Shown: piece by piece, positions 1 to 64,000 of the stretch
Numbering within the stretch: the first letter of the stretch is position 1
Layout: every line of letters starts with the position of its first letter
NCBI GenBank assembly: GCA_963755915.1
Contig: CAVWLP010000002.1
Location: 224,001-288,000 of the forward strand
Length of the DNA: 64,000 nucleotides
Reading direction: 5' to 3'
From: an uncultured Phycisphaerales bacterium
GTDB taxonomy: Bacteria > Planctomycetota > Phycisphaerae > Tepidisphaerales > Tepidisphaeraceae
The notes under the pieces: model-generated
Told to the model about the DNA's origin: nothing
The model's database searches: none
The model's input: the letters and a program-made list of their open reading frames with translations, nothing else
Made by a program: the position numbers and the translations under genes

Positions 1-1551
<1,551 letters not shown>

Positions 1552-1555
<4 letters not shown>

Positions 1556-2574
1556 ATCTCAGCACAACATACCTCGGCCTCGAACTCGCAAACCCCCTGA
1601 TCCCCGGCGCCTCCCCGCTGGCCGATCATCTCGACACCGCCCGCCGCCTCGAAGACGCCGGCGCTGCCGCCATCGTCATGCGCTCCCTCTTCGAAGAGCA
1701 GATCGAAGGCGAGCACTACCAGACCATCGAGCATTTCGACATGTACGCCGACCTCTTCCCCGAAGCCAGCAGCTTCTTCCCCGGCGCCAGCCAGTTCGCC
1801 TTCAACCCCGATGGCTATCTCGATCACGTCCGCCGCCTCAAATCGGCGCTCGGCATCCCCGTAATCGCGTCGCTCAACGGCCTCAGCCCCTCCGGCTGGC
1901 TACGCTACGCCCGTCTCATCGAGCAGGCCGGCGCGGACGCACTGGAGCTCAACGTCTATCACATCGCCACCCAGGCCTCCGAAACCGCCGAGACCATCGA
2001 ACACCGCGTCCGCGAAACCGCCCGCGAAGTGCGCGAAGCCGTCAAGCTCCCGCTGGCAGTAAAGCTTTCCCCCTTCTTTACCTCGATCCCCCACCTCGCC
2101 CGCGAGCTGCGCACCGTCGGCGTCGATGGGCTCGTCCTCTTCAACCGGTTCTATCAACCCGATTTCGATCTCGAATCTCTCAGCGTCGTCCCCCAACTCC
2201 ATCTCTCCGATTCATCCGAGCTTCTCCTCCGCGTGCGCTGGCTCGCCATCCTCTCCGGCCGTTGCAGCGCCTCGCTCGCCGCCAGCGGCGGGGTCCACAC
2301 CGCCGCCGACGCCATCAAGGCGATCCTCGCCGGCGCTCACGCCGTCCAGATCGTCTCGGCGCTACTCAAGCACGGGCCCAATTATCTCTCGGTCATCCTC
2401 CAGGACCTGCAAACCTGGATGGAAGACCAGAAGTATGACTCGGTTCGCCAGATGCAGGGAGCACTCAGTCTCGCCCGCTGCCCCGACCCCGTCGCCTTTG
2501 AGCGCGGCAACTACATGCGCGTCCTCAACAGTTGGCAAACCTCCGAAACGAAAGGACGTTTTGAAAAACTATGA
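1552..2574 (+). CDS. dihydroorotate dehydrogenase-like flavoprotein (PFOR-associated)
   Basis: MNLSTTYLGLELANP start, ASLNG, ALELN, AVKLSP, FNRFYQPD, ASGGVH; overlaps the PFOR stop (ATGA). Confidence 0.9.
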
Positions 2575-3415
2575 AACTCCCCATCAAAAATAATCGCGCG
2601 TCCTGGCTCGAAGGTGCAACCGCCAAGTGCTCCGTCCCCCCGCCCCTGCTCGACCGCCCCTGGCGGCTCGTGCTCCTCGGCGCCCCGGCACCGGCAAAGG
2701 CACCCAGGCCGAATTCCTCTGCGAAAAGCTTGGCGGATGCCATCTATCCACCGGCGACATCTTCCGCGCCGCCGGCACGTGCGGTCATGCGCCCAGCCCC
2801 GCCATGACCGAATCGCTGCGCCAGATGCGCGCCGGCGAGTTGGTGGGCGACGCCACGGTGTGGAAAATCATCCGCGAACGCGCCGGCTGCATGCGCTGCC
2901 ACGGCGGGTTCGTCCTCGACGGTTTTCCCCGCACCATTGCCCAGGCTCTCGCCTTCCAGCAATTAATTACCGAGGAGGAGGGCCTGTGCCTCGACGCGGT
3001 GCTGAATTACGAGCTGCCGCGCGAAGAGATCATTTCCCGCCTCGCCGGCAGGCGCACCTGCCGCGAATGCAAGGCTGTTTTCCATGTTGCGCATTGCCCC
3101 CCGCGCTCCCACGGAGTGTGCGACCGGTGCGGGGGGCAACTTTTTCAACGCGACGACGACCGCCCCGAAGCCATCGCCGTCCGCCTCGACGCCTACGACC
3201 GCACGACAGCCACGCTGCTCGCCTTCTATAACGATCTCAGATTGCTGGTCCCCATCAGCGCCGCGGGTTCGCCGGCAGAGGTCTTCGCCCGCACGGTCAC
3301 CGCCCTGGAAGCCGCGATCACCGACGGCCTGCTCCGGTCGCGCGACCCGCATGACGCGATTGTGGGCCTGACCGCGCGGCGGAGCGATGCCCGCTCCAAA
3401 CCTGAACTCTTATAG
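2571..3415 (+). CDS. adk: adenylate kinase (frameshift near 2688)
   Basis: RLVLLGAP in one frame joins GTGKGTQA...HLSTGDIFR, GFVLDGFPRT and a CxxC/CxxC zinc lid in the next frame. Confidence 0.88.
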
Positions 3416-3426
3416 AGGAGACAGCC

Positions 3427-3657
3427 ATGATCGTTGTCTACAGAAGCGTCCACTGCCCGCTGTGCAAGGAACATCACGACCTGTGGATGCAGGAACCCGG
3501 CACCGTCCTGACCTTCAAGCCGCACGAATTTTTGTGCCCCGTCACCCATCACCGAACGGCCTGGCACCCGGATGTCTTTGCCCACGTCACGTCCAAACAG
3601 CCGGATCGGGGCGTGGAACTTGTGCCGGTCCACTTCGCCCAATCTGCGGGGATATAA
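3427..3657 (+). CDS. small Cys/His-rich protein, paralog of 20045-20284
   Basis: AGAGGAG RBS just upstream; CPLC-x2-HHDLW...HEFLCP motif shared with the second copy. Confidence 0.75.
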   Translation: MIVVYRSVHCPLCKEHHDLWMQEPGTVLTFKPHEFLCPVTHHRTAWHPDVFAHVTSKQPDRGVELVPVHFAQSAGI

Positions 3658-3961
3658 ATTTTTTGCGCTGCGGAGAGTGAATTTTGGTTTTGGGAATTGC
3701 ATTACAAAACTGGACAGTCCGCAACAAGCTGGGCGGTTTGGGTAAAATGGGTATGGCAAAAATCGGCTTTTGATCGTATTTTAACCATATAAGAAGATTA
3801 ATATTGTCGCCATTTCACTTCGCGCGATTACGATTTACGCGCAATAGATTCGCCAGTACTCGCTGCCCAGTCTTCGGACCAATTTCCGTCGGGATCGGGG
3901 GCGGCATATGCGGCCGGCACCGCGCGATCCAGCGCCGCGTACGGCGGGTGGCATGAAGCGT

Positions 3962-4420
3962 TCACGTCGCCTTTGGCCGCCGCCGACTCAAAAAATCGAG
4001 CGAGATTTTGTTATGTTCCAAGTGTTGCAGAAGTTGGAAGAAAATAAGCGAGTAAAGTAGCTGAATTCCAACGATATCAAAATTTTCGATCAGCGTACTG
4101 CCGAAGATCAGGAAAACCATCCAAAGGCCGCCGATCGCCAGACCGGCCCAGGTTGCGAACCCGAAAAACACAAGTAGTCCGATGACGGTTTCCGCCGGCG
4201 GCACGATTCGAGCAAACGCGCCTACGGCAAACGCAGGCAGGGGCGAGTGGGCGAATAGCTTTACCGTAGTGTCGACGAACGCCGAGTATTTGGACAGCCG
4301 AACGAGTCCGTGAATCAACATGCTCATGCCCATCGCCAGGCGGAGTGTTGTATAGCCGAGTACGCGCGCCGACGCGTTTATTTTGGCTGGCTCAAAGTAT
4401 TCGCGAAGCATATACCTCAT
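3962..4420 (-). CDS. DoxX family membrane protein
   Basis: LRLAMGMSMLIHG, E-x2-IG-x-L-x3-G pattern, four hydrophobic segments. Confidence 0.8.
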   Translation of the reverse strand: MRYMLREYFEPAKINASARVLGYTTLRLAMGMSMLIHGLVRLSKYSAFVDTTVKLFAHSPLPAFAVGAFARIVPPAETVIGLLVFFGFATWAGLAIGGLWMVFLIFGSTLIENFDIVGIQLLYSLIFFQLLQHLEHNKISLDFLSRRRPKAT

Positions 4421-4569
4421 TCTACATCGCGTTTCGTTCCGGTGTCCCGGCGCCTGAGGGGCGCAGCTTTGCCGCCAGCCGCGGCGCGGCGCACCGGCCC
4501 GCGGAAGGTTATGAAGCAGCTTCTCAACAGAATTCCCCTGGTCCAGAGCCAGGTCTGATTTGGCACTTT

Positions 4570-5334
4570 CTAATCCTCCGCCATCTGTGCCGCACCATCA
4601 TGCGGACGCCGCGAAAGGCGGGTCGTGAACCGGATGAGATCACCGCGGTAGTAAAGCCTTTCGTAGTCGATCGGTTGATTCCCCTCGCCATACGAGGTGC
4701 GTTCTATCACCAACATTGGACTGCCCGGCTCGACTCCCAGCGCATCCGCCACGCCGGATTCTGCACCCAAGGCTTCCAGGCGATACTCGGCGTCGACCAG
4801 CGGGACCCCGTATTTTTGCTCCAGCAGCGAGAAGATCGGCTCCGATTCAAGGTTGTCGGCCATGATTTTTCGCCCGACCTCTAACGGCAAAAATGTATCG
4901 TCAAATGAGACGGGGACGCCGTCCGCCAATCGTACCCGCTGAATTCTCACCACGTCCGTGTTCGGCCGGAGCGCCAGATGATGAGCCGCCGCCTCGGTCG
5001 CCTTGACGATTTCCTTGTTTATGACGCGGGCGGTCGCATGGCGACCCTGCATCTCCATGTCCTCGACGAAGCCGCTGAGCGACAAGAGGGGTTGCGTCAT
5101 CTTGGGAAGGGTGACGAAAGTACCCCTTCCCCTCCGGATCTCAACAAATCCCCGATTGGCCAAATTTTGAATCGCCTGGCGTATCGTCGGGCGACTGACG
5201 CCGAACTGCTGGATGAGGTCGTTCTCGGTCGGCAATTGGTCCCCCGGCTTGCGCATGCCGCTGTGGATGTCAGAGGCCAGGGACTCTTCAACCCGAGAGT
5301 AAAGCGGGCGGGCATCAGAAAAAATCTTCGGCAT
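4570..5334 (-). CDS. GntR/HutC family transcriptional regulator (UTRA domain)
   Basis: LPTENDL..FGVSRPTIRQAI..L...G..RRGRGTFV HTH; UTRA-type C-terminus (IERTSY..YYRGD). Start taken at MPKI. Confidence 0.92.
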   Translation of the reverse strand: MPKIFSDARPLYSRVEESLASDIHSGMRKPGDQLPTENDLIQQFGVSRPTIRQAIQNLANRGFVEIRRGRGTFVTLPKMTQPLLSLSGFVEDMEMQGRHATARVINKEIVKATEAAAHHLALRPNTDVVRIQRVRLADGVPVSFDDTFLPLEVGRKIMADNLESEPIFSLLEQKYGVPLVDAEYRLEALGAESGVADALGVEPGSPMLVIERTSYGEGNQPIDYERLYYRGDLIRFTTRLSRRPHDGAAQMAED

Positions 5335-5336
5335 AT

Positions 5337-5370
5337 TTGACATCATGACGTCATGACGTAATGATGTCAA
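5337..5370. promoter_or_regulatory. 34-bp near-perfect palindrome: overlapping divergent promoters and probable GntR operator
   Basis: TTGACATCATGACGTCATGACGTAATGATGTCAA has TTGACA at each end, 17 bp from a -10-like hexamer (AATGAT on +, CATGAT on -). Confidence 0.7.
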
Positions 5371-5508
5371 GTGTGAACTGCGATTAAATAGCACCTAAAA
5401 AGCCCTGGCGCAGATTGCAAAAGCTTACCGGCCGATTCGCTGGTTAAGTGTTGCAGGCGAACAGAGCAGACATTCAGAACGTCGGAGTTCCGGCAGAAAG
5501 GCAGGCAT

Positions 5509-6042
5509 ATGCTGAAGCAGTGGATCGAAATCTCCGGACGTCCCTGGACCTTGTTGCCACTCAGGCTGGCAATTGGATACGGGTTTCTGGCGCATGGTTT
5601 GGCAAAATGGAACCGAGGACCCGCCCATTTCGCAAAACTGCTGCAGCAAATCGGCACGCCGTTTCCGACCGCAACCGCCTGGATGGTCACCTTTCTCGAA
5701 ATATTCGGCGGACTGGCGATTCTCGCCGGCATTCTCGTTGCAATTGTCAGTCTCCCCCTGATTTGCTCCATGCTTGTCGCCATGTTCACGGTCCAGATCC
5801 GTTACGGATTTAGTTCTGTTAACACGATCGGACTGACTCCGACCGGCCCGCTATTTGGCCCGCCGGGGTATGAGATCAATCTGCTTTACATTGCGGGCTT
5901 GCTGGCGCTTATCCTTGCGGGGCCAAGTGCGTTATCAGTCGACCGCTGGCTCGCGCGGCAAAAGGGCATTCGAAAGATTGAGAATACAGCAACTATCGCC
6001 GTTTCCGGTAAGCCCGCGCAAAGGACGACCCAGACGGGATAA
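5509..6042 (+). CDS. DoxX family membrane protein
   Basis: LRLAIGYGFLAHGLAK, EIFGGLAILAG, GYEINLLY, GPSALSVD. Confidence 0.88.
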   Translation: MLKQWIEISGRPWTLLPLRLAIGYGFLAHGLAKWNRGPAHFAKLLQQIGTPFPTATAWMVTFLEIFGGLAILAGILVAIVSLPLICSMLVAMFTVQIRYGFSSVNTIGLTPTGPLFGPPGYEINLLYIAGLLALILAGPSALSVDRWLARQKGIRKIENTATIAVSGKPAQRTTQTG

Positions 6043-6195
6043 ACTCGATTTCAACGCGGAAAAGCTCAACTGTTGTTTTGTCACTCCAGGGGACTGAAGG
6101 GGCATTATCGCCGGGAATGCAATTCCGGAAATCCAGCGGCGGCGCTGCCACCCTGGTAAGCCGAAAATCGCAAGATTCGCCCCGCCACCTCTTAT

Positions 6196-6229
6196 CCCAT
6201 CCCCTGGTACGCCGGGGGAGGGTGAGGGT
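6196..6229. repeat. degenerate copy of CCCTCTCCC-GGTAC-GGGAGAGGG REP-like element
   Basis: cccatcccctggtacgccgggggagggtgagggt resembles the 27008-27048 copy. Confidence 0.55.
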
Positions 6230-6317
6230 TGATTCCTCGAATGAAGAAAAAAGGGGAGCGCGCGGTGAGGATATATTGCCAGAGTCGGACAGCCTGGAAA
6301 GCTCAGGTTGAAACCCC

Positions 6318-7352
6318 TAGAGCATTTTCATTTATCATGTAGCGTATACCCTGTGTGCCTGAAGAAACCTTCGCAGTCGGAGGCGGTGACCGCGGCCAGT
6401 GCTTCCTCCACCGCTTGGCCCAATGTCTCCACCGTCCGGGCCGCCAGTGAACGAAGCTTCTGCTTCACCTTGGACCACATCGGTTCGATGGGGCTGAAGT
6501 CGGGACTGTACGGCGGCAGATACAGCAGACGGGCCCCCGTGGCCTCGATCGCCTGGCGAATCCCGCTGACTTTGTGGGATTGCAGATTATCCATGATCAC
6601 CACCTGCCCGGGCCGCAGCGTGAGGACCAGGGCGTCCTGGACAAAGTTGCGGAAGATCTCGCCATCGCAAGGAGCGTCGACGGTCACGGCGGTTTGAACG
6701 CCGCGAAGCGTCATGGCCGCGATGATGGTCAGCACCTTCCAATGCCCATGCGGCACGGCGCTGACCAGACGATCGGACCTGAGGCATCGTCCACGCGTCC
6801 GCATCATGTTGGTCACGGCGCAGCTTTCATCGATCACCACAAGGTTTTTCAGCGGTATGTCCTTCAACTGCTCGAACCAGACTGCCCGCTGCGCCTGGAC
6901 GTCGGGCCGCTCCTGTTCGGCGGCGTGGACCGACTTTTTTTAAAAGAGAACTTCTGCTTCCGCAGCGCCATCCACAACGCGCCGATGCTGATGCCGATTC
7001 CCAATTCCGTTTTGAGCCGGTGTCTCAGTTCCTCCAACGTCGCATCGGGCTGACGACGCACCTTCTCCAGCAGCCAATCACGAGCGGCCTGATCCAGCTT
7101 GGGTTTGGCGCCCGGAATGGGCCGCGGCTCGATGCTGCCGTCTTCCCGGCGACGTTGTTTTAAACGTCGCACCCATGCCGGCGACACTTCGAATTGCTCC
7201 GCGACTTTTTTGGTGGGCTGGCCCCCATCGCACGCGGCCAGAACTCGCTTACGAAGATCCAAAGAATACGCTTCCATGCCGACGATCTCCTGTCGGCATT
7301 TAACTTATCGCATCCTTGCCGCTGGCGCTAGAGGCTACGTGAAAATGCTCTA
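6318..7352 (-). mobile_element. IS630 family insertion sequence
   Basis: Perfect inverted ends TAGAGCATTTTCA (6318-6330) / TGAAAATGCTCTA (7340-7352), including the TA target duplication; two-part transposase inside. Confidence 0.95.
6328..7277 (-). CDS. IS630 transposase, OrfA (HTH, 6864-7277) + OrfB (DDE, 6328-6867), joined at an A-run slippery site near 6935-6945
   Basis: AYSLDLRKRV start; IDES, MDNLQSH, LPPYSPDFSPIE catalytic motifs; TTTTAAAAAAAG on the minus strand where the frames switch. Confidence 0.92.
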
Positions 7353-7367
7353 AGTCGCGAGCTGCAA

Positions 7368-7423
7368 GTAGAAGCGGCGTCCCGCCGCTCGCGCGAATGC
7401 AAGCGGCGGGACGCCGCTTCTAC
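7368..7423. repeat. GTAG-type REP doublet (22-bp perfect inverted repeat)
   Basis: GTAGAAGCGGCGTCCCGCCGCT ... AGCGGCGGGACGCCGCTTCTAC. Confidence 0.75.
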
Positions 7424-7585
7424 TATGACATCAAATAACCACGATAGAATACAAAAGGCGTCAAAACGCGAAAGTACATACCCCATCTTCCCTATTTTAC
7501 CCAGCTTGTTGCGGACTGTTACCTTTTGTACCCGATGCCCCGGCGCAGAAAAAAATCATCCGAGCGCATCAACTTCACGCGCTGC

Positions 7586-10307
7586 CTAAAACCCAATCTC
7601 CGCACTGACGCCATTGTCTGTGAGACTCCGCGTCAATTTAAAACCCGCCTTCTCACAGACGTGCTGCATTTCCAGATTTTCGCCCATGATGATCGCCGAC
7701 ACCCGGCCGATCCTCTCCGCGCGTGCGGCCTGGAGGAGCAGGTCGATGAGCTTTGTGCCCAGTCCGCGCTTCTGCCAGGGGTCGCTGATCACCATTGCGA
7801 ATTCGGCGTCGTCGCCCTCGGGTAGTTTGCTGAGGCGGCCGATGCCCATGATGAATCGCTCGCCTTCTTTGGTGCGACCCTCGGCGACGAGGGCCAGTTC
7901 GCGATCGTAATCGTTGAAGCAGACGCGGATCAGCCGCTCGTGGGAGACGCGCTGGCTGAGGTTGATCGGATGGAAATAGCGAAGCATCACGCTGCGGTCG
8001 GACAATTCCTTGTGAAACTTCACCAGCAGCGGCTCATCTTCGGGACGGATGGGGCGGATGGTCACCGGCGTCTTGTCGTCCATCGTCCACTGCGTCACGT
8101 ACTGCGTGGGATAGGGCCGGATCACCGGCCCGGGCAGATCGGCCGCGGTTTTTTCGGAGCCCCACAAAACCGTGCGCACGTCGACGGCAATGATGCGATC
8201 CGACGTCGCGATCAGCGGATTGATCTCCACTTCCTTCACCCACGGCTGCTCGATGACAAGCTGGCTGAAGCGAACCATGATGCGGCAAAGCTGGCCGATA
8301 TCCACCGGCTTGCGCCGCGCACGCCCTGGAGGGCCTTGAAGATTTTCGTCTGCTCCATCATCCGCCTGGCCAGCGTCGCGTTGAGCGGCGGCAGGCCCAG
8401 GGCGCGGTCCTTCAAAACTTCCACGAGCTGGCCACCCAGCCCAAAGAGCAGCACGGGACCGAACTGCGAGTCGGGGCTGCTGCCGACGATCAGTTCATAA
8501 CCATTTTTCCCATCGATCATCGGCTGAACTGTCACGCCCTGGAAATGCTCGGCCCCGGCCTTCTTTGTCACCGATTGTCGAATCTCTTCAAATGCGCGTG
8601 AGACTTCGGCCGCGTCCATCAACTGGAGCTTGACGCCGCCCACGTCGGTTTTGTGCGTAATCGTGTGCGAAAAAAGTTTCAGCGCGACGGGGAAACCCAT
8701 CTTTTCCGCAGCCCGCGCGGCATCGGCCGGCGCCTTGGCAACCACGGTTTCGACAACGGGAATCCCATACGCGGCCAGCAGCCGCTTGGATTGGAACTCA
8801 TCGAGGAGCGTTTTTCCGGCGGATTTAGCGGCGGAAATGATTTCGGCTGCCGCGGCACGATTGATGCTCTCACCCTCGTCGTCCCCCAGGGCAGGCGTTT
8901 CGTACAACCCGCGGAGGTTGTAGGTGTACTTCCACATATATTGAAACGCCTTGGCCGCGCCGTCGGGAAAATGAAACGTGGGGATACCCGCGCGGCTGAG
9001 AATGGCGCGGCCGGCAGCCACCTCGGCCCCGCCCATCCAGCTTGCCAACAGCGGCTTGCCTTCGAGCTTGGCGAGAGCCTTCACGGCCTCGGCAGTCTGG
9101 GTCGGGTCGGTCATGTCCTGCGGGGTGAGCACCGCGAGGACGCCGTCATTGCCGCAATCCTCCGCCACCGACTTGATCGCCTTCGCATAGCGCTCGGGGC
9201 TGGCGTCGCCGAGCACGTCGATCGGATTATTATGGCTCCACTGGGGCGGGAGAAATTCATCCAGTGATTTCTTGAGCTCCGGCGACAAGGCGGCCAATTC
9301 CCCGCCGGATGCGAGCAGGGCATCGGTCGCGAGGACGCCGGGCCCGCCGGCGTTGGTGACGATCGCCAGCCGCGGGCCCGCGGGCCGGGGCTGTTTCGCC
9401 AGGACATCGGCCATGGAAAACAAATCGGAGATGCTGTCGACGCGTAATACGCCGCTGCGGCGGAACGCAGCGTCGAGCACTTCGTCGCTGCCGGTTAACG
9501 ACCCCGTATGCGACGCCGCGGCCTTCGTGGCCGCTTCGGATCTGCCGGCCTTAATCACGATGATCGGCTTATTGAGCGACACCTCGCGCGCGGCGGAGAG
9601 AAACGACCGCGCATCGCCGACCGATTCCATGTAGATCAGGATGCTGCGCATGCGCGGATCGTCGCCGAAATAATCGATCAGGTCGCCCCAGGTGACATCG
9701 AGCATCGACCCCGTCGAAACATAGGCGCTGAACCCGACGGCTTCGTTGAGACTCCAGTCGAGGACGGCCGTCAGCAGCGCCCCGCTCTGGCTGATGAAGG
9801 CCACATTGCCGGGCTTGGCGATTCCCTTGGCGAATGTCGCGTTGAGGCCGGTCAGCGGATTCATCACGCCCAGGCAATTGGGGCCGATGATTCGCATCCC
9901 GCCGCGCCGCGCTGCTCGCCGACACGATGTTCGAGTTCCAATCCCTCCTTGCCGAGTTCACGAAAACCGGCGGAGATGACAATGGCGCCCTTTACTCCGG
10001 CGTCGGCGCATTGGCCGATGATTCCGGGCACCGCGCCGGCGGGCGTGACGACGACCGCGAGATCCACTTTCTCCGGCACGGACTTGATATCCGGATAGGC
10101 CTTTACGCCCAGCACGCTGGAGCGCTTCGGATTCACGGGAAAGACGGTTCCGCCGAAGGGGCTGGCCATCAGATTCCACATGACCGTGCGCCCGACGCTT
10201 CCGGCATTTTCGGTGGCCCCAATCAGGGCGATGGTTTTGGGGGCAAAAATGGGAGTGAGTGATCCCGGCTTAATTCCCCGAATTTCTTTTTTCATAGCGC
10301 CATCCAT
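7586..10307 (-). CDS. bifunctional acetate-CoA ligase (ADP-forming)/GNAT acetyltransferase, Pat/YfiQ-like (two frameshifts, near 9900 and 8310)
   Basis: CoA-binding [46 protein letters not shown]-grasp [17 protein letters not shown]-terminal GNAT ([16 protein letters not shown]). Confidence 0.92.
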
Positions 10308-10332
10308 TAAATCACCTTCAACTTTCTTCGCA

Positions 10333-10348
10333 TCGGGAAATTCACCTA
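10333..10348. promoter_or_regulatory. TAGG-N8-CC(G/T)A palindromic site, copy 1
   Basis: tcgggaaattcaccta (rc TAGGTGAATTTCCCGA) between the divergent ligase/GNAT and hppA genes. Confidence 0.55.
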
Positions 10349-10422
10349 TGAAAAGAACGGGGCTCGCTCTGATTTTTTAATTTGCCTGAAATCTCGATGC
10401 TACTTCCACGGAAAGGATCGTT

Positions 10423-12966
10423 ATGAAAACTCTATCGACCCCTACACTTCGCCGGCTATACCCGTTCATCGCGGCAATCGCACTTCTTGCCTTAGTGTTT
10501 CCTTCGGCAAGTTTCGCCAGCGAAGCCGATCTTCCCCCCATCCCCAATCTCAACAGCGCTAAATTCTTCGGATTTATCGGTGGTTGGAATCTCCTGGCCA
10601 TCGGTATGTTGATCTGCTTCGCAGGTTTGGCCTTCGGCCTGACCATATATCGCCGGCTCAAATCATTGCCCGTCCATTCGGCGATGGGCCGCGTTTCCGA
10701 GACGATTTATGCCACCTGCAAAACTTATCTCAAAACCCAGCTCAAATTTATCCTTTTGCTTGAGCTGTTTATTGGCGCCGTGCTGATCGTCTATTTCGGC
10801 TTCCTGACCACGGACGCCGCCGGACAGCACATGACTCCCGTTAAGGTGCTCACGATCCTGGCATTCAGTCTGATCGGCATCGCCGGCAGTGTTTCTGTGG
10901 CGTGGTTCGGCATGAGAATCAATACCTTCGCCAACAGCCGAACCGCCTATCAATCCCTGCGCGGTAAGCCATATCCACTCTATGCGATTCCTCTACAAGC
11001 CGGCATGAGTGTCGGGATGGTTCTCATCAGCGTCGAGCTGCTGATGATGCTGGTGATTCTCCTTTTCATTCCCGCCGCTTATGCCGGCCCTTGTTTTATC
11101 GGTTTTGCGGTTGGTGAATCGCTCGGCGCAGCCGCGCTGCGCGTTGCCGGCGGAATATTTACCAAGATCGCCGACATCGGCGCGGATCTCATGAAGATTG
11201 TGTTCAAGGTTCAGGAAGACGACGCCCGCAACCCCGGCGTCATCGCCGACTGCACCGGCGACAACGCCGGCGACTCCGTCGGCCCGACTGCCGACGGTTT
11301 CGAAACCTATGGCGTCACCGGCGTGGCGCTGATCACCTTCATCCTCCTGGCCGTCCGACCCGAGCTTCAGGTTTCGCTGCTGGTCTGGATCTTCGCGATG
11401 CGCCTAGTCATGGTGATCACCAGCGGCGTTTCCTACGCGATCAACGAATTTTTCACCCGCGCCAAATATCTCAACGCGACGGATATGGATTTTGAGCACC
11501 CCCTTACCAGCCTGGTTTATGTCACCAGCCTGGTAAGCGTTTTTACCACCTACCTGGGCTCCTTTGCCCTGATTCACAATCTGGGCGAGGGGCTCTGGTG
11601 GAAACTTTCGACCATTATCTCCTGCGGCACAATCGCCGGCGCTGATCCCGGAATTCACGAAGATCTTTACCAGCGTCAAGAGCCGCCATGTCCGCGAGAT
11701 CGTCACCGCCAGTCGCGAGGGCGGTGCATCCCTTAATATTCTCAGCGGGCTCACCGCCGGAAATTTCTCCGCCTACTGGATGGGCGGAATCGTCATTGGC
11801 GGCCTCATGGCTGCGGCCTATGCGTTTGCCAATCTCGGCGGATCCGCCGGCGTCGCCTCCCTCCTCAATCCCAGCGCCCAGGTCGCCGTTGCTGTATTTG
11901 CCTTCGGCCTCGTGGCCTTCGGATTTCTCGGCATGGGGCCCGTCACCATCGCCGTCGATTCCTACGGACCTGTCACCGACAATGCGCAAAGCGTTTATGA
12001 GCTCAGCCTCATCGAACAGATTCCAGGCATTGAGCGACAACTCAAAAACGAACTTGGCGTCAATGTGGATTTCGCGCGTTCCAAGCTGCTGCTGGAGCAA
12101 AACGATGGGGCGGGAAACACGTTCAAAGCCACGGCCAAACCAGTCCTGATCGGGACTGCGGTGGTCGGCGCCACGACCTTGATCTTCTCCATCATCATGA
12201 TGCTTACCAGGGGCCTCACCGACACGACGGCCATCGCCAAGCTCTCGGTGCTCCACGCCCCGTTCCTCCTTGGACTCATCGCCGGCGGCGCGGAAATCTA
12301 TTGGTTCACGGGCGCAAGCATGCAGGCCGTCGTCACCGGCGCTATCGCGCCGTTGAGTTCATCAAGCGCAATATTCACCTCGAAGGACAGCAGGCCGCTT
12401 CCGTCGCCGACAGCAAACGCGTGGTTGAGATCTGCACCCGATATGCCCAGGCCGGGATGCTCAACATTTTCTTCGTCGTCTTCTTCAGCGCCCTCGCCTA
12501 CGCCTGCGCCGAGCCCTTCTTCTTCATCGGTTTCCTGATCTCGATGGCGACTTTCGGGCTCTTCCAGGCGATCTTTATGGCCAACGCCGGAGGCGCATGG
12601 GATAACGCCAAGAAGGTCGTCGAAGTCGAGCTGCGCCAGAAGGGCACCGATCTCCACGCGGCCACGGTGGTTGGCGATACCGTCGGCGATCCTTTCAAGG
12701 ACACCTCCAGCGTCGCCCTGAACCCAATCATTAAGTTCACCACCCTTTTTGGTCTGCTCGCCGTTGAACTCGCGACGAGTTTGGATAAAAACCCCAACCT
12801 TCCGCTCCACCTTACGGCGTACCTTGCAATCGGATTCTTCATGCTCGCGCTGGTCTTCGTCTGGCGCTCTTTCTACGGCATGAGGATCCAGAAGGATTCC
12901 GCCGTCGAAGGCAGCGGGCCCACCGAGGTAACTGGCCATCCGCCGCTTGCGATGGCCGAGCACTAA
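10423..12966 (+). CDS. hppA: membrane-bound ion-translocating pyrophosphatase (two frameshifts, near 11640 and 12340)
   Basis: [73 protein letters not shown]. Confidence 0.95.
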
Positions 12967-12979
12967 CTACGCCGCTCCC

Positions 12980-13387
12980 ATGAACACCACCAAACAACCT
13001 CACACCGGATGGATGAAGCTTGCACTTCGCGCACAAATCTGCACGCAGTGTCATCCGGCAGATCCTTCGGCAGAACCCGACCCTCGCTCATGCGAAACGA
13101 ACTGCGCATTTTTCGTCCATTTATCCCGGTTGGCGCGCCTGCTGAAGCGCTATCAGAATAGGCCGCCAAACGGGTACGAAGAATTTGCCATTCACCTGCT
13201 GCGTGAGTCTGGGGGAAATTCGGGTTCAAAGGCAGTTCTCGATTACGCGGGAGATGCGTTGGCCGTCCTCGAAAAAATCGCCGAGCTGACTGAACTGCCC
13301 GCGGTTCAGGATCCGCAGCATGACTGTATCCGTCGCGATCTCGCACTGACGCAGTTGCAGATCCACCCTGAAGCGAGGCCTTCATGA
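12980..13387 (+). CDS. hypothetical Cys-containing protein (CxxCH...CxxxC)
   Basis: 135-aa ORF directly after hppA; ICTQCHP...RSCETNC. Confidence 0.6.
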   Translation: MNTTKQPHTGWMKLALRAQICTQCHPADPSAEPDPRSCETNCAFFVHLSRLARLLKRYQNRPPNGYEEFAIHLLRESGGNSGSKAVLDYAGDALAVLEKIAELTELPAVQDPQHDCIRRDLALTQLQIHPEARPS

Positions 13388-13493
13388 TCCCTCATATCTT
13401 CCGCGGCAGGGTCATGGTCACCGTAAGCGGATATGCCTCGGGCGTGTAAGACCAACCAAAAGTAGAAAACCTTCCGGTCAGGGTAATTATCGC

Positions 13494-14311
13494 TCACCCA
13501 CCGATGAGCGGCCAAATTATGTGAAGAACGATGTCCGCGCTGAAATGGCAAACCATGGCCGCTTCGAGCCCCATGCTCCAGTAAAACCAGCCGAATACGA
13601 GGCCACCAAGTCCATTGAGCACTAGGGCACGCGTGACAAGCATGGCGTCGATATGAAGCCCGAGGGCGGCCGTGGCAGGCAGATGGCCTAACCCGAAAAG
13701 GATTGCAGCGAGAAGATTGGCGATCCATAGCACTGCCAACCCTGGAGGGCGGCACTTTGAGCCGCTGACGATTTGAAGAAGCAGGCGAAAAACGAAAGCA
13801 TAAAGAGCCGCAGCAGGATTTCTTCGGTGCTGCCGCCATAGAACGCGGCAAGAAATCCGGCCCAGACGGGGGCGCTGCCCGGAGGCGTTTTTAGTTGCTT
13901 GAACTCGGCTGCAAGCTGCGCTGCGAACAGGGTCTTTTCAAGCGCAACAATTGCAACACCAACGACAATTCCGGCGATGATTGCTTTGAACGAAAATCGA
14001 CGGGCCAGCGGCCAGCTTGGATCGCCCGCCAGCCAGCGTTCGACGAGGGGCAATCCCAAGCCAATCCGACCGGCGATGAGCAGCACCAAAGCCGCGAAAA
14101 TTCCGCAGAATATGGTGGTCAAGATCCATTGAATTGGAATGAGCGCCAGTAGGGGCAGCGGAAGTTTTACGCTATGGAGGCTTGGAGATTGAATCGCCAG
14201 CGCATAGGGGGTAACCAGAATCGTACTGAGCAGAATGGCAACCAGGAGAACGCCAAGAAGACGCCAATTGAAATGCGAGTGCGCCACCGAGGGTAAAACT
14301 TCACTTGTCAT
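13494..14311 (-). CDS. CPBP (CAAX/Abi) intramembrane glutamic endopeptidase (frameshift near 13750)
   Basis: EEILLR, FGLGH and AMVCHFSAD motifs split across two frames. Confidence 0.85.
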
Positions 14312-14391
14312 GTTATCCGCGGCAACCGTGACGGCTCCTCAGAAATTGACGTTCAAGTTTCGGAACGTCGAAGACAGCAGCCCCCTTGTCA

Positions 14392-15099
14392 TCAGCCAAG
14401 AAAATCGTCCGACGTGTGGTCTACCAGGTCTTCACGGCGGTGCCGTTTCGTGAAATTCAGTTTTTCGATCCATGAAATCCACTCATGGATCCCATCCCCA
14501 GTACTCGCGGAAAGTGCATGAATTTCAGTGGAGGGATTAATTGATCGAACGTCTTTGCGGAAGACATTGCTGTCGAAATTCACGAGGGATTGCAAATCAG
14601 TCTTGGTCAGCAGCACCGCGGAGGAGGCTACAAGAAGCTTGTGATATTCTGCGGCCTTGTCGTCTCCACCGCTCACCGCAAAGACCGCTACAGTCGCGTC
14701 CTGCCCCAAATCCTGAAGCGGCGCCAGCCCACCGGCGGTTTCGATCAATACAGTATCGAACTTGTGCAAATCCAGTTTTGTCACGATGGGCCAGATCAAA
14801 CTCGCTTTCGGTATCGCGCCCTCGATGGCGGTAACAAAGCCGCACAAATCTCGTAATCGCTGCACGTCCCTGGCCGGTGCTGGATTGACCACCACCACCG
14901 CAACGCGCCGCGGCGCTGACAGCCGTCTTAGGGTCTGCACAATCAACTCGGTTTTGCCCGATCCGGGAGGTCCGACAATTCGAAGGCCCACAGCGCTCGC
15001 GCAACTTAATGCCTGTCGAATTAAGGCGCCGGCGGGAAGATGATGGATCCGCGGCAAATCGGCGTTTGGGTTACGGGCATCTTCATGAGACTGTGTCAT
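14392..15099 (-). CDS. HypB/UreG-like G3E GTPase, degenerate copy 2
   Basis: GPPGSGKT Walker A, IETAG, DLGQ, SGGDDKA, LTKTDL, SASTGDGI. Confidence 0.8.
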   Translation of the reverse strand: MTQSHEDARNPNADLPRIHHLPAGALIRQALSCASAVGLRIVGPPGSGKTELIVQTLRRLSAPRRVAVVVVNPAPARDVQRLRDLCGFVTAIEGAIPKASLIWPIVTKLDLHKFDTVLIETAGGLAPLQDLGQDATVAVFAVSGGDDKAAEYHKLLVASSAVLLTKTDLQSLVNFDSNVFRKDVRSINPSTEIHALSASTGDGIHEWISWIEKLNFTKRHRREDLVDHTSDDFLG

Positions 15100-15827
15100 A
15101 AGGCACTCTTCGTGGTTGAGCCATCGGTGGATCGCGACCAGCTCACGACGGGATGGAGTATTCGATCAGCGCGGCAGCGGGCGCAATTCGCCAGCCGATG
15201 CGCCTCCATCCATTCGAGCCAGTCTTTTATGCCTTCCCCGGAATGAACCGAAACACAAAGGATTGAGAGGTTCGAGTTAATTCGTTTGATGTCAAGGGCA
15301 AAAGCTTGCAAATCAAAGGTGACGAACGGCAATAGGTCGATCTTTGTCAACAGGATCAAATCAGAGTGGCTAACTAGAATGGGAAAATCATTCGCTTTAT
15401 CGTCGCCGCCGGCAGCGCTGAAAACAGCGACTCTGAGATGCTCACCGAGGTTAAATTCTCCAGAATCGATCGAATTGCCATCGGCCTCGATCAGCAGAAA
15501 ATCGAGGCCGGAGAGGTCGACCCTGGGCAATGCATCACGAATACCTAGCGCATTGGCACGGTTCGTATTGATCGCCACGGCAGGATAGCCATACCGACAA
15601 ATCTTAGCGATGTGCCGGTCTGCCGCAGCGTCGCACATCATCACTGCGATACGCAGTGGCGGTGCAAGACGCAGCATCAACTCTTCAATGACCGAAGTTT
15701 TCCCCGATCCAGCCGGACCGATTATCGAAATCACCGTGACGCCCGCCGCATCGAAAGCTTCACGATTGGCGCGCGCGGCCTGTTGCTCAGCCAGCTCGGA
15801 TCGATCGGGGATTTTCTGTGAGTTCAT
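15096..15827 (-). CDS. HypB-like G3E GTPase, degenerate copy 1
   Basis: ARANREAF, GPAGSGKTS, IEADGN, FNLGEH, AGGDDKA, LTKIDLLPFV.FD, SVHSGEGI. Confidence 0.82.
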   Translation of the reverse strand: MNSQKIPDRSELAEQQAARANREAFDAAGVTVISIIGPAGSGKTSVIEELMLRLAPPLRIAVMMCDAAADRHIAKICRYGYPAVAINTNRANALGIRDALPRVDLSGLDFLLIEADGNSIDSGEFNLGEHLRVAVFSAAGGDDKANDFPILVSHSDLILLTKIDLLPFVTFDLQAFALDIKRINSNLSILCVSVHSGEGIKDWLEWMEAHRLANCARCRADRILHPVVSWSRSTDGSTTKSAL

Positions 15828-15830
15828 GGC

Positions 15831-16106
15831 CTAGCCCCCTTTTTTCGCTGATGGCGGCTCTGAGAGGGCATTGTCGCCGGTCGTTGAGTGATCGGACGTG
15901 TGGCTCGCGCAATTCCTCCAAAAGATCAATTCGCAAGCGATTAACGCACCGACGGGTAGCATTGGTAGAAGAAGCTCCGGATTGTTCTTCACGACGATGA
16001 GGCCGACCAAGAGTGCTGCAACAGTAATTGTTCGACGAAGATAAGCCTCAATTCGAGACCACAGCGATGGCCTGGGCCCGGCGGCGCCTTGGTGCAACGA
16101 ATGCAT
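15831..16106 (-). CDS. small two-TM membrane protein
   Basis: Two hydrophobic stretches; ends in an AAGGGGG RBS 3 bp before the HypB-like start. Confidence 0.5.
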   Translation of the reverse strand: MHSLHQGAAGPRPSLWSRIEAYLRRTITVAALLVGLIVVKNNPELLLPMLPVGALIACELIFWRNCASHTSDHSTTGDNALSEPPSAKKGG

Positions 16107-16286
16107 CACAAACGGGCCTCGGCGTCGCAGCAACTGCGAAATTCCGCGTGCGTGTCCAAAGGCGCCCCGCCGCCAACGCGGGCGCGGAGGGCGGGGTGAG
16201 ACGGTTCGGGCGCTTCGCAAGACCCGCCGAACGGGAATAATCTCGCCAGATAAATTGAGTATTCTTCGCATAAAACACCTTCGGGT

Positions 16287-16457
16287 TTACAAGCGGCTGA
16301 CGAGCAACTCCTTCTGAAAGATGATTTCCTTGGGCAAATCTCCCGCCAGCTTCAGGAACAGCTCTTCCTGACCCAGGATTTCCGCTTTGAACGCTTCCAG
16401 ATCGACGCTCTGCACGATCTCAAAATCGGCATCGCTCAAATCCAACCCTTCCGAATT
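16287..16457 (-). pseudogene. pckG: 3'-terminal remnant of GTP-dependent PEP carboxykinase
   Basis: Manual translation gives EGLDLSDADFEIVQSVDLEAFKAEILGQEELFLKLAGDLPKEIIFQKELLVSRL*, resembling a PEPCK(GTP) C-terminus; no start or upstream part present. Confidence 0.65.
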
Positions 16458-17113
16458 TACGCCAGTTGCCCGGGGTCGATGACAAGGCCTATCACTTTCC
16501 GCTTATCCAGCTTCTTCAGCTCCTCCGGAATGTGTACATGCATCGCCAGCGAAATGTTCGCCACGCGAAATCCCTGCATGGTAAGCAGCATGCTGGTGGG
16601 CGTCTTCCCCGTTCGGGAAACGCCCACCAGCACCGCATCTGCCTCCGCAACAGATTCCAATCCAAGGCCGTCATCGTGTTCCAGCGCAAAGGTCATTGCA
16701 TTGATGCGACCACAAGAGGCGCCGTCCACCCGATGCAGCCGCTGATGATCCGACATCACCTCCACCCTTGCGGCTTCAGCCAGAAAATCCACCGCCGGGC
16801 CGGTCAAATCCCAACATGGGATATTTTCCTTCTGGCACCGCGCGGTGATCTGCTTTTTCAGATCTCTCGAAACCACCGCGTGAAAAACAATTCCCGGCCG
16901 GGTGGAAACAGCGTCAAGGGAGGGAGCAAGGCGTTTGGGCTCATTGACGAAGGGCTTCGTCAACACCTCAAAAATCCCAGCCGGGAATTGCGTGAGGAAG
17001 CTCGTCACCATGTGCCGCGCAAGATTTCCCGTCGAATCCGAAAGGATATAAAGCGGGATCGGCATGTCCGGCTCGTGTTTGACGCGCTTTCTCATCGGGG
17101 TAACCGTCTTCAT
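16457..17113 (-). pseudogene. ppsR: pyruvate,water/phosphate dikinase regulatory kinase/pyrophosphorylase (DUF299), C-terminally truncated
   Basis: LSDSTG, FALEHDDG, LVGVSRTGKTPTS; stops at GLVIDPGQLA*, short of the usual C-terminus. Confidence 0.8.
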
Positions 17114-17359
17114 GATGTTTCGCTCACATCCTTCGTATACGATTCAGCCGATACAGTTCGTGGCAGCCCCAGACCCCCATACGGGCAAGAACCGCCACTC
17201 CAACGACGGCTGCTAAAATCCCTAATGTCTTGAATATGGCGAACCTCCATCGTTAAACAACTGCACGCTGTGAACGGCATTCCTTCCCATCCACACCGTC
17301 CTGAGAATTATCGAATCGCCAGCAGCCGCCGAATATCGGAGCGAACCCGCCTTTCTGCG

Positions 17360-17375
17360 TAGGGGAATTCCCCGA
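17360..17375. promoter_or_regulatory. TAGG-N8-CC(G/T)A palindromic site, copy 2
   Basis: TAGGGGAATTCCCCGA between divergent ppsR and the sensor kinase. Confidence 0.6.
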
Positions 17376-17425
17376 CGAGTCCTCGCCGCCTTGATGTACA
17401 GATCGAATCGACTAAAACTTCCGCA

Positions 17426-19301
17426 ATGCCCCAAAAGCAAAGAGCGGCCCCGTCCGCCGGCGCAAGCGATTTCGCTTATTCATTTTATATTTCAAAAACG
17501 GGCAAGATTTCATGGGATTGGATTGCCGGGCCGTTTATGCAGATCACCGGTCATCCGTCCGACGCATTCCAAAAGGGGGGCTTGCAACCCTTCATCTATC
17601 CCAAGGACAAGCCACTACTCCACGGTCGCACCGCCGCTTTGCTCGCGGGTCAAGGGGATGTGCGCGAATATCGGCTCATCACGGCCGGTGGACATCTGAA
17701 GCGAGTCCGTGATTTTGCCCAGCCGCTGCGCAAGGAGCAGGGCGGCGATCTCGTGATATTCGCAGCCGTCCAGGACATCACTGCCGGGAAGCGCGTCGAA
17801 GGCGAGATGCGCCGCATCGCCTCGATCATTGAGAATTCCCAGGACGCCATCATCGACATCAATCTCGACGGCGTTATCGTCAACTGGAATCGCTCAGCCG
17901 AGCGGATTTATGGTTACTCCGCCCAGGAAGTTAAGGGGCGCACCATTTCCATGCTGGTTCCGGCCAATCAAATGAATGAGATCACGCGCATACTCGCGCG
18001 GGTGCGGCGGGATGGTTCCATGCCGCGCACGGAAACACAGCGTATCCGCAAGGATGGAACGACGATCTCCGTAGCGCTCACTGCGGGACCAGTCTATGAT
18101 GCCGCTGATCAGCTCGTGGGCGCATCGCTCATCAGTCGGGACATTTCGGAATTGAAACGAGCGGAATCCGCCCTCCAGGAAAGCGCAAGAAAAACCGAGG
18201 CCATCCTCGATACGATGGTCGATGGCGTCATCACAATAGATGAACGCGGGATCGTCGATTCCTTTAATGCCGCCGCGGAACGCTTATTTGGATACGTTCC
18301 TTCCGAAGTAATCGGACAAAACGTCAAAATGCTGATGCCCGAGCCATATCACGGCGAGCACGATCAATATCTCCTGAACTACCTTCGCACGGGAAGAGCG
18401 AAGATCATCGGCATCGGGCGCGAAGTCGTCGGCAAAAGGAAAAATGGTTCGATATTCCCCATGGACCTTGCCGTGAGCGAGGTATTTCTCGGCCCCAGAA
18501 GGCTTTTTACCGGAATCGTCCGCGATTTGACCGAACGCAAGCGCCTGGAACGCCAGATCCTGGAAATCAGCGATCGCGAACAGCAGCGCATCGGGCAGGA
18601 TTTGCACGATGGGCTGGGCCAGCAACTCGCGGGGATCGGATTCCTGAGCAAATCGCTGGAGCAGCGGCTAACCAAAAAATCCGCGCCCGAATCCGGCGAT
18701 GCGCGTGAAATCGCCGATCTCGTGTCGGATGCCATCGCCCAGGCGCGGGATGGCGCACGGGCTGAACCCCGTTGACATGTCGGCGACCGGGCTCATGTCA
18801 GCCCTGCGCGAACTTTGCAGCACGATCGAGCACACGTTCCGGATCAAATGTGAGCTGGCATGCGATGATCCCGTGCTTCTGGGTGATGGGGCCGTCGCAA
18901 CGCACCTGTATCGCATCGCCCAGGAGGCGGTGAACAACGCCATCAAGCACGGGCAGGCCAGAAGTATTGGTGTTGTCCTGAAGAGGGCGGGAGATACAAT
19001 TACAATATCAGTCCGGGATGACGGCGTTGGGTTTCCCGATGTGCTCCCGGAAAAAAAAGGAATGGGTCTGCAAACGATGCGCTATCGCGCTGCTTTGGTT
19101 GGTGCGACCCTTTCGTTTTTGCGGATTCCTTCGGGCGGGACACGTGTGGATTGCTCCGTGAAAGAGAGTGATTCGGCAGTCCCGGGCTATGTTTATGGCA
19201 AAACCTTCCTCAAAGTTTCCTCAAATGAATCAATCTCCAAAATTGGACCCAAAGCCGTCCGCAAAGACCGCTCCACGAAAAAACGTCTTCGTCATCGATG
19301 A
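17426..19301 (+). CDS. multi-PAS sensor histidine kinase with FixL-like heme-PAS and HisKA_3 domain (frameshift near 18750)
   Basis: LMPEPYHGEHDQYL..Y..TG..KIIGIGREVVGKRKNGS.FPM.L, RIGQDLHDGLGQQL, RIAQEAVNNAIKH, DDGVGF, GMGL. Confidence 0.9.
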
Positions 19302-19917
19302 TCATCCGGTTCTGCGGCAAGGTCTCGCCCGCCTCATTAATGACCAGAGTGATCTGGTGATGTGCGGCGAAGCCGATTCGCCCGTCGAAGCGATGCGATT
19401 GCTTCCCTCGGCCGGCGCCGATGTGGTCATCGTCGATCTTACTCTGCGCGGCGGAGATGGGCTGGAACTGTGCAAGCAAATCCGCGATCGGTTTCCCAGG
19501 CTGCCGAGTCTCGTGGTTTCTATGCACGATGAGAGCCTTTACGCCGAACGCGCACTTAAGGCCGGCGCTTGCGGCTACGTGATGAAACAAGAGCCTCAGG
19601 AAACCGTCATCGCCGCCATTCGCAAAGTACTCAAAGGGGACGTTTATCTAAGCGAAAAAATGTCTGCCAAATTGCTCCGCAGCTTTTCCGGGCCAAAATC
19701 GGATACCGAATTGGCACCTCTGGACCGTCTAACGGACCGCGAACTCGAAATCTTTCGCCTCATAGGCGATGGGCAAAGCGTTCGCGTGATTGCCGAGAAA
19801 CTTTTCCTCAGTACAAAAACAGTCGAGGCGCATAAGGAACATATCAAGCAAAAGCTCAATTTGAACAGCAGCAATGAGCTTCTCCAATACGCCATTGAGG
19901 CCAGACCGCGAACATGA
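19225..19917 (+). CDS. NarL/FixJ family response regulator (REC + LuxR HTH)
   Basis: IDDHPVLRQG, VDLTL..GDG, GYVMK, LTDRELEIF...IAEKLFLSTKTVEAH. Confidence 0.93.
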   Translation: MNQSPKLDPKPSAKTAPRKNVFVIDDHPVLRQGLARLINDQSDLVMCGEADSPVEAMRLLPSAGADVVIVDLTLRGGDGLELCKQIRDRFPRLPSLVVSMHDESLYAERALKAGACGYVMKQEPQETVIAAIRKVLKGDVYLSEKMSAKLLRSFSGPKSDTELAPLDRLTDRELEIFRLIGDGQSVRVIAEKLFLSTKTVEAHKEHIKQKLNLNSSNELLQYAIEARPRT

Positions 19918-19952
19918 ATGCTGCACCCAGTCTTCTGGCCACGCAGACGGCG

Positions 19953-19968
19953 TAGGAGAATCCGCCTA
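19953..19968. promoter_or_regulatory. TAGG-N8-CC(G/T)A palindromic site, copy 3
   Basis: TAGGAGAATCCGCCTA upstream of the small Cys/His protein. Confidence 0.55.
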
Positions 19969-20044
19969 GTTTAGAAGCCGAATATCCCCCGATTGATACG
20001 TTCCCTGCGTTGCCCCATACCTGGGGTAAACTGCAGGAGTCCCC

Positions 20045-20284
20045 ATGATTCTCCTCTACAAAAATGTCAGCTGCCCGAGCTGCAAATCACATCACGATCT
20101 TTGGAGCAACGAACGGATCTCGGGCATAAGGATCCGGGCGCACGATTTTATTTGTCCGTATACGGGCGAAAGAACGCATTGGCGGCCCGATGTATTCGCC
20201 CATTTAATCTCCGCTGCTCCCGCAAACGCGGTTTCGCTTCTGCCCCGCCTTGAAGACCAAATGGTATTGAGCAAGGAATCGTAA
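20045..20284 (+). CDS. small Cys/His-rich protein, paralog of 3427-3657
   Basis: AGGAG RBS; CPSCKSHHDLW...HDFICPYT..RT.W.PDVFAH. Confidence 0.75.
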   Translation: MILLYKNVSCPSCKSHHDLWSNERISGIRIRAHDFICPYTGERTHWRPDVFAHLISAAPANAVSLLPRLEDQMVLSKES

Positions 20285-20444
20285 GGTGGGCATAATTGCA
20301 ATGAGAACCGTCGCACAGAAATAAAGCCCGATATCCTGGACCAGCCGGCGAGCATGCTCGCCGAGCTGCCGACGAATTTCCGCCGGGTGCCGACGCCTCT
20401 TTCTTTAGGGGCCATCCACTATTGGATCTGATACTTCAATTTGA

Positions 20445-20978
20445 TTAATCAGAACCTGCGTGATGAAGCATCGTGCAGCCGCATTGCATCTGATGCTGCT
20501 CAACTCCGGGATTCGAGTCTACGGCAATGTCTACAACCAACGGCCGCACCAGTCGGAAATAATCCGAAAACCGAATCATGAAAACGTCGGTGTGCGTGCC
20601 GGCATTGAAGGCGATATGCCCTTCATTCATCAAGTGGTGATCGAGAAATGTTTTCATCCCGAAGAGGTTACCAAAGGGCGGCGCCGCGCCTTTCTGACAG
20701 CCCTCGAATTGATCCCGGAATTCCGATTCTTCCGCCAACCGGACCACGCGGGCGCCGGATTGAACTTTGAGTTTGTTTAGATCGAGCCGGACTGTCGCGG
20801 GAACAACCGCGATAGCCAATCGCCCGTCCATCCACACGACTACTGATTTGGCCATATACTTTCCGGGCACATTTGAGGCCTGGGCGACCTCCTGAGTTGT
20901 AAAAACGCGTGGATGGTTGATCGTGCCGAAGGAAACTCCTCCGCCGCCAAGAAACTCTCGAATTCTGCGGGTAGCCAT
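20445..20978 (-). CDS. YbaK/EbsC (aminoacyl-tRNA deacylase-like) family protein
   Basis: AKSVVV, RLAEESE, GAAPPFGNL, FNAGTH. Confidence 0.88.
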   Translation of the reverse strand: MATRRIREFLGGGGVSFGTINHPRVFTTQEVAQASNVPGKYMAKSVVVWMDGRLAIAVVPATVRLDLNKLKVQSGARVVRLAEESEFRDQFEGCQKGAAPPFGNLFGMKTFLDHHLMNEGHIAFNAGTHTDVFMIRFSDYFRLVRPLVVDIAVDSNPGVEQHQMQCGCTMLHHAGSD

Positions 20979-20996
20979 GGTGTCTCCTGTTTGAGC

Positions 20997-21956
20997 CTAG
21001 TTTGATTGAACGAAGGATGAGGTTTGATTTTTTGGTCGAATTACTTCCACCGAACAACGAGCGGCGGTCGCAACCGTCATCGAAAGACGGCGCGGGATAA
21101 ATAGATCGCCATCCAATATCTCAGCGCCAAGGAAGATGGAATCTGCGCCCCACTTCTCGGCTTCATCGAGCAGTATCTGGCTGGGTTCACCAGAATATAT
21201 TTGCGGGACAGCTTGCAGACCTGCTTGATTCAATTCATGTACCGCCTTGTGAAGTATTTCGGACAACTCGGCACGCCATTTTTCCTCAATCGACGAGGGT
21301 AGCGCTTCTTCCGTTACACAAAACGGACTGGCGTCAATCTGTCGGCAATCCATTACGCCGACGACACGGGCTTCTGTGCCCGAGGGCCAGGTTCTCGCAC
21401 TAACCGCATGCACTGCGTTCCAAGCGGCAGTTGAGATATTCATGCCGATTAACAGACGGATCGGTCGTTCCTGAGAATGGAGGTGATGTCTGCCAATTCG
21501 CACCGAGCAATTTACCCCACCAAGTACATTGTGCGATACACTGCCTTGCATAATCCGGCCAAGCAGAGAACGCCCATGCGATCCCACTACGATCAGGTCC
21601 GGACTCCAGGCGTGTACTTTTCGCATGATCGCTGGTCCGGCTTCGTCAACCCAACACTCCGTCTTAATGCGCCACCCCGGAAAATCTGCGTGTAATCGAT
21701 CAGCCGCTTGAGCGGCGAACGCCTCAGCCTCATGAAGTTGTCGGCTACTGCGCTCATCTATTACCGCATCGTCTGCGCCGGGCCCGTGTAAACCTCCGGA
21801 CGTGACCGCTAGCGACGCTTGAACAAAATGTCTCGCCCCTTCGTCTGCCACTGTCAGGACCGCCACGTCAGCATCCGCAGGCAATCCCGCCCTTCGTAAG
21901 TCGACAATCGCGGCATCGGAACACTCTGAGCCATCATATGCGATGAGAATTTTCAT
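20997..21956 (-). CDS. universal stress protein (tandem USP domains)
   Basis: MKILIAYDGSECS, DLIVVGSHGRS....GSVS..V....CSV; second USP domain ending ARCSVEV. Confidence 0.9.
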   Translation of the reverse strand: MKILIAYDGSECSDAAIVDLRRAGLPADADVAVLTVADEGARHFVQASLAVTSGGLHGPGADDAVIDERSSRQLHEAEAFAAQAADRLHADFPGWRIKTECWVDEAGPAIMRKVHAWSPDLIVVGSHGRSLLGRIMQGSVSHNVLGGVNCSVRIGRHHLHSQERPIRLLIGMNISTAAWNAVHAVSARTWPSGTEARVVGVMDCRQIDASPFCVTEEALPSSIEEKWRAELSEILHKAVHELNQAGLQAVPQIYSGEPSQILLDEAEKWGADSIFLGAEILDGDLFIPRRLSMTVATAARCSVEVIRPKNQTSSFVQSN

Positions 21957-22757
21957 AATGGTCCTCCATTAGAAAAAAGATTCTGCTCCCGTTCACGCTC
22001 ATTGATCAGTGGAATGACGCAACTTACCATTTCATCAATAGTCAGATCAGCCGCATTCAGTGTCATCGTGAATCCTTCTGGCGAGATCACTTTTCCTGGC
22101 CAAAAGCGACGAAACAATTCGTTGCGCCTTTTTTCAGTTTCGGCAATTTGAGCGGCTGCTTCATTAAGGCCAATCCGCCCGCGCTCCGCTACATACTTGA
22201 TTCGATGCTCCAAGGAAGCGACGAGGCGAAGATGAATGCCCCCTGAAATTCCCGCAGTGATGAAGTTCCCGCCTTGGCCAACGATAATCGCATGACCAAT
22301 CGCGGCAAGGCCGTGAATTACCAAGACCACTTGTTTATGCGCGGGATTCCAGCAATTCAGGTGGACTTGCATTTGCGGAGAGGCCGTCTAGAAACTTGAC
22401 AAACCAATTGTGAGAATGTTCTGGAATCGATTCGATGACATCTGTTGATATTCCTGACTCCTGCGAAACTTTTTCAATTAATTCGCGATCCCAGGCACGC
22501 CAGTCTTCCTGGCCTTCCGAACGCAATCGCTCGGCCAATCGATGTGAAAAGGAAATCGCCCCCGCGCCTGGCTGCCTGCTGACCGTAACGAACGCTCGCG
22601 TCGGGCGCATGATCGCCGATGCTGACGGCTCAAAATTCCACGTCTGAACGGCGGCTTTCAGAGCCCTTTCGGCTGCCTCGAGTCCCGGCTGCGCTGAATG
22701 ACCAAATCCCGATGCCATGGCTGCCTCACTGGTATTCACCTGTTCTATTTTTGGCAA
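21953..22757 (-). CDS. cytidylate kinase-like family protein (frameshift near 22375)
   Basis: VTVSRQPGAGA, WDRELI, AIIVGQGG, HLRLVASLEHR, EKRR. Confidence 0.8.
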
Positions 22758-22799
22758 AGATCGAAGGCGAAAACATCGGAGTGTTGCCGGTTATTCGTG

Positions 22800-22815
22800 T
22801 AGGAAGATTTACCGA
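22800..22815. promoter_or_regulatory. TAGG-N8-CC(G/T)A palindromic site, copy 4
   Basis: TAGGAAGATTTACCGA upstream of the cytidylate kinase-like/USP/YbaK operon. Confidence 0.55.
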
Positions 22816-22885
22816 TATTTAGCGGAAATCGACGGAGTGAGAACGCTATCGCGCGAGTAGTAAACTGACGCTCGAAACATGCCAA

Positions 22886-23295
22886 TCAGATCGCGATTCG
22901 TTCGATTTCATCGAGTGAAAGCGAGTCACCAGTCCGGTCGTATAATTTGGTAGTCCGCGACGATTCATGGGCTGCGATTGCCTGAGCATTTTCAATTGTT
23001 CCGCCATTATCCATGTGTGCTGGTATTCCAGTGGCCCGGAAGGTGTGACACCAGATTCGATCCATGCCGATACCACACGCCAAAGCTCGCCCCTTTATCA
23101 TACACAAGACATCCGTTCGCGATATCGCCTTCGAGCTAATTGCCTTTGCCTTGCCGATAGCCGACCGAAAGAGCGGTGTTTTTTTTCACATGCAATTTGG
23201 GCCGAGGTAATACAGGCTTCCAAATATTCCGCCGCATTGTGATGAGCCGGTACTTCATGGAATTTGCCACCTTTTTCATGCAAACGAATCCATGA
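22886..23295 (-). pseudogene. tyrosine recombinase/integrase remnant
   Basis: WIRLHEKGGKFHEVPAHH, CHTFRATGI (H-x-x-R), AAHESSRTTKLYDR; frameshifted, N-terminus missing. Confidence 0.85.
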
Positions 23296-23439
23296 GCGTT
23301 TGCAGAACGGATTGCAGCGCGCTGCAAAAAGCGATGCAATTTCATCCAGCGAGTACGCGCAGTTGGCGCAGGTGGAAAGCAAAGAACCGCATTTTCCCGC
23401 AGAAAATGCGGTTAACGCGGTTCCTCAGGGATCTTCATT

Positions 23440-23521
23440 TGCCCAGGACAGGATTTGAACCTGCACGGGTTGCCCCGCTACCACCTCAAAGTAGTGCGTC
23501 TGCCAATTTCGCCACCTGGGC
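23440..23521 (-). tRNA. tRNA-Leu (anticodon GAG)
   Basis: rc GCCCAGGTGGCGAAATTGGCAGACGCACTACTTTGAGGTGGTAGCGGGGCAACCCGTGCAGGTTCAAATCCTGTCCTGGGCA: cloverleaf, long variable arm, GGTTCAAATCC T-arm; CCA not encoded. Confidence 0.96.
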
Positions 23522-23825
23522 GTGGTTTGAGTCAGTATATGCGCCGCCCTCCGGGTGTCGAGTCGCGGGCGCCCCGCAACCCTCCCCCGCCATCCCGCCC
23601 ATTTTCACATAAGTTAGCACACACTAATAACAATCTCGAAAGTGTCAGATTCTGTCAGATCGCACTTATAAAACGCCCCCGCACCCCCCCCTGCAACCCC
23701 TTGTTCCGGCCCCCTTATTCCGGTCTAAATAGCCGTCCGCAATTCGGATACATTCCTCCCCCCGGTTTAGCGGCCCCGCTTGCGGGGCGTCCTTTGTACA
23801 ATGTCCTCCAATCACGGACCCTTAT

Positions 23826-26031
23826 TTAGCCCCGCGCGATCAACTGCCGCTCGTAGAGCTGGGCATATATCGGGCAACTGGCCAGCAGCTCGTCGTGTTT
23901 GCCCTGGCCGACGATTTTGCCCCGGTCCATCACCACGATGCTGTCGGCGGAGATGATGGTGCTAAAGCGGTGGGCGATGACGAACGTCGTGCGCTCGTGG
24001 ATGAGGCTTTCGATGGCCTGGTGGATGAAGTGCTCGCTCTCGGCGTCGACCTGGCTGGTGGCTTCGTCGAGAATCAGAATAGGGGCCTGGTTGAAAATGG
24101 CGCGGGCGATGCAGAGGCGCTGTTTCTGGCCGCCGGAGAGCTGGCTGCCGAGGCCTTCGAGCGGGAAGTCGTAGCCGCCCGGTTTTTCGAGGATGAATTC
24201 GTGGGCGAAGGCGCGGCGGGCGGCCTGCTCGATGCGGCTCCAAATCTCGCGGCGCTCGGGCGTGTCGGGAGAATTGGGGTTGGCGAGGGGCTCGCCGTAG
24301 GCGATGTTCTCGGCAATGGTGCCGGGGAAGATGTGGCTGTCCTGGGTCACGAGGCTGATCTGGCGGCGCAGGCTGGTAAGAGAGGCGATGCGAACGTCGA
24401 CGCCGTCGATGAGAATCCGGCCGGCGCGGATCGAAGAAACGCTCGAGCAGGGCGAGCAGGGTTGTCTTGCCGCTGCCGTTACGGCCGACAACGGCGATCG
24501 ACTGCCCCTTGCGCACGTGCAGGTTCAGGCCGTTGACGGCAGGGGCGGAAGCGTTGGGGTAGGTGAATTCAAGATTCTGGAACTCGATCGAATTGGCAAG
24601 CGTGGGGAGGGCCTTGGGATTCACTTCGGGTCCGAAGACGGCGCGGGCGGTGATCAGGCCCTGCTCACGCTCGGGGAGAATGTCGAGGGTTTCAAAGATA
24701 CGCGTGGCGGCGGCTTCGGATTTTTGAAGGGCGTTATTCACCTTGCTCGCCCGGCGAAGTGATTCGGCAATCACCGCCAGGGAAATCATCACCAGGATGA
24801 AGTCGGTCGCGGGCAGGGTTTTGGAGACGGTAATGAGGTACGTGCCGACGAGCACCACGAGGCCGGCCATCAGCAGGATCAGCGTTTCCATGACGGGGGA
24901 GCTGAAGGCGTCGATCCGGCTCATGCGGATCTGCTCCGCGTTGAGAGCGCGAAGGATATTGCCGTGGCGGTGGCGCTCGAACTTTTCGGCGTTGAAGCCC
25001 TTCACGACGCGAATGCCGACGAGCGTTCCTTCAATCTGGCCAAGAAGAACGGAGGAGGATCGCAGCGCCGCCCGGCTGGCGCGGCGCATTTTCTTGCCGA
25101 ACTTTTTCATCGCCAGGCCCATCAGCGGCGCGAGGATGACGATGAAAACGGTGAGCTTCAGGCTGATGCTGAGGGCGAAGATGAATGCCATGAGCGCCTT
25201 GATGGGCTCCTGGATGCTTTGGCCGAGGACGGTTTTGAAGCCGTCCTGGAGGGTGTCGACATCGGTGATGAGCCGGCTAGTGACATCGCTGGCGCCCTGC
25301 GTGCCGAGGGACGAAAGGGGAATGCGCAGAACGCGGTCGTAGAGGCGTTCGCGGATATCTCGCGCGGCGAGAATGGCGGATTTATCGGAGAGATGTTCCT
25401 GGAAATACCGCGCGACGTTGCCCATCAACGAGATACAGGCCAGCAGGCCGAAGATGGATGCGACCGCGGCGACGGGATTGATCGGCAGAATCTGAACCGC
25501 CTGTAAGAGGATCGGGTCGTACCAGCGGAGAGGCGCGAGGGCGACGGAGCCGTGCCAGTTTCGCGGGGAGATCGTCAGATCGGTTTGGGGGCCGGGCGCC
25601 CAGGCGATGCGGCGCAAGATTTCGCCGGCGTGAAACGTGGGGTTATCCCCTTTGGCCAAGAACGGGCTCGGAGGACAATTTGGCGGAAGGGCGGCGTCGG
25701 AAATAATCTCACCGACCTGCATGCCGGCATTTTTCGCGGTCCCGTTGTTTACCTGGAGAACCTGAACACTCTGGATTTGCGTGGGATCGGAGGCGAAGGT
25801 AACGCTGAGGCGCTGGGCGGCCAGTTTGCGATAGACCAGGGCCTGCATGGTGTCGCCGCTGAGCATAACCCTCATGATGGGGATCATCGTGGTCAGTCCG
25901 CCGGTCATGGCGAAGCCGACGAAAATGGCGGCGACGACGGAAACCCCGATATTGCGGCGGTAGGGCCAGAGATACCGGCAGGCGCGCCAGAAATTGCGGA
26001 TTTTCTTATGTTTGCGGGGGCGGTCACTCAT
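23826..26031 (-). CDS. MsbA-like ABC exporter, fused TMD-NBD (frameshift near 24430)
   Basis: Six-TM domain, GRNGSGKTT, LSGGQKQR, LILDEATS, IAHR. Confidence 0.92.
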
Positions 26032-26101
26032 AGAGGTTTATTCCAACATCGGTGAAACAGGAAAGGATAGGAGAGAAATGGGGGGGAGGGCAATGGGAAG
26101 A

Positions 26102-26210
26102 GATTGCCGATTGCCGAATGCCAAACGCCGAATGAAAAGACAAAGGCGCGATTCAAATGCGGATTTGCCTCGCATTTCTATTCGGCATTTGGCAATCGGC
26201 ATTCGGCATT
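26102..26210. repeat. inverted arrays of 7-mer tandem repeats
   Basis: attgccg attgccg aatgcca aacgccg aatg ... attcggc atttggc aatcggc attcggc attt. Confidence 0.7.
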
Positions 26211-26214
26211 TGCG

Positions 26215-26574
26215 TTACTTCCTGACCCATTTAGCGAGCAACTCTGGCCGGCTGTTGACGCCGAAGCGCTTATAGATCGACTTCACGTAGACATGCACGG
26301 TGTGGCGGCTGATTTCCAGTTGGGCGGCGATTTGCTTTTCGGCGTTGCCGGCGAGGAGAAGTTCCAGGGTCTGCCGCTGGCGGCGGGAGAGGGGGCTGTT
26401 GCCAACGGTGGGCGATTTGCCTTCCAAAATCTGCTCACCCAAAAGCGAGCAGAACATGGCGACAAGTCGCCGCTTGCGGCTCACGCCATCGCCTATTGAG
26501 GGTATGCCCAGCGTGCTCGAGGCGCGGACCAGCGCGGAGACATCGCCCAGGCGTGCGTCACTCGATTTTGGCAT
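26215..26574 (-). CDS. LuxR-type HTH regulator (short, no receiver domain)
   Basis: LSRRQRQTLELLLAGNAEKQIAAQLEISRHTVHVYVKSIYKRFGVNSRPEL. Confidence 0.85.
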   Translation of the reverse strand: MPKSSDARLGDVSALVRASSTLGIPSIGDGVSRKRRLVAMFCSLLGEQILEGKSPTVGNSPLSRRQRQTLELLLAGNAEKQIAAQLEISRHTVHVYVKSIYKRFGVNSRPELLAKWVRK

Positions 26575-26691
26575 GACATTACCGCAATAGGGGAATTGAG
26601 CGGCCGGTCCACAATTTCGTATCAGTATACCTTCCCGCGGGCGGCCCGAACAGTCATCTAAGGGCTACACGCCGCGGGGAAGGAGCATTTT

Positions 26692-26958
26692 ATGCGAAGG
26701 ATCAAGCCGGCCGACGAGGGCTGGGTGGACGTTTTTGAGTCGGACTATTTCAGGGGCCGGATGCGCCGGCTCTTTGGGCCGTTGGATTTGAATCAGCTTC
26801 AGGCCGGGAGCGTGATCGTGGGGCCGAGGACCACGCTGGAGCTTTCGGTACGCCGGCGAGGCAAACAATCTGTGGTGATGATCCAGCCGAAAAAGCCGGT
26901 CCTGGCGAAATCGGTGGTTGGGGAGGTGACGGGGGCGAGGGTGAGGTACATCAAATGA
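26692..26958 (+). CDS. small hypothetical protein, possibly beta/gamma-crystallin-like
   Basis: AAGGAG RBS; WVDVFESDYFRG...GP...SVIVGP pattern. Confidence 0.5.
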   Translation: MRRIKPADEGWVDVFESDYFRGRMRRLFGPLDLNQLQAGSVIVGPRTTLELSVRRRGKQSVVMIQPKKPVLAKSVVGEVTGARVRYIK

Positions 26959-27007
26959 TTGCGCCCGCGTGTCACCAGAAAATTGTTGCCGGATTGGCAG
27001 TGATTTT

Positions 27008-27137
27008 CCCCTCTCCCGGTACGCCGGGAGAGGGTTAGGGTGAGGGCCGACAAGAACGGAGAATGGAAGTGATCGCCGCGCTTGGCGTTGATTCAGGCCC
27101 TCACCCCTGCCCTCTCCCAGAGTACTGGGAGAGGGGG
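27008..27137. repeat. inverted pair of CCCTCTCCC-GGTAC-GGGAGAGGG-N-AGGGTGAGGG REP-like elements
   Basis: 27008-27048 and its near reverse complement 27096-27137, between convergent genes. Confidence 0.8.
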
Positions 27138-27146
27138 AGTTGGGAT

Positions 27147-28108
27147 CTACAGAGTCGGTGCGGGGAATTGCGGCTTTTGCCCGCTCAGTACCGCGATGAT
27201 ATCCCGAACGACCCAGCTCATGTTTTCCATCGCAGACGTCGTTCTTGCAGCCAGGTGAGGCGTGAGTAAAACATTCGGAAATCCCAGCAGCGGGAAATCC
27301 GCGGACGGGGGTTCGGGGTGAAAGACATCGAGCGCGGCGGCGAAAACCCGCTTCTCTTTTATCGCGGCGGCGAGCGCGTGGGCGTCTAAAACTTCTCCCC
27401 GGCTCGTGTTGATGACCACCGACGTGGGCTTCAGCATAGCCAGTTGGGAAGCTCCGACAAGATTTTCATTGCCGGGGCGCATGTCGACGTGGATCGTGAG
27501 GATGTCCGCCTCGCGGTAGAGCGTGGGTTTATCGACAGCAGTGGCCGGGAAATCGAGGCTGGGGATTTCCAGCAGGTCGTTGAAGATCACGCGCATGCCA
27601 AACCCGTTAGCGGCGATGTGGCCCATGCGGCGCCCGACGCGGCCCATTCCTAGGATGCCGATCGTCAGCTCGTTGAGCTGGCGGCCGCGGACGGTGTCGC
27701 GGATGTGCTTGAATTCCTTCGTGGAATAAACCTTGTCGCGGAAGAATTCCCAGGGGCGGAGAAGCTGGAGGAGATATCCGAAAACGAAATCGCCGACGGC
27801 GAGGGTGTTGGCATCGGGGGTGTAAACGACCTCGATGCCCCGCCGTCGACATTCGGCTACGTCGATATTTTCCAGCCCAACGCCGCCCCGGCCGACAACT
27901 TTCAGCCGGGGGGCGCGATCCAGAAGCGCGGCGTTCACTTTCGTGTAAGTCCGCACGACCAGCCCCTGGGCCTGTGAGATCGTGGGAAGAAATTTCGCAT
28001 CGCCGGATGAGATTTCCTCAACGCGCGCCGCTCTTTCAACCAGGCCAGGGGGCGGGGGTCGGAGCCTTCGGCGACAATTACAAGCGGAAGCGAACTGGAG
28101 TTGGCCAT
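27147..28108 (-). CDS. D-2-hydroxyacid dehydrogenase (SerA-like; frameshift near 28040)
   Basis: GRGGVGLENID, GILGMGRVG, INTSRG, ALDVF..EP, LTPHLA. Confidence 0.88.
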
Positions 28109-28125
28109 TATTGAAGTGTAGGCGA

Positions 28126-28353
28126 TCAAACCCGCGTCTTAAATCCCATCGCGCACACTGCACACCATCCCGCCCGCGCTTCAAACAGACAAAAACCGCC
28201 CGCGGCGGCCAGCACGGCGGCAATGATCCAGAATATGAAAAATGGCCGCACCAGGGTCACGATCCCCACAAGGATTGCGGCCAAAAGCAATAAGAGTCCG
28301 ATGATGAGCCGGACTTTCTTGCCCCGTGCGTCGATGTTACATGCAAAAATCAT
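28126..28353 (-). CDS. small membrane protein (CNID...GWC type)
   Basis: CNIDARGKKVR, two TM helices, FEARAGWCA. Confidence 0.65.
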   Translation of the reverse strand: MIFACNIDARGKKVRLIIGLLLLLAAILVGIVTLVRPFFIFWIIAAVLAAAGGFCLFEARAGWCAVCAMGFKTRV

Positions 28354-28475
28354 CTTCAGATCGGCCGATATTATAGGACGAAGCTGATTTACTGTTATAA
28401 TTCTGGTGCCAACGGAATGACGACGATGAATAAGTGCCGGAAAATCTGACAAGTGGAAATGCAACGGGTGAAGCG

Positions 28476-29570
28476 ATGCAATATGGCGTAATCATGGCGG
28501 GAGGCTCAGGGACGCGGCTTTGGCCGATGTCCCGCTCGAACCGGCCAAAGCAGATTCTGCCGCTGGTGAACGGGCAGAGTTTATTGCAGTTGAGCTATCA
28601 GCGGCTGCGGGGCATGTTTCCACCGGAGCGGATTTTTGTCTGCACGGCCGCCGCCCATGCCGAGGCGGTCTTGCAGAATCTTCCCGAGATGCCCAAGGAC
28701 AATTTGCTGGGCGAGCCGATGGGCCGCGACACCGCTAACGCCGTCGGTTTCACCGCCGCGGTGCTTCAGCGCCGCGATCCCGAAGCAGTGTGCGCGGTGG
28801 TGACGGCCGATCACGTCATCGAACCGGTTTCGCAGTTCCAGCAGAGCCTCAGCTCCGCTTTCAGCGTCATCACCGATCGCCCGCGCTCGCTGGTCACTTT
28901 CGGCATTGTCCCCACCTACGGACACACCGGCCTGGGATACATCCACCGCGGCGAATCGCTCGGCGTCGAAGGCGCCTATCAAGTCCTGGGCTTCTACGAG
29001 AAACCCGACAAGGCGCTGGCCGACCGGTTCGTCGAATCGGGCAGATACTACTGGAACAGCGGCATGTTCGTCTGGCGATGCGATACGGTCCTCAACGAGT
29101 TGGCGATTCATCTACCGGGCTCGCACAAAGGGCTGACACAAATCGCTCAGGCGTGGGGAACGCCACAGCAGGCGACCGTTTTGCGCGATGTCTATCCGCG
29201 CCTGCCCAAGATCAGCATCGACTACGGCGTGATGGAGCCCGCCAGCCAGCAGAAGGGAAACGCCTCGGTCGTCGTCGTCGAAATGCCGGTCGAATGGACG
29301 GACGTGGGCTCCTGGCCGGCGCTGGCAGAGATCCTCTCCGTCGATGAGCACAACAACGCGGTGCAGTGCAAGACCGGATATTTTCTGGACTCGGACGACA
29401 ACGTGATTTTCTCCCAGGACGAAAACCACCTGATCTCGACCATCGGCGTAAGCGACATGATCGTCGTCCACGCCCCGGATGCGACCCTCATCTGCCCCAA
29501 GGACCAGGCCCAGCGCGTCAAAGAGCTGGTGGCGAAAGTCAAAGACAAATTCGGGGATAAGTTCCAATAA
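28476..29570 (+). CDS. manC: mannose-1-phosphate guanylyltransferase
   Basis: MAGGSGTRLWPMSR..PKQ, EP.GRDTA, ADH, YYWNSGMF, ISIDYGVME, WTDVGSW. Confidence 0.93.
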   Translation: MQYGVIMAGGSGTRLWPMSRSNRPKQILPLVNGQSLLQLSYQRLRGMFPPERIFVCTAAAHAEAVLQNLPEMPKDNLLGEPMGRDTANAVGFTAAVLQRRDPEAVCAVVTADHVIEPVSQFQQSLSSAFSVITDRPRSLVTFGIVPTYGHTGLGYIHRGESLGVEGAYQVLGFYEKPDKALADRFVESGRYYWNSGMFVWRCDTVLNELAIHLPGSHKGLTQIAQAWGTPQQATVLRDVYPRLPKISIDYGVMEPASQQKGNASVVVVEMPVEWTDVGSWPALAEILSVDEHNNAVQCKTGYFLDSDDNVIFSQDENHLISTIGVSDMIVVHAPDATLICPKDQAQRVKELVAKVKDKFGDKFQ

Positions 29571-29583
29571 TTTATCAACCTTT

Positions 29584-29614
29584 CTTTCTTGGCGCTCTTG
29601 GCGTCTTGGCGGTT
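29584..29614. repeat. CTTGGCG tandem short repeat
   Basis: ctttcttggcgctcttggcgtcttggcggtt in the manC-ruvX spacer. Confidence 0.55.
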
Positions 29615-29626
29615 AAACGATTTTGA

Positions 29627-30073
29627 ATGCGGACGCTGGGAATTGATCATGGCCAGAAGCGGATCGGTTTGGCGCTCAGCGATGCCGGCGGAAAACTGGC
29701 CACGCCGCTGGAAGTTCTGGAAGTCACATCGGAAGACGCCGCAATTGGGGCAATCCTCGAACTGATCGAAAAAGAAGACGTCCGGCGGATCGTCGTCGGA
29801 TTGCCGCTCAACATGGACGACACTTTCGGCCCGGGGGTGAAAAAAGCCGTGCAATTCGGACGGGAGTTGGCGGGCCGATCCCGACGGGAAGTCATATACG
29901 TCGACGAACGCCTCTCCACTTTCGACGCCGAGCAAACCCTGAATTCGCGCAAGCGTGGCGGCGAAAAAATCACCCGCAAAGGCCGGAAGCGCCAGCTCGA
30001 CGCCATCGCCGCCGCCCGTTTTCTTCAGGAATATCTCGACGGAAAACTCCCGCCGATCAATCCGCCGGCTTGA
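29627..30073 (+). CDS. ruvX: RuvX/YqgF family nuclease
   Basis: LGIDHGQKRIGLALSD, VVGLPLNMD, DERLST, DAIAA..FLQ.YL. Confidence 0.93.
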   Translation: MRTLGIDHGQKRIGLALSDAGGKLATPLEVLEVTSEDAAIGAILELIEKEDVRRIVVGLPLNMDDTFGPGVKKAVQFGRELAGRSRREVIYVDERLSTFDAEQTLNSRKRGGEKITRKGRKRQLDAIAAARFLQEYLDGKLPPINPPA

Positions 30074-30958
30074 GCGAATGCTGCCACCCCGCGGCTCCAG
30101 CGGCTTCAGTTCGCCATTGGCATCGCGCAATACAATTCCCGGATCGGGCGTAATCTGTCCAATCCGAATCGTCCCTTCGATCTCTGCCGCGGCCGACGTG
30201 AACAGCAGCTCATAATCCTCCCCATCATCCAGCGCATGATCGATCGCGGCGATTTTGTCTCGCTTCGAAAGCTCTTGTGCATCGGCATGGATCGGAACCA
30301 GCGCAGATTCCACGACCGCTCCCACAGCGCTCGCCCGGCAAATGTGCGCCAGATCGCGCGAAAGCCCGTCGCTGAGATCGATCATCGCGCTCGCTTGCGG
30401 CGCCAGTTTCCGCCCCAGCGCAACCCGCGGCTCGAACGTCAGATGCCTGCCATGAATGCTCCCGCCCAGCGGCCCCGTGACAAAAATATGATCCCCCGGC
30501 TTCGCGCCGCTGCGCGTCACGGGCTTCTGCCCCGCCGAGCGCCCGAGGATCGTCACGCTCACCACCAGCTTCCCGTCCCACGTCGCGGTATCTCCGCCCA
30601 CGACCGGGCATTCAAACGCATCCCCCGCTTCGCGAAGCCCGCGATAGAGCTGCTTGGCCCGATCGATTGAAAAATCCCTAGGCAGCGCAACCGCCGCCAG
30701 CGCCGCCACCGGCAGACATCCCATGGCCGCGCAATCCGACAAATTCCGGTTCATCGCCTTGCGACCGATTTGATGCGGTGTATGCGTCGCGGCATTGAAA
30801 TGAACGCCGTCAATGACCTGATCTACGCCAACCAAAAGCAGATCCCCGGTCGGCCATTTCAGCGCCGCCAGATCGTCCCCAATGCCGATTTCCACCATGT
30901 GTGAGGAGGCCCGCTGGGCAGCCCGAATCCAGTCAATCAGGTCGAATTCACCCGCCAT
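30057..30958 (-). CDS. thiL: thiamine-monophosphate kinase (3' frameshift near 30088 makes the track ORF run on to 29222)
   Basis: EFDLI, GIGDDLA, NLSDCAAMG, GGDT, IDLSDGL, GEDYELLFT; the alternate frame ends ...GWQHSLKPAD*. Confidence 0.92.
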
Positions 30959-31229
30959 TTTTTATATCTCTAAATTATAAAACTACTTACATCACAAAAT
31001 TTACCGCCGGAAAATCATTGCATTCCGCAAACAATCTTGGCAATTCGCCTACAACTCGATTAAAGTATATGCAGACAACCGCAATCCACAGGACTTTAAG
31101 GATTAGATGAAAATTAATAACGACGGTAGAGACACCTGTCGATGAGTAGTTATCTGACCGGCTCGCAGCAAAAAAACAAATCGTGTCCGGATTCTGGGAA
31201 TGGTTATCGGAACTTTAAGGGACTGTGAC

Positions 31230-32291
31230 ATGGAAAACGAAGAGTCCAACCTATCGAGCCGCAGACCGAATGCTTCGGGGATGAGCTACAAGTTTCAGCG
31301 CTTGCGGGAACGAATCCGCCAGGCCGTCAGCAGCGGCGAACTCGCCGGCAAGCTGCCCGGCGAGCGGGAGTTGGCGCGGCGATTTCGCGTTAACGCAAAA
31401 ACACTCAGCAAGGCCCTCACCGATCTCGCCGCCGAGGGGCTGCTTCACCGCTCCATCGGCCGCGGCACGTTTGTGCGCGGCGCCGAGAATGAACACCCGG
31501 CCCCGGCGCGCCCCTGGCTTCTTCTGCTCGACGCCGATGCCGACCCGGCACTCGTCGAAAATCTCAAGGCCATTGCCCCGGCCGCCGAAACCTGCGCCGA
31601 TGTCGCCTCGATCCGCCCCAGTTTCCTGAATCACTTTTCCGCCGTCATCGATCTGGCGGCCGCCACGCCCGAGGCGTTCATCCGCAACCTTCTCGTTCGC
31701 GGCATTCCCGTGGTCGCCGTCGGCCAGGAATTGCGCACGTATTCCGTCAACGGCGTGATGCTCGACGCCCCCCTGGCCGTCTCGCGACTCGCTCGCGAAA
31801 TGATCCTCGGCGGTCATCGCCATTTCCTGGCCATCGAGCAGCGGACGCGAATCACCGTCGCCGAAAGCATCCGCCGAACCGCGGAAAGATATTGCCAGGA
31901 CTTCTGCGTCGACGCCTGCACGCCCGCCGACGTCGCCCAGGCGGTCGAATTCGGCGCAACCGCCTGCATTTGCGATTCCGTGCAGTTGGCGCGAAAAACG
32001 CTGGAAACGCTTCACAAGGCGGGAGTTGAGATTCCGCAGCGCGTCTCCATCGCCGCGTTAGGATGGACCGGCGGTGAAATTCCCTGCACGGGATGCTACG
32101 TCGAGCCGCGGCAGCAGGCCGCCGCCGTTGCCGAAATCCTCGCCAATGGCCAGCCCGGCCGCCCGACCACGCTCTGGCTGACCGGAAACGTAATCGACCG
32201 CGGCACGTCGGCGGGAATCCCCTCGCAAATCCCCCAGGCTGCCGCACAGGCCGCGCTGGCGGCGCAGGCTTCGGTTGGAATTACGCAGTAA
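31230..32291 (+). CDS. GntR-type HTH regulator with LacI-like effector domain
   Basis: LPGERELARRFRVNAKTLSKAL..L..EG...RSIGRGTFV; IPQRVSI. Confidence 0.85.
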   Translation: MENEESNLSSRRPNASGMSYKFQRLRERIRQAVSSGELAGKLPGERELARRFRVNAKTLSKALTDLAAEGLLHRSIGRGTFVRGAENEHPAPARPWLLLLDADADPALVENLKAIAPAAETCADVASIRPSFLNHFSAVIDLAAATPEAFIRNLLVRGIPVVAVGQELRTYSVNGVMLDAPLAVSRLAREMILGGHRHFLAIEQRTRITVAESIRRTAERYCQDFCVDACTPADVAQAVEFGATACICDSVQLARKTLETLHKAGVEIPQRVSIAALGWTGGEIPCTGCYVEPRQQAAAVAEILANGQPGRPTTLWLTGNVIDRGTSAGIPSQIPQAAAQAALAAQASVGITQ

Positions 32292-32300
32292 GCGAAATCG

Positions 32301-34685
32301 CTACACCGCCGTCCGGCCTTCATATTGCCCGTATTCCAGCCACTGGATAAATCCATCGGGATATTTCCCCGCGGTCACGGCCGCCGCCACGTCCGGATTG
32401 TCCGCCAGATAAATCTGCTCGTTGTAATAGTCGCTGGCGACGCGCCCCTCGAACTGGCCGTATTCGACATATTGCTCGAAAGCTGAGGTGAACGGTTCAC
32501 CGGTGATATAAGGAAGAATGTCCTGGTTGTCCGCCTCGTAAACCGACTGCGAGAAATAGAGCATCGGGCTGCGCCCCTCGTACTGACCGAAATCGGAGAA
32601 GTGCTCAAAGGCGGAGCTCACGGTTCCCGATTGAACCGCCGCGGCCACGTCGGCGTTGTTCTGAAGGTAGTAGGTGTTGTTGAAATAAAGCAGTCCCCCG
32701 CGGCCCTCATATTGCCCAAACTGGTAATACTGCATGAAGCCCGAGGTGACCGTGTGGAGTGCCACGGCCTGCGCCACATCCGGATTGTTCGCCAGGTACC
32801 ACGCTTCGTTCCAATATGGACTGGGGCTATACCCCTCATACTGGCCGTACTCAAGATAATGGGCATACCCGCTGGCAAACTGCCCATCCGCCACCGCCGC
32901 CGCCACGTTGGGATATTTCTGGAGATAGTAGCTCTCGTCGAAAAGCGAGTTCTGGCTGACGATCGTCTCCGTGCCCAGCAGCATCTTGGTGCCGTTGGTT
33001 AAAATGGCATAGATATAGGCCTCATGGCTGCCGGTGCTGAGCATTGGAGTCGAGTAGTCGAACCCGTGATTGGTGGAGCCGATGACGTCCTGGAGATCGC
33101 CGCGGCTCGTATCCGCTGAAAATGTCTGCGTCGTCCCGTCGAGGATTTCGACCTCAACATTGATCGACGCGGTGGGATCGGTTGGATCGAACGCCCACCC
33201 GCTGATCTGCCCCCAGTTGGCGACATCCACCCATCCCGGCGCGGCAACGGTGAACGCAACCGACGTGGCGCTGCTGAGCGACCCATCGCTGGCGGAAAGT
33301 GTGTAGCGCCCCGGCGTGTCGATGACGACGTCGTTAAACGTCGCCACGCCGTTGACGGCCGTCGCCGTCAGTGTCCCGCCAAGCGTTCCGGGCCCGCCGG
33401 CCAGCGAAAGCGTGACCGTCGAGTCGTCGGTGCCGATCAGGTGCCCCGCGCTGTCCTCGACTTCAACCACAATCGACGGCGCGATGGCTTCGTAAGGGTA
33501 AACCGTGGTCGGTTCCTGCACGAACGCCACTTGCGATGCCGATCCCAGCGTCACGTTTCCGCCAACCAGCGCGTTAACGATCTTGTCGACATTCGGGCTG
33601 CCCAGCCCCGTCAGTCCCCCGCCAGTGACATCGTTAAAATCGCCTGAAGGCAGCGCGTGAAGATCGGGAATCGTCTGGCTCGGCCCGTCCAGCGATCCGA
33701 CACCGCGCAGCGCCCGACCCTGATCCACCAGTGCGATAATCGCCGCCCACTGCGGCGACCCGGCGCTGGTCCCGCCCACAACCTGCCATCCTTCGTTTCC
33801 CTGGTATGGAATCGAATCATAAACCAGAAAACCCGTGCTGGGATTCGCATCGTAAGCCACGTCCGGCTTGTCCGTATGCTCGTAGGGGCTCACTCCCCCA
33901 CCGCTGTCAGACCAGGCCGACTCACTGAGCCAATCGCCGTTGTCATCCACGTTCAGCGTCGTCCCGCCAACCGCCAGAACTTCTGGCGATGTCGATGGAT
34001 AATTCGGCGCCCCGTCATCCCCCGAAGCCGCGACGAAAGTGACGCCCTCGTGCCCTGTGGGCGTTGTGAAATCCGAATCGTACGCCGTCTCTCCAGAAAA
34101 CTCCGGTGAATCGCCCCAGCTCATCGAAACCGCAACCACGCCCGCCTGGTCTGCCGCCCACGCCGCCGCGCTGCTGAGCGCGGGAACCGTATCCGAATTC
34201 GCCTCCACCAGGAGAATGTTCGCCTCGGGAGCGATCGCATGCGCCCATTCCACGTCCAGCGATTCCTCCGTGGCCCACCCGGCATTCGTTTGCACCGCCC
34301 CGCCCCCCGGCGTGGCGACCGTCAGCACGAACTGCCCATTGGCATTGTCATTGGTGATCCCGAAATTCGCGTCAAACGTCTCCAGATCGCTGGAGATGTC
34401 CGGATCACCAAACGCATCAACGATGGCAATTGTTTCACCCGCCCCGGTCGCGGAAACCGTCTGCCCATTGACGGAGAACGCCAGGTTGTCGAAATCGTAT
34501 GCCTGCTCGATCATCGCCGGCGAAAGGTTCTGCGGCGACCCGGAGACATCGTCCAGCGGCTTTTCAACGAGCGACAACTGCACCGTCGAAGTCGCCGACA
34601 GCAGGATTCGCGATTCAAGGGATTCAAGATTATGCCGGCCGGAAAATCGGCGGGATCTCTTTGCGGATTTACGACTTGCCACCAT
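32301..34685 (-). CDS. secreted S53 (sedolisin-like) peptidase with Ig-like linker and five 43-aa C-terminal repeats
   Basis: LESLESRILLS motif; GAGETIAIVDA, EESLDVEWAHAIAP, ASGD, GGTSAGSP; repeats F..YYL..NPDVA.AV....F..Y...GQYEGR. Confidence 0.85.
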   Translation of the reverse strand: MVASRKSAKRSRRFSGRHNLESLESRILLSATSTVQLSLVEKPLDDVSGSPQNLSPAMIEQAYDFDNLAFSVNGQTVSATGAGETIAIVDAFGDPDISSDLETFDANFGITNDNANGQFVLTVATPGGGAVQTNAGWATEESLDVEWAHAIAPEANILLVEANSDTVPALSSAAAWAADQAGVVAVSMSWGDSPEFSGETAYDSDFTTPTGHEGVTFVAASGDDGAPNYPSTSPEVLAVGGTTLNVDDNGDWLSESAWSDSGGGVSPYEHTDKPDVAYDANPSTGFLVYDSIPYQGNEGWQVVGGTSAGSPQWAAIIALVDQGRALRGVGSLDGPSQTIPDLHALPSGDFNDVTGGGLTGLGSPNVDKIVNALVGGNVTLGSASQVAFVQEPTTVYPYEAIAPSIVVEVEDSAGHLIGTDDSTVTLSLAGGPGTLGGTLTATAVNGVATFNDVVIDTPGRYTLSASDGSLSSATSVAFTVAAPGWVDVANWGQISGWAFDPTDPTASINVEVEILDGTTQTFSADTSRGDLQDVIGSTNHGFDYSTPMLSTGSHEAYIYAILTNGTKMLLGTETIVSQNSLFDESYYLQKYPNVAAAVADGQFASGYAHYLEYGQYEGYSPSPYWNEAWYLANNPDVAQAVALHTVTSGFMQYYQFGQYEGRGGLLYFNNTYYLQNNADVAAAVQSGTVSSAFEHFSDFGQYEGRSPMLYFSQSVYEADNQDILPYITGEPFTSAFEQYVEYGQFEGRVASDYYNEQIYLADNPDVAAAVTAGKYPDGFIQWLEYGQYEGRTAV

Positions 34686-34998
34686 ATACCTCGCGATTTC
34701 TTTGGACACAAACGAATCGGCAACCAGTAACTCTAGCCGCCGCAAACAACACGCGCCCCCGCAATTTCCGCGAAAAATCAATCTTTTTCTGACTTGATTC
34801 ATCCGCATGATTTGCTCGCCGGGGCCAGAAATAACGCACCCCGCCTTAAGGCAACATGACGGATTCATCAAATATCCCGGCTAAATCCCCAAACCTCGAA
34901 TTCCCCGATTTTCGCCACTGAAAAGCCGCCTGTTGCAAAAAACCACCCCCCGCGATAAAGTCCTAGGCTCGAATTTTTCAAAAAGATAAGGATCTGCA

Positions 34999-35259
34999 AT
35001 GGCACGCGCCTGCTACTTTACCGGCAAGAAAACCAGCTTCGGCAACAAGGTCAGCCACCGCGGCAAAGCGAAGTACCTCGGTGGCGTCGGAACCAAGATC
35101 ACCGGCATCACCTCTCGCAAATTCAAGGCCAACATCCAGAAAGTCCGCGCCGTCGTCAACGGCCGCATCGTCCGGATCAAGGTCAGCGCCAAGGCCATCC
35201 GCAATGGATTGGTCATCAAGCCCGTCCAGCGCAAGTATTCCAAGCCTGCCGCCGCCTGA
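34999..35259 (+). CDS. rpmB: 50S ribosomal protein L28
   Basis: MARACYFTGKK..FGNKVSH...RKFKANIQ...IKVSAKAIR. Confidence 0.95.
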   Translation: MARACYFTGKKTSFGNKVSHRGKAKYLGGVGTKITGITSRKFKANIQKVRAVVNGRIVRIKVSAKAIRNGLVIKPVQRKYSKPAAA

Positions 35260-35271
35260 GGACTTTGGCAA

Positions 35272-35589
35272 ATGGCCGACCAGAAGATCACGCTCGATCA
35301 GGTCGCACACGTAGCCAAACTGTCGCGCCTGGCCCTGGACCAAGAGCGGCTGAGCAAGTTCTCGACTCAGCTCGCTTCTATCCTTGAGTATGTGGATAAA
35401 ATAGGGGAAGTGGACACAACCGGCGTCGAGCCCATGGCCCACGCCCTGCCGATTCATAATATTTTCAGAGAAGACGTCGTCGAGCCCAGCCTTCCCCTCG
35501 AAAAAGTGCTGGAAAACGCCCCGGAATCCGATGGGCCCTTCTTCAAGGTTCCCAAGGTCATCGGCGGCGACGAAGATTCAGCGGGTTGA
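35272..35589 (+). CDS. gatC: Asp/Glu-tRNA amidotransferase subunit C
   Basis: VAHVAKLSRL, VDTTGVEP, REDVV, NAP...FFKVPKVI. Confidence 0.95.
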   Translation: MADQKITLDQVAHVAKLSRLALDQERLSKFSTQLASILEYVDKIGEVDTTGVEPMAHALPIHNIFREDVVEPSLPLEKVLENAPESDGPFFKVPKVIGGDEDSAG

Positions 35590-35801
35590 ACCGCCCACCG
35601 CGCGTAAAATTCACGCCAAATTTTTCAAAGATTTTTTTTACGCTAACGTCCGATTATTAGCATTGACTCGGATTACAGTTAGCCACTAAAGAGGTTAACC
35701 AGAGCCGCAGAAAGGTCGTTTCGCTCTGCATGGCTTAAGGTTAATAGCCGAAGATATAAGCTGACGCCGTGATGTAGCTGGCCCAGCGAAACCCCAATGA
35801 C

Positions 35802-36959
35802 ATGAACGGCGCAAGGCGATTATTGGACGCAGGCGTAATGTCGAGCCTTCCGCACAAAGCTTCCTTCATGGTGATCGGGTCCGAAAATCCGCGAATTCGC
35901 GACTTTTTCGGACAAGTCGGCCATTTTGGCGAAATCAGTTATCTGGATATGGAGCCGCTGAATCGGCGCACTTCAATCGACCAGATGGCCTCCTGCTGGC
36001 GCTGGCGCAAACCCCGCGAAGGATTCGAGGAAGCCCGCACCTGCGTCCCCCGCCGCTGGAGCGAAGTTTCCAGCGCCGTCGTCCATTGGTTCCTGCGCCG
36101 GCGTTTCGCCGATGCCGGCCGGCCCGACGCGGTCGTATTCACCTGGCCCCATCTTGCTCCCCTCTGCGAAAAATTGCCCGACCTTTTCCGAATCTATTAT
36201 TGCAAGGACCCCTTCGACCGCTGGCCCGGCGCGACGCCCGATACAAAAAAAATGGAGCAGCGCCTCCTCGACACCTGCGACATGGTCTTCGCCGTCTCCC
36301 GCCAGCTCGCCGAAGACTTCGCCCCGCGCTTGCGCGGCAAGGTGATCTATCTCCCCAATGCCGTCGACGACGGCTTCCTCACCCTCCCGCGCCAGCCCAG
36401 GCCGGAGGATCTCCCGACCGATCGCCCGATCGTCGGCTGTATCGGACAAATCAACTACACCTACGACCTCGGTTACATGCAGAAACTTGCCGCGCTCATG
36501 CCCGAAGTCACCTTCTGCTACATCGGAGAAGTAGTCGAATACGACTGGGCCCAGCGCAAGCGGCTTCTCGCCTGGCTCCGCCGCACCGAAAACGTCGTCT
36601 GGCTCGGCGCCAAGCCCCACCGCGAGCTGCCGGCCTATATCCATAATTTCGATCTCTGTCTCAATTGCCTGCACGTCGACGACAACAACAACCGCCGCTC
36701 GCCCCTGCGGCTTTATGACTATCTCACCACCGAGCGCCCCGTCGTCAGCACCCCGGTCCGCGAAGCCTACGAGCATCTTCCCCACATCCTGCTGGCCGAT
36801 TCCCCTGAGCAGGCCGCCGCAATGATCCGCGATTCTTTCAGCGGCAAACGCCGCGTCGATCTTCCCCGCCGCCGGGCCTACATCCGCCAGAACACCTGGT
36901 CCGTCCGCGCCCGGCAGTTCCTGGGCCATCTGCGCCAATCGGGATTGAAAGCAGCCTGA
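35802..36959 (+). CDS. glycosyltransferase (GT-B fold, TuaH-like)
   Basis: IYYCKD, YLPNAVD, GCIG, LGAKPHRELPAY...D, SPLRLYDYL...PVVST. Confidence 0.8.
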   Translation: MNGARRLLDAGVMSSLPHKASFMVIGSENPRIRDFFGQVGHFGEISYLDMEPLNRRTSIDQMASCWRWRKPREGFEEARTCVPRRWSEVSSAVVHWFLRRRFADAGRPDAVVFTWPHLAPLCEKLPDLFRIYYCKDPFDRWPGATPDTKKMEQRLLDTCDMVFAVSRQLAEDFAPRLRGKVIYLPNAVDDGFLTLPRQPRPEDLPTDRPIVGCIGQINYTYDLGYMQKLAALMPEVTFCYIGEVVEYDWAQRKRLLAWLRRTENVVWLGAKPHRELPAYIHNFDLCLNCLHVDDNNNRRSPLRLYDYLTTERPVVSTPVREAYEHLPHILLADSPEQAAAMIRDSFSGKRRVDLPRRRAYIRQNTWSVRARQFLGHLRQSGLKAA

Positions 36960-37100
36960 TCTGCCCAAAGCAAAAAGATCTGGGCGATCAGCAATCTCTC
37001 GCAACCCCTGAAATCAGGGTATTTTTGAGGTTTCCCGCTTGGTTTTGGCCCGCAATTGCGTGTAAATTGGGCTTGGGGTTTGCAGCGGTATAGAGACGTT

Positions 37101-37931
37101 ATGTCCAAATCGCAACGCCTCACGCTTAAGCAAATCCGCCAGGTTCATGAGTTGATCGATCGCATTCGCGACTTCGGCGATCGTCCCGAAATCTGGCAGC
37201 GCATCGCCCTCGAAGGGCTGCTGCGCCTTCTGGGGGGAAACATCGGCTTCTCCGTCGATATCCGCCTCTCACCGCAGGGCGTTCCCCAACTGATCGACCC
37301 CATCGACACCGGCTGGCAGACGGAATCCGCCCGGCGGCGGTTTGAAGAATATGCCGTCTCCGGCGAAATGGCCGCCGATCCCGGAACTATCAAACTGCTC
37401 GAAGCCCAGAAAAAATCCCGTTTCCTCACCGTGACGCGCCGCCAGTTGGTCGATGACCGAATCTGGTATCGCTCTCGCTGCGTCTCCGAAGCCCGGCGGT
37501 CGGGGGACGTGGACGACTTCGTGATCTATAGCGCCGCGCTCATGCCCAAGGGCAGCCAGGGATTGATTATCTACCGCGCCTGGGACGACAAGCCGTTTGA
37601 GCCGCGCCATCGCCGAATCATGCAGTTCTTTGGGTTCGAACTGCTGCGGGCAATCAGGAGCAGCCGCACGACCACGCCGGTTCACACCTATCTGCCCCAG
37701 CTCCCGCCACGGCTGCGCGGGACTTTCGAATTGATGCTCTCACCTCTCAGTCACAAGCAGATCGCTGAAACGCTTCATCTCAGCCACCACACCATCAACG
37801 ACTACCAGAAACAGATCTACAAAATGTTTTCCGTCAACAGCCGGCCGGAGCTTATGTGCCTGTTTCGCCCCAGTAAATTGCCGATTCGTCTGCCGCCAGG
37901 ACTATGGGAAGACGCGCCCGGTAGCGCATGA
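37101..37931 (+). CDS. LuxR-type HTH regulator with N-terminal sensor domain
   Basis: C-terminal LPPRLR..F.L....SHKQIA..L.LS.HT...Y.K.IYK.F.VNSR.EL. Confidence 0.8.
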   Translation: MSKSQRLTLKQIRQVHELIDRIRDFGDRPEIWQRIALEGLLRLLGGNIGFSVDIRLSPQGVPQLIDPIDTGWQTESARRRFEEYAVSGEMAADPGTIKLLEAQKKSRFLTVTRRQLVDDRIWYRSRCVSEARRSGDVDDFVIYSAALMPKGSQGLIIYRAWDDKPFEPRHRRIMQFFGFELLRAIRSSRTTTPVHTYLPQLPPRLRGTFELMLSPLSHKQIAETLHLSHHTINDYQKQIYKMFSVNSRPELMCLFRPSKLPIRLPPGLWEDAPGSA

Positions 37932-38000
37932 CGCATCGTCGGCCACCTCCCGCGCAACCCTGTTTACTTTCCCCGCCCCCGCCTCTACCTTTTCCCCACT

Positions 38001-39470
38001 GTGACCCTCGAATTCGACACGCTTCTGGCCGCGCGCGACGCCGTCCGCACGCGCAAGATTTCTTCGCTGGAACTGACCCGCCAAGCGCTGGCCCGCATCG
38101 ACGCCGTCGAGGGGCAGATCCAGGCTTTCAACAGCGTCTATCCGGATCGCGCACTTCAAATCGCCAAGGAAGTCGACGAGGGCAAACGCAAAGGCCCGCT
38201 GGCCGGCGTGCCCATCGCTCTCAAGGACAATCTCTGCACGAGCTGGGGAACCACCACGTGCAGCTCGCGCATGCTGGCCAATTTCCGCGCCCCCTACGAC
38301 GCCACCATCTGCAAAATGCTCGATGCCGCCGGCGCGGTCGTCGTCGGCAAGACCAATCTCGACGAATTCGCCATGGGCTCTTCCACTGAAAACAGCGCCT
38401 TCAAGGTCACCCGCAACCCCTGGGACACCGCCCGCGTCCCCGGCGGCAGCAGCGGTGGGTCCGCCGCGGCGCTCGCCTCCGGAATGTGCTGCGCTTCCCT
38501 CGGCTCCGACACCGGTGGCTCCATCCGCCAGCCCGCTTCCCTCTGCGGCGTCGTCGGCCTCAAGCCCACCTACGGCCGCGTCAGCCGCTACGGCCTCGTC
38601 GCCTTCGCCTCCAGCCTCGATCAGATCGGCCCCTTCGGCTGGAACGTCCCGGACGTCGCCCTGATGATGAACGTCATCAGCGGTCGCGATCCCAAGGATT
38701 CCACCAGCGTCGACCGCGCCGTGCCCGACTATCTCCAGGACCTCGACCACCCCCTCAAGGGCCTGCGAATCGGCATCGCCAAAGAGTACCAGCTTGCCGG
38801 TGGATTAGATCCGCAAGTAAAAGATGCGATATCCGCCGCCGTGAAAAAATACCAGGAGATGGGCGCGACGCTCGTCGACGTCTCCCTCCCCCACACCGAA
38901 TACGGCATCGCCGCTTACTACGTCATCGCTCCCTGCGAAGCCAGCAGCAACCTCGCCCGCTACGACGGCGTCCACTTCGGCCACCGCACCAAGGAGCCGG
39001 TGAAGGACATCATCGAGCTCTTCAGCAAATCCCGCGCGGAAGGTTTCGGCGAGGAAGTCCAGCGCCGAATCATGATCGGAACCTTCGCCCTCTCCGCCGG
39101 TTATTCCAGCAAGTATTACCTCCAGGCCCTGAAAATGCGGGCCCTCATCAAGCGGGATTTCGACGAAGCTTTCGAGAAATGCGACGCAATCCTCTGCCCC
39201 ACCAGCCCAACCGCCGCCTTCAAGGCCGGCGAAAAAACCGGCGACCCGCTTCAGATGTATCTCTGCGACGTCTTCACCGTCACCTGCAACATCGCCGGCA
39301 TCGCTGGCATCAGCCTCCCCTGCGGCTTCACGACCGGACCCAAGCCCCTGCCCATCGGCATGCAACTCCTCGGACCCACCTTCGGCGAAGAAAAGCTCCT
39401 CCGAATCGCCCGGATGTATGAGATGGCTACCGATTGGCACAAACGCCGGCCGGCGCTGCACCCCGTGTGA
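38001..39470 (+). CDS. gatA: Asp/Glu-tRNA amidotransferase subunit A
   Basis: GKTNLDEFAMGSSTE, PGGSSGGSA, GSDTGGSIRQPA, SSNLARYDG, EVQRRIMIGT. Confidence 0.97.
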   Translation: MTLEFDTLLAARDAVRTRKISSLELTRQALARIDAVEGQIQAFNSVYPDRALQIAKEVDEGKRKGPLAGVPIALKDNLCTSWGTTTCSSRMLANFRAPYDATICKMLDAAGAVVVGKTNLDEFAMGSSTENSAFKVTRNPWDTARVPGGSSGGSAAALASGMCCASLGSDTGGSIRQPASLCGVVGLKPTYGRVSRYGLVAFASSLDQIGPFGWNVPDVALMMNVISGRDPKDSTSVDRAVPDYLQDLDHPLKGLRIGIAKEYQLAGGLDPQVKDAISAAVKKYQEMGATLVDVSLPHTEYGIAAYYVIAPCEASSNLARYDGVHFGHRTKEPVKDIIELFSKSRAEGFGEEVQRRIMIGTFALSAGYSSKYYLQALKMRALIKRDFDEAFEKCDAILCPTSPTAAFKAGEKTGDPLQMYLCDVFTVTCNIAGIAGISLPCGFTTGPKPLPIGMQLLGPTFGEEKLLRIARMYEMATDWHKRRPALHPV

Positions 39471-39471
39471 A

Positions 39472-41343
39472 TCACGGCGAAGGCTGATCGAACAGATAAA
39501 TCGTCCCGTTCAAAACCTCAAACGGTTTCATCTTCGCAAATTTGCTGTAAATATCCCGGTAAACCTCCGGCGCGACATACGTCCCCTGAAGATTCACCGC
39601 GCTGATCGCATAAACCGGCGGCAACCCCGACGGCGACGATTCATCCTGATGCTCCAGCCCGCCTCCCTTCATCTCAATATACGCGATCTTGTAAAACCGC
39701 GGATCAGGCAGCGCAAACTGGCTCAGATATAGCTGCCGATCCGGATGCTCCCGCTGCCATTGCGCCAGCGCGGGAAGATCCTGCCCCCAATCGAGGTTCG
39801 CGTCGCTGAGCAACCGAATTCCCCCGCGCGATCCGCCCGCCGCCGCGTTGAAAAACGGAATGTAGTTTGGATACGCCGCGATGGTTTCAGTCAACAGCCC
39901 GCCCAGAAGCACGAGCAGAATTCCCGCGGTTAGCTTCGGCCTCCGCTGATAAGCTGCGGCCGCGGCCACTCCCACGAGAATAAATAGAAACGGATAGACC
40001 GGCAGAATATGCCGAAGCCCGATGTTGAGATTGCTGCGCATCGCAACCGCCATATAAAACACCGGTGCGATGGTCAGCGCGCAAATCGGCCAGCCCCTGG
40101 AAGCAATTTTGCTCCGCAACATCGCCGCGCCGATCACAAGCGCCGTCACCACCGCAATCAGAGTCGCAACCGGTGTCTTGAAGAGAATCGCCAGCGGAAA
40201 GTAATACCACCATCCCTGAATACGAATCTCCCCGCAGAGAAACGCCCGCCGAGCCATCGCCGTGCCGTAGGTATATAGGAATCCGAACAGCCACGCCTGG
40301 GGAACGAGATGGTCCGCATTGACGACCCGCCCCGCACGGACAACGAAATCCGGCTTCCACTGTGCAAGCCACTTGTTGTATTGCTCAATCGAAACCTCTG
40401 TAGGAACCGGATTCTGCCGAAGCTGCATCTCGTTTTCCCCGATGTCGACAATCGGCTCTTTGAAATCAAACTTGACCGAAGGGTCGGGGCTCGGCCCAAA
40501 CCGAAAGCCATAGCACAGCCAAATGAAGAAATACCCAAACAACAGACAAGAAATCAGTACTAGCGCCGACGCCCCCAGCCGCTTCGCGCGCGTCGTCAGC
40601 GTCCAGCCCCAAAATAGCCATTCGCACTTCATCATCGACCGGCAAAACAGCGCAATCACCAGCATCGGAATCGCCAGAACCCCCGAAAACTTCGTCGTCA
40701 GCGCCGCCCCCACCAGCACCATGATCGCGACACACCGCGGCCACGTTCCCCTCTCCCCCAGCAGCCAAACCGCCATCATCAGCAGCACAAACACCAGCGT
40801 AATCGGCACATCGTTTTTCACGATCGGCGTATTCGCCAGGAAATTCGGATCCAGCGCAAACACCCCCGCCGCCACCACCCCCGCCAGCGGCCCTCGCAAT
40901 CTCCACGCCCACCACGCAATAACCCCTCCCAGCGCCACGCCGATCAAAACCATCCGCAATCGCGCCGCCCGAAGCAATCCATCCGGATCCGCCCCCGGAG
41001 TCTGATAAAACGTCTCATCCGAAAACAAAACCTCCCCGCCCGGAATCGACCTCAGCATGTAATCCCACCGCGGCGACCGAAAATTAACTGCGATATCCTC
41101 CTGGCTCGTCCCCAGGGCCGCATAATATTTCCAAAGCGGCGGATCCTCCGGATTGCACCGGAAATCCCCATAGTGCATCTGAAGCCACCCCGAAAGATAA
41201 TGAAACGGCTCATCAAAAATCGCCGACTTTCCAGACCACGCTCCAAACCCAATCGCTCCAAACGCAATCAAAAATCCCACGCACGCGAGCAATGCGAGAA
41301 AGTTCTGCCGGCCGGAATTCGCGGAAATCTTAGGATTGCTCAT
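39472..41343 (-). CDS. GT-C fold membrane glycosyltransferase (ArnT/PMT-like), paralog 2
   Basis: FDEP, NPEDPPLWK, ARL, KFSG, WYYFP, NIGLRHILPVYP, SDANLDWGQDL. Confidence 0.8.
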   Translation of the reverse strand: MSNPKISANSGRQNFLALLACVGFLIAFGAIGFGAWSGKSAIFDEPFHYLSGWLQMHYGDFRCNPEDPPLWKYYAALGTSQEDIAVNFRSPRWDYMLRSIPGGEVLFSDETFYQTPGADPDGLLRAARLRMVLIGVALGGVIAWWAWRLRGPLAGVVAAGVFALDPNFLANTPIVKNDVPITLVFVLLMMAVWLLGERGTWPRCVAIMVLVGAALTTKFSGVLAIPMLVIALFCRSMMKCEWLFWGWTLTTRAKRLGASALVLISCLLFGYFFIWLCYGFRFGPSPDPSVKFDFKEPIVDIGENEMQLRQNPVPTEVSIEQYNKWLAQWKPDFVVRAGRVVNADHLVPQAWLFGFLYTYGTAMARRAFLCGEIRIQGWWYYFPLAILFKTPVATLIAVVTALVIGAAMLRSKIASRGWPICALTIAPVFYMAVAMRSNLNIGLRHILPVYPFLFILVGVAAAAAYQRRPKLTAGILLVLLGGLLTETIAAYPNYIPFFNAAAGGSRGGIRLLSDANLDWGQDLPALAQWQREHPDRQLYLSQFALPDPRFYKIAYIEMKGGGLEHQDESSPSGLPPVYAISAVNLQGTYVAPEVYRDIYSKFAKMKPFEVLNGTIYLFDQPSP

Positions 41344-41346
41344 CGC

Positions 41347-43173
41347 CTACGGTGGATTGTACAGGTAGATGCAGTGCCCAAGAACCGCCAGCGGACGCTC
41401 TCCCCGCAGCTCCTTGTAAAACTTCCGGTCGCTCTCCTCAATCCACGGATTCTGCGCCGCCGTCGCGCTCAGCGCGTAAACCCGCACCCTGCTCGGCGAC
41501 GGTGATTCATCCGCCGGCGCCAGACTCCCCGGCAGTTTCACATAATGAATCTCGTAATACCGCGGGTCCGCCGATCCAAAATAATCCAGGAAAATCTGAT
41601 ACTGTGGATGCTCCCGCTGCCACTGCGCCAGCGCCGGCAGGTCCTGCCCCCAGTCGACATTCGAATCCCCCAGCAGATTCGGTCCATTTTCCCACCCCCC
41701 CGCCGCCACGTTAAAAAATGGAATAAAATCCGGATAAGCCGCGTAACATTCCACCGCCAGCCCCACGACAAAAATCCCCGCCAGCAACAATGTCGCCTTG
41801 CGAAATCGCCTCATCGCATGTGCCGCCGTCACCCCCAGAAAAATAAACATCGCCGGATACACCGGCAAAACGTGCCGGATCCCCAGGTTCAAATCCGATC
41901 GCATCGCCACCGCGAGATAAAACACCGGCAGGATCGCCAGCACAAAAATGTCCCACGCTCGCCCAATCCGCCGAAGATTCGCAAGCCAATAGATCGCAGC
42001 GACACCCAACGCCCCTAGCGTCGCCACCGGCGTCTTCACCAGCATCGCCACCGGAAAATAATCCCACCTCCCGCGCATCGCCGAAGTCCCCAGCAAAAAC
42101 GCCGCCCGCCCCGGCGCCGTGCCGTACGTGAACAGCAATCCATACACCCACGCCTGCGGCAACAGCCGATGCTCCCCAATCCACAGCACGCCCCGAAAAA
42201 AAACATCCGGCTTCCACTGGCTTGTGAAGCTCTGCAACTGCGCATCGGTGAGATCAAACGCGTTATACGCCCCAAACGCCGCATGTCGCGCCCCGATCCG
42301 CAGAAGCTCCGAAAAATCCAGCAGCTGATTCGGATCGGCCCCCGGCGCATACCGAAATCGATAGCACGCCCACACAAATCCATACGCAAAAACGCAGGCC
42401 GCCCCAAAAATCCCCGCCGCAATCCCCACCCTCTTCCCGCGCGTCGCCACCGCGGATTTCAAAGTCGGCCAAGCCTCCGGCAGCATCGCCCGCAGCAGCA
42501 AACAGATCCCCAAAATCGGGACCGCCAGAATCCCCGAAAACTTCACCGTCAGCGCAACCCCCAGCAAAACCGCCACCGCCGCCACCCGAATCGGCGTCAC
42601 CCGCCTCCCCACCATCCAGACCGCCGCCATGAAAGCCAGCAGCGCCAGCGACATCGGAACATCGTCCTTCACCAGCGGCCCATGCGCCAGAAAATTCGGA
42701 TCAAAACAAAACCCCGCCGCCGCCACCACCGCCGCCACCGCCCCCCCAAGCCGCCACGACCACCACGCGATCACCGCCCCAAGCAATACCCCCAGCACGA
42801 CCATCCGTTCCCGCGCCCGCCCCAGAACCGAATCCGAATCATTCGCCGCCGTGTAATAAAAATTGTTTTTAACGTACTGACCCTCATACGCCCGGTCTTT
42901 CAGCATCGCATCATAAATGGACCCGCTCGTCGAAAGCTCCAGCTCACCGCTGGGCGCTCCCAGCGCAACGTAATACCGCCAAAGCGGCGGGTCCTCCGGA
43001 TCGCACCGAAAATCCCCGTGATACGTTTGCAGCCACGCCCCCACCAAGTGCAGCGGCTCATCAAAGGTGGCGCACTTGCTCTCCCACGCCGTCGCCCCCG
43101 TCACCGCAAACACAACCAGCAGAACCGCAATAATGCTGATAAACGGAGCCGAGCTGGCTTTCCAATTTGCCAT
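41347..43173 (-). CDS. GT-C fold membrane glycosyltransferase (ArnT/PMT-like), paralog 1
   Basis: TFDEP, DPEDPPLWR, KFSG, WDYFP, NLGIRHVLPVYP, GDSNVDWGQDL. Confidence 0.8.
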   Translation of the reverse strand: MANWKASSAPFISIIAVLLVVFAVTGATAWESKCATFDEPLHLVGAWLQTYHGDFRCDPEDPPLWRYYVALGAPSGELELSTSGSIYDAMLKDRAYEGQYVKNNFYYTAANDSDSVLGRARERMVVLGVLLGAVIAWWSWRLGGAVAAVVAAAGFCFDPNFLAHGPLVKDDVPMSLALLAFMAAVWMVGRRVTPIRVAAVAVLLGVALTVKFSGILAVPILGICLLLRAMLPEAWPTLKSAVATRGKRVGIAAGIFGAACVFAYGFVWACYRFRYAPGADPNQLLDFSELLRIGARHAAFGAYNAFDLTDAQLQSFTSQWKPDVFFRGVLWIGEHRLLPQAWVYGLLFTYGTAPGRAAFLLGTSAMRGRWDYFPVAMLVKTPVATLGALGVAAIYWLANLRRIGRAWDIFVLAILPVFYLAVAMRSDLNLGIRHVLPVYPAMFIFLGVTAAHAMRRFRKATLLLAGIFVVGLAVECYAAYPDFIPFFNVAAGGWENGPNLLGDSNVDWGQDLPALAQWQREHPQYQIFLDYFGSADPRYYEIHYVKLPGSLAPADESPSPSRVRVYALSATAAQNPWIEESDRKFYKELRGERPLAVLGHCIYLYNPP

Positions 43174-43181
43174 TTAGACTG

Positions 43182-45932
43182 TTACGCCGACGCCCGCCCC
43201 GCCTGAAGCAATTCCAGCGGCTGCGCCAGCGCCACCCCCGCCGCCGGCCACAAGCTCGCCAACAGCGACACCACCACCAGCGCCCCGCAACCGCATCCGA
43301 CAATCCCCCACGGCACCTGCATCGCCGGCGCATATCCCAGCACTGCCCCGCTCAGCCGCCGCGCATCCACACTGATCTCCATCCCCGCCGCCAATCCCAG
43401 TGCCGCCCCCACCATCCCCAGCATCGCTGCCTCCGCCAGCACGAGCCGCAGCAGCCCCCCCGCGCCAGACCGATGCTCCGCAGAACCCCAAACTGCCACC
43501 GCCGCGACCGCACCGACGCCATGATCGTGTTCGTCACCCCCAGCGACGCTAGCGCCATCGCCGCCACCGCCACTGTGCTGATCAAATCCAGCAGATGATA
43601 AAACGCCCGCTCGATCCCATATTTCACATGCCGCACGTCCCCCGCGATCAGCCCCCGATTTCCTAGCGATTTCTGCACGTTCTTCAGCAAATCCATCTTG
43701 TCGATCCCCGGCGTGAGGTTCGCCGCAAACAGCCGCGCCCCGGTAATCCCAAAATCACGCTTCGCATCGTCGATCGACCCAAATACGCTCCCCACCGTCC
43801 GCTGATCCAGAATCTTCCCCAGGTCAAACATGCTCACCAGCACGTCCGCCCCCGGCGACCACACGATCGCGCTGATCGTATAATTCTGCACCCCATTCAC
43901 CGTCGTCATCAGCGGATAACTATCTCCCATCTTCAGCCGATGCGCCTGCCGGAATTCATCCGTCACAATCGCGTGCCGCGGCTTTTTCATCTCCTCCGCG
44001 GCCCGTCCCGCCGCCGCCGCCTGCTGATCCTCCGGCAGCGAATTCCCCCCGTCATCCCGAAAATCAAGCTGCACCATCTTCAGCGCCTGTTCCGGATTCA
44101 CCGCGAAAAACATCGCCCCCACGCTCTGCCCGCTCAGCATCGACGCCAGCATCAAGCTCCCCTTGCTGTCCCCCGACGATGTCGTCACGACCACCGGCAT
44201 CAAACTCCCCTTCGCAATCCCCTCCACATTCCCCAGCGTCTTCTGGTCCTGCCAGGAAATTATGTCCGGGCTCCAGATAAAAATATCCGGAAACTTATTC
44301 GGAATCTGCCACCCCCCAATCAGCGTATGCCCCTGCACCTGCATAGCGATCAGCGTCGCGAGCCCCACCATCAGCGCGGCCCCGGTCCCCGCCGCCCGCC
44401 AGATTCCCGTGCTCAATTGTTTTTTCAACAGGTTCGCCGGAACAAAAAAAACCGCCGCGATCACCGGCGCCGCCACCCGCTCAACCACCCACACAAACAT
44501 CGGCGCCAGCAGAAAAAATCCCCCCAGAATCCCCGGCAACCCAATACAGAAATGCCCGAAAAATTTGATCGTCCCCGCCACCCCCGCCGCATCCGAAACC
44601 CCAAACCTCCGCACGATTTCCTCCACCGGCCCAAAGAAAATCAGCGGATCCAAACTGATCAGCAGAAGCCCGATCAGCGCAATTCGAATCGGTGGCCCCG
44701 CCGCCGGCTCCGCGCCCTGCGCCGTCATCACCTCCAGCGGCGAAATCCGCGACGCCCACCATGCCGGCAGCACGCTCGCCGCCAGCGCCGTCAGCAGCGA
44801 CCCCCCCGCCGCAAATACCATCCCGTTGAAGCTGTACAAAACCCCCGCCGCGAAAAGCTCCATATACCGGTGATACAAAATCCGCATCCACAAAACCCCC
44901 AGCGGAATTCCGATCCCGATCCCCACGATCGACAAAGCCATCCCCTCCAGCGTGACCAGCCGAAAAACCTGAGACCTCACCGCCCCGATCGCCCGCAACA
45001 TCCCCAGCGTCCGCTGCCGCTCCGTCACCCCCATGCTTAGCGCGGAAAAAATAATGAACATCGCCGTGAGCATCGAAACCATCCCCCCCAGGTAAGCCGC
45101 GATACGCACCCCGCGCAAATTCTTTTCCAGGTCCCCCGGATTCTTCCTTCGCATCCGCAAATGCACGTTTGGATCGATCGTCGCCAGCCGCTGCGACCAC
45201 CGATTCTCAAACGCATCAAAATCCGCCCCCGCGTGCAGGTTCACCACGATGCTCGAAACCACCGGCGGATTGTCCTGTCCCGTAAAACGCTGCAGCGTCG
45301 CCAGCGGCAGATAAATCGTCGCCGTCCGCTCCGAAAAAAAGACCGGCTTATGCACCGTCCCCACCACCCTCACCGAAAGATCCTTTCCCGAAACCCCCGG
45401 AATCTTCAGCATATCCCCCACGCCCACCCCCATCTTTTCCGCGGCAATATCATCCAGCACCGCCTCCAACGCATCCGAGGTCCCGAACCACCGCCCGTTG
45501 TTCAAATCCAGCGCCTCAATCGTCGTATCATCCGGCCGGCGAATCCCCACCAGCTCCACATAAATCTTATCCGAAGGCACCGCCCCCGCCTCCAGCCTAT
45601 CCGCGCTGCGCCGGACCCTGCTGGTCCGCCGCCCGGTCCATATCCCGGTCCGACTCCAGCCGCCCCGAAACCTGCCGCAAGTCCGGGTCCTGCTTCAGCA
45701 GCGAAACGATACTCTCCGGCACCACCCCCTGAAGCTCATCCGTCGGCGTAATCACTGCATCCGACGCCCCCATATACCGATCCAGCCACTTCAGCGCCGC
45801 CCCCTGAAGCGACTTGTATCCCGTGGTAACCGCCACCACCAAGCTCACCGAAAGCGCAATCGCCGCCAGGGTCAGCAGCGTCCGAACGCTGCGAACTTTG
45901 AAATTTGAAATGGCTAAGCGAGTCAGAACCAT
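43182..45932 (-). CDS. FtsX/MacB-like ABC permease (frameshifts near 45595 and 43460)
   Basis: RTLLTLAAIALSV, VTERQRTLGMLRAIGA, NTIMASVRSRRWQFGVLRSIG. Confidence 0.88.
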
Positions 45933-46000
45933 TGTTCCTTACTTTCTCCCTTCGGACGTACTTCTGACGATCCGATCCTCTTCAACCTCGAATAGAATAA

Positions 46001-46128
46001 GGCGCTTCTTTAAATACGAATGCAATGCAGGAGGGGCGAGGGGGAACCACATAGGACCCCAAGAGTTTCCCCCTCGCCCCTCCCGCACCCTCCCCACTCC
46101 CCTTCCTTTTCCCCTCAACTCTCCTCCA
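46001..46128 (+). repeat. ~130-bp hairpin repeat family, copy C
   Basis: TTTAAATACGAATGCAATGCAGG head, 16-bp perfect stem (46030-46045/46068-46083), CGCACCC..CCACTCCCC tail; similar to the copies at 51948 and 53710. Confidence 0.8.
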
Positions 46129-46286
46129 AACAAAGCGCGTGCATGACGGCAGTCCTGCGATCGCGTGCCCCAACGCCCACCTATACGAAGCGCGCCAATT
46201 CCTCGCGATACGCGGCCGCATTTTGCGTTTCATCGATCGCCAATTTGAACAATGGGTAGGGGCTGCGACAGACATAAGCGCACCAC

Positions 46287-47021
46287 TCATCCCAACGATT
46301 CCGTATATCTCCCCGCCAACTCCTGCCCGTTCATCCCCTCCGTCGCAAACCGCTTAATGATCTGCCCATCCCGGATCACCGCCACTTCCTGTGCATACGC
46401 CCCCACCACTGGCTCGTGCGTCACCATCACGATCGTCTTGTTATGCTTCTCCGCCAAATCGCGCAGCAATTCACAAACGGACTTTGAATTCGCGCTATCC
46501 AGGTTGCCGGTTGGCTCATCCGCAAGGATGACAGCCGGATCCGAAACCAACGCCCTGCCAATCGCCACCCGCTGCTGCTCACCGCCACTGAGCGAATCGG
46601 GCCGATGCGTTCGTCGATCGGCAATCCCCAGATCCACCATCAGTCGCTCGATCTTCTCATGCGTCACCTGCCCATTCCTTCCCTCCAGCATCAGCGGCAG
46701 GGCAATATTCTCCTCTGCCGAGAGCGTCGGAATGAGATTGAACGACTGAAACACCAGCCCGATATTCCTCCGCCGAAAAATGGTCAGTTCCTTATCTCCC
46801 ATCCGCGCCAGATCGGTTCCGTTGATATAAACGCTTCCCGAATCCGGCTTGGCCAGCCCGGCCATGAGGTGCAGCAACGTGCTCTTTCCCGACCCGCTGG
46901 CCCCCATAATCGCCAGGAATCTCCCCTGCGGCACCGCCAGATCGATCGACGAAAGCGCCGTCACGGCCCGGCGGCCCTGGCGGAAGGTTTTGCTGACTTT
47001 TTCGACGGATAACGGATGCAC
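46287..47021 (-). CDS. ABC transporter ATP-binding protein (LolD/MacB-like)
   Basis: GASGSGKST, FQSFNL, LSGGEQQR, LADEPTGNLD, MVTHE. Confidence 0.95.
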   Translation of the reverse strand: MHPLSVEKVSKTFRQGRRAVTALSSIDLAVPQGRFLAIMGASGSGKSTLLHLMAGLAKPDSGSVYINGTDLARMGDKELTIFRRRNIGLVFQSFNLIPTLSAEENIALPLMLEGRNGQVTHEKIERLMVDLGIADRRTHRPDSLSGGEQQRVAIGRALVSDPAVILADEPTGNLDSANSKSVCELLRDLAEKHNKTIVMVTHEPVVGAYAQEVAVIRDGQIIKRFATEGMNGQELAGRYTESLG

Positions 47022-47222
47022 GAAATCTCCAGCGATCGGATCGCCATAACTATAGTGGAGATCACGGGGTTAATCATCAACCCAGGCGGAAGCGTCGATG
47101 GCGATTTTACATAATTTTACATTTTGTTACGTTTTTCGCGATTTAGATTAGTAAATGCTAACAAACCACAAACGCAGCGAGCTCAAGCACAGCGGCCGCT
47201 GGTGGCGGTGGGGCGCGGTAGG

Positions 47223-47813
47223 ATGGTTGCTGTGAAAGGCTGGGCGATTCAAATCCTGGTGGGCCTCTGGCTATTGTTTTGCCTCGCCATCGCCTTCATC
47301 TGGGCAGGCAGCCATTTGCCCCAGACAATCTTTCCACATCACTCCGACAAATGGCAGATCGGCCCATGGTCCTGTCGATTCGACAGCCGGATGACGGGAA
47401 AGGTCAGCATCCAGCTCTATCACGACTTCCCAACGCCGATCATCGGGCCGCAATTCGATCCGGGGCTGAAATACAATAATGCCGTGCTCGCCTGGTATGA
47501 CGGGCTCCCGATGGGATTTTCAGCCGGGGCGGGGGGATTTTTTGTTGAAGATGAGAAAGATTTCGCAATCGACGGCGCCAGGCACGACCTGTGGGTCGGA
47601 AAGGTCATTTATCTCTCCGTTCCCTATTGGTTTGCATGGCTCATCTGGCTGCCGCTGATCATTTTTGCCCACCGCCGATGGCAGCAGCACCAACGCCTCG
47701 TCAGGATCGACCGGGGATTATGCGTCACCTGCGGCTACGACCTCCGCGCCACGCCGGACCGCTGCCCCGAATGCGGAACAACCGCGAAGCCAAAAGAGCT
47801 CACTTCAGGCTGA
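47223..47813 (+). CDS. membrane protein with C-terminal zinc ribbon
   Basis: Two TM helices flanking an external domain; [20 protein letters not shown]. Confidence 0.75.
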
Positions 47814-47892
47814 ATCACAGACTTGATTGGCGGTGCGGGCCATCGACGATTTTCTAAAGCCGATCGGCCTAGGTGCGGTAGAATTCGCCCAA

Positions 47893-48466
47893 ATGGTTCG
47901 CCTCCTTCGATGGATCGTTAATGGGCTTGCCGGGATGTCGCTTTTGCTCTGCATCGTATGGGGAATCTCGGAGTTGACGGATTTTGAGATATTGGATTGG
48001 CAATGGCCACGCGATCAGATTATGCGTCTGGGGCCAAACGGGGTTCCTGGGAATCTATGCTGGTAAAATTCCACGGTTGGATGGCTCAATATTCTCCATG
48101 AAAGATCGTCCTCTTTGGGAATTAAACCCCAAGACCACGATCTGGACGATCGAATATGCTTATTCCGCTTCGTTAACGCGGACGGTTAGCTTTTATCAAT
48201 TTTTTGGCGACTATTCGGCATCTAGCACCTATTGGAAAGGCGACCTACCAATCTTGAAGGACGCAGCGATCGGCATCAATTTCTCGCACATGGCCGTCAT
48301 CACAGGTTTTCCGATCTGCCTACAACTGGCTCTCAAATTGAGAAAACGGCTTTTGCAACGGGAAGGCGTCTGCCGAAATTGCGGCTACGATCTCCGCGCC
48401 ACGCCGGATCGATGCCCGGAATGCGGATCGATCCCGACGAAAAAGGAAATTGCTTCCAAATCGTAA
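47893..48466 (+). CDS. second membrane protein with C-terminal zinc ribbon (frameshift near 48040)
   Basis: N-terminal TM in one frame, [20 protein letters not shown] in the next. Confidence 0.65.
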
Positions 48467-48518
48467 CCGCGATTCACGGGCATCCTCCTTGCCCGTGTGG
48501 CCGCCCACGCTTGCCGAA

Positions 48519-49130
48519 TCAAAGCACCCGCGGCCGCTCATCCTCAGGCGGAAACTGAACGCCGGTGTAAATTTCCGATAGCGGAAGCTGCGCCTCGACC
48601 GAAGTGAGCGGCACGCGCCCTTCCAATCCCGAAGCGGTCGCGAACCGCCAGCTCCCGTCGCTCTGGCGGGTAAATGTTTCCACCCGGGGCCGAACCTGTG
48701 AGACCAGAACGTATTCCTCCAGGCTGGCCAGGGAAAGATAGCGGCGGAACTTTTCACCCCGGTCGTCCGCTTCGGTAGCCGCCGAAAGCACCTCCACAAT
48801 CAGCCTCGGATTCGTCGCCGTCGTCCGCCCCGCATCCTCAGGATCAAACTGCATTTCACCACAGATCACGCTCACATCCGGATAGGTGTACAGCGGCGTG
48901 CGCGGAACCCGAATGCGTAGATTGCTGTCATAAACCCGGCACGGCTTGCCTTTGAGTTGGTTCCTCATCTCCCCGATCACGTTGGCGATTATCAAACTGT
49001 GTTCCGGCGAGCCCCCGGCCATGTCGATGATCCGGCCATCGCGGTACTCGTGCCGCTGCTTCGCCTCCACCTCCAGGCGTAGATATTCCTCAATCGTGAA
49101 GCGACCGGGCTTGATCGAACGCGACTCCAT
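48519..49130 (-). CDS. Uma2 (DUF820) family endonuclease
   Basis: EEYL..E....RHEY.DG, YPDVSV, IVEVLS..T...DRG.KF..Y, EYVLVSQ. Confidence 0.9.
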   Translation of the reverse strand: MESRSIKPGRFTIEEYLRLEVEAKQRHEYRDGRIIDMAGGSPEHSLIIANVIGEMRNQLKGKPCRVYDSNLRIRVPRTPLYTYPDVSVICGEMQFDPEDAGRTTATNPRLIVEVLSAATEADDRGEKFRRYLSLASLEEYVLVSQVRPRVETFTRQSDGSWRFATASGLEGRVPLTSVEAQLPLSEIYTGVQFPPEDERPRVL

Positions 49131-49211
49131 GAGGAAAGTTTACCATACATCGAACATAGCGAATATCCTTTGGCAATCAGATCATTTGTCTCATAATGTC
49201 CAAGCCACAAA

Positions 49212-50003
49212 TCATCCCCCCGCCACAATCAACTCACACCCCGCCCCCTCAATCGCTTTGCGATGCTCCGCGGTTAATCCCTCATCCGTCACCACTACAT
49301 CGATCTCGCTGAGATTACACAGCTCCGCCAGCGCCTGCTGGCCGAACTTTTCGCTGTCGGCCAGCAGCACCACCTGCTGCGACTGCTCCATCATCCGCTT
49401 TTCGGCCGACACCAGCAGGAGGTTCTGGTTAAACAGCACGCCATCGCGAATCCCCGCCGAGCTGAAAAACATGCGGGATGCATGGACGGTGGAAATAAAA
49501 TTCTCCGCCGCCGGGCCCAGCATCACGCCGTAGCGCGGGTACATCAATCCGCCGGTGAGGATCAGCTCCACGTTGTTATCGTCCATGAACAGGTTCGCGA
49601 TCGGCAGCGAGTTGGTGATGATTTGAAGCGACCGCCCCCGTAGCTGCTCCGCCAGGTAAAACGTCGTCGTTCCGCCGCTCAGCAGGATCGTCTGCTCACT
49701 GGGAACCAGCGCCAGGACCGCCTTTGCGATCCGCCGCTTGGCCTCAACCTGCACCCCCATCCGCTGGTTAAAGGCATAGAGCCCCGCCTGCGTCCGCTGC
49801 GGGGCAGACGACAAACCCTGGTCCCCGATCCAGATCACCCCCCCATGCGTCGGCTGCACGAGCCCCTGCCTCTGAAGCTCATCCACATCGCGGCGGATGG
49901 TCGATTGCGAAACCCCCAGCTCCCGCGCCAGAGAATCCAGCGGCAGAATCCGCCGCTGTGCCAGCAGTTCCCGCAGCCGCGATTGCCTCTGGGCGATCAA
50001 CAT
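49212..50003 (-). CDS. DeoR/GlpR family regulator (PVM locus)
   Basis: VSQSTIRRD, HGG, KRRIA, GGTTT, ITNSL, LTGG, LADSEKF. Confidence 0.92.
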   Translation of the reverse strand: MLIAQRQSRLRELLAQRRILPLDSLARELGVSQSTIRRDVDELQRQGLVQPTHGGVIWIGDQGLSSAPQRTQAGLYAFNQRMGVQVEAKRRIAKAVLALVPSEQTILLSGGTTTFYLAEQLRGRSLQIITNSLPIANLFMDDNNVELILTGGLMYPRYGVMLGPAAENFISTVHASRMFFSSAGIRDGVLFNQNLLLVSAEKRMMEQSQQVVLLADSEKFGQQALAELCNLSEIDVVVTDEGLTAEHRKAIEGAGCELIVAGG

Positions 50004-50013
50004 GGAAACAATT

Positions 50014-50937
50014 TCATTTCAACTGAGCATATGTCGCATCCAGCGACTTCGCCCCGCTCTGGATCCCACTCACTTCCCGCGGCCACAGATCAAACTCAAA
50101 TCGCTTCACGACGCCGCCGCGATTCACGAGAGTCGGCAAGCTCGTGCAGGTGCCGCGAATCCCATACTCCCCCGCAAGCTGCGTGCTGACTGGAAAAACC
50201 TTCGGCTGATTCAGCGCGATCGCATGCACCACTTCCGCGATGGTCAGCCCCACGGCCCACCCCGCGCCCCCTTTGAGCTTGATGCACTCCGCCCCGCTGG
50301 TCTTGGTCCGCTCAAACACCCGCTGCTGCACCGCGGCGGAAAAGTTCGGCAGCTTCACCAGCGGCATGCCGCCCGCCGTCGCGCTCGACCAGATCGGCAC
50401 CATGCTGTCCCCATGCTCGCCCAGAATCACCGCCTTGATCTGGCTGGGCGGCAGCTCCGTCTCCAGCGCAATGAGCGAGCGAAACCGGGCCGTGTCCAAC
50501 TGCGTCCCCAGCCCGATCGTCCGATTCGGCTCATGCTTGAGATGATCGATCGCCAAGCGGGTGAGAATGTCGACCGGGTTGGAGACGACGAAAATAATCG
50601 CCTCCTTCTTCAGCCCCGCCGACTTGAGCGAATCGAGAATCTGCCTGAAGAGCACGACGTTGCGATTGATGAGATCGAGCCGGCTCTCGTCCGGCTTGCG
50701 CCGCAGGCCGGCGGTGATGACGATCACATCGCTGTCCGCGCATTTGTCATACCCGCCCGCGAAAATCTTCTGATCCCCCGCCACGCTGGCGCCGTGCAGA
50801 AGGTCGAGTGCTTCGCCCTGGGCCATCTGCTCGTTGGCGTCGAGAAGGTGGATTTCGCTGACGACCCCGGCGCACTGCATGGCGAAGGCCGCATTGCTGC
50901 CCACCCGCCCGCCGCCGCCGATGATGCTCACTTTCAT
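50014..50937 (-). CDS. lactate/malate dehydrogenase family protein (PVM locus)
   Basis: IIGGGGRVG, TAGLRRKPDESRLDL, VSNPVD, LDTARF, GEHGDS. Confidence 0.93.
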   Translation of the reverse strand: MKVSIIGGGGRVGSNAAFAMQCAGVVSEIHLLDANEQMAQGEALDLLHGASVAGDQKIFAGGYDKCADSDVIVITAGLRRKPDESRLDLINRNVVLFRQILDSLKSAGLKKEAIIFVVSNPVDILTRLAIDHLKHEPNRTIGLGTQLDTARFRSLIALETELPPSQIKAVILGEHGDSMVPIWSSATAGGMPLVKLPNFSAAVQQRVFERTKTSGAECIKLKGGAGWAVGLTIAEVVHAIALNQPKVFPVSTQLAGEYGIRGTCTSLPTLVNRGGVVKRFEFDLWPREVSGIQSGAKSLDATYAQLK

Positions 50938-50952
50938 TGAACGATTTCCTTT

Positions 50953-51885
50953 CTAACTTGCGCTGGCCATGATCTGATCGGTGATCACCTGCACGAGCTG
51001 CTCGATGTCCTGCTCCGAATAATTCTCCGGCGTAAGCGCCGCGACCGCTTTCTCAATCGGCGACTCCGCCGCGCCCTGGACGGGCCCGGTCCCGGTCCCG
51101 CCATCGATGCACATGCGCCCCTTCGTCGCGACCTCGCCGCCCACGCGGGTGACAAAATCGCTCGAGCAACTGAGGCCCTGGAGCTGGCCGTCTTTGAGCC
51201 GGGCGTCGGCCATGCCGAACCTCGCTTTTAAACCCAGCAGCTCTTTCATCTGATCGTTGGAAAGCGTCTGCACAGATCCGACCTGCTTGGCAAGCAGCAG
51301 AATCCGCGAATACGCGTCGACGATTTCCAGCTTGTAATAGGCATCCTCCAGATCGGTACCATAAGAAACCGTGCCGTGATTGCTGAGCAGGATCGTGTTG
51401 GCGTCTTTGACAAACGGTGCAAGCGATTCGCCGAGGCGCGTGTCGCCCGGCGTGACATATCGCGCCGTCGGCACCCGGCCCAGAAAAACCTCTGCCTCAG
51501 GGTGAACGCACGTCGGCAGCTCCATCCCCGCCACCGCGAAGGCCGTCGCGTGCGGCGGATGACTGTGAATGACCGCGCGAATATCGGGCCGATTTTTGTA
51601 AATGAACAAGTGGAGCAAAATCTCACTCGTTCGCCCGCGCTTACCGGAAACCTGTTTTCCTTCCATATCGACCACGCAAAGATCGTCCGGCTTGAGCTGC
51701 CCTTTGCTGATGCCCGTCGGCGTACACAGCACACGATCTTCCGAGAGGCGATAGGAATGGTTGCCTTCGTTGCCGGCGCAAAAACCCTTGTGCCAGATGC
51801 GGCGGCCGATGTCGCACATCTGCTCCTTGAGCTTCCATTCGGGGATTCGTGGGGCACTGCTATTTTTGCTTTTTTGATAAGCCAT
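50953..51885 (-). CDS. class II aldolase (PVM signature enzyme) with C-terminal encapsulation peptide
   Basis: EGN, TPTG.SKG, SE..LH..IY..RPD..AVIHSHPP, NHG; terminal EQDIEQLVQVITDQIM. Confidence 0.92.
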   Translation of the reverse strand: MAYQKSKNSSAPRIPEWKLKEQMCDIGRRIWHKGFCAGNEGNHSYRLSEDRVLCTPTGISKGQLKPDDLCVVDMEGKQVSGKRGRTSEILLHLFIYKNRPDIRAVIHSHPPHATAFAVAGMELPTCVHPEAEVFLGRVPTARYVTPGDTRLGESLAPFVKDANTILLSNHGTVSYGTDLEDAYYKLEIVDAYSRILLLAKQVGSVQTLSNDQMKELLGLKARFGMADARLKDGQLQGLSCSSDFVTRVGGEVATKGRMCIDGGTGTGPVQGAAESPIEKAVAALTPENYSEQDIEQLVQVITDQIMASAS

Positions 51886-51947
51886 TGGGAAAACCTCTTT
51901 AAAATCCCTCGTGACGAATTGGCGCTCCGATTCTTCGAGATGTCTTT

Positions 51948-52063
51948 GGCGCTCTTTTAAATGCGAATGCAATGCAGGGGAGGCGGGAGACAACCCATAT
52001 TTTTCCAAGGTTTTTCTCCCGCCTCCCCCGCACCCCCACCACCCTCTTTCCACTTCCCCTGCT
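51948..52063 (+). repeat. ~130-bp hairpin repeat family, copy B (interrupted by the IS110 element)
   Basis: TTTAAATGCGAATGCAATGCAGG head, 14-bp perfect stem 51977-51990/52015-52028; its tail AACCGTCC resumes at 53595 after the IS. Confidence 0.78.
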
Positions 52064-52075
52064 ATGTTGGTTGTC

Positions 52076-52403
52076 AAGTGTGGGCCGCATTCGCCGCCTT
52101 TATTCTTTTGTCTTTTTAAGCTGTTGCTCGGCCTGTCAGTGTCCGCTCTGCATGGGCTGTTGCCATCATTGCGGCAACGCTCTTCCTGCTATCCGTACCT
52201 GGCGGTTTGCCAGTACACCATGGTCTAATACGTCCGTTGCAGGCGGTTCACGCTGACCCAATCTAACCGCCGAACGCTCAAGGGCGCTCATAGGGGAAAA
52301 CGGGCGCGTTACACCGTGGCTCGTCTCTTTCACTTTTATTCCAAGCTCTTTATCCGTCGTCCATCCAGGCTCCAGAAGTTCGGGGACAACCTTGGCCGGC
52401 TTT
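52076..52403 (-). ncRNA. putative bridge/seek RNA in the IS right non-coding end
   Basis: Internal loop closed by CGUU/AACG carries CGGUUAGAU (same as left junction) and CCUGC (rc of right flank GCAGG) around an inner GGUCA/UGAACC stem; exact RNA ends unknown. Confidence 0.65.
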
Positions 52404-53543
52404 TTACGCTGCCAGTTTCAAGCCCAGATCCTGCGCTTTGACCCGGCCGGTTTTGATCCGCCACAGGTCCACCGCCAGTTGCCGCGCCAAGGCCACCGCG
52501 GCTTTCTTGCGCATGGCTCTGGCTCCGGGGTTCTCGAAGACCTGCTTCCAGCGCTTCAGACGAAAATACTCCGGCTGGAACTTGGGCAGCAGCCACGCCA
52601 GTTCCACCAGCACCGTGCGCAGTCGGCGGTTGCCATGTTTGTCGATCGACAGATTCATCCGGCTCTGGCCTGAGGAGGATTCTCCAGGGCAAAGCCCGGT
52701 GTAGCTGGCGATCTGCCGGCGGTTCTGGAAGCGATTCCAGTCGACGATCTCACGATCCAGCAGCTCATAGCTGAGGTGTCCGATTCCCTTGATCCGGGCC
52801 GATTCGCGGGACTTGGCCTCCGCGCAGAGCTGGCGGGTCAGTTCATCTCGCTTCTGGTCCATCATCTCTACCATCTCCAGGTCGCGGGCAAGCTCCTTGC
52901 GGATCGGTTCGATCAGTTCTGAGCCGTAGAGTTCTTCCAGCTTTTTCAGCAGCGGCTCACACGCCAGCGGCTCCCACCATTTTCCCGGGCGATGGATGCC
53001 GAGGCTGTGCAGCAGGCTTCGTCCACGGGCGATCCAGCGCTGCCGTTCCTTTCGGTAGGTGTTGCGCTCGCGCCCCAGGCGGCGGTGGATCTCCTGGGCC
53101 ACCGTGGGGACACGCACCAGACGCAGCGCCGTCGTGTTGCCGGCGAGATGCCGGTCCAGACGCGAGAGCAGTTCGGTGGCGTCGATCTTGTCGTTGACTC
53201 TCTTGCGGCCGCGGGACAGACGTTCGGGGGCACAGACCAGGCACTCTACGCCCAGGGCGGTGGCTTCGCGGTGCAACGCGAAGCCGTAGGGACCGGCTTC
53301 GTAGACCATCACCACGCGTTTGGCCAGCGTCAGCTGCTTTTTGAGAAACTCGATGAAGACGGCCGGCGAGAGTTTTTGGGCCGGTTGAATCCCCTGATGA
53401 TCGACCATCCGTGCGAAGGTATATTGCTGGCTGTGGGTATCCACGCCGAGTTTGATCACCTCGTGCGACTGATTGGGCTTCGAGACTCTCTCCCCTCGAA
53501 CTTGGGAGGCCTTGCGGCTACCTTTAGAAGAATTGTGTTTCAT
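52404..53543 (-). CDS. IS110 family DEDD transposase/recombinase (~379 aa)
   Basis: LGVDTH (D), YEAGPYG (E), NDKIDA (DD); C-terminal ASYTGLCPGESSSG..KHGNRRLR, KAAVALARQL. Confidence 0.95.
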   Translation of the reverse strand: MKHNSSKGSRKASQVRGERVSKPNQSHEVIKLGVDTHSQQYTFARMVDHQGIQPAQKLSPAVFIEFLKKQLTLAKRVVMVYEAGPYGFALHREATALGVECLVCAPERLSRGRKRVNDKIDATELLSRLDRHLAGNTTALRLVRVPTVAQEIHRRLGRERNTYRKERQRWIARGRSLLHSLGIHRPGKWWEPLACEPLLKKLEELYGSELIEPIRKELARDLEMVEMMDQKRDELTRQLCAEAKSRESARIKGIGHLSYELLDREIVDWNRFQNRRQIASYTGLCPGESSSGQSRMNLSIDKHGNRRLRTVLVELAWLLPKFQPEYFRLKRWKQVFENPGARAMRKKAAVALARQLAVDLWRIKTGRVKAQDLGLKLAA

Positions 53544-53709
53544 GGTTGTCGGGTTTAGTCGACGGTGGCTAGCCCGACAACCAACATGCCATCTAACCGT
53601 CCAAGGCAAAAGACAGAAGCCGGAGACGGTGGCGCGAAACTCAGGGGCATCTTTTTCGCGTGATTGGGGGCACACGCCTGCGCGGGGCGTTGCCGAGTCT
53701 TTTCTTAGG

Positions 53710-53840
53710 GGGACGGTTGAGAGGAAAAGGACGGGGAGTGGGGTGGGTGCGGGAGGGGCGAGGGGGAAACCCTTGGGGCGCCCTTGCGACTCCTCTCGCG
53801 TGGTTCCCCCTTGCCTCTCCTGCATTGCTTTTAGCATTTT
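53710..53840 (-). repeat. ~130-bp hairpin repeat family, copy A (inverted relative to copy B)
   Basis: rc AAAATGCTAAAAGCAATGCAGGAGAGGCAAGGGGGAACC...GTTTCCCCCTCGCCCCTCCCGCACCCACCCCACTCCCC...CAACCGTCC. Confidence 0.8.
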
Positions 53841-53870
53841 GAATTTTGTCGCGATGAATTGCATGGCCGA

Positions 53871-54163
53871 CTAGACCTCCATCCCAACCACGGCCGCATC
53901 GAGAATCGCCGCGTTATACGCATCCAGCGGCACGCGCTTTTCGGGATAAAACGGCATCGCCGCCTCGCGGCTCTCCGTAAACGCGATCAGGTCCCCCTCG
54001 GCCGCGCCCACTCGTCGTAAACCACGAGTGATTCACTGCTCTTCCGCGCCTTGCCTGCGAGGCTGAAACGATCCTGCACTTCGACGAGCAGAAAACGCCC
54101 GCCGACGAGCGTTGAATAGAGGGGCTGAAGCGTGACGCGGCCAATGACCTTGCCTACGCGCAT
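53871..54163 (-). CDS. EutN/CcmL BMC pentamer (frameshift near 54010)
   Basis: MRVGKVIGRVT...VVYDE / GAAEGDLIAFTESREAAMPF..PLDAYNAAILD. Confidence 0.85.
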
Positions 54164-54868
54164 GACGCCAGCTCCTTCAGCCGATGCTGGACTTGTTCCG
54201 GAGCGGTTCGCGGCCCGCGCGAAACGCGCGAGCAGATTGCGAATCTGCGGCAGACTTTTGTACGGATATTCCAGGATCAGCACGTTGGCGCCGATGGCGG
54301 TCATCGCCTGATCGACCGATTCGAGGCAGGTGCCCACGATCGCGCGGAGGCTCGAGCAGCGGTTGGCGTAAACGATCGCCTCGGCGGCTGATTTGACGAG
54401 GAGAACGCCGCCGCCGGCCTGGGAGGATTTGATCTGCGACGCGAGGTGCTTGATGACGGCGGTGAGTTGGGTGGGCTCGCTGGTGAGATCGATGGGGGCC
54501 AGCCGCGTTTCGCGCGATTGAGCCGCCAGGGCGGCTTTGGCGGCGCCGCAGGGGCCGTCGCACCACCAGAGAATGGCGCCCTTTACCCCCTCGGCCGGTA
54601 CCCCGGGAGAGGGTTGGGGTGAGAGACCCCCTCCCCTACCCTCCCCCGGAGTACCGGGGGCGGGGGAATTAAGAGTACCAGGGGAGGGGAAATTGGGAGT
54701 ACCAGTGGAGGGTAGAAGAGAGTCGGGCCCGTAACCTACGCTGATGCGCTTGCTGCGGATCCAGTCGGCCGCCAACGGCGTGAGGCGCGCACCGTAGGGC
54801 AGCACGATCTGCCCGTCGCCCGATCCGCGGGCGTGAAGGTCCTGAAGTTGGCGGGCAGTCACGATCAT
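54154..54868 (-). CDS. PVM-locus protein with RpiB/LacAB-like C-terminal domain (frameshift near 54205)
   Basis: IVTARQL..LTPLA.D, YANRCSSLRA...GANVLI; alternate frame ends PEQVQHRLKELASCA*. Confidence 0.7.
54586..54720. repeat. REP-like inverted pair plus three 24-bp tandem units inside the coding sequence
   Basis: ccccctcggccggtaccccgggagagggttggggtgagag / ccctcccctaccctcccccggagtaccggggg match the 27008-27137 element. Confidence 0.75.
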
Positions 54869-55131
54869 TCCATTTCCTCATCCACGAGCCCGACGACGTA
54901 CCATCGCGCGGGGCTTTTTTCGTTGCCGACATATTCGCGTGCGCCTTTGCCGTCGCTGCTGAGCACGACGATCTGCCCGAGACCTGCGCCCAGGCGATCG
55001 ACCGCTACGAGCACATCCCCCTCGGGCTTTCGATCGGGCCCCAGCACCTGCACGAGCGGCATGCGGAGCCCGACCAGGCTCGGATGTTTCACCGTTGCCG
55101 TCGCGTGGCCGATGACGAGTCCCTGAAGCAT
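54865..55131 (-). CDS. EutN/CcmL BMC pentamer
   Basis: GLVIGHATATVKHPSL.G, AVDRLGAGLG..V, VVGLVD. Confidence 0.92.
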   Translation of the reverse strand: MLQGLVIGHATATVKHPSLVGLRMPLVQVLGPDRKPEGDVLVAVDRLGAGLGQIVVLSSDGKGAREYVGNEKSPARWYVVGLVDEEME

Positions 55132-56539
55132 CTAGATCACCCTCAATGCTCGCGTCATCATCACCCGGCGATAACGCGTGAACGTGAGCGGCGTCGTGAT
55201 CCCCTCGCCGGTCGGCGTGGCGATCGAATAGCTCAGATATCCCTCACCCCCCAGTCCCAGCCCCGCCATGCTTGGGCCGTTGACGACAAACAGCGTCGTG
55301 TTCGCCTTGCGGCCAAAGCGCGTGATGGTGTCGAGGTTTTGGCTGTGGATCAGGGCAGTGTGGCGATAGCCATGCTCACTTTCGATGGCCAGTTCCATCG
55401 CCTCGTCGACATTTTTAACGCGCACGAAGGGAACGAACGGCATCATCTGCTCTTCCTGTACAAACGCGTGATCCGCACTGGTTTCGCCGACAAGAAGCTG
55501 CGTAACCGGCGGCACCGAAACCCCGGCCGCCCGCGCCAAAACCGAGGCGTCTTTGCCGACGAAATCCTTGTTCACGTGCGGGTGGCCTTCCTTGTCGGGC
55601 TTGAACGCGGACTTGGTGAGGGCGTCGATCTGCGATGAATTCAGGACGAACCCGCCGGCCATTTTCATCTGTTCGAGAAACTTGTCGAAGACGCTGTCGA
55701 CGCAGAAGACCTGTTTTTCGCCGATGCACAGAAGGTTGTTGTCGTAGGCGGCTCCTTTGACGATCGACGTCGCCGCGTTTTGAAGGCAGGCGGTTTCGTC
55801 GACGACGACCGGCGGATTTCCCGGGCCGGCAACGATCGAGCGCTTGCGCTTTCATGGCCGCTCGCGCCACGCCGGGGCCGCCGGTGATGACCAGCAGCGC
55901 GACCCCGCGATGGTTGAAAAGCTCCTCGGCGCTTTCCAGCGTCGGCGGCAGCACGCAGGTGATGAGATTGTCGATCCCGTATTTCGCGGCGATCTGCTTG
56001 TTATATTCCGTGATCGCATGAGCCGCGCAGTTGGCCCCGCTGGGATGGGCGTTGGCGACGAGCGAATTTCCCGAGGCGATCATGTTGATGGCGTTGGCCG
56101 TCAGCGTGGGAACGCTGTGCGTCACCGGCGTAACCACGCCGATGACACCGAAGGGGGCGAATTCTTCCAGGCACAGGCCGTTGGATCCGCTGGAAGCGTG
56201 GGTCTGCAAATATTCGACGCCGGGCACGAGTTCGAGGATTTGGAGCTTTTCGATCTTGTGATCGAGCCGGCCGACTTTCGTCTCGGCCAACTCCATCGCG
56301 CCCCACTCGCGGGCGTTTTGTTTGGCGATCGACTTGATCAGCTTCACGATGCCGTCGCGATCGTCCATCGAGAGCTTCACGAGCTTCTTCTGGGCCTCGC
56401 CTGCGGCGGCAACGCAGTCGTCGATTTTCGCGTAAACGCCGTGACCTCCGGCGCTGCTTGAAGATGCCGGCGCCGGCCGATCGTCGCCAAGCCGGCGCAT
56501 CACTTCGCTGACCACATCCTGGATAAGCGTTGCGTTCAT
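55132..56539 (-). CDS. CoA-acylating aldehyde dehydrogenase (EutE/PduP-like) with N-terminal encapsulation peptide (frameshift near 55845)
   Basis: [48 protein letters not shown]. Confidence 0.93.
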
Positions 56540-56542
56540 GGC

Positions 56543-56881
56543 TTATTTTTCCCCCGTGGCGGAGTAAAACGATTTGCCCGAATAAACCGCCGAGTCGACG
56601 ATCCCGACAATCACCGCGTCGGCCGGCATGTTTTTCGTCTGGTCGGTCATGCGGGCGCTGCTTCCCTGAACGACGAGTACAAGCTGTCCGTCGCCCACGC
56701 CGACGACGTCGATGGCGACGATGGCGCGGCCGGTGTTTCCCAGGCTCGCGGGCGTTGTCGTGTTGGGCTCATACTTCACGTTCAGCGGCTCGACGACCAT
56801 CAGCTTCTGGCCCCCCAGGGCCTTGTCTTTCTTGGTCGAAACCACGTGACCGGTAACTCTTGCGAGGAACATCGGGTTCAC
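56543..56881 (-). CDS. EutN/CcmL BMC pentamer
   Basis: MFLARVTGHVVSTKK, AIDVVGVGDG, QGSSAR, DAVIVGIVD. Confidence 0.93.
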   Translation of the reverse strand: MNPMFLARVTGHVVSTKKDKALGGQKLMVVEPLNVKYEPNTTTPASLGNTGRAIVAIDVVGVGDGQLVLVVQGSSARMTDQTKNMPADAVIVGIVDSAVYSGKSFYSATGEK

Positions 56882-56929
56882 CTCATTGGATAGCGCTCCC
56901 CTGCGGGTCGCGGCTAAACGGGCGGATCA

Positions 56930-57199
56930 TCAGCCCATCTTGGCGACGTCGGAATGCGGACGGGCGATGACGTGCACCGAGACGATCTCGCCGACTTTTC
57001 CGCCCGCTTCCGCGCCGGCGTCGACGGCGGCGCGAACGGCGGCCACGTCGCCGCGGAGGGTGATCGCCACCAGCCCGCTGCCGACCTTGTGCTGCTCGAC
57101 GAACTCCACGTTGGCGGACTTCAGCGCCGCATCCAGCGCTTCGACGGCCGCCACGATGCCCTTGGTTTCGATCAATCCGATTGCTTCTGAGTTTGCCAT
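56930..57199 (-). CDS. BMC-H shell hexamer
   Basis: AIGLIETKG...[12 protein letters not shown]...[10 protein letters not shown]...HVIARPH. Confidence 0.95.
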
Positions 57200-57220
57200 G
57201 ACTGTTCTCCGAAAAAAATT

Positions 57221-58335
57221 TTAGTTGGCTGTTAAAACCGATTCCGTTTGCAATGCGACGATAAGTTCTTCGTTGGCGGGGACGATCCAGATTTCTCCGT
57301 TCGATTCGACCTTGCTGATGCGCTCTTCCTTCCCGCGCGTCTGGTTTTTCTGCGGATCGAGAACCAGGCCGGCGAAATCGAGGTCTTTGCAGATTGCCTG
57401 CCGCAGCGATGTCGCGTTTTCGCCCATTCCACCGGTGAAGGCGAGCACATCGCACCCGCCGAGGACGACGAGGAACGCCCCGATATAGTGGCGGACAGTT
57501 TCGACGAACGCGTCGATCGCCAGCTTGGCGCGGTTGTCTCCCGCGGCGGCGGTGCGCTCGATGTCGCGCATGTCCGGCGACACGCCGCTCATTCCTAACA
57601 GTCCGCCCTCTTTGCCCAGCCGGCGAAAAATCTCGTCCAGCGAAATTCCCTGCTTCAGCAGCTTCATGATCGCGAAGGTGTCGAAATCCCCGACGCGATT
57701 GTTATGCGGCAAGCCTGACTGCACGGTCATGCCGAAGCTGTTGGCGACGGATTTTCCGCTATCGATCGCGCAGACCGAGCAGCTTCCGCCGAGGTGGCAA
57801 CTGATAATCCGGCGGGCCGAGTCCCGACCCACCAGCTCTGGGACGCGCATCGAGATATATCGATGGCTGGCGCCGTGGAAGCCATAGCGGCGAATGCCCA
57901 GCTTCTCCGTCCACTCGTGGGGGATCGCGTAAATTTGGCGAGACAGCGGAATTGTCTGGTGAAACGCCGTCTCAAACGCCGCCACCTGCGGTACGTTCGG
58001 CAGCTTCTCGCGAAAGGCACGCATCGCCGCGATGTACGGCGGATTGTGCGCCGGCGCAACATCCGCAAACTGCTCCATCGTCGCCAGCACCTCATCCGTC
58101 ACGCGCACGGCCCCGCTGATCGGCCCGCCGTGTACGGCCTTGAAGCCAATGGCGTCGGGTTTATGCGGCAGCGCAGCCATGATCTCATCCAGGCAATCGC
58201 CATGGGTTTTGTGGGGACAATCCTTCTGCCCGATGCGCTCGAAACTGCCTGCGCAAGTTCCGCGCCGCTGGACGCCATGTCCAGCAACTTATACTTGAAG
58301 CTGGTGCTGCCGAGGTTGGCCACAAGAACGAACAT
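57221..58335 (-). CDS. ackA: acetate/propionate kinase (frameshift near 58220-58245)
   Basis: ANLGSTSFKY, VHGG, APAHNP, FETAFHQT, RRYGFHGASH, CHLGGS, FTGGMGEN, NEELIVA. Confidence 0.93.
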
Positions 58336-58338
58336 CGT

Positions 58339-58641
58339 TTAGAGCGCCGCGCCGCCGCCACCGGCGCCGTATCCTTCGAGCAGATCCGGATGCGGGCGCG
58401 CGATGACGTGATGCGCCACCAGCTCGCCGACTTTTCCAGCCGCTTCCGCGCCGGCGTCGACGGCGGCCTTCACGCTGCCCACGTCGCCGCGGACGATCGT
58501 CGTTACGAACGCCCCGCCGATCTGGATCGTCTTGATGATCTCCACATTGGCGGCCTTGCACATGGCGTCGGTCGCCTCGACGAGGCCGACCCACCCCTTG
58601 GTCTCAATCAATCCCAATGCCTGACTCGATTTCTCTGACAT
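58339..58641 (-). CDS. BMC-H shell hexamer
   Basis: ALGLIETKG...EATDAMCKAANV...GDVGSVKAAV...HVIARPH. Confidence 0.95.
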   Translation of the reverse strand: MSEKSSQALGLIETKGWVGLVEATDAMCKAANVEIIKTIQIGGAFVTTIVRGDVGSVKAAVDAGAEAAGKVGELVAHHVIARPHPDLLEGYGAGGGGAAL

Positions 58642-58663
58642 GATCTGGTCCTTGTAAAAAAGA

Positions 58664-58963
58664 TTATTTCTTCGCCGCAGCGGCAGCCTTCGGCTTGGGC
58701 GTCATCCCGACGAGCTCGTCATGAGGCCGGGCGATGACGTGAACGGAAATGACCGTTCCCACGCGTCCCGCAGCTTCCGCGCCAGCGTCGATGGCCGCCT
58801 TCACCGCGGCCACGTCGCCCTTCACAAACGCGGTAACCATTCCGCTGCCGCACTTGTCCCAACCGAGCATCACGACGTTGGCGGTTTTCAACATCGCGTC
58901 GGTTCCCTCGATGAGGGAAACCAGCCCTTTGCATTCAAGAAGACCCAGTGCTTCACTTGCCAT
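58664..58963 (-). CDS. BMC-H shell hexamer
   Basis: ALGLLECKG...DAMLKTANV...GDVAAVKAA...HVIARPH. Confidence 0.95.
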   Translation of the reverse strand: MASEALGLLECKGLVSLIEGTDAMLKTANVVMLGWDKCGSGMVTAFVKGDVAAVKAAIDAGAEAAGRVGTVISVHVIARPHDELVGMTPKPKAAAAAKK

Positions 58964-59007
58964 AAAAAAATCCTTTCGGTGAAATCAGTTCACCCTAGTT
59001 GAGCAGT

Positions 59008-59727
59008 TCACTTGATCAATTCCATGTTCGTTGCCGACTCCAGATCGCAGGCGTTTCCTTCATCCGTGTCGATATGCACTTCCAGGATCACCTTGGGGTG
59101 ATAGCGAACCCTCAGGTTGTGAAACGTCAGCCCGGATGGCCCGGTGATTTTCAGTTTCATTTCGTCGCCGTCTTTCACGCCGTAGAAGGCCATGTCTTCC
59201 GTGGACATATGCACGTGCCGCTGGGCACGGATGACGCCCTTGGAAAGTTGGATCGCGCCGGCGGGGCCAAGGACCGTGCACCCCGGCGTGTTTTCGTGGT
59301 TGCCGCTGATTCGCAGCGGCAGATCGATGCCCAGGTAAATGCCATCGGTGTAGCTGAGTTCGATCTGCGTGTAATCGCGGATCGGGCCCAGGATGCGGAC
59401 ATTGGGGATGATTCGCTGCCGCGGGCCGACGACGGTCACGAGCTGCTCCGAAGCAAATTCGCCCTGCTGGTAAAGATCTTTGAGCTTGGTGAGCTTCGCG
59501 CCGGCGCCGAAAAGAATTTCCAGGTTCGCCTGGCTGACGTGCATGTGCCGGGCGGAAACATTCACTACCAGCGGATGGGGCGGCCCCCCCGCGCCGGACG
59601 GAGCAGAAGCCGATTGCACCCTTTCGCCTGGCGGGTTGATCTGCCCGCGCAGCTTCTGGCGCAGCACTTCCCGGACAAGCCGCTCCACTTCCGAGCGATT
59701 AAGGACCGAACCGCCTGATGCCACCAT
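59008..59727 (-). CDS. pduL: phosphate propanoyltransferase PduL with N-terminal encapsulation peptide
   Basis: VSARHMH, RILGP.R..TQIE, R.SG, RHVHM, HIDTDEGNA; EVERLVREVL helix. Confidence 0.94.
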   Translation of the reverse strand: MVASGGSVLNRSEVERLVREVLRQKLRGQINPPGERVQSASAPSGAGGPPHPLVVNVSARHMHVSQANLEILFGAGAKLTKLKDLYQQGEFASEQLVTVVGPRQRIIPNVRILGPIRDYTQIELSYTDGIYLGIDLPLRISGNHENTPGCTVLGPAGAIQLSKGVIRAQRHVHMSTEDMAFYGVKDGDEMKLKITGPSGLTFHNLRVRYHPKVILEVHIDTDEGNACDLESATNMELIK

Positions 59728-60093
59728 CTGAACTCCTCATTTCCGATATCGCCATTATTATGCATATTATTCCAGAACTTTCCAATGTTTTTCAGACGGT
59801 CATAACTACTTTTATGTAAGAATGATAGAATCGATGCAATATGATGGATAATCCGATTATGAGATATTATGATTTTGCGAACGAGAATCGAAGCCGCGAT
59901 GTCACCCACCGCTGAAAGGAATTTTGTGCATTGTCGGTTTGGCAGCGAGGGTTTTATTCTGAGGGATGGCAATGGCCAGCGATCTTTGCCCCTGGGCTAG
60001 TCGTAAAATCTGGCTGGAAGATTGTCGGGGATGAAGGCTGGCATATTTGATCCACTGGCCTTGATCCATTTTTTGACGCCGATCAGTTCTGAC

Positions 60094-61331
60094 ATGGACC
60101 GTCCGCCTACGACAACGGGTAATTTATCTGCGCTTCATGAAAAGGAAGCGCACCTTCGTCAATTGGTGGAGGAGCTGAAGGGGAGCCAAGACGCGCTAAA
60201 GGCAGCGAAAGAATCGGCTGAAGCCGCGAATCGACTCAAAGACCGTTTTCTTGCGGGACTCAGCCACGAGCTGCGAACGCCCCTGACACCGGTTTTGATG
60301 GCGGTGGCGGCGCTGGAAGCTAATCCCGGCCTGCCGCAATCGGCGCACGATGAACTGGCGCTGATCCGCCGGAATATCGAACTGGAAACCCGGCTCATCG
60401 ACGATCTCCTGGAACTGAGCTGCATCGCCTCGGGAAAGTTTACGCTTCGCAACCAGCGGGTGGTCCTTGCCGAGGTCATCCGGCATGCGTGCGATTCCGG
60501 CGCAAGCTGCTGGAGGGAACCAACGTACGGTTGCACTGCCTGGCAGACTCCGGCCTGGGGGAGATCAATGCCGACCCTGCCCGGCTTGAACAGATTCTCT
60601 TAAACCTGGTCCAGAACGCCGTCAAATTCACGCCGGCCGGGGGAGAGATATTCGTTGCCGCCCAGCGCATCGGCGCAAGCGTGCGGATCAGCGTGCGCGA
60701 TACCGGGGTGGGAATTTCATCGGAAATCCTCGACCGAATCGGCGCGGTGCTTCAGCGCGGGGAAATGGGAATCGCCCGCCCCTTTGGGGGCCTGGGGCTG
60801 GGGCTCTCGATTTGCAAAGCCCTGACAGAGCTTCATCGCGGTAAAATCACCGCGGAAAGTGATGGACCCGGGCAGGGATCGGTGTTTACAATAGACCTGC
60901 CGACGCAGGATGTGACTATGGGCAGCAGCGAATGGGAAGCTGGGGGAAGCAACGCGGCCCAAACCGCAAAATTACGGTTGCTCGTCGTCGAAGACCATGC
61001 CGATACCGCGCGCATGCTCGGCAAGCTGCTGGGTTCGGCGGGGTATGCCGTTAAAACCGCCACCGATGCGGCTGGGGCGCTCGACCTGGCCTCGCGAGAG
61101 ACGTTTGACCTGGTGGTGAGCGACATCGGACTTCCGGACGCGACGGGATACCAGCTCATGCGCGAGATCAAGACGCGCTACGGAATCAGCGGAATCGCCA
61201 TGAGCGGATATGGGATGGATGAAGACGTGCGCAAGAGCCGGGAGGCGGGGTTCAGCGATCATCTGGTGAAGCCGATCAGCTTCGCGCAGCTTGACGAGGC
61301 GATTCACCGGGTCGTTAAAAGCGTTCCATAA
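60094..61331 (+). CDS. hybrid histidine kinase-receiver (frameshift near 60500)
   Basis: LSHELRTPL, NLVQNAVKFT, DTGVG, GLGLGL, REC (VVEDH, SDIGLPD, KP). Confidence 0.9.
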
Positions 61332-61360
61332 AAAAGCCCGCGAATATTCGCGGGCTTTTT
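61331..61360. terminator. bidirectional rho-independent terminator
   Basis: AAAAAGCCCGCGAATATTCGCGGGCTTTTT between convergent genes. Confidence 0.88.
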
Positions 61361-61388
61361 GTGAGCGAGTCTGAAATTCAACGTAAAT

Positions 61389-62093
61389 TTAATTGCGCGA
61401 CGTATCGAGTTGCGCGATCTTGGCGCGGGCGTCTTCGAGGGTGGGATCGCACGCCAGGGCCTGTTCATATTCCGCCTTGGCTTCGGACTTGCGGCCGTTG
61501 GTCTGGTAGATCGAGGCCAGGTTGTAATGGATCTGGGCGTCGGTCAGGGCGGGCGTCCACATGCGGATCGCCTCCTGGATCTTGTTCTGGCGGGCGAGCA
61601 TCAGGCCGTAGTTGGCGCGGCAGGGGCCGTTCTTGTAGTCCATCGCGATCCCCTTTTGATAGGTCGCGACGGCCTGCTTGGGCATGCCGGCCAGTTCGTA
61701 GCAGTAACCAAGGTTTCCGTAGGCAAAGGGGGCGTTGTTGGTTGCCGTGATGTAGCGCTGCCAGATCGCGATCGACGTGGGGAAATCCTTGACCTCGGCG
61801 TAAATCACGCCCAGGCGGTAGAGCGCGGGGAGGAATTTCGGATCGAGGTCGAGGCAGGCCTCGTACTGATGGGTGGCGGCGCCGAGGTGGCCCTGTGTTT
61901 CGTCAAGCTGGCCGGCCGCGAAGCGGGTATTGATCTTCAGCGGCTGAGGCTTGACCTCGCTGATCTTGACGTTGTTGTTGTTCTGCATCTTCTGAGCGTC
62001 AGAATCGCTCAGCCCCGAGATCGATGCATTGTGCTGCGTGCTGCACGCACAGAGGAAAATCGTCAGTCCGAACAGGGTCGCGATGTTCTTCAT
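61389..62093 (-). CDS. TPR-repeat lipoprotein
   Basis: Lipobox-like LCAC after a hydrophobic signal; several TPR motifs (ALYRLG, AYGNLG, IHYNLA). Confidence 0.85.
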   Translation of the reverse strand: MKNIATLFGLTIFLCACSTQHNASISGLSDSDAQKMQNNNNVKISEVKPQPLKINTRFAAGQLDETQGHLGAATHQYEACLDLDPKFLPALYRLGVIYAEVKDFPTSIAIWQRYITATNNAPFAYGNLGYCYELAGMPKQAVATYQKGIAMDYKNGPCRANYGLMLARQNKIQEAIRMWTPALTDAQIHYNLASIYQTNGRKSEAKAEYEQALACDPTLEDARAKIAQLDTSRN

Positions 62094-62170
62094 ATAGTAA
62101 TTCCTCGGTCAAACGATGCGGCAAGTTAAGCAGCAACGCCAAAGCTTGACGGTCATATCGGCTATTTGGT

Positions 62171-63115
62171 TTATGAGGTGAACCGAAGTTCGGGATTGGG
62201 CAATTGGACGAGGTTATGGGACGGGCGCAGGGCGGCCTGTCTCTCCAGCGGCTCGACGGCATCGTCCAATAATTGTTGGCCGAGCTGGCGCAGAGCGGCC
62301 ACGCTGACGCCCATGCCGCTGAGCAAACCGGCATCGGTCATCAATCTTGTGTGCTGCATATAGGTGTCGTCACGAAGCAGCTCACGAAGCCCGGATCCTG
62401 CGAGCTTCGCATGCTCGCGCCAGGAATCCGGGAAGGACATTTCCAGCGCTTCGCGCCAGCGATCGACCCATACCCTGGTCCTCTCGCGGCCCACGAGATG
62501 GGCCAGGGCAAGGACGCGGCCAAGGTCTTTGGCGCATCGGTAAAGCCCACAGAATTCTCCGGATTTGATTCGGCGGGCGGTGAGTTTGGTGTAGGAGATC
62601 AGGTTGACGATGGCGATCATTTCCGGAGCGGCGTAGTCGAGCCCCTCGGTGGAGCGTTGTCGGAACCAGTTGAGCAAATCCATGAATTTGAAGCTGGGAA
62701 TGCCGTACCAGCCGGCGTGGGAACCGCTCAAATGAACGGGAATCCACTCTTTTTCGTTCTCCTGCTGAACGGAGGGAATGCTGAGGAATTCAATGAAATA
62801 TTGGGTTGAATTGGGGGGCATGAGGCGGATGGCCCAGAGGTCATTTTTATTTGGGGGGAGCTCCGGCAGCGGCTTGCAACGATCGGTCGGGCGCCAGCCG
62901 ATTTTGATCAGGGCTTCGGCTGCCGCCTGGACCGAAACAGTGTTTCCGGCGGAATGGACGAGGAGGTCGGCGTCCTTGGTGGCGACGCCATGGCCTGAGA
63001 GGATGGCGCGGAAGGGGTAGGCGGCGGCGAGGCTGCCGGCGACCAGGATATTGCCTTGATGCTCGATGGGGATATCGCGGTGGAGGGTGCGAAAGAGGTC
63101 GGCTGGATCGAGCAT
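62171..63115 (-). CDS. hypothetical protein with Pol-beta/AbiEii-like nucleotidyltransferase motif
   Basis: hhVAGSLA...TKDADLLV (GS + DxD) and downstream IEFL. Confidence 0.55.
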   Translation of the reverse strand: MLDPADLFRTLHRDIPIEHQGNILVAGSLAAAYPFRAILSGHGVATKDADLLVHSAGNTVSVQAAAEALIKIGWRPTDRCKPLPELPPNKNDLWAIRLMPPNSTQYFIEFLSIPSVQQENEKEWIPVHLSGSHAGWYGIPSFKFMDLLNWFRQRSTEGLDYAAPEMIAIVNLISYTKLTARRIKSGEFCGLYRCAKDLGRVLALAHLVGRERTRVWVDRWREALEMSFPDSWREHAKLAGSGLRELLRDDTYMQHTRLMTDAGLLSGMGVSVAALRQLGQQLLDDAVEPLERQAALRPSHNLVQLPNPELRFTS

Positions 63116-63209
63116 CCTATCGATTCAGATCGGTTGGGAGAGAACTGGACTTCAACGAGATTGCGCTAAGGGGAGTGGGTGGATGCGTAAGCGTTTGGGG
63201 ATATCTCTC

Positions 63210-63231
63210 CCGGCGGTGTAAACACCGCCGG
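63210..63231. repeat. short GC palindrome (REP-like)
   Basis: CCGGCGGTGT-AA-ACACCGCCGG. Confidence 0.5.
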
Positions 63232-63246
63232 CTTTGGTAGCGATGG

Positions 63247-64000
63247 TTAGGGTGAGGTCCAGGTGCTGGTGTGGTGAAGGTCGTGGGCGAACATGGGCCA
63301 TTGGGCCCATTTTGGGGTGAATTTCAGGTTGGTGTGGTAGATGAAGACGCGGCCGTCTTCGGTGCCGATGAGGATTTCGGCTTGGCCGTCGTGATAGACG
63401 TCGGCGATGGTGTCCTGGCATTGGGTGTCGGGGGCGGCGGGAATCATCAGGTGCGTTTGGGTGGCGCCGTCTTTGGTGCGGTGAATCCACCAGGGTCCGG
63501 CGAAGAAATCGAAGCTGCCGGAGGCATCGGGGCCGGCGACGCTTACGCCGATGACATCGGCGGGGCCGAGCTGGGCGATGATTCCGTCGGGGTTGCCGAA
63601 GCCGGTGCCGTCGCCGTGCCAGGCGCGGAGGGTGTGGGTTTTGTCGTCGATGGCGATGATTTCGGCGAGGCCGTCACCGTCAAGATCGGCGAGGGAGACG
63701 GGGCCGTCACATTCGATGTTGTCTTTGAAGATGCTTTGGATTTTTTCTGATTGGGCCTGCTCGGGGGAGAGGGGGGAGCCGTCGGCGCTTTGGGCGGAGG
63801 ATTCTGGTGCGCAGGCGCCGAAGGGTTTTCCGTCCCAGGTCCAGGCGAGGATCTGGCTACGGACGTCGGGGAGAATGACCTGCATGGTGCGGCGATCGAA
63901 GACGCTGCCGAGGGCTGGTGGCCAGTGGGATTTGACGCCGATTTTCTGGGGCCAGGAGCCGAAGGATTTTCCGGAGGCGTCGAAGGCGTCGACGACGGCG
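63247..64000 (-). CDS. FG-GAP/VCBS repeat protein, C-terminal part (5' end outside window)
   Basis: ADLDGDGLAEII, ADVYHDGQAEILIG, terminal WPMFAHDLHHT. Confidence 0.8.
   Translation of the reverse strand, partial: AVVDAFDASGKSFGSWPQKIGVKSHWPPALGSVFDRRTMQVILPDVRSQILAWTWDGKPFGACAPESSAQSADGSPLSPEQAQSEKIQSIFKDNIECDGPVSLADLDGDGLAEIIAIDDKTHTLRAWHGDGTGFGNPDGIIAQLGPADVIGVSVAGPDASGSFDFFAGPWWIHRTKDGATQTHLMIPAAPDTQCQDTIADVYHDGQAEILIGTEDGRVFIYHTNLKFTPKWAQWPMFAHDLHHTSTWTSP

Follow-up and report, generated by a model that had tools for sequence, protein, structure and literature searches.

The 64,000-nucleotide stretch of DNA analyzed here (the window) carries on its minus strand a 1534-bp insertion sequence (52061-53594, with the core dinucleotide, AG in transposase sense, counted once, at the left end) of the IS110 family that is real, intact, recently active and of the IS1111 type. 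An RNA from the 343 nt of non-coding DNA that follow the transposase gene very probably guides its DEDD/serine recombinase. A first-pass annotation of this DNA had described an intact IS110/IS1111-family element in which a guide in the long 3' non-coding end matches the element's own insertion site and whose sequence reveals its target specificity. These parts of the description were supported by our analysis.

Element boundaries, ends and target site

A whole-element DNA search of the genome recovered six full copies of the element as its sole matches and no orphan copies of the RNA gene. All six are inserted at the same position, each in a different copy of a repeat, and they are identical across 52062-53602, with a single difference at 53603, outside the element. 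Boundaries were set from 12 unoccupied sites, empty repeat copies and two RNA-library contigs of empty sites, both of which depart from the window sequence exactly after 52060. Because the 12-mer CGGTTAGGGGAA was found 12 times unoccupied, the core CT (plus strand) is placed at 52059-52060 and 53593-53594; these 12 occurrences, against 0.79 expected, all fall in the tail of one REP-like repeat. The core CT is single in empty sites and present at each junction in occupied ones, showing insertion without target duplication. By the empty sites the element spans 52061-53594, and the extent of 52062-53603 given earlier is wrong.

In transposase sense, the true target recovered from the 12 unoccupied sites is GGACGGTT-AG-GGGAA. 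The left target flank GGACGGTT (53595-53602, minus strand) is identical in the six copies and the 12 empty sites (..GGA-CGGTT-AG..), the core dinucleotide copy at the right flank (52059-52060, minus strand; AG in transposase sense, CT on the plus strand) was identified by comparing empty with occupied sites, and the right target flank GGGAA (52054-52058, minus strand) is followed by G or AA depending on the copy. The target restored in the first-pass annotation, GGACGGTT-AG-CAGGGG, corresponds to the plus-strand 16-mer CCCCTG-CT-AACCGTCC, which has no match at one mismatch or fewer in the 6.63-Mb genome; it differs from the true target because AGC, three bases of the element itself, was counted as target. 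The REP-like repeat of the host, in whose tail the target lies, also forms a hairpin (51971-52034, no strand assigned) that attracted spurious miRNA-model matches. Such matches of miRNA models to the flanking repeat hairpins, far below gathering scores, were the only ones in Rfam, and no Rfam covariance model matched inside 52061-52403 at E<=1.

The ends of the element are marked by a perfect 12-bp subterminal inverted repeat, with the left copy ATGTTGGTTGTC at 53576-53587 and the right copy GACAACCAACAT at 52064-52075 (both minus strand, written in transposase sense). Of 42 related loci at >=59% identity, 36 carry the 12-mer repeat with no more than two mismatches. Outside it lie a 7-bp left terminal extension, AGATGGC (53588-53594, minus strand), whose first two bases are the core, and a 3-bp right terminal extension, AGC (52061-52063, minus strand). 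AGATGGC occurs at all left junctions with at least seven bases (n = 32) except one, which reads AGATCGC (L015). AGC, which had been assigned to the target, is absent from the 12 empty sites and follows the right repeat in every relative having a right end, whatever the flank. With the empty-site boundaries the extensions are thus 7 bp on the left and 3 bp on the right, where the earlier boundaries would give 7 and 0; the IS1111 rule, as excerpted from PMC11187229, is a subterminal repeat of 11-13 bp with 7-bp left and 3-bp right extensions. The non-coding region measures 343 nt downstream of the transposase gene versus 51 nt upstream.

Transposase and related elements

The transposase/recombinase gene (52404-53543, minus strand), confirmed as an open reading frame, encodes 379 aa, with a RuvC-like domain of the DEDD type at the N-terminus, a coiled coil, and at the C-terminus a Tnp domain containing the GL-P----SG motif. 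The protein scores 163.8 bits against a cut-off of 140 for NCBIfam NF033542 (‘IS110 family RNA-guided transposase’) and matches Pfam PF02371 at 8e-16; the Pfam N-terminal model PF01548 gave no match. Residues D35, E82, D118, D121, S291 and G292 are invariant among 24 relatives and, by analogy, were assigned as catalytic. In a Foldseek comparison of its AlphaFold model, the best nine PDB matches were IS621 and ISCro4 recombinases. A basic N-terminal extension of ~30 aa is conserved within the clade of this transposase; the protein length quoted for the family in the excerpted text of PMC11187229 is 330-350 aa. Across 72,556 plasmid records the best match had no more than 37% identity, plasmid-borne IS110-family proteins showed 23-37% identity over 17-96% of the transposase, and the plasmid search found no close named relative.

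A scan of a genome collection with the single protein returned two loci only, and just one of 400 other genomes of the class (G283) contained a relative at E<=1e-30. Its locus (L010, 45% identity), which is without the repeats of the clade, was left out of further analysis. Metagenomes, on the other hand, yielded more than 100 protein clusters at 59-98% identity, so that the lineage, previously called poorly sampled, is so among genomes of the class but not in metagenomes. No literature on IS110-family elements in Planctomycetota or Phycisphaerae was present among the matches listed. From the metagenome scan we aligned 30 sequences of related elements; two loci (L025 and L050) with false anchors inside coding sequence were dropped before alignment, and five exact duplicates (L035, L046, L047, L048 and L059) stand outside the 30-row alignment but inside the per-locus flank counts.

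Target guides and their covariation with flanking DNA

Two segments of the downstream non-coding region match the target. The right-target guide (T segment), UUUUCCCCU (52292-52300, minus strand), is complementary to the top strand across the core and right flank, AG+GGGAA(AA), and the left-target guide (B segment), CGGUUAG (52263-52269, minus strand), is identical to the top strand across the left flank and core. The right guide stands 5' of the left guide, and both overlap at AG. Siddiquee et al. (2024, PMC11187229) describe the same order for IS1111 seekRNAs in the excerpted text: the segment that pairs with the top strand comes first in the 5'-to-3' direction, the bottom-strand segment follows, and their matches overlap within the target. 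The first-pass annotation had correctly identified the left guide, which covaries with the left flank, and the identity it reported for the 9-mer CGGTTAGAT between 52261-52269 and the left junction at 53591-53599 was borne out: these are the only two minus-strand matches in the window, with 0.22 expected. The two bases that follow CGGUUAG, AU (52261-52262), are the first two bases of the left end.

Covariation between guide and target across relatives, a check named by the first-pass annotation, was found for both guides. The cognate run between right guide and right flank averaged 5.5 nt versus 2.24 nt for non-cognate combinations (16 guide classes), and that between left guide and left flank averaged 3.22 nt versus 0.57 nt (18 guide classes); for each guide, none of 100,000 permutations was as high. 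Contiguous pairing of the right guide with at least five flank bases beyond the core was present in 23 of 28 loci, and the left guide matched at least three flank bases in 19 of 29. Right-side pairing was poor in the other five loci (L024, L030, L034, L059 and L060), and on the left side two or fewer bases matched in 10 of 29 loci, with none at all in L043. The layout recurs in a sister clade at ~39% identity, where the right guide has runs of 9, 7 and 3 nt.

This covariation bears on whether the protein, or the shape of the REP-like repeat, might select the target and the RNA matches be incidental. All six copies and the 12 exact empty sites do fall in one repeat family with a hairpin adjacent, the left guide, extending 3-5 nt past the core, is short, and a requirement for sequence plus structure has been reported for the REP-targeting ISPpu10 in the excerpted text of a 2026 preprint (10.64898/2026.03.19.712850). 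We nevertheless consider such an explanation very improbable, given that guide and flank covary over 16 and 18 independent guide classes with flanks unrelated to the repeat, and that a ~99%-identical copy in soil DNA run X5 sits at a site that has only the seven right-flank bases 52054-52060 in common with the site studied here.

The assignment of CCUGC as the right-target guide was not upheld. The motif is located where it had been reported (52239-52243, minus strand), but 28 of 30 relatives have it despite differing right flanks, and its match covers the element's final two bases, the core and a single base of the flank.

Predicted structure of the putative guide RNA

RNAalifold analysis of the 30 sequences predicted a Stem A that closes the target-binding loop (5' strand 52301-52315, 3' strand 52245-52260, minus strand) and a hairpin 1 of six pairs between the target guides (52271-52290, minus strand), three of them with compensatory changes. 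Together, Stem A and hairpin 1 had 98.1% of cells paired and six pairs changed on both sides, and none of 500 shuffles scored as high. The two helices enclose both target guides and are supported by the compensatory changes. Folding of the single sequence gave unremarkable energies for the non-coding region (z = -0.86 and -1.28) and a lowest-energy structure that does not agree with the one from the alignment. The conserved RNA stretch is ~161 nt long (52155-52315), and published long seekRNAs measure 148-172 nt in the excerpt of Table 1 of PMC13604230.

The first-pass annotation had instead applied the guide order of the IS621/IS110 group to an element that has the IS1111 order, proposing an IS621-like internal loop with a left guide CGGUUAGAU on the 5' side, CCUGC as right guide on the 3' side and a closing stem CGUU/AACG. 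Both motifs exist, CCUGC is complementary to the right junction GC-AG-G, and a hairpin GGUCA/UGAACC can be drawn in the sequence of the element. This loop is nonetheless hardly tenable. Its stem and hairpin had 76.1% of cells paired, no better than shuffles (393 of 500 as high), pair 64-105 forms in only 4 of the 30 sequences, and the order of its guides contradicts the published IS1111 order. The restored target has no match in the genome at one mismatch or fewer, AGC is lacking in the empty sites and yet constant beside the right repeat of the relatives, and CCUGC persists despite varied flanks. The 3' strand of Stem A overlaps the hairpin drawn earlier. A compensatory change in L008 had been a candidate in support of GGUCA/UGAACC and was rejected, as in the 30-sequence alignment the changes belong to Stem A.

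In the mechanism that we propose, an RNA made from the 343-nt non-coding region would be bound by the recombinase and guide it by means of two internal loops. In loop 1, Stem A encloses UUUUCCCCU, a hairpin and CGGUUAG in 5'-to-3' order; UUUUCCCCU would pair with the top strand across the core and right flank (AG-GGGAAAA), and CGGUUAG with the bottom strand across the left flank and core. Jointly the two guides would specify GGA-CGGTT-AG-GGGAA in the tail of the REP-like repeat, where the element inserts without duplication, with one AG left at each junction. Loop 2 would have the same 5'-to-3' arrangement, with CCAU, a hairpin and AUAGCAG, and most likely holds the joined ends of the element.

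A second loop that may read the element's own ends

Comparison of the relatives and of the sister clade suggests that the second loop plausibly reads the ends of the element itself. The putative right-donor guide, CCAU (52220-52223, minus strand), is complementary to ATGG of the left end and invariant in 30 of 30 sequences. Hairpin 2 (52194-52217, minus strand), with nine pairs of which five are changed on both sides, separates it from the putative left-donor guide AUAGCAG+G (52185-52192, minus strand), which is identical to the right end, the core and the first flank base. GGAUAGCAG is present in all 30 sequences and in all four sister-clade loci, which share the right end. At the place equivalent to CCAU, the sister clade, whose left end is AGATGAC, has GUCAUCU (three of four loci) or GUCAUGU (one of four). 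The evidence for a donor loop consists of invariant motifs and one compensatory difference between two clades, with CCAU comprising only 4 nt here. Beyond the loop lies hairpin 3 (52155-52181, minus strand), with eight pairs, one of which (182-223) is AU in 13 sequences and GC in 11; it is the GUUGCC/GGCAAC hairpin of the first-pass annotation and, like the GGAUAG noted there, is present.

The conserved CCUGC could either read the right junction or pair with GCAGG (52185-52189) within the RNA. In the latter case the second loop might not bind donor DNA at all, CCUGC/GCAGG would be an RNA helix, and the protein would recognize the ends through the 12-bp repeats alone. RNAalifold does pair CCUGC (columns 99-103) with GCAGG (columns 171-175), the 4-nt CCAU is short, the 12-bp repeats are near-invariant across the clade, and Siddiquee et al., in the excerpted text (PMC11187229), suggest that the two groups may not recognize their ends in the same way. 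Several observations speak against it: GGAUAGCAG is kept in the sister clade, which shares the right end but lacks the CCUGC partner; AGATGAC/GUCAUCU in that clade versus ATGGC/CCAU here is a compensatory difference; and in L026 the partner column of CCUGC changes without compensation (pair 99-175), the base after AUAGCAG tracking the flank (A) and not the helix partner. We therefore regard a purely structural role as a serious but rather unlikely alternative to a loop that holds the element's ends.

Within the soil clade the putative donor module appears frozen: its 12-bp repeats, its AGATGGC and AGC termini and its second loop are all retained. At the end of the left-donor guide, AG is followed by G, the first flank base; a single relative has a flank beginning with A, and its guide has A there. 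A tentative reading, which we put forward with some reserve, is that a frozen donor module has been combined with a target loop rewritten at least 16 times, and that both strand-identical guides continue beyond the core for 1-2 nt of the recombinant junction sequence. If true, these elements would be a natural reprogramming series for IS1111-type recombinases, suggesting working lengths of ~5-9 nt for the right guide and no more than 3-5 nt for the left. The guides running past the core would then correspond, on the bottom strand, to the handshake guides of IS621, or serve to read the integrated junctions during excision; in the excerpted literature on IS1111 elements we found no description of such a run.

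RNA-library contigs and a putative circular intermediate

In three metatranscriptome runs, contigs covered parts of the element, one of them spanning 52203-52426. These contigs are no proof of transcription, because strand, ends and level are not readable from them and because such libraries can carry DNA. A promoter scan found no sigma-70-like promoter inside the element. The right repeat contains a TTGACA (52072-52077, minus strand) that is conserved with the repeat and that, in a circular intermediate, would stand 17 nt upstream of CATGTT in the left end. By analogy with ISEc11, TTGACA and CATGTT may possibly form a junction promoter in the circle. The circle junction drawn in the first-pass annotation, CAT-AG-ATGG, is without the three bases AGC and has to be corrected, and the contigs of four runs contained neither a circle junction nor any other joint.

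Significance and comparison with known systems

The target of an IS1111-type element can be read from sequence alone, given ends defined by empty sites and the guide order of the family itself. The element leaves existing knowledge of how IS1111-type elements work unchanged. What it contributes is an intact recombinase whose identity to plasmid-borne relatives does not exceed 37% and whose target of 12-14 bp is defined, together with ~30 natural relatives that have a common donor module and differing target guides; these relatives should be useful for guide-length rules and for engineering.

The IS621 bridge RNA system (PMC11208160; PMC11208158) has in common with this element the DEDD plus serine recombinase fold, a REP-type target, and two internal loops in the RNA (a predicted RNA in our case), where every loop holds a separate guide for each DNA strand and the guides have the core dinucleotide in common. 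In contrast to IS621, the RNA would lie in the right end rather than the left, the order of guides within a loop is reversed, the subterminal repeats are long and the core is AG (transposase sense). Sequence similarity to IS621 was found only in the C-terminal domain (E = 2.6e-4), and the layout of the IS110 group (IS621-like) differs from that of this element, with its upstream non-coding part of 51 nt and its reversed guide order. Identical copies at one position of a REP element are also described for ISPpu9 and ISPpu10 of Pseudomonas putida in the excerpted sources (PMC12288879; 10.64898/2026.03.19.712850), in an unrelated host and repeat; no orphan copies of the RNA gene were found here.

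The element also resembles the IS1111-family seekRNA elements ISEc11, ISPa11 and ISKpn4/ISPst6 (PMC11187229). Compared with these elements, the protein is distant (as judged from plasmid records), it is longer at 379 aa with an extended N-terminus, the target is another one, the host appears to be Phycisphaerae-like, and the guide RNA is predicted here from sequence. Common to all of them are the 12-bp subterminal inverted repeats, the 7-bp and 3-bp terminal extensions, the long downstream non-coding region, insertion without target duplication, the GL-P----SG motif, and the order of the two guides with their overlap in the target.

Element Ends and Target Repeat

The host genome carries six copies of the IS1111-type element, all adjoining the tail of a REP-like repeat and completely identical over 52062-53602; the only difference among them, position 53603, lies outside the element. 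The first-pass annotation had excised the DNA between two CT dinucleotides, one at 52062-63 and the other at 53593-94. The target obtained in this way, CCCCTG-CT-AACCGTCC, is a 16-mer without a match at one mismatch or fewer in the 6.63-Mb genome. Empty repeat copies show ...TTCCC-CT-AACCGTCC..., the 12-mer CGGTTAGGGGAA (transposase sense) has 12 unoccupied occurrences, always inside the REP-like repeat, against 0.79 expected, and two RNA-library contigs of empty sites part from the window sequence exactly after 52060. The core CT (plus-strand reading; AG in transposase sense) is therefore placed at 52059-60 and 53593-94, giving a minus-strand element of 1534 bp from 52061 to 53594. The AGC at 52061-63 (minus, transposase sense) thus belongs to the element rather than to the target, and the circle junction predicted earlier needs correcting accordingly. 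The left end consists of AGATGGC and a 12-bp repeat, the right end of the 12-bp repeat and AGC.

Members of the repeat family, of which the genome has at least two dozen, have a G+C-rich hairpin and a C-rich tail, then CT-AACCGTCC as the target and a semi-conserved stretch, AAGGC.AAAG. Two lie in the window, at 51971-52034 and 53746-53826, the second inverted, degenerate and about 150 bp beyond the element. Rfam miRNA models on these hairpins were dismissed as spurious matches. Another multi-copy sequence of the host genome (G000), found at about 22 places on its contigs C1-C3 (e.g., C2:887571, C3:389051) with no difference between the listed copies across 148 bases or more, is probably a different insertion sequence. 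Downstream of the repeat lies the neighbouring gene (50953-51700, minus), whose translation contains the motif HSHPPHATAFA and resembles a class II aldolase/adducin-type protein.

Target Guides in the Non-coding RNA

Guides were analyzed in 30 distinct, well-aligning non-coding regions of relatives, in which two short windows were variable and their surroundings conserved. The right guide UUUUCCCCU (52292-52300, minus), directly 3' of CGCGCCCG, is the reverse complement of the core and right flank AG-GGGAA(AA), and shifts with the flank in relatives, as with CCGACCCC at flank AG-GGGTCGG. The left guide CGGUUAG (52263-52269, minus), in a window ending AG-AU, equals left flank plus core and likewise varies with the flank. 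Of 28 loci, 23 showed contiguous pairing of the right guide that extended at least five flank bases past the core, the exceptions being L024, L030, L034, L059 and L060; the left guide matched three or more bases in 19 of 29 loci and two or fewer in ten, with none in L043. Permutation tests with one locus per guide class gave a mean cognate run of 5.5 nt for the right guide (16 classes; 2.24 non-cognate) and 3.22 nt for the left (18 classes; 0.57 non-cognate), values reached by none of 100,000 permutations in either case. Poor matches confined to one side are in line with the 'half-match' insertions that a preprint reports for IS621 (10.64898/2026.08.31.748434), and may also be assembly artefacts.

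The central idea of the first-pass annotation, an RNA guide matching the element's own insertion site, holds, as does its left guide CGGUUAG; boundary, target, second guide, fold and circle junction all had to be revised. CCUGC (52239-52243, minus), the right guide proposed there, occurs in 28 of 30 relatives regardless of their flanks, which excludes it as a target guide. Two stretches are complementary to it, one made up of the element's last two bases, the core and a single flank base, the other GCAGG within the RNA, and it may pair with either.

RNAalifold placed both target guides within one internal loop, closed by a predicted Stem A (52301-52315 with 52245-52260, minus) and with hairpin 1 (52271-52290, minus) between the guides. 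Across the 30 sequences, 98.1% of cells in these two structures were paired and six pairs had changed on both sides, which 0 of 500 shuffles reached. The fold suggested earlier (stem CGUU/AACG, hairpin GGUCA/UGAACC) had 76.1% of cells paired, with 393 of 500 shuffles as good, and pair 64-105 of its loop forms in only four of 30 sequences. Single-sequence folds of the non-coding region were not distinctive, and Rfam held no model for the element's RNA.

Second Loop

Downstream of CCUGC, the invariant CCAU (52220-52223, minus) is complementary to left-end ATGG, and hairpin 2, to its 3' side, has compensatory changes in five of nine pairs. On the 3' side of hairpin 2, AUAGCAG (52186-52192, minus), within the invariant GGAUAGCAG, equals right end plus core. 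Within the clade the ends are invariant. A sister clade (~39% identity) shares the right end, and GGAUAGCAG is retained in 4/4 of its loci; its left end is AGATGAC versus AGATGGC, with GUCAUCU (3/4 loci) or GUCAUGU (1/4) at the equivalent place, amounting to one compensatory difference. Its target loop is arranged identically, and the right guide there pairs over runs of 9, 7 and 3 nt. Given the invariant end-matching motifs and the compensatory difference, we read the second loop, with moderate confidence, as a putative donor-binding loop. The second loop of the first-pass annotation included GGAUAG and hairpin 3, but the CCAU it used as partner is situated downstream of that hairpin, where the alignment shows no conservation.

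Transposase and Relatives

The transposase gene (52404-53543, minus; 379 aa by translation) scored 163.8 bits against NCBI model NF033542, 'IS110 family RNA-guided transposase' (cut-off 140), and matched Pfam PF02371; the N-terminal Pfam model PF01548 gave no match. Residues D35, E82, D118, D121, S291 and G292 were invariant in an alignment of 24 relatives. The nine best PDB matches of an AlphaFold model (mean pLDDT 74.8) were IS621 and ISCro4 recombinases. Residues 1-30 (53453-53543) form a basic N-terminal extension modeled at low confidence (pLDDT 39), in which M1, K11, A12, R16 and S21 are nevertheless conserved across the clade; with it the protein is longer than IS1111 transposases are said to be (330-350 aa). 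The open frame continues upstream via the left end into the flank (52404-53864, minus; 486 aa from ATG 53864). The conserved start is the ATG at 53543, and the longer frame is an artefact of reading through the insertion site.

Database relatives at E ≤ 1e-20 numbered 2355 among the 8000 scored, and the best 120 protein clusters (59-100% identical) were nearly all on 1-3-kb metagenome contigs; plasmid-borne nearest relatives reached at most 37% identity. A metagenome scan returned 72 loci. The element is rare in reference genomes: a collection scan gave two loci, and among 400 further genomes from the class a relative at E ≤ 1e-30 turned up in one (G283, unpublished and drawn on for this count alone). 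The 12-bp repeat was found in 36 of 42 loci at ≥59% identity. Left junctions with at least seven bases all read AGATGGC except one AGATCGC, and right ends all AGC then AG, one with AA; the flanks vary. In one relative (L026:330-375) the left flank consists of 16 bases taken from the element's own left end and then AG, pointing to nested insertion or to a footprint beside a full copy. In a Tepidisphaeraceae MAG relative (L007:1975-3159), the frame from the conserved start ends after 42 codons and tblastn covers residues 2-379, probably reflecting a frameshifted copy.

Expression and Activity

That the six copies are identical and 12 sites are free speaks for recent activity. Soil DNA run X5 contained a ~99%-identical copy at a site sharing only seven right-flank bases, approximately the right-guide length. 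Three metatranscriptome runs yielded contigs over parts of the element, one spanning 52203-52426, although contigs alone are not proof of transcription. Neither joints nor the circle junction were seen in the contigs of four sequencing runs, and a search for an internal promoter in the element found none. In a circle, the right-repeat TTGACA (52072-52077) would sit 17 nt from left-end CATGTT; this arrangement resembles the junction promoter shown for ISEc11 (PMC11187229) and could be a candidate for such a promoter.

Comparison With Known Systems

Published IS1111 elements have a subterminal repeat of 11-13 bp and, outside it, extensions of 7 bp left and 3 bp right (PMC11187229); the corrected ends conform exactly to this rule. 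The transposase sequence GLCPGESSSG agrees with GL-P----S(t)G, the motif given for IS1111 transposases (Siddiquee et al., PMC11187229). In the guide order found here, the top-strand-complementary segment is 5' and both guides overlap at the core, the order described for seekRNAs of IS1111 elements (Siddiquee et al., PMC11187229) and the reverse of the IS110 group. The 343-nt non-coding region lies downstream of the transposase gene, and a long region in this position is typical of IS1111, unlike the IS621 group. All IS1111-group features open to testing are present in the element, and the two that define the IS621-type layout are absent. Since its mechanism is the already known one, it counts as another representative of a known kind.
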